Positions 1 through 64,000 of a stretch of 64,000 bases of DNA are shown piece after piece (positions within the stretch are counted from its first letter, which is position 1; every line of letters starts with the position of its first letter). The notes under the pieces were generated by a model. The model searched no databases. It saw nothing but the letters and a program-made list of their open reading frames with translations, and was not told where the DNA came from. Source of the DNA: Eledone cirrhosa (lineage: Eukaryota); NCBI GenBank assembly GCA_964016885.1, contig OZ024764.1, positions 8,680,001 through 8,744,000 of the forward strand. Direction: 5' to 3'. The translations under genes were made by a program, and so were the position numbers.

Positions 1-26887: not shown

Positions 26888-29668
26888 GTGTAACTTTGTT
26901 GAAATAACTATTTACTGGGACAAATGTAGGGTTAGAAGACAGGGACATTGTGTAACTTTGGAGAGAAATAACTATTTACAGGGACAAATGTAGGGTTAGA
27001 AGACAGGGACATTGTGTAACTTTGGAGAGAAATAACTATTTACAGGGACAAATGTAGGGTTAGAAGACAGGGACATTGTGTAACTTTGGAGAGAAATAAC
27101 TATTTACAGGGACAAATGTAGGGTTAGAAGCCAGGACCTTGTGTAACTTTGGAGAGAAATAACTATTTACAGGGACAAATGTAGGGTTAGAAGACAGGGA
27201 CATTGTGTAACTTTGGGGAGAAATAACTATTTACAGGGACAAATGTAGGGTTAGAAGACAGGGACATTGAGTAACTTTGGGGAGAAATAACTATTTACAG
27301 GGACAAATGTAGGGTTAGAACTCAGGACCTTGAGTAACTTTGGGGAGAAATAACTATTTACAGGGACAAATGTAGGGTTAGAAGACAGGGACATTGTGTA
27401 ACTTTGGGGAGAAATAACTATTTACAGGGACAAATGTAGGGTTAGAAGCCAGGACATTGTGTAACTTTGGAGAGAAATAACTATTTACAGGGACAAATGT
27501 AGGGTTAGAAGCCAGGACATTGTGTAACTTTGGGGAGAAATAACTATTTACAGGGACAAATGTAGGGTTAGAAGACAGGGACATTGAGTAACTTTGGGGA
27601 GAAATAACTATTTACAGGGACAAATGTAGGGTTAGAAGCCAGGACATTGTGTAACTTTGGAGAGAAATAACTCTTTACAGGGACAAATGTAGGGTTAGAA
27701 GACAGGGACATTGTGTAACTTTGGGGAGAAATAACTATTTACTGGGACAAATGTAGGGTTAGAAGCCAGGACCTTTAGTAACTTTGTTGAAATAACTATT
27801 TACAGGGACAAATGTAGGGTTAGAACCCAGGACCTTGAGTAACTTTGGAGAGAAATAACTATTTACTGGGACAAATGTAGGGTTAGAAACCAGGACCTTG
27901 AGTAACTTTGGAGAGAAATAACTATTTACTGGGACAAATGTAGGGTTAGAAGCCAGGACCTTGAGTAACTTTGGAGAGAAATAACTATTTACAGGGACAA
28001 ATGTAGGGTTAGAACTCGGGACCTTGAGTAACTTTGGGGAGAAATAACTATTTACAGGGACAAATGTAGGGTTAGAACCCTGGACCTTGAGTAACTTTGG
28101 AGAGAAATAACTATTTACAGGGACAAATGTAGGGTTAGAACCCTGGACCTTGAGTAACTTTGGAGAGAAATAACTATTTACAGGGACAAATGTAGGGTTA
28201 GAACCCTGGACCTTGAGTAACTTTGGAGAGAAATAACTATTTACAGGGACAAATGTAGGGTTAGAACCCTGGACCTTGAGTAACTTTGGGGAGAAATAAC
28301 TATTTACAGGGACAAATGTAGGGTTAGAAGCCAGGACCTTGAGTAACTTTGGAGAGAAATAACTATTTACAGGGACAAATGTAGGGTTAGAAGACAGGGA
28401 CATTGTGTAACTTTGGGGAGAAATAACTATTTACAGGGACAAATGTAGGGTTAGAAGCCAGGACCTTGAGTAACTTTGGGGAGAAATAACTATTTACAGG
28501 GACAAATGTAGGGTTAGAACTCGGGACCTTGAGTAACTTTGGAGATACATAACTATTTACAGGGACAAATGTTGGGTTAGAAGCCAGGACCTTGAGTAAC
28601 TTTGGGGAGAAATAACTATTTACAGGGACAAATGTAGGGTTAGAAGCCAGGACCTTGAGTAACTTTGGGGAGAAATAACTATTTACAGGGACAAATGTAG
28701 GGTTAGAAGCCGGGACCTTGAGTAACTTTGGGGAGAAATAACTATTTACAGGGACAAATGTAGGGTTAGAACCCTGGACCTTGAGTAACTTTGGAGATAA
28801 ATAACTATTTACAGGGACAAATGTAGGGTTAGAAGCCGGGACCTTGAGTAACTTTGGGGAGAAATAACTATTTACAGGGACAAATGTAGGGTTAGAACCC
28901 GGGACCTTGAGTAACTTTGGGGAGAAATAACTATTTACAGGGACAAATGTAGGGTTAGAAGCCAGGACATTGTGTAACTTTGGGGAGAAATAACTATTTA
29001 CAGGGACAAATGTAGGGTTAGAAGCCAGGGACCTTGAGTAACTTTGGAGATAAATAACTATTTACAGGGACAAATGTAGGGTTAGAAGACAGGGACATTG
29101 TGTAACTTTGGAGAGAAATAACTATTTACAGGGACAAATGTAGGGTTAGAAGACAGGGACATTGTGTAACTTTGGGGCGAAATAACTATTTACAGGGACA
29201 AATGTAGGGTTAGAAGCCAGGACCTTGAGTAACTTTGGGGAGAAATAACTATTTACAGGGACAAATGTAGGGTTAGAACCCTGGACCTTGAGTAACTTTG
29301 GAGAGAAATAACTATTTACAGGGACAAATGTAGGGTTAGAACCCGGGACCTTGTGTAACTTTGGAGAGAAATAACTATTTACAGGGACAAATGTAGGGTT
29401 AGAAGCCAGGACCTTGAGTAACTTTGGGGAGAAATAACTATTTACAGGGACAACTGTAGGGTTAGAAGCCGGGACCTTGAGTAACTTTGGGGAGAAATAA
29501 CTATTTACAGGGACAAATGTAGGGTTAGAAGCCAGGACCTTGAGTAACTTTGGGGAGAAATAACTATTTACAGGGACAAATGTAGGGTTAGAAGCCAGGA
29601 CCTTGAGTAACTTTGGGGAGAAATAACTATTTACAGGGACAAATGTAGGGTTAGAAGCCAGGAACTTG
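26888..29668. repeat. 63/64-bp minisatellite, about 44 copies
   Basis: Unit gtaactttggagagaaataactatttacagggacaaatgtagggttagaag(a/c)cagg(g)ac(a/c)ttg(t/a). Confidence 0.97.
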
Positions 29669-29857
29669 TGATTGGAAACGGAAGTTCTTATTGTTGCAAC
29701 ATGATGAACACAGGAAATTCATTGTATATACAATATATAAACAAGCTTCCGGTTATCGAATCAACCGGAAATTTATAATAAATTGAAGTGAAACCAACAG
29801 GTGCGTGTGTTTTTATTGGCAACATGACCCTCCCAAAGTATAACAATATATATAAAC

Positions 29858-29901
<44 letters not shown>

Positions 29902-29984
29902 GTGTATATATATATATATATATATATATTTATAAGTATACATAGATACACACACACATATATATAGATATATGAAATAAATAT

Positions 29985-31630
29985 AATAAAATAATTATGG
30001 TTTTATAAATATAGTTTCCATTTATTAATATAATGTATATATATATTCTTACACAAAAACATATATATACACATATATATACATATATTTATATTCTTAT
30101 ACACACATATATATACACATATATATATATACATATATTTATATTCTTATACACACATATATACACATATATATATATACACATATATATACATATATTT
30201 ATATTCTTATACACACATATATATACATATATATATATATATACATATATTTATATACATATACATACATATATATATATATATACATATAAAATAATTA
30301 TGTTTTATAAATATAGTTTCCATTTATTAATATATTGTATAGATATATATATATTCTTACACAAAAGCATATATATACACATATATATATATATACATAT
30401 ATTTATATTCTTTCACACACATATATATACATATATATATACATATATTTTTATACATACATATATATACACATATAAAATAATTATGGATTTATAAATA
30501 TAGTTTCCATTTATTAATATAATGTATATATATATTCTTACACAAAAACATATATATACACATATATATATACATATATTTATATTCTTATACACACATA
30601 TATATACACATATATTTATATTCTTATACAAACATATATATACATATGTATATATACATATATTATATACATATACATACATATATATATATACATATAA
30701 AATAATTATGGTTTTATAAATATAGAGTCCATTTATTAATATATTGTACAGATATATATATATTCTTACACAAAAGCATATATATACACATATATATATA
30801 TACATATATTTATATTCTTACACACACATATATATAGATATATATATATACATATATTTATAGACATATATATACATATATATATATATATATACATATA
30901 AAATAATTAAGGTTTTATAAATATAGTTTCAATTTATTAATATATTGTATATATATATATATATTCTTACACAAAAGCATATATATATACACATATATAT
31001 ATATACATATATTTATATTCTTACACACATATATATATACATATATATATATACATATATATATACATATATTTATATTCTTACACACACATATATATAG
31101 ATATATATATACATATATTTATAGACATATATATACATATATATATATATATATACATATAAAATAATTAAGGTTTTATAAATATAGTTTCAATTTATTA
31201 ATATATTGTATATATATATATATATTCTTACACAAAAGCATATATATATACACATATATATATACATATATTTATATTCTTATACACACATATATATACA
31301 CATATATATATACATATATTTATATTCTTACACACACATATATATACATATATATATATATATACATATATTTATATACATATACATACATATATATATA
31401 TATACATATAAAATAATTATGGTTTTATAAATATAGTTTCCATTTATTAATATATTGTACAGATATATATATATTCTTACACAAAAGCATATATATACAC
31501 ATATATATATACATATACATATATTTATATTCTTATACACACAGATATATACACATATATATATACATATATTTATATTCTAACACACATATATATACAT
31601 ATATATATACATATATTTATATACATATAC
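29985..31630. repeat. Irregular tandem repeat (7 units, about 190-300 bp) made of a family A tail segment plus TA/CA microsatellite
   Basis: ataaaataattatggttttataaatatagtttccatttattaata recurs at about 29986, 30289, 30475, 30696, 30898, 31159 and 31398. Confidence 0.85.
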
Positions 31631-31686
31631 ATATATAATATTAACAATATGAAGAAATGGAAAATATCTTTATAAAACCATATTTA

Positions 31687-31743
31687 TATTAGTATACGTA
31701 TTTCAAGAGTACTAATATTTAAGTACTCTTTCGTCAGATAAAA
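31687..31743 (-). ncRNA. Type I hammerhead motif (family A relic)
   Basis: Minus strand: CTGACGA-AAGAGTACT..AGTACTCTT-GAAAT-ACGT-ATA; stem I is degraded. Confidence 0.55.
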
Positions 31744-31749
31744 TATAAT

Positions 31750-31862
31750 TGTTTCTACGTTTGGCACAAGGCCAGCAACTACCCAGTGCATTACTGGTAC
31801 TTTATTTTATCGACCCCGTAAGGATGAAAGGCAAAGTTAACCTCGGCGGGATTTGAACTCAT
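31750..31862 (-). mobile_element. SINE family 1, 5'-truncated
   Basis: Matches the other family 1 copies. Confidence 0.85.
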
Positions 31863-32090
31863 ATCTTTTCATATCTTCATGTGAACTTAATGGTATAACC
31901 TCATATATATGTATATATATATACACACACACACATATATATATTAATATACACCTTTATATATATATATATATATGTAGGAGGTGAGTTTTATTGTAGT
32001 ACAATAAAGCAATGCAGATATCGGATAAGATATGTTGATTTAAAACTGCACTATCCACAAGTGTTTTTTAGCCTTCATATCATGTCCTCC

Positions 32091-32161
32091 TATTTTATCT
32101 GATGAAAACACAAATGTTATTGCATGATGATATTTGTTTTTGAAATGCGCATAATAAAATA
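32091..32161 (+). ncRNA. Type I hammerhead motif
   Basis: TATTTTAT-CTGATGA-AAACACAAATGTTATT gcat GATGATATTTGTTTTT-GAAAT-GCGC-ATA-ATAAAATA; perfect 8-bp stem I; the 3' half also occurs at about 5710-5760. Confidence 0.82.
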
Positions 32162-32409
32162 CATGGAACTCCTTTAACCATCTTTTGATCTTATATATTA
32201 TATATATATATATATATATGTACATGTTCATGTATATATATATATATATATATGTTTGTATATGTATATGCATATATATATTTATAAGTATATACGTATA
32301 TATATATATTTAAGTACACATACATATATGTATATATATATATACAGACACTCACACACTCACACATATATATATATATTTAATAATATACATATATATA
32401 TCTATATAT

Positions 32410-32439
<30 letters not shown>

Positions 32440-32452
<13 letters not shown>

Positions 32453-32635
32453 CAAATATATATAAATATATATACACTTATATACATGCAGATACACACA
32501 CACATATACATATATATATACAAATATATATAAATATATATACACTTATATACATGCAGATACACACACACACACATATATATAGAAATATATACAAATA
32601 TATATAAATATATATACACTTATATACATGCAGAT

Positions 32636-32668
<33 letters not shown>

Positions 32669-32709
32669 CAAATATATATAAATATATATACACTTATATA
32701 CATGCAGAT

Positions 32710-32740
<31 letters not shown>

Positions 32741-32781
32741 CAAACATATATAAATATATATACACTTATATACATGCAGAT

Positions 32782-32812
<31 letters not shown>

Positions 32813-33411
32813 CAAATATATATAAATATATATACACTTATATACATGCAGATACACACACACATATACATATATATATATACAAATATATATAAATATA
32901 TATACACTTATATACATGCAGATACACACACACATATATATAGAAATATATACAAATATATATAAATATATATACACTTATATACATGCAGATACACACA
33001 TATATATATATATATATATACAAACATATATAAATATATATACACTTATATACATGCAGATACACACACATATATATATATATACAAACATATATAAATA
33101 TATATACACTTATATACATGCAGATACACACACACATATACATATATATATACAAATATATATAAATATATATACACTTATATACATGCAGATACACACA
33201 GACACACATATATATATATATATATACAAATATATATAAATATATATACACTTATATACATGCAGATACACACAGACACACATATATATATATATATACA
33301 AACATATATAAATATATATACACTTATATACATGCAGATACACACACGCACACATATATATATATATATACAAACATATATAAATATATATACACTTATA
33401 TACATGCAGAT

Positions 33412-33444
<33 letters not shown>

Positions 33445-34005
33445 CAAACATATATAAATATATATACACTTATATACATGCAGATACACACACACATATA
33501 CATATATATATATACAAATATATATAAATATATATACACTTATATACATGCAGATACACACACACACACATATATATAGAAATATATACAAATATATATA
33601 AATATATATACACTTATATACATGCAGATACACACAGACACACATATATATATATATATACAAACATATATAAATATATATACACTTATATACATGCAGA
33701 TACACACACATATATATATATATATATACAAACATATATAAATATATATACACTTATATACATGCAGATACACACACACATATACATATATATATATACA
33801 AATATATATAAATATATATACACTTATATACATGCAGATACACACACACACACATATATATATAAATATATACAAATATATATAAATATATATACACTTA
33901 TATACATGCAGACACACACACACACACATATATATATTTATATACAAACATATATAAATATATATACACTTATATACATGCAGATACACACACATATATA
34001 TATAT
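32440..34005. repeat. About 70-bp higher-order repeat of compound microsatellite, roughly 23 copies
   Basis: tacaaatatatataaatatatatacacttatatacatgcagatacacac recurs. Confidence 0.9.
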
Positions 34006-34214
34006 ATCGTATCAACTGGACTACTCATCGCCTTGAGCGACGGAGTGCCACTAACTGCCATTCACTAGACAACACGTGACAAACATACTCTTTTTGTTGT
34101 TGTCGATATTTTGTTCTGTAATTTGTTCCTGCTAATCCATGCCAAGAGATCGATAATTGCCCTGGTGATTTCCAATCAGGTCGTAAAACACCTCATATCA
34201 ACTGGTTATACCAC

Positions 34215-35157
34215 CTGATGGTGATGGTGTGGTGTGTAGTGGTGGTGGTGGTGGTGGTGGTGGTGGTGGTGGTGGTGTGTAGTGGTGGTGGTGGTGGTGG
34301 TGGTGGTATTGGTGGTGGTGGTGGTGGTGGTGTGTAGTGGTGGTGGTGGTGGTGGATGTGTTGTTGGTGGTGGTGGTGATGGTTGTGTTGTTGTTGGTGG
34401 TGGTGGTGTTGGTGGTGGTGGTGGTATTGGTGGTGTTGGTGGTGGTGTTGGTGGTGGTGGTGTTGGTGGTGTTGGTGATGGTGGTATTGGTGGTGGTGGT
34501 GTTGGTGGTGGTGGTGGTGGTGGTGGTGGATGTGGTTTGGTGGTGGTGTTGTTGGTGGTATTGGTTTGGTGGTGGTGGTGGTGGTGGTGGTGGTGTGTAG
34601 TGGTGCTGGTGGTGGTGGTGGATGTGGTTTGGTGGTGGTGTGTAGTGGTGGTGGTGTTGTTGGTTGTGGTGGTGATGGTTGTGTTGTTGTTGGTGGTGGT
34701 GGTGTTGGTGGTGGTGTTGGTGGTGGTGGTGGTGTTGGTGGTATTGGTGGTGGTGGTGGTGGTGGTATTGGTGGTGTAGGTGGTGGTGTTGGTGGTGGTG
34801 GTGGTGTTGGTGGTGTTGTTGGTGGTGGTGTTGGTGGTGTTGGTGGTGTTGGTGGTGGTGGTGGTGGTGGTGGTGTTGGTGGTGGTGGTGGTGGTGTTGG
34901 TGGTGGTGTTGGTGGTGGTGGTGGTGTTGGTGGTGGTGTTGGTGGTGTTGGTGGTGTTGGTGTTGGTGGTATTGGTTTGGTGGTGTTGGTGGTGGTGGTG
35001 TTGGTGATGGTGGTATTGGTGGTGGTGGTGGTGGTGTTGGTGGTGTTGGTGTTGGTGGCGTTGTTGCTGTTGTTGTTGTTGGTGGTGTTGGTAGTGGTGT
35101 TGGCGGTGGTGTTGGTGGTGTTGGCGGTGGTGGTGGTGTTGGTGTTGGTGGTGGGGT
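34215..35157. repeat. (GGT)n low-complexity tract
   Basis: Direct inspection. Confidence 0.95.
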
Positions 35158-35441
35158 AATGTTGTATATAACCTTATATACACAATTCTTCTCTAAATAT
35201 AAAAACATTGAATTTATTTTGCAAGGTTTTTGATATGAAATCGTGTGTTGAAACAAATATTGTTATCTTTGGGGAGGGTCATATTGTTAAAATATTGCCA
35301 CACGCACACAAACGCATGCGCAAACAGAGCCAACAATAAATAAATCAATAAAATAGAATAAGAAAACATTACAGCAATAGAACAGGAAGAAACATAATAA
35401 TATCACTGATGGTGTCACAGGTGTGTGACAAAAGAACTCTG

Positions 35442-35485
<44 letters not shown>

Positions 35486-35537
35486 TAAAAGGATCCGCTA
35501 AGGTGAAACAATTGTTCTCGGTATGGTGAACTAACTG

Positions 35538-35572
<35 letters not shown>

Positions 35573-35639
35573 ACGTAAAATAAGAAAATATTTTTTTTAA
35601 AAAAATTTAAAAAAAAATTTTTTTCTTACTTAAATTTTC

Positions 35640-35721
35640 ACTCCAACTAATTAGTTTCTGCAATGGGATAAAGACAGTTATGTAATCCAACTGTCGAGAA
35701 TTCATTGCGTCATCAGGAAGT
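35640..35721 (-). ncRNA. Type I hammerhead motif
   Basis: Minus strand: ACTTC-CTGATGA-cGCAATG...GACAGTT..AACTGTC...CATTGCa-GAAAC-TAATTA-GTT-GGAGT. Confidence 0.7.
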
Positions 35722-35813
35722 CTATTCTCAGTTAAGTCTCCAGGCAATGCGCGGACACTGGCGGCTCATATAAAAATAATAATAATTCGGTAGATCGAAC
35801 AGCTTGCGAGGAC

Positions 35814-35873
<60 letters not shown>

Positions 35874-35880
35874 TATATAC

Positions 35881-35946
<66 letters not shown>

Positions 35947-36093
35947 AAAGTATATATTGAGCTTGAAATTCAGAATATATTGAATTAGAAACTCAGAGTA
36001 GTGCCTTATAATTGAAATAGCTCAAGGAAAAAGATTTTCCGGGCCGTGTAATATCATTTAATATAATAAAGAGAGATAAATACATATATATGT

Positions 36094-36310
36094 GCAGGCG
36101 TGTGGCTGAGCGGTTAGAGAATTGGATTCGCAATCGTGAGGTTGTGAGTTCGATTCCTGGACCGGGCGATGCGTTATGTCCTTGAGCAAGACACTTTATT
36201 TCACGTTGCTCCTTCTACCTGGAGTTGCGACCGATAGATAGTATTAGCAATTGGAAAGACCAACGGAAACATTGTTTCCTCGGTCCGATTTGACGAAAGT
36301 CAATCGATTT
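36094..36310 (+). mobile_element. tRNA-derived SINE family 2 (CORE-like centre)
   Basis: A-box tggctgagcgg, B-box gagttcgattcc, then gtccttgagcaagacacttt. Confidence 0.85.
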
Positions 36311-36426
36311 TCTATACATATATGCGTTCAACATTTTTAGCAGAATATGTTTTACGGGACATGCTAGTCTCTGGATGCCCCGTGTGTTACATTTAGTGTT
36401 CTAAGAAAGGGCCTGCTAATTTTTTT

Positions 36427-36498
36427 ACATCCACTGAAGAGCAATAGAATAGTAAGTCCCTCACTTGATGCGAAACAGTTTTACCAAAGTCTGGATGT
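36427..36498 (+). ncRNA. Type I hammerhead motif with a GUC cleavage triplet
   Basis: ACATCCA-CTGAAGA-GCA...TGC-GAAAC-agttttaccaaa-GTC-TGGATGT; perfect 7-bp stem I. Confidence 0.72.
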
Positions 36499-36590
36499 TT
36501 GATAGTTATCACAATCGGTTTGTATTTTTACTTATTCATTTTTACTTATTCATTCTTTTAATGGTCCCTTATAATTTTGAACACACACAC

Positions 36591-36693
<103 letters not shown>

Positions 36694-36768
36694 CAAAATT
36701 ATATATATATATATATATATATACTTATATATTATAAATAACAAGGAATCAGTAATGCATCAATCTAC

Positions 36769-36823
<55 letters not shown>

Positions 36824-37032
36824 CAGTTGGAAAAATATAAATTCAGGCTGTTCGGTTTGTTGACAAACAAACGAACAAAGCGGCCGGCGTTATAATAAAC
36901 GTCGGCTAAACTGATGCGTGCATATATGTATGTGTACCTGTATGCATGTGTGTATATATATGTATATATATATATATATGCATGCTACTGTACGTCTGTA
37001 TACATATATGTATGTACGTATACATACATACT

Positions 37033-37096
<64 letters not shown>

Positions 37097-37099
<3 letters not shown>

Positions 37100-37171
37100 C
37101 CTTGTCTGACGAGACGAATGCGGACGTTTCTTGTATTCGTCTTAATCGGGAAACCTCTGGTAATGAGGTAA
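37097..37171 (+). ncRNA. Type I hammerhead motif with an irregular stem II base
   Basis: TTGCCTTGT-CTGACGA-GACGAATGC..GTATTCGTC ttaatcgg-GAAAC-ctctg-GTA-ATGAGGTAA. Confidence 0.55.
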
Positions 37172-37354
37172 TTATATTGTATTGTTTATTATACATTATA
37201 TATACATATATATACACATATATACATATACATACATTATATATATATATTGCGTCGTCAATATACACATACACAGTATGAAATTTGTAGAAATTTGTAG
37301 GAAAAAAAACAACAAATTTCTACAAATTTCATACTTGACGAGCAAACATATATA

Positions 37355-37455
<101 letters not shown>

Positions 37456-37464
37456 GTATATATG

Positions 37465-37594
<130 letters not shown>

Positions 37595-37845
37595 ATAGTC
37601 AAGTATGAAATTTGTAGAAAAAAAACAAATTTCTACAAATTTCATACTTGACGAGCAAACATATATATATATATACAAAGTATGTGTATGTGTTTAGATA
37701 TGTGTGTGTACATACGTGTATGTATGTGTGTGTGTGTGTGTGTGTGTAATGTATCTATATCACTTTCGTCTCCTGCTATCACCTAGAAGTGTACATTACA
37801 GCCAACAGATGTCACTATTGTCTCACACAGGTATATACAATATCT

Positions 37846-37906
<61 letters not shown>

Positions 37907-37912
37907 TATACG

Positions 37913-37957
<45 letters not shown>

Positions 37958-37972
37958 GTATGTATATATATG

Positions 37973-38004
<32 letters not shown>

Positions 38005-38229
38005 CGTATAAACATATATATACATATATGTTTATACATATATATATATATGTATTGATTTTTGATTGTACCTATTAATATAAATGTAATCTCGAAGTGT
38101 GTACTGCCACTCTAAATTCTGTAATGAATGTTGACCCACAATGTTTGAATATGTATCAATGTTTGAATATGTATTGGTGTGTCTATCGGCTGAAGGGGAG
38201 GTCATATAACTGTCCATGCATTAATAAAT

Positions 38230-38276
38230 TGCTCCGAAGAATCCAAACCTCGGTTAGGAGGAAACAGCTGTAAGCA
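38230..38276 (+). ncRNA. Type I hammerhead motif, CCGAAGA core
   Basis: TGCT-CCGAAGA-aTCCaAACC tc GGTTaGGAg-GAAAC-AGCT-GTA-AGCA. Confidence 0.6.
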
Positions 38277-38307
38277 CAATAATGTTTTGAACAGTTCTTT
38301 GATTCTT

Positions 38308-38340
<33 letters not shown>

Positions 38341-38341
38341 C

Positions 38342-38623
<282 letters not shown>

Positions 38624-38753
38624 TACATATATATATGTACATATATATATATATATATATATACACATAGGAACCAGTAAGACCCCGACAGCTGAGCTCA
38701 AGCCGTTTCGACGGCTAATTCTGGTTCCTTACCACATTTCCTTCGTTATATAT

Positions 38754-38818
<65 letters not shown>

Positions 38819-39007
38819 CATATATATGTATATATACGTTATTCCGGGTTGAATCGGAGGTAACCACAGTAAGTAAGGTACTCAATACATAGCAGAGTAT
38901 AAAAGTTTTAATATAGATGAGATTCTACAGGACTAGAACTGTTTCATTCTTTAGTGTTTGAAGAATGAATCAGTTCTAGTCCTGTAGAATCTCATCTATA
39001 TTAAAAC

Positions 39008-39085
<78 letters not shown>

Positions 39086-39116
39086 CATATATACATATAT
39101 ATATATATATACATAT

Positions 39117-39151
<35 letters not shown>

Positions 39152-39191
39152 GGAACCAGTAAGACCCCGACAGCTGAGCTCAAGCCGTTTC

Positions 39192-39264
<73 letters not shown>

Positions 39265-39583
39265 CAAAATTAAGTTAAATTAAGGGTGTCATGTCAGAGA
39301 GACATGCGCCATATCAACCGTAAAATATGCTCAAAGATTCCAATGAATAGATCCGAGCATTTTATATCAACTAGAAATTGATTTTCATATAAACATATGA
39401 AACAATCACAGGGGATAATTTGTATATATATATATATATATACAATCATTGAATATTTACTCCAGGAAGTTGTTGAGTGCTCTAAATCAGTTACAAACAT
39501 TTATATTTATATTTGTTGGATAAATCAGTTATAAACATTTATATTTATATTTGTCGGATTTCCAACAAATTAAATATCCCTTC

Positions 39584-39620
<37 letters not shown>

Positions 39621-39663
39621 GATATATTAACAAATGGAAACTATATTTATAAAACCATATTTA

Positions 39664-39724
39664 TTTCATAATACATATTTCAAGGACACCAAGTTAAATT
39701 ATGGTGTGCTTTCATCAGATAAAA
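39664..39724 (-). ncRNA. Type I hammerhead motif
   Basis: Minus strand: TTTTAT-CTGATGA-AAGCACACCA..TGGTGTCCTT-GAAAT-ATGT-ATT-ATGAAA. Confidence 0.72.
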
Positions 39725-39774
39725 TATAATATAGATCAGTTTTATAAATAAATATTGACATACCCTTAAATAAT

Positions 39775-39958
39775 TGTTTCTACTTTAGGCACAAGGCCAG
39801 CAATTACCCCAGTGCATTACTGGTACTTTATTTTATCGACCCCGTAAGGATGAAAGGCAAAGTTAACCTCGGTGGGATTTGAACTCAGACCGCAAAGGGA
39901 CGTAACTATGCTGGACAGTATGGCGTCCGACCCTCTACCGATACTGCCAAGCCACCAC
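39775..39958 (-). mobile_element. Full-length SINE family 1 with an 18-bp target-site duplication
   Basis: GACATACCCTTAAATAAT at 39757-39774 and 39959-39976. Confidence 0.92.
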
Positions 39959-40097
39959 GACATACCCTTAAATAATGCGACCATTTCGGGAGCTTCCAAC
40001 AGAAATGGTCGCATTCTTTAAGGTTATGTCAATATTTATTTATAAAACTGATCTATATATTTATATATATATATATGTATGTATATCTATATATATA

Positions 40098-40167
<70 letters not shown>

Positions 40168-40396
40168 CATATATATATATATATATAAAAATAATTATAT
40201 ATATAGATATACTTACATATATATATATATAAATAATTATATATATAGATATACATACATATATATATAAATAATTATATATATATATATAAATAATTAT
40301 ATATATATATTTATATATATATATATATATATACACACATGTTATCACAAGACATTTGAGAGAGACGGAGGCAGTGACAATGGTGGTCTGCTACCA

Positions 40397-40577
40397 TTGG
40401 CAGTATCGGTAGAGGGTCGAACGCCATGCTTTGACGCAGAGAGTTACGGCCCTTGCCATACTGAGTTCAAATCCCGCCGAGGTTAACTTTGCTTTTCATC
40501 CTTACGGGGTCGATAAAATAAAGTACCAGTAATACACTGGGTAATTGATGGCCTTGTGCCTAAAGTAGAAACAATTA
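40397..40577 (+). mobile_element. SINE family 1
   Basis: A/B boxes and the conserved centre. Confidence 0.88.
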
Positions 40578-40784
40578 TGTTCAGACATATTCATTTAGGA
40601 GGTGAGATCTATGTATTTCCTATAAATGTTGATGTGTGTTGAGTTTCCTGCTATATCAAGCGTTACACTAATATATTTTTGCATTGTACTGTGTCGTCTG
40701 CGTTGCTATTTCTGTTTATCTTAAGATAGATAGATAGAAATATATAAGTTCTTCAATTTACAGCGAAATGTGTACATATATATG

Positions 40785-40852
<68 letters not shown>

Positions 40853-40963
40853 GGAGGTGAGTTTTATTGTAGTACAATAAAGCAATGCAGATATCGGATA
40901 AGAAGCACTCTACAGTTTGTAGGACTGGAGTATATATATATATATATATAAATATATATATAT

Positions 40964-41028
<65 letters not shown>

Positions 41029-41046
41029 TATATATATATATATACA

Positions 41047-41079
<33 letters not shown>

Positions 41080-41185
41080 GTATACATATGTGTGTATATA
41101 TATATATATGTACACATATATATATATGTATGTATACATATATATATGTACATATATATATATATATATACACATATACATGTAC

Positions 41186-41218
<33 letters not shown>

Positions 41219-41263
41219 TGTACACATATATATATATATACACACATATATATATATATACAC

Positions 41264-41296
<33 letters not shown>

Positions 41297-41759
41297 TATA
41301 TATATATAAATATATGTATATATATACATATATATATATGTACATATATATATATATACGTATACATATATATACGTATACACACACACATATTTATACG
41401 TATACACATACACATATTTATACGTATACACATACACACATATATATATATATATACATATAAATATTTACCTATATATATATTATATACATACATACAC
41501 ACATATATATTATATACATACATACACACATATATATATATATATATATATATGCATATGCATATATTTATATATATATACATATATATATACATATAAA
41601 ATATACTTAGATATATACATACATACATACATATACATATATATACATATATATATATACATATATATACATTTATAAATAAATATACATATATAAATAT
41701 AAATATATATATATAAGTATATATATACATATATACACACAGATATATATATATATATT

Positions 41760-41791
<32 letters not shown>

Positions 41792-41850
41792 TATACATAT
41801 ATACATATATATATATATATACATATATATACATATATACATATATATAC

Positions 41851-41925
<75 letters not shown>

Positions 41926-42011
41926 CACATATATATATATATATACATATATACATATAGATATATTTATATTTATATATATTTATATCTATCTATATAT
42001 ATATATATATA

Positions 42012-42055
<44 letters not shown>

Positions 42056-42581
42056 AATACTTTACTATTATACTCAAATACTCAGTCAAAGTATGACTCA
42101 TAACCTGTCGTGACAATCATGATACTCTAGATATGACTACCACATCGAAACAATGAAGGTGAAATTCGTTTTTCGTGTGTAAAGTTGTATCTTATCAGAA
42201 AACATGTCGTTAAATATTCATAAACTATAAAGACATGATATAAGCTTGAACTTGGGAACAATTAAATTAGGCAAGCTTTTAAAATAACTACGGTTTTTAT
42301 AAATTATGTAATGAAATCTACAAGTAATGGTATATAGATATATGTTTTTCGTTCACTTGTGTCTTCCCACGATGGGACTTGTTCCCTTTTTCTTTCCTAT
42401 TCTTTTTTCTATCCCCCCCCCCCTTTCTTCCTCTCTCCTCATCTCCCCCCCCCCCTCTCTTTTCCCTCCTTTCCCTATCTTTTGTTTTCTATCTCCTTTT
42501 TTCTCCCCCTTTTTTTCTCTCTCCTTTTCCTCCTGGCCTTTTGATTAATAAAAGGCCTCGGGCGCACCCGAACTCCACCGA

Positions 42582-42630
<49 letters not shown>

Positions 42631-42631
42631 T

Positions 42632-42669
<38 letters not shown>

Positions 42670-42675
42670 TATATT

Positions 42676-42735
<60 letters not shown>

Positions 42736-42775
42736 TATATATTTATATATATATATATTTATATATATATATTTA

Positions 42776-42872
<97 letters not shown>

Positions 42873-42901
42873 ATTTATATATACATATTTATATTTATAT
42901 A

Positions 42902-42941
<40 letters not shown>

Positions 42942-43093
42942 TGTATATATATTATATATTATATATTGGTGGTATTAAGTTAGACATGGCCTGGGCCAAT
43001 ACTGGCCAAAACCTATCAAAGTTATATATATTATATATATAAATATATATATCAACTAAGGTATCTCGAATATATATATATATGTGTGCGTGC

Positions 43094-43136
<43 letters not shown>

Positions 43137-43415
43137 CGTGCGTGTCTGTGCGTATATATATATATTTATATATATATATGTATGTTTGTATGCATATATA
43201 TATATATATATATTTAATATCATTGTATATTATACTCGAGAAAACTTGTTGAGTGCTCTGAATCAGTTATAAACAATTATATTTGTTGAATTACCAACAA
43301 ATTGAATATCCCTTTTGGTTATATATATATAACTATGAAGCTTGTGCCCTTCCTATCTACGGTTAGCTTTCCTCTTTGTTGTTTACTTGTCTCACTCGCT
43401 TTACGCGTTTTAATT

Positions 43416-43516
43416 GTCCTAATAACTTAATTTAGTTATTATTGCACCCACGTGAGGTATATGATTTTTAATGCAATGAAATATCTATGATCGTTGGCAA
43501 ATCACTGATGAGGGAC
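43416..43516 (+). ncRNA. Candidate non-circularly permuted hammerhead ribozyme, copy 2 (diverged, compensatory changes)
   Basis: GTCC TAATAACT taattt AGTTATTA TTGCA CCCACG tg AGGTAT A TGATTT ttaa TGCAA T GAA ATATCT atgat CGTTGG c AAATCA CTGATGA G GGAC. Confidence 0.62.
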
Positions 43517-43571
43517 TCATTTTATAACATGTTATCCATGTGCAACCTGCAGTATTCTTCTCCCCATTTTT

Positions 43572-43616
<45 letters not shown>

Positions 43617-43757
43617 TAACCTGCATGGGAATTCTCATAAACTCGCCACCTAACTAAGGAAAACTCTTATTGAGTCAAACAACGCCGTACGTTAAAACTA
43701 TCCAAAGTACAGAATACTCACAACCTCTAGCTTGATTACCTAAAACGATATATATAG

Positions 43758-44127
<370 letters not shown>

Positions 44128-44225
44128 AAGAGTTAAACAATATTCAATGATTATATCAAAGAATGAGTTTTACAGTAGATTGGAAGCACTCTATGAATAA
44201 TAATTTTCTAGAGTTATTAAGATTA

Positions 44226-44511
44226 AAATACAAATATTAATAAAATAGATGTTCCTTTGATCAATTACATTTTATTATACATATTTCAGATGTACAACAG
44301 TACGTCCTCATCAGACAAAATATAATGATACAAGACATTACCCTGAGATTTTAAATGGTTAAGATTTAATCAAGGTAGTATTTAACATCTCAGGGTATGT
44401 CATGTATCATTATATTTTGTCTGATGAGGACGTACTGTTGTACATCCGAAATATGTATAATAAAATGTAATTGATCAAAAGAACATCTATTTTATTAATA
44501 TTTGTATTTTT
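44226..44511. mobile_element. Fold-back element with an HHR in each arm (44269-44321 minus, 44414-44466 plus)
   Basis: About 125-bp inverted arms. Confidence 0.8.
44414..44466 (+). ncRNA. Type I hammerhead motif
   Basis: ATTTTGT-CTGATGA-GGACGTAC tgtt GTACATCC-GAAAT-ATGT-ATA-ATAAAAT. Confidence 0.82.
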
Positions 44512-44516
44512 ATATG

Positions 44517-44550
<34 letters not shown>

Positions 44551-44719
44551 CACATATATAGGTGTGTGTGTGTGTGTATGTGTTGATATTTAGAAGGTGT
44601 TGTGTGACATAAAGTAAAGTTATAAAATGAAATTATCTTGTAAGATTTTGAACTTTAGGACCCTTTAAAATAGTTAGTTTTCTTTTATAGAACCCTAATT
44701 AGTTTTGACTGGGTTAATA

Positions 44720-45625
44720 TAAAAAATTTATTTAAGAATTTTGAGAGGTTTGCAAAAACTATTAATCCTTTCATTACTAACATTTTGGTTCATTTATGAA
44801 ATTTTTTGGAAGATTTTAATTTAAAGGAAACTCTGTATTTCAATTAATCGATTAAACATTTTGAGGGATTTACTAATGAAATTATTATTTTATTACTAAG
44901 ATAGTAACTTAACATGGTTCTTATATAAAATTATGTTGGAAAATTTAAATTTAAACAGGAACAATGTATTTCAATTAATTAATGAAACATTTTGAGAGAT
45001 TTACTAAAATTATTAATTATTTCATTACTAAGACATTAACTTAACATATGGTTCTTATATAAAATTATGTTAGAAGATTTAAATTTGAATAGGAATGCTG
45101 TTTTCAATTAATTAACGAAGTATTTTGTGTGATTTACTACTAAGATTAATTATTTTATTACTAAGACAGTAACTTAACATATGGTTCTTATATAAAATTA
45201 TGTTGGAAGATTTAAATTTAAATAGGAACACTATTTCAATTAATTAACGAAGTATTTTGAGGGATTTACTACTAAAATTAATTATTTTAGTACTAAAATA
45301 GTAACTTAACATATAGTTCTTATATAAAATGATGTTAGAAGATTTAAATAGTAACACTATTTTAATTAATTAATGAAAAATTTTCAGAGATTTACTAAAA
45401 CTATTAATTATTGCAAGATAACAACTTAACATACAGTTCTTATATAAAAGTATGTTGGAAGGTTTTAATATAAATAGTAACACTATATTTCAATTAATTA
45501 AAAAAGAGTTGTTTATTAAAAAAGAGTTGATTAAAATTATTATTTCATTACTAAGATAGTAACTTAACATGTGGTTCTTATATAAAATTATGTTGGAAGA
45601 TTTTAATTTAAAGAGGAACACTTTC
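44720..45625. repeat. About 130-bp AT-rich diverged tandem repeat, about 7 copies
   Basis: actaagatagtaacttaacatatggttcttatataaaattatgttggaagat recurs. Confidence 0.85.
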
Positions 45626-45869
45626 AAGTCGGGAGGTTTCGTTTCATTGAAACCAGAGGCAGTTGGAAGAAAATAAACATTTGAGGGATTTAATAAAATC
45701 AATCATTATTTATAATGATCGAACATAAAATTCTGTGGGAATCAAAAGGGATAAAAAAAAGAAAGGATTTCATCAGAGACAAGGATTAAGAGGTTAGCTA
45801 ATAATTCGAAAACTGAAATACAACAGGTGCGCGTGGTTTTATTTCAAACATGTCACGACAAAAGGCATA

Positions 45870-46378
45870 CAAATAGATATGTTTCTTTATTAGCCACAGG
45901 GGCACAAAAGAAGGGGACAAATACAAAGGGGGAAGTTTACATACAATAAAAACGTGTAAAATGTTATCACAAATGCAATTTAAAAAATTAGTCGATTTTC
46001 CCCAATAGGGGGAGACATTACATATGGGTAACACATACCCCTCGAAAAAATGTGCAACCCTCATCTCCAGGAGTACGAAGAGTTTGTACTTCTTTCCTCT
46101 CCTCCTCCTTTTCCTCAACCTACAGGCTGATATAGAGAGAAGGCCCATTCACTCGGGCCATTCTCGCCACTTTCACCCACCTTTCATAAAACTTGCTGGG
46201 GTACAGCACCTCTCTCTCCATCCTGACTCTTCTTCCAAAGTGGTATTTGAAAAAAAAGGATCAGGTGTTGGCCGGAGAAAAAGGTGTCTGACCTCAGCCC
46301 TTTCAACCTCGTCCACCATATAACCTCTTTCACCATAGCTATCACACAGAGGAAAACCGCCTCTCCTTCGTTTTTGAT
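45870..46378 (-). mobile_element. 3' end of the L1/Tx1-like LINE
   Basis: Encodes [38 protein letters not shown], homologous to the 11.6 kb copy. Confidence 0.75.
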
Positions 46379-46572
46379 AGATATGCTGATATATGTATAT
46401 ATATGTATATATATAGACACGCTGACATACATACACACACACACACACACACATATATATTTATATATATATGTTATAAAGTCGTTTGTAAATGTGTACG
46501 TATGTATATATATATACATACACACACATATATATTTGTTTCATTTACAAACGATTTTTTATAACAGATATG

Positions 46573-46625
<53 letters not shown>

Positions 46626-46722
46626 TTATGCACAAACGTACACATTTACAAACGATTGTATAATATATAATTATACACATATATATATATATATACATAT
46701 ATACATATATATATATATACAC

Positions 46723-46756
<34 letters not shown>

Positions 46757-46828
46757 GTGTGTATACATATATATATGTATACATATATACATATATATAT
46801 ATATAAATATATATATATGTATATATAC

Positions 46829-46863
<35 letters not shown>

Positions 46864-47110
46864 CAAAATTAAGTTAAATTAAGGGTGTCATGTCAGATAG
46901 ACATGCGCAATGAATAGATCCGGGCATTTTATATCAACTAGAAATTGATTGACATATAAATATATCTAAAATAATCACATGAAACAATCATAGGGGATAA
47001 TTTGTAAAAGTGTGTAAACACACATAGCTATGTAGGTAACTAATTAAAGTTTAACTAGAACTTCAAAAATAGATATCTTATAAATTGATTAATCTGTGTA
47101 ACATATATAT

Positions 47111-47616
<506 letters not shown>

Positions 47617-47829
47617 AATTAGTATATCTACCAACATATATATACAGATGCATACCTATGCTAGCAAATATATAGGTTTTGTCTTAGTAACTTTGTGGTT
47701 CAATGTAAGGGGATGCAGAACAATTATATGAAAGACGTAAAATAAGAAAATTATAAAAATTAACTTACTTACTAAATTATAGAAATTTTAGTAAGTAAGT
47801 TAATTTTTATAATTTTCTTATTTTACGTC

Positions 47830-47865
<36 letters not shown>

Positions 47866-47866
<1 letters not shown>

Positions 47867-48061
47867 AGGAAGGAAATGTGGTAAGGAACCAGGTGGACCA
47901 TAACGCACCAAAGTACTCAATACTTAGGGTAGTAGAGTGGGTAATAGGAACGAGTAGGACCCCGACGGCTGAGCTCAAGCCGTTTCGACGGCTAATTCTG
48001 TAGTCCAGAATTAGCCGTCGAAACGGCTTGAGCTCAGCCGTCGGGGTCCTACTCGTTCCTA
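47866..48061. mobile_element. Family B hairpin element
   Basis: Tail plus inverted arms, in (TA)n. Confidence 0.85.
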
Positions 48062-48242
48062 TATATATTTATATATATTTGTATATATATATATATATTG
48101 TATATATATATATTACACATACACACACACATATATATATATCATATATATATTATATATATAAAGACCATACATATATGTGTAGAGCATATATATTTAT
48201 TATAGATATATATTATACATATACATCATATATTATGTATAC

Positions 48243-48433
48243 TGGCGGATTGGCAGTATCGGTAGAGGGTCGGACGCCATGCTTTACAGCATAGAGTTAC
48301 GGCCCTTTATGGTCTGAGTGCAAATCCTGCCGAGGAGGTTAACTTTGCCTTTCATCCTTACGGGGTCGATAAAATAAAGTACCAGTAATGCACTGGGGTA
48401 ATTGCTAGCCTTGAGCCTAAAGTAGAAACAATT
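48243..48433 (+). mobile_element. SINE family 1
   Basis: A box and conserved centre. Confidence 0.88.
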
Positions 48434-48561
48434 GTGTATACAGTGGAACATGTAAAATACCTTATTGAGTGCTTAGCTGCACATCCCGACTGCATTCGTG
48501 AGCTTAGCTGCAGCCAGAGCTTTTGCTGTACTTCCTTTTGTGTGTATATATATATATATAT

Positions 48562-48593
<32 letters not shown>

Positions 48594-48594
<1 letters not shown>

Positions 48595-48817
48595 GGAACC
48601 AGTAAGACCCCGACAGCTGAGCTCAAGCCGTTTCGACGGCTAATTCTGGACTAGAATTAGTAGTCCAGACTAGAATCTGTAGTCCAGAATTAGCCGTCGA
48701 AACGGCTTGAGCTCAGCTGTCGGGGTCTTACTGGTTCCTATTACCCACTCTACTACCTCAAGTATTGAGTACTTTGGTGCGTTATGGTCCACCTGGTTCC
48801 TTACCACATTTCCTTCG

Positions 48818-48820
<3 letters not shown>
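48594..48820. mobile_element. Family B hairpin element with an expanded apex
   Basis: Apex ctggactagaattagtagtccagactagaatctgtagtccag. Confidence 0.85.
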
Positions 48821-48848
<28 letters not shown>

Positions 48849-48852
<4 letters not shown>

Positions 48853-49338
48853 AACTCTGGATGTCGGTGAGCATGTCCAGCTAACCTCAGTCTCCTCTGT
48901 GTCACTTTTGAGCTGACTTTTGGGAGGCTCCCGTATAGCTCTGAGTTCTCCATCCTCAGTGTATACTGGTTAATGTTCAGAGCCATCCTCAGCATTCTCG
49001 TGTAGCACCCATCCACCATCTGAGTGAGTTTCTTGGTCAGTGTCCAAGTCTCAGGCCCGTACAGCAGCACAGACTCCACTACAGCAATGAAGAGGCGGAT
49101 TTTCAGGTTTTTACGAAGGTCCGACTTCCACACCGACATCCAGAGTTGACATTGCTCTCGGTGCTCCTGTGGGAACCCCTACATGGACACACTAGAAGCG
49201 GAAGACCAAGGTTAACGTATGTTGATGCCCTAAGGACAGACACTGGTCTGTTGGAGACGCAGGACATGGCAGCGATAATGAGGGACAGAGACCGCTGGAG
49301 AGAACTCGTCCATGGATCTCGGGAATTTTACTCGCCTT

Positions 49339-49340
<2 letters not shown>
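48849..49340. mobile_element. RTE-clade LINE 3' end with a 5' inversion
   Basis: Minus: VWKSDLRKNLKIRLFIAVVESVLLYGPETWTLTK...RHPELT; plus: RHPELTLLSVLLWEP...REFYSP-stop. Confidence 0.9.
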
Positions 49341-49401
<61 letters not shown>

Positions 49402-49405
<4 letters not shown>

Positions 49406-49838
49406 AAAGTTCTATTTAAAGTTGTTGGGATACAACAAGTAAATATTTTTATAACTGATATAAAGCACTCGACAAATTTTTGGAGTAGATATACGATATT
49501 AATAAATGGAAACTATATTTATAAAACCATATTTATTTCATTATACATATTTCAGGGATACCACATTAAATTAAGGTATGCCTTCATCAGACAAAATACA
49601 ATATATAACAGTTTTACAAATAGGTTTGACGTACCCTTTTAAAATACAACCATTACTATCCAGACAGCCTCCAAAAGTAATGGTTGTATTTTAAAAGGGT
49701 ACGTCAAACCTATTTGTAAAACTGTTATATATTGTATTTTGTCTGATGAAGGCATACCATAATTTAATGTGGTATCCCTGAAATATGTATAATGAAATAA
49801 ATATGGTTTTATAAATATAGTTTCCATTTATTAATATC

Positions 49839-49842
<4 letters not shown>
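49402..49842. mobile_element. Family A fold-back element (HHRs at 49536-49596 minus and 49737-49797 plus)
   Basis: About 165-bp inverted arms plus tail on the left; in (TA)n. Confidence 0.85.
49737..49797 (+). ncRNA. Type I hammerhead motif
   Basis: TTTTGT-CTGATGA-AGGCATACCATA..TGTGGTATCCCT-GAAAT-ATGT-ATA-ATGAAA. Confidence 0.8.
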
Positions 49843-49887
<45 letters not shown>

Positions 49888-49890
<3 letters not shown>

Positions 49891-50192
49891 CGAAGGAGGT
49901 GTGGTAAGGAACAAGATGGACCATAACGCACCAGAGTACTCAATACTTAGGGTAGTAGAGTGAGTAATAGGTAAATGTTTGACCCCGAAGGCAGAGTTCA
50001 AGTCGTTTTGACGGCTATTTCTGGACTTGAAATATATATATATATCAGAATGGAGGCAGTAAAAACCAGTTAGACCTTTACTAACCAAAGTACTCGATAT
50101 TTGGGGTAGTAGAGTGGGTAATAGGAAAATTCAATTGGTTCGGATCTAGCTGTTGAAACGGCCGGAGCTCAGCCGTCTGGGTCCTGAATCTT
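49888..50192. mobile_element. Two diverged family B fragments
   Basis: Tail homology at 49888-50030 and 50084-50190. Confidence 0.7.
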
Positions 50193-50449
50193 TCATATAT
50201 ATATATGTATATATATACATACATACACACATATATATATATATATATATATACATACATATATGGATACACACACACACACATATATATATATACATAC
50301 TTATATACATGTATATATATATATATGCATACACACACACACACTCACACACATATATACATATACGTTATTTTGTTTGTTTATATATATATATATATAT
50401 ACATACACAACACACACACATATATATATATATATATACATACACATAG

Positions 50450-50503
<54 letters not shown>

Positions 50504-50598
50504 CACATAGACGCACACACACATATATATATATACATACACATACACACATACACACACATACACACATATATATATATATATACATACACCCCCCC

Positions 50599-50639
<41 letters not shown>

Positions 50640-50767
50640 ACACACCCACATAGACGCACACACACATATATATATATACATACACATACACACAGACACA
50701 CACATACACACATATATATATATATATACATACACACCCTCACAGACACCCCCACAGACACACACAC

Positions 50768-50820
<53 letters not shown>

Positions 50821-51069
50821 CATGCGTTCGATTAAATAAATATATGGATATTTGATGTATACATGAATACCTGATAATGTACACATGTACATACGGCTAT
50901 ATAAACAGCAGTGTGTATATACACATGTATTTACTGAAAGTGTGTATACTGAATGAAAGGAAACCATATTTTATGGAGGATTTGTTTCAGTCGTCTGGCG
51001 AGAAATATGACCAGACCAGCTCTTCGTCTCTGTCTACCACCCAGATATTTACACACACATACACACACA

Positions 51070-52264
<1,195 letters not shown>

Positions 52265-52319
52265 TTTCTGCTGCTTAAACCATTTTGTTTGTTTACCCTA
52301 GCGTCCCCTTTATTTACGT

Positions 52320-52421
52320 GTCCCAACGTCTTTTTTTTAGCCGTTGCTCGCACCAACCTGAGGTATATGGCCTTTAATGCGACGAAATGCCTACGACGGT
52401 TGGATGGCCACTGATGAGGAC
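52320..52421 (+). ncRNA. Candidate non-circularly permuted hammerhead ribozyme, copy 3
   Basis: GTCC CAACG..CGTTG c TCGCA CCAACC tg AGGTAT A TGGCC tttaa TGCGA C GAA ATGCCT acgac GGTTGG at GGCCA CTGATGA GGAC. Confidence 0.62.
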
Positions 52422-52476
52422 GAACTTTTTCATATGTAACCCATTTGCAGCGCCGCAGTTCCATTATTATCATATT

Positions 52477-52530
<54 letters not shown>

Positions 52531-52533
<3 letters not shown>

Positions 52534-52726
52534 CGAAGGAAATGTGGTAAGGAACCAGGTGGACCATAACGCACCAAAGTACTCAATACTTGAGGTAGTA
52601 GAGTGGGTAATAGGAACCAGTAAGACCCCGACAGCTGAGCTCAAGCCGTTTCGACGGCTAATTCTGGACTAGTCCAGAATTAGCCGTCGAAACGGCTTGA
52701 GCTCAGCTGTCGGGGTCTTACTGGTT

Positions 52727-52730
<4 letters not shown>
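52531..52730. mobile_element. Family B hairpin element
   Basis: Perfectly palindromic apex ctggactagtccag. Confidence 0.88.
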
Positions 52731-52802
<72 letters not shown>

Positions 52803-53226
52803 AATATAAATTAGCGAGAATCGTTTTCAGCTCAGGAATTAACGAAAATCAACGTCCGAGATGTGTGGCAAGAGCTCGATGAATCATATGAATCAGAGCT
52901 ACAACATACGTTAAGGGCCAAACACACTGAGATGATGGTTAAACATATCATCCGCACAGCCAAAATGAAAACGACCAAGTAATTCGGGTCAAACAATAAA
53001 AATATATGTGTTGATACTTTCCCTATATATATATATATATGTGTTGATACTTTCCCTATATATATATATATATATATGATACTTTCCCTATATATATATA
53101 TATGTGTGTTGATACTTTCCCTATATATATATATATATATGATACTTTCCCTATATATATATATATGATACTTTCCCTATATATATATATATGATACTTT
53201 CCCTATATATATATATATGATACTTT

Positions 53227-53265
<39 letters not shown>

Positions 53266-53268
53266 AAT

Positions 53269-53309
<41 letters not shown>

Positions 53310-53456
53310 GTGTGTATATGTAACCCATATATATATATATATGTAACCCATATATATATATTGTATGTATATGTAACCCATATATATATATATTGTGTGT
53401 GTATATGTATATATATATATATATTATGTGTGTATATATATATATAGTGATATATA

Positions 53457-53529
<73 letters not shown>

Positions 53530-53533
<4 letters not shown>

Positions 53534-53645
53534 CAGATTTACCCGGCGTTGCTCGGGGTTTGAAATTATGCTAAGAATATACAGCTAGGAAGTAAAAGAA
53601 GAAAATTATTTGTCCCCAACCTGTCAAAATAAGCAGAAGTCTTCA
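53530..53645 (+). mobile_element. Possible Helitron-like non-autonomous element 5' end
   Basis: tagcagatttacccggcgttgctcggg resembles the TAGC...CCCGGCGTTGCYCGG start of metazoan Helitron derivatives. Confidence 0.4.
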
Positions 53646-53652
53646 ATAAATA

Positions 53653-53832
53653 ATTGTGTCTACGTTAGGCACAAGGCCAGCAATTACCCAGTGCATTACT
53701 GGTACTTTATTTTATCGACCCCGTAAGGATGAAAGGCAAAGTTAACCTCGGCGGGATTTGAACTCAGAATGGCAAGGGCCGTAACTCTATACGTCAAAGC
53801 ATGGCGTCCGACCCTCTCCCAATACTGCCAAT
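53653..53832 (-). mobile_element. SINE family 1
   Basis: Matches the other family 1 copies. Confidence 0.88.
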
Positions 53833-54214
53833 CAATAATTAATGCAAACGAATATTTAGTGCAATCTTTGTACACATAAAACTATGCTGATGATGAAGGA
53901 AAACACTGAACAAGACACTTTAGAAAAAATAATTTTGCTATCGATTTTTTATTGCCCAACGTGGGTCGGACGTAAAGGGCCATAACTGTGCTGCAAAGCT
54001 TGGTGTCTGACGCTCTACCGATCTGAGGCCGGCAAATACAGTATATTAATAATTTAGCGTTAAAAAACGTGAAAAAATATATATTGCCACTAAATACGCC
54101 ATTAAAATATCGCGGAATATATTTACGATTCCGCGAATATGTAGTGGTTTCCATGAACAATTATTAGTTAGGCTCTAAGGAAAATTCCACGAATATATGG
54201 GACTGCCACAAGCA

Positions 54215-54953
54215 ACAGTTATATATACAGTTATATATACAGTTATATATACAGTTATATATACAGTTATATATAGTTATATATGCAGTTATATATACAG
54301 TTATATATACAGTTATATATACTGTTATATATACAGTTATATATACAGTTATATATACAGTTATATATACAGTTATATATACTGTTATATATACAGTTAT
54401 ATATACAGTTATATATACAGTTATATATACAGTTATATATAGTTATATATACAGTTATATATACAGTTATATATACAGTTATATATACTGTTATATATAC
54501 AGTTATATATACAGTTATATATGGTTGAGTGGTTAGAGAATTGGATTCACAATCTTGAGGTTGTGGACCGGGCGATGCGTTATGTCCTTGAGCAAGACAC
54601 TTTACTTTACGTTGCTCCTACCTGGAGTTGCGACCGATAGATAGTATTAGCAACTGGAAAGACAAACGGAAACATTGTTTCCTCGGTCCGATTAGACGAA
54701 AGTCGATCGTTCCTAAAAAATATACAGTTATATATACAGTTATATATACAGTTATATATACAGTTATATACACAGTTATATATACAGTTATATACACAGT
54801 TATATATACAGTTATATATACAGTTATATATACAGTTATATATACAGTTATATACACAGTTATATATACAGTTATATATACAGTTATATATACAGTTATA
54901 TATACAGTTATATATACAGTTATATATATAGTTATATATACAGTTATATATAT
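54215..54953. repeat. 12-bp tandem repeat (acagttatatat)n interrupted by a SINE family 2 copy (54522-54720, +)
   Basis: Direct inspection. Confidence 0.92.
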
Positions 54954-54956
54954 CAG

Positions 54957-55235
54957 TCCCAAATGATGGCCCTTCAACTTTGATGTCAATTTAGGAAAGA
55001 GACAGAAATTCCAGGGAGCTCGATCTGGGTTTTAAGGAAGATGTGGAAGAGTGGGGATGTTTTTCTTAGCCAGAAATTCTCTAATTAAAAGTGTCGTCTG
55101 CGCAGCCGCATTATCACGGCGCAGACTCCAAACCCCCGCACTGTCCTTTCATACTCGCTGGACCCGTTTTAGAAGTCGTTCCAAGCGATTAACTATCTAT
55201 CCTGGAGGTACAAATTCTTTGTGCAGGATACCTCG
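54957..55235 (-). pseudogene. Mariner transposase fragment (C-terminal catalytic part)
   Basis: GILHKEFVPPG...DNAAAQTTLLIREFLAKKNIPTLPHLP*NPDRAPWNFCLFPKL, a degraded HDNA..H / YSPDLAP.DF.LF. Confidence 0.8.
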
Positions 55236-55430
55236 GCGGCGGCGGTGGCTTCTTCTTCTTGGGAGGGTCTTGTCAGAAGCAACCATCTCAAGCTGATCCG
55301 GCTGGATCCCCAAGCGAGACAAGCCAAGCTTATAGATGTTATCCAGCCATCTTGCTCGCGGTCTACCCCTGAGTATCCTATCTGTTGTGTTCGCCCATAA
55401 AATCTGTCCAGTAATTCTAACCACATATCT
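55236..55430 (-). mobile_element. RTE-clade LINE 3' end (second family)
   Basis: GQILWANTTDRILRGRPRARWLDNIYKL; tail agaagaagaa. Confidence 0.7.
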
Positions 55431-56321
55431 GTAGTATCAGAGCTGTGATCTCTCCATCTAGAGGTTCTTTCCTGAGACATCTAACCACATGTCTGTAGTA
55501 TCAGAGCTGTGATCTCTCAATTCAGAGAATCTTTCCTGAGACATTCTAACCACATGTCTGTAGTATCAGAGCTGTGATCTCTCAGTTCAGAGATTCTTTC
55601 CTGAGACATTCTAACCACATGTCTGTAGTATCAGAGCTGTGATCTCTCCATCTAGAGATTCTTTCCTGAGACATCTAACCACATGTCTGTAGTATCAGAG
55701 CTGTGATCTCTCAATTCAGAGATTCTTTCCTCAGACATTCTAACCACATGTCTGTAGTATCAGAGCTGTGATCTCTCAATTCAGAGATTCTTTCCTCAGA
55801 CATTCTAACCACATGTCTGTAGTATCAGAGCTGTGATCTCTCAATTCAGAGATTCTTTCCTCAGACATTCTAACCACATGTCTGTAGTATCAGAGCTGTG
55901 ATCTCTCAATTCAGAGATTCTTTCCTGAGACATTCTAACCACATGTCTGTAGTATCAGAGCTGTGATCTCTCAGTTCAGAGATTCTTTCCTGAGACATTC
56001 TAACCACATGTCTGTAGTATCAGAGCTGTGATCTCTCGGTTCAGAGATTCTTTCCTGAGACATTCTAACCACATGTCTGTAGTATCAGAGCTGTGATCTC
56101 TCAATTCAGAGATTCTTTCCTCAGACATTCTAACCACATGTCTGTAGTATCAGAGCTGTGATCTCTCAATTCAGAGATTCTTTCCTCAGACATTCTAACC
56201 ACATGTCTGTAGTATCAGAGCTGTGATCTCTCAATTCAGAGATTCTTTCCTGAGACATTCTAACCACATGTCTGTAGTATCAGAGCTGTGATCTCTCAAT
56301 TCAGCGATTCTTTCCTCAGAC
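55413..56321. repeat. 65-bp minisatellite, about 14 copies, derived from RTE coding sequence
   Basis: Unit attctaaccacatgtctgtagtatcagagctgtgatctctcaattcagagattctttcctgagac; minus strand reads IERSQL*YYRHVVRMSQERI. Confidence 0.93.
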
Positions 56322-56410
56322 ATACCACGGCCGTCGAAAAAAATGACAATCATAGTTTTACCCTGGATTTACTCATGCAAACTTTCTTCAGACGAGGGGA
56401 AATTTTCCTA
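56322..56410 (-). pseudogene. Mariner transposase fragment (middle)
   Basis: SPRLKKVCMSKSRVK..MIVIFFDGRG. Confidence 0.75.
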
Positions 56411-56459
56411 GGAGCATTGGATTTGGTGTACTTCATATTTGTTTCGGTTGCTGAATACA

Positions 56460-58038
56460 ATCAGGGGTCGCTGCCTCTCCTGAAGGTCAATAGTTCTCTT
56501 CTAACTCGAGCTGGAGCACCTTTCCATTGTCAATTTGCATTGATCATCTGCAAAGCAACATTGTTCTCAGAACCACTACACCAGTCTTTCTATGTGTGCA
56601 ACTGGAATTACTGCCACCCATTAATTTGGTAGGATTTTCTTATCAGTTCTTCCGCCCTTTGTCAGGTTTTGTTTTTTGTTCTGCAGGGTCTCCAAAATCA
56701 CCCTCCTCACCAGGTAAACTTGGTGGGGTTGCCGGTTTAGTCACCGACGACCCGATATTACGACAGGTTGTACTGGGTTACATGCCACCAGTAGCACTCG
56801 AGAGTGACCCGACATAAACATACATATATACATACATATATACAAACACACATACATACATGTACACATACACACACATACATGCATACGTACATATATA
56901 CACACATACGTACATATATACAAACATACCTATATACATACAACCATACATACATACATGGTGGCTGTCAACTCGTTTTCGAGTACGGCCACTACTTTAT
57001 ATCCATGTAGGAGAACCTCTACCGATGCGCTGAACGAGTGTGACTTTTTAGTCCAGCCAGCGACTTGAAAACTCTGGTACAAACACTGCACTTGTGACAA
57101 TTATTGACACATAGTGCTGGGCCCATGGTACCATGTGACGGCAAGTGCAGAGAGATCTCCAGATATAAAGCAATGCCTGTGCCGTGAAGCTTTTATAGTG
57201 AACAAAGGCACTGCCCAAAGCCAGTCCCACTCTCTTAACCAAGATGATATTTACCAAAAAGAAGAACAAGTCAACATCATTGGATACCATCAGGGTTGCA
57301 GGTGTTATATCAGAGTTTTCCTTCTCCTAGAATTCTGCCTTGACAAAGGCTAAGGGTCATCTCTCCCGGTGATTTTGGATGGCCATTGACTCTTAAGAGT
57401 TCCTTTGCCCTTTGACAGGTTTTGTTTTTAGTCCTGCAGGATGTCCAAAGTCACCCTCCTCACCAAGAAACCTTGGTGGGGTTGCCAGTTTAGTCGCCAA
57501 CGACCCGACCATGAGACAGGTTGTACTGGGATACATGTTACCAGTAGCACCAACATACATACATACATACATACATACATACATACATACATACATACAT
57601 ACATGGTGGCTGCCAACTCGTTTTCGAGTACGGCCACTACTTTATATCCATGTAGGAGAACCCCTACTGATGCGCTGAACGAGTGTGACTTTTTAGTCCA
57701 GCCAGCGACTTGAAAGCTCTGGTACAAACACTACACTTGTGACAATTATTGACACATAGTGCTGGGCCCATGGTACCATGTGACGACAAATGCAGAGAGA
57801 TCTCCAGATATAAAGCAATGCCTGTGCCGTGAAGCTTTTATAGTGAGCAAAGGCACTGCACAAAGCCAGTCCCACTCTCTTGACCAAGATGATATTTACC
57901 AAAAAGAAGAACAAGTCAACATCACCCTTCTCACCAAATAAACTTGGTGGGGTTGCCGGTTTAGTCGCCGACGACCCAACCATGTAACAGGTTGTACTGG
58001 GTTACATGTTACCAATAGCATTCAAGAGTGCCCTGACA
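56460..58038 (-). mobile_element. Three tandem or partial non-autonomous elements related to an RTE 5' UTR, two ending in (ATGT)n tails
   Basis: Repeated blocks at 56655, 57410 and 57920, and at 56957 and 57602; motif tctaggagaaggaaaactctga; fragment also at about 6450-6560. Confidence 0.6.
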
Positions 58039-58040
58039 TA

Positions 58041-58122
58041 CCATCGAATTCAAACATCCATGATTCACCTCCTGTTATTACTTTATTCGAGAAATTTCGC
58101 TCAATTTCGAGTCTTCCTAAAA
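58041..58122 (-). pseudogene. Mariner transposase fragment (first catalytic motif)
   Basis: LGRLEIERNFSNKVITGGESWMFEFD, a degraded ITGDESW..YD. Confidence 0.75.
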
Positions 58123-58349
58123 CGAGGTTTGTCTTCACCTTTGTTTCCCGTCTCCTTCAAAGCTTTGCGAAACGTAGAACCCTTACTTCGATAGAATGGC
58201 GTCTCCCCAAATATAACTAGGAATATATACATATTTTCTATTTCAACTTCTGTCTTCACTCTACACATGTATTGAGTACTTTATCTACCGTAGTTACTTA
58301 CGACTCAACTCGGGATCTTAGATACACACACACACATATATATATGTAC

Positions 58350-58403
<54 letters not shown>

Positions 58404-58556
58404 ACGTGTGTGTGTGTGTGTACATATGTATATATATATATATATATATATATGTAATAATAATAAATTTGAAGACTAAAATCCAAAGAGGGCTCGATAA
58501 GGATAAATATATATCAAATATATAAGAACCGTAGAGCAAATATATATCTCTCTCTC

Positions 58557-58651
<95 letters not shown>

Positions 58652-59719
58652 GTTAGGTGTGTATAGTCCAAGCGACAGAGACACCTACGTGAGGGCTGCC
58701 TGAAGACAATCCCCTGAAAAAAACCCATCAACTCATAAAATTTACGACATTAAACATATATCTTGTGAGATACCTGCTGTGGTTATGACTGAGTGGTGGT
58801 GGTGGTGTGGTGGTGTGGTGGTGGTGGTGTGGTGTGGTGTGCTGGGGTGTAGTGTGGTGTGCTGGGGGTGTAGTGTGGTGGTGTGGTGTGGTGTGGTGGT
58901 GGTGTGGTGGTGTGCTGGTGTGCTGGTGTGGTGGTGGTGGTGTGGTGTGGTGTGGTGGTGGTGGTGCGGTGGTGTGGTGTGGTGGGGGTGGGGGTGGTGG
59001 TGGTGGTGTGGTGGTGTGGTTATGACTGAGTGGTGGTGTGGTGGTGGTGTGATGTGGTGTGGTGTGGTGGCGGTGTGGTGTGCTGGGGTGTAGTGTGGTG
59101 TGGTGGTGTACTGGGCGGGGGGGGCTGTGATTGTGTAGTGGTGGTGTGGTGTGGTGGGGCTGTGGTATGGGGGGTGCTGGGGCGGGGGTCTGTGGTGACG
59201 GTGTGGTGGTGTGGTATGGGGGGCGGGGTTATGGGGCGGGAGGGGCTGTGGTGGGGGTGTGCTGGGGCGGGGGGATGTGGTGGTGTGGTTGGGCGTAGTG
59301 TGGTGTGCTGGATGGGGGGGGGGGGGCAGTGGTGACGGTGGGGTGGTGTGATGTGATGTTGTGTGGTGGTGTTGGTGCTGTGCTTGGGTGCGTTTGTGTG
59401 TGTGTGTGGGGGGAGGGGGGTAGTAGCTGTGGTGGTGGTGTGATTAAATAGAGCGATAGATGGACAATAGATATTGCAAAGGGTAACACACCGCCACCAC
59501 TAGCACCAGCACCAGCACCACCACCACACCACCACATCACACCACAACTACACCACAGCACCACTCTGTTATAACCACAGCTACCACCACCACTACCGCC
59601 GCCACTACCACCAGCACCACCGCCTCCAACAACAACAACACCAACAACACCAACACCACCACCGCCACCACTACCACCAGCAACAACAGCACCACCGCCT
59701 CCAACACCAACAACACGAG

Positions 59720-61075
59720 TCCAGGCGCCAGACAGAGTTTATGAACAAACAATTATCCTAATCGGTTTTCGGTCGTGCCCTTGGCAGTGGAGACTTCAGG
59801 TGTCCTTGGCCCTAGGGCTACCTCCCTACTTACCACCATAGGCACAGACCAGGCTACCTGTAGCAGTGGAGACTTCTGGTGTCCTTGGCCCTAGGGCTAC
59901 CTCCCTACTTACCACCATAGGCACAGACCTAGCTACCTGTAGCAGTGGAGACTTCTGGTGTCCTTGGCCCTAGGGCTACCTCCCTACTTACCACCATAGG
60001 CACAGACCTAGCTACCTGTAGCAGTGGAGACTTCTGGTGTCCTTGGCCCTAGGGCTACCTCCCTACTTACCACCATAGGCACAGACCTAGCTACCTGTAG
60101 CAGTGGAGACTTCTGGTGTCCTTGGCCCTAGGGCTACCTCCCTACTCACCACCATAGGCACAGACCTGGCTACCTGTAGCAGTGGAGACTTCTGGTGTCC
60201 TTGGCCCTAGGGCTACCTCCCTACTCACCACCATAGGCACAGACCTGACTACCTGTAGCAGTGGAGACTTCTGGTGTCCTTGGCCCTAGGGCTACCTCCC
60301 TACTCACCACCATAGGCGCTGAGCTGGCCAGCCGCAGGTGTGAGCCTCGTGAGTTGGAATAGCTCTTCCAGCGCATCTCCCTTACCATCCTCCGGGGAAA
60401 CGCCTTCTCCATTCTGTCCGCAGGGGCTGTAGGGAGGCCAGCACGTGGGACCCCATTTGCTCACCATACAGAGAGATGGGGAGGGCGAGAGTGATGGAGG
60501 TGATGACAGTGGGAGTTCGGCTCTTCTGTGTTCGGACCTGGTGTACGCGTGAGAGATGGGGAGGGCGAGAGTGATGGAGGTGATGACAGGGGGAGTTCGG
60601 CTCTTCCGTGTTCGGACCTGGTGTACGTGTGAGAGATGGGGAGGGCGAGAGTGATGGAGGTGATGACAGGGGGAGTTCGGCTCTTCCGTGTTCGGACCTG
60701 GTGTACGTGTGAGAGATGGGGAGGGCGAGAGTGATGGAGGTGATGACAGGGGGAGTTCGGCTCTTCCGTGTTCGGACCTGGTGTACGTGTGAGAGATGGG
60801 GAGGGCGAGAGTGATGGAGGTGATGACAGGGGGAGTTCGGCTCTTCCGTGTTGGGACCTGGTGTACGTGTGAGAGATGGGGTGGGGGGGGGGGGGGGAGA
60901 TGAAGGTGGTGTCAGTGGCAGTTCGGCTCTTCCGTGTTCAGACCTGGTGTACGTGTGAGAGATGGGGAGAGCGAGAGAGATGGAGGTGATGACAGTGGGA
61001 GTTCGGCTCTTCCGTGTTCGAACACATTTGTCAAACTGTAGGTTTTATGAAACAATTGTACCATAAATTAAACAG
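59720..61075 (+). mobile_element. CRE-like non-LTR 3' fragment with internal 79-bp (x7, 59784-60320) and 80-bp (about x7, 60471-61020) tandem arrays
   Basis: VVPLAVETSGVLGPRATSLLTTIGAELASRRCEPRELE*LFQRISLTILRGNAFSILS; unit starts at 59784, 59863, 59942, 60021, 60100, 60179 and 60258. Confidence 0.8.
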
Positions 61076-61359
61076 GCCTCTGACCACTGAGAAGAGAGAC
61101 AGAGAGGTGAGAGAAGGAGAGAGCAAAGGTAAGAGAAAGAGAGTAAGAGAGAGAAGAGGCAAGAGAAAGAAAGAAAGAGAGAGAGGGAGAGAGAGAGAGA
61201 GAGAGAGAGATATGTTTTGTTTAGGGAGGTTTGTGTTAGGGTTATGTTGGGTTTGTGGTGAATTTAAGGCGGTTTTTGATGAGATTTACCTGGAAGTTTT
61301 GTTCTGTTTGTGTTGAGTTTAGGGCTGGAATTCACTCTTAATTATAATTATATATAATT

Positions 61360-61775
61360 CTACACACTACTGCTCTACACCAACACCAAAGCCCAAATCA
61401 TTACACCTGATGGGATGACAGAGTTCTTTGAGATACTGGCTGGAGTGCTCCAGGGAGATACATTGGCTCCCTACCTTTTTATCATCGTAGTGTACTATTG
61501 TATGTGCCTTGCACTGGAGAAACACCAGGACTCTGGCTTTACTGTAGCACCGGCTCAGAGCAGGAGAGTTAAGACGAAAAAGATATCAGATGCTGAATTT
61601 GCCGACGACATAGTTTTGGTGACAAATATAGTGAAGGAGGCAGAGGATTTGATGCGGGAGGTGGAGATGGTGTCGATGAGTGTGGGGCTGAGAATGAATG
61701 AGACTAAAACAAAATATCTGGTAGAGAATGTTGAGACGCCAGAGGGGATCACTAATGTAGGCGGGAAGCCGCTAG
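61360..61775 (+). pseudogene. Non-LTR (RTE-like) reverse transcriptase domain fragment
   Basis: TPDGMTEFFEILAGVLQGDTLAPYLFIIV...EFADDIVLV...GLRMNETKTKYL. Confidence 0.9.
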
Positions 61776-61783
61776 AAAAAAAA

Positions 61784-61861
<78 letters not shown>

Positions 61862-62016
61862 CATATATATTTATATATACATATATATTCATTAGTTAAG
61901 CAAAACAAGACCACAAACTTCACAAGGAAGACATTATTAAAAGATTGTCAACATATTTTAGTTTGGTGTAAGGAATGTAGAGAATAATAATAATAATATT
62001 AATAATAATAATGTCC

Positions 62017-62136
62017 GTTTACAATTGTTTCGCTACTCCATATAATATTTCTGGATCAGATGACTATATATCATTATTGATCTGGTTCAGTTGAAAATAA
62101 TTAACATATTTAAAAATCAGAGTGGCTCATCGGAAC
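62017..62136 (-). ncRNA. Type I hammerhead motif with long stem II (family E, element 61887-62288)
   Basis: Minus strand: GTT-CCGATGA-GCCACTC-(about 80 nt)-GAGTAGC-GAAAC-AATT-GTA-AAC. Confidence 0.58.
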
Positions 62137-62289
62137 TCAAAGGAATATAAATTAAAATAATGGGATAATGTTACATAATATAATGTTCCATATATTGGGT
62201 TTTACTATGGTGTCTTGGTTGCATCAGCTGTCAGCCGTAATCAAGCAGTATTCATCTGTCGAGGCTACATTGTGTGAGATCTGCCTATA

Positions 62290-63310
<1,021 letters not shown>

Positions 63311-63395
63311 ATATAAATATTAAATATTATCCAATTACAAGTATGAGAGTAGCTCGATGTAAAATAACAATCAAAGAGTGTTTAATAACATTTAA

Positions 63396-63444
63396 TTACT
63401 AACAATTGTTTCATCCAAGCACAAGGCTGGATCCATCAGAGTAA
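63396..63444 (-). ncRNA. Type I hammerhead motif (A9 mutated)
   Basis: Minus strand: TTACT-CTGATGG-ATCCAGC cttgt GCTTGGAT-GAAAC-AATT-GTT-AGTAA. Confidence 0.55.
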
Positions 63445-63627
63445 AAATCAAAAGTTAGAACACAGATAACTTTGTAAAAGAACATTCTATGCTTGGATGA
63501 AATAATTGTTAAGACCCTCTTCCTGCTATTTCAAGCGTTAACTTAATATATATCTCCCATATACTGTACCGATTGTGTTGTTATTTCTATTATTTCTGTT
63601 TACCTTTTACATATACACACACATATA

Positions 63628-63722
<95 letters not shown>

Positions 63723-63786
63723 ATATATATATATAAAATAAAGTAAAATAAATAAGACAAATGTTTAAAATTTAGCTTCGTTTATT

Positions 63787-63841
63787 ACTGCTATATATAT
63801 TTCGGTGACAGCCATCTTTGGCTGTGACCTCTTCAGGCAGT
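63787..63841 (-). ncRNA. Type I hammerhead motif in a fold-back element (degenerate partner at 63943-63997, +)
   Basis: Minus strand: ACTGC-CTGAAGA-GGTCACAGCCA aaga TGGCTGTCACC-GAAAT-ATAT-ATA-GCAGT-AATAAA. Confidence 0.85.
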
Positions 63842-64000
63842 CCGAATTAGTGTGGTATAGACAAGTACATATGTTGTTGAGGTGTATAATTTTGTCAATA
63901 CTCTGATATGCCCAGTTCCTGGTTGGGTTGTTATTGGGTTGGACTGCCTGAAGAGGTCACAGCCAAAGATGGCTGTCATAAAAATATATATAGCAGTAAT

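Follow-up and report, generated by a model that had tools for sequence, protein, structure and literature searches.

Non-coding tandem repeats of Eledone cirrhosa carry a predicted hammerhead motif in S-G-C order with co-varying helices

Hammerhead ribozymes whose blocks follow the order S-G-C, a non-circular permutation named SGC, were described in 2023 by Eckert et al. and were found only in metatranscriptomes (PMC10085705). So far this order comes from virus-like environmental RNAs, on contigs with unknown hosts, and short SGC constructs (about 80 nt) are able to cleave in vitro. In some of these ribozymes, the ends of stem III and of the stem I-II interaction helix are directly linked though they lie far apart in the crystal structure (PMC10085705). 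In the CC-licensed PMC and bioRxiv literature, type SGC occurs in this one paper, and among the matches listed there for non-circular permutation, and for retrozymes or hammerheads of octopus or cephalopods, no SGC family in a cellular genome is described.

The hammerheads of animal retrozymes are of type I (Cervera and de la Pena 2020; Li, Clavereau and Pollet 2026). Meanwhile, Penelope-like elements are found as inverted copies with a tail on one end (Craig et al. 2021, 10.1101/2021.04.23.441226), an arrangement traced to two start sites of reverse transcription (PMC11167929). For one Penelope element, hammerhead cleavage was dispensable for insertion in vitro (PMC11167929).

We analysed a window of 64,000 nucleotides from the genome of Eledone cirrhosa, which measures 3.0 Gb and is rich in microsatellites. 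Within positions 43416-43516 of the window the hammerhead blocks follow each other as cleavage site, GAAA and CUGAUGA, that is, in S-G-C order. Block S consists of the stem III 3' strand, AUA and the stem I 5' strand; block G of the stem II 3' strand, GAAA and the stem III 5' strand; and block C of the stem I 3' strand and CUGAUGA. In the 64 kb this three-block pattern is found three times; 100 shuffles never produced it. The copies and the parts of the motif are as follows:

18908..19393, - strand: third copy, subfamily C (~630-bp monomer); motif 19027-18926, predicted cleavage 3' of A18981; short 3' end
43329..43584, + strand: 5'-truncated copy of a ~530-bp non-coding tandem-repeat element, subfamily A; 98% to the monomer of locus L032; 3' end in (TA)n
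52260..52490, + strand: second copy, subfamily B (~620-bp monomer); motif 52320-52421, predicted cleavage 3' of A52367
43416..43419, + strand: P0 5' strand GTCC; partner GGAC at 43513-43516; closes the whole motif inside stem II
43420..43441, + strand: 8-bp hairpin (43420-27/43434-41; 8/8 paired), inserted at the stem II junction
43442..43446, + strand: distal stem II 5' strand TTGCA; partner TGCAA at 43472-43476
43447..43452, + strand: stem I-II interaction helix 5' strand CCCACG; partner CGTTGG at 43492-43497; one mismatch
43453..43455, + strand: predicted kink-turn, non-bulged strand (3n U, G2n, A1n), after the consensus in PMC4382518 and PMC5689011
43456..43467, + strand: block S, with stem III 3' strand GGTAT, H17 = A43461 and stem I 5' strand TGATTT (43462-67)
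43472..43485, + strand: block G, with stem II 3' strand, N11.1 (T43477), GAAA (43478-81) and stem III 5' strand
43486..43491, + strand: predicted kink-turn, bulged strand (3-nt bulge TAT, G1b, A2b, 3b U)
43492..43497, + strand: stem I-II interaction helix 3' strand CGTTGG
43499..43516, + strand: block C, with stem I 3' strand AAATCA (43499-504), CTGATGA (43505-11), N10.1 (G43512) and P0 3' strand GGAC
43517..43575, + strand: 3' region, the longer of two 3' ends (putative Penelope-type tail), then (TA)n

Read as H17 of the AUA triplet, A43461 fits hammerhead numbering, and cleavage is predicted 3' of it. The repeat has the block order S, G, C and the core CUGAnGA, GAAA and UH that define type SGC, and order and full core are common to it and to HRIMA-1 and the SGC variant of PMC10085705. 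The linker between stems I and II is short in both (4 nt containing UAA here, UA/UUA-like in the variant alignment of that paper), and in both the I-II helix directly precedes the stem I 3' strand. However, CUGAnGA is not directly followed by a stem II strand in the repeat. In the published SGC ribozymes, CUGAnGA has the stem II strand and the I-II partner after it, at the 3' end, whereas here these two lie at the 5' end and are bridged by an extra helix and the hairpin (PMC10085705). Only N10.1 after CUGAUGA can pair into stem II (24 of 36 representative copies), and beyond it the strand pairs with the 5' end as GGAC/GUCC; the remainder of stem II and the hairpin are supplied from the 5' end, and the chain opens inside stem II. 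The SGC ribozymes described in PMC10085705 lack such an exit from stem II one base after CUGAUGA. HRIMA-1 leaves the ends of stem III and of the I-II helix open, whereas here the predicted kink-turn connects the two on both strands, and by eye there is no sequence likeness to the SGC ribozymes of PMC10085705 outside core and linker. Since block C is interrupted, we file the repeat as an SGC-order variant and not as a member of HRIMA-1. We infer that its stems I to III, as well as its I-II helix, are arranged as in the type-SGC ribozymes of that paper.

All helices that the initial annotation had named are present in the window, some with corrections. The one-mismatch helix CCCACG/CGTTGG stands, but the change at C43449 is private to the 43.4 kb copy: 31 identical subfamily-A cores read CCAACG/CGTTGG and are fully paired. 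AGGTAT/ATATCT (43455-60/43481-86) had been given as a paired stem III, of which five base pairs hold, whereas the outer A-U pair is not conserved (A.A in 48 and A.G in 11 of 197 copies). Stem III is therefore counted as 5 bp, because the outer A-U belongs to the kink-turn-like loop. A clean four-way junction free of linkers had also been proposed. The linker between hairpin and stem II has 0 nt in 50 copies, 1 nt in 127 and 2 nt in 20 (197 copies), and the 10.1-11.1 pair is standard in 24 of the 36 representatives, with A.A or C.A in several subfamilies; the clean junction is thus a feature of subfamily A but not a general one. The hairpin of the 52.3 kb copy, annotated with 5 bp, actually has 8 bp with one mismatch.

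Rfam matched no hammerhead family on the stretch 43416-43516 alone, and over the 64-kb window the best 150 of 562 matches were only microsatellite-driven hits of the miRNA type. Nested folding of the motif, a method that excludes pseudoknots, gave weak z-scores of -0.5 to -1.6 and did not recover the full structure. Folding of circular monomers gave z-scores from -0.35 to -5.25, inconsistent among the five monomers (15 shuffles each).

The motif is abundant in the genome. Patterns of the core with exact spacing gave 12,313, 2,272 and 957 non-overlapping matches, against 3, 0 and 0 in the controls, the first figure being that of the three-block pattern and its control of 3 that of the reversed pattern. 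Together these patterns count no fewer than 15,500 copies whose core is intact (controls 0-3). The spacing of the blocks is fixed to the base, with 1,265 matches at standard spacing versus 5 with one extra base. Meanwhile, identity between the monomers of different subfamilies ranges from 54 to 91%, and the whole monomers of the subfamilies of the 43.4 kb and 52.3 kb copies are about 61% identical.

A search whose pattern omitted the core returned 10,753 matches (subfamily B being excluded by spacing), and among 30 copies sampled from it 29 had GAAA and 28 had CTGAYGA. GGTATA, annotated as invariant, is so among the three window copies but not genome-wide, where GGTATC occurs in 2,272 copies and GAGATATA in 957. 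Hammerheads tolerate A or C at the cleavage-site base, as the NUH rule states. At H17 we counted A in 12,313 copies, C in 2,272 and G or U in 157, with patterns that differ by one fixed base. The other recurrent core variant is N7, which is U or C. The recurrent variants of the core are those that hammerhead catalysis tolerates. Among the matches listed for the 957-copy group, a stem III pair that is G-C or G-U elsewhere has become A-U in most, and this pair has passed from G-C through G-U to A-U. A young subfamily of the GAGATATA form occurs at G000:C1:325369268-325372837 in arrays of up to eight units with a spacing of ~496 bp, and these arrays are the best candidate for a currently active master. 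A further diverged subfamily (e.g., G000:C1:204959989), which lies outside the alignments, has TTGTCT in stem I and CCCCAG as I-II strand, and also A-U at the same stem III pair as the GAGATATA group.

The carrier units provided insights into the mobility of the motif. In 34 monomers measured, the units are 493-648 bp long, arranged in tandem and non-coding, with one ribozyme motif each; the longest ATG frame has 142 aa and is not common to the subfamilies. In these respects they resemble animal non-LTR retrozymes (PMC7229834; preprint 10.64898/2026.07.22.740005), which are likewise non-coding tandem monomers of low GC with one hammerhead per unit and high copy number, and both are likely non-autonomous partners of Penelope-like elements. 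They differ in the ribozyme, which is of type I in the animal retrozymes and S-G-C here, and the type I descriptors used in those two studies would miss the S-G-C order. This suggests that retrozyme surveys using type I, II and III descriptors miss whole families.

Copies are truncated at the 5' end and end in (TA)n either ~10-20 or ~50-70 bases after the core. Among 34 inverted pairs, 25 combined a short with a long 3' end, six were long/long, one was short/short and two were not scored. Inverted truncated copies, a tail on one end and a (TA)n target together make up the signature of elements mobilised by Penelope proteins, and partial tandems are a further likeness to Penelope-like elements (10.1101/2021.04.23.441226; PMC11167929). 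Unlike Penelope-like elements, the repeat has no reverse transcriptase or GIY-YIG frame, and its hammerhead is not of the minimal type I form. Matches to Penelope-like proteins were found in 23 of 282 loci, and in the 20 of these that also held the core, (TA)n always lay between the two. The element is therefore regarded as non-autonomous. None of the 282 loci held a frame with reverse transcriptase and GIY-YIG joined to the ribozyme, nor an autonomous partner, including one with a common 3' end. Pfam searches of four neighbouring frames gave only a weak GIY-YIG match, in one of them. Narrow family-specific patterns had no match in metagenome, viral or prokaryote genome contigs. The monomer is covered by contigs of runs X4 and X1, which as contigs cannot show ends or level.

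Truncation points near the predicted site were also counted. The five positions up to the site held 5' ends of 461 copies, compared to 2,238 in a window of 21 positions (the patterns differ), which indicates no gross enrichment of 5' truncations there. At single positions with C or G flanks we found 75 at the site versus 22, 10 and 48 at controls, where C at -1 is inflated by AUC subfamilies; with G flanks only, counted by eye among the matches listed, there were ~25 versus 8, 6 and 10, figures confounded by TG microhomology. In a single inverted pair, at locus L194, both copies start at the base after the predicted cleavage site.

The joint between stem III and the I-II helix displayed a conserved motif of its own. 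There, 5'-NGA-3' stands opposite 5'-NAYGAN-3', giving a 3-nt bulge followed by G.A and A.G. This motif matches the standard kink-turn (Kt-7, box C/D; PMC4382518, PMC5689011) in the bulge and the tandem G.A/A.G pairs, in C:G at -1b:-1n (36 of 36 representatives) and in a 3b.3n pair that is Watson-Crick in none of 197 copies; a kinked fold is accordingly a prediction from sequence. C:G at -1b:-1n is the usual pair of kink-turns and favours ion-induced folding (PMC5689011). All four G.A positions are intact in 184 of the 197 copies, and these positions were absent from the patterns used to collect the copies. In a tree of the copies, the four positions have no changes on subfamily branches, versus nine for the bulge and 14 for 3b/3n. 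The difference from the kink-turns in PMC4382518 and PMC5689011 is that the predicted one sits inside a hammerhead-type motif, and in the CC-licensed PMC and bioRxiv literature we found no description of a kink-turn within a hammerhead. How the far end of stem III is linked to the I-II helix is a question left by PMC10085705; the predicted kink-turn, which would make this link on both strands, is a concrete answer.

Paired changes were evaluated at two levels. Among 36 hand-picked representatives, 92.5% of cells pair, two-sided changes occur at 18 of 36 pairs, and the covariation score is 0.302 versus at most 0.095 in slid controls, in which pairing drops to 27-50%. Two-sided changes affect five of the eight hairpin pairs and five of the six pairs of the I-II helix, while P0 swaps G-C for A-U in eight representatives. 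Distal stem II has four conserved base pairs and one two-sided change, its fifth pair being broken in 21 of the 36. Stems I and III both pair and co-vary, among the representatives and in the tree test below. By raw mutual information, predicted pairs rank 2-5, 9 and 10, and seven of the top ten column pairs are predicted pairs or the same hairpin change, many high ranks reflecting shared ancestry.

The paired changes might also have arisen simply because a few repeat subfamilies share ancestry: two or three copies give few independent events, and the column-shuffle control on the 36 representatives ignores kinship. Because of the latter, changes were mapped on a tree. For this, 226 cores were collected, 214 of them with the 5' part, and 197 were anchored; the patterns behind this sample contained the core, and rare subfamilies were over-represented in it on purpose. 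On branches leading to at least three copies, 31 of 40 changes keep pairing, and eight changes are two-sided, against a mean of 0.30 and a maximum of four in 5,000 for a re-pairing null; the I-II helix contributes three double changes on inner branches. On single-copy branches only 62 of 217 changes keep pairing. This test keeps relatedness, and both its excess of two-sided changes and the sharp difference between inner and terminal branches contradict shared ancestry as the source, which we consider extremely improbable. Correlation of the paired changes, which the initial annotation had wanted checked in a larger alignment, thus persists across the 197 copies. Pairing is kept far more often on subfamily branches than on single-copy ones, so selection has acted on a few master copies, and inserted copies such as the one at 43.4 kb decay neutrally, the C43449 mismatch being an example of such decay. 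The same contrast supports the earlier proposal that structure, not sequence, was selected in the source elements. We conclude that the RNA structure is genuine and was under selection, and we class the motif as a variant of SGC hammerheads and of retrozymes.

Since paired bases change together between subfamilies, the repeat is predicted to cut its own RNA. We consider it probable that this non-coding repeat of 493-648 bases, with more than 15,000 copies and an S-G-C hammerhead core with co-varying helices, would cleave itself 3' of A43461 and would likely reduce tandem transcripts to monomers, which would be copied back into (TA)n by Penelope-like proteins. In the proposed life cycle, the motif would fold as a monomeric SGC-like hammerhead cutting after H17; the kink-turn joining stem III to the I-II helix would seal the ends that are open in published SGC ribozymes, and the chain would open inside stem II through the GTCC/GGAC helix and the hairpin. 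Tandem transcripts would then release monomers, possibly circular by analogy with animal retrozymes, and Penelope-like proteins acting in trans may insert these into (TA)n by target-primed reverse transcription.

Another conceivable case is that the catalytic core assembles from two neighbouring units, as a domain-swapped dimer that would restore type II-like connectivity instead of a monomeric SGC knot. Units do occur in tandem, hammerheads of axolotl retrozymes cleave better as dimers (PMC7229834), and nested folding of the monomer prefers P0, the hairpin, the I-II helix and stem III, leaving stems I and II unformed. Yet the near absence of matches with one extra base between blocks and the conserved short linkers fit a compact local fold, and SGC constructs as short as ~80 nt are active in vitro (PMC10085705), so that we regard the dimer as unlikely. 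Quite unlikely, in our view, is a structure that was selected but is weakly catalytic or no longer so, and which would serve the mobilising reverse transcriptase in protein binding or in recognition of its template. The non-canonical 10.1-11.1 pairs in successful subfamilies, the lack of a clear pile-up of 5' ends at the site and the dispensability of the Penelope hammerhead for protein-assisted insertion (PMC11167929) would agree with such a role. However, the only recurrent core changes are those tolerated by catalysis (N7; H17 as A or C, with G and U at ~1%), and there is no evident reason for a binding site to obey the NUH rule. A retroposed RNA like box C/D snoRNAs, whose CUGA/UGAUGA boxes mimic a hammerhead, is suggested by the three best Rfam matches of the stretch, all C/D snoRNAs, and by the kink-turn of this kind that C/D boxes form. 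Those matches score 14-19 bits (E 0.43-1.8), where the gathering scores lie at 65-85; the subfamilies do not share the aligned "C box"; and a snoRNA would have no use for stems I and III or for the NUH rule, which makes this origin very improbable.

For the self-cleaving S-G-C repeat, a stronger reading is that of an active, independently evolved caged hammerhead, in which stem III is locked to the I-II helix through the kink-turn, and a hairpin junction stands in for most of proximal stem II. No earlier ribozyme family with a non-circular permutation would then be known to reside in the genome of a eukaryote, and we put this reading forward tentatively, as a possibility close to evenly balanced. 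If true, the kink-turn explains how SGC ribozymes join two distant helix ends, and a host protein of the L7Ae family may tune the cleavage of a 15,000-copy retrozyme. More than 15,000 copies in a cellular genome bring non-circular permutation into retrotransposon biology, and the family offers a large set of natural variants whose phylogeny can be read. Tolerance of non-canonical 10.1-11.1 pairs, and of a junction that lies one base away from the core, would broaden the known hammerhead rules.

Other repeats lie beside these copies. Fold-back elements occupy window positions 3520-3870, 4040-4330, 4560-4700 and 49500-49840, and by eye their arms look like minimal hammerheads of the classical type I, with CTGAYGA, a long stem II, GAAA and a very short stem III. 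CTGATGA contexts like those of the arms occur near 31737, 32099, 39718 and 44314-44421. These type I-like fold-back elements are probably non-autonomous Penelope derivatives. Penelope-type neighbours in the same loci also appear to carry type I-like motifs. A Penelope-like 3' end with a hammerhead-like motif CTGAAGA...CGAAA, ending in (TA)n, was seen at loci L039 and L044 (minus strand, 3' of the GIY-YIG frame) and near position 18454 of the window. Another abundant short repeat forms fold-back pairs in (TA)n at 12620-12740, at 52533-52730 and in many loci, and often adjoins the ribozyme elements. Minisatellite arrays with periods of 51, 63 and ~132 are found at 13585-15334, 26901-29668 and 44778-45622.
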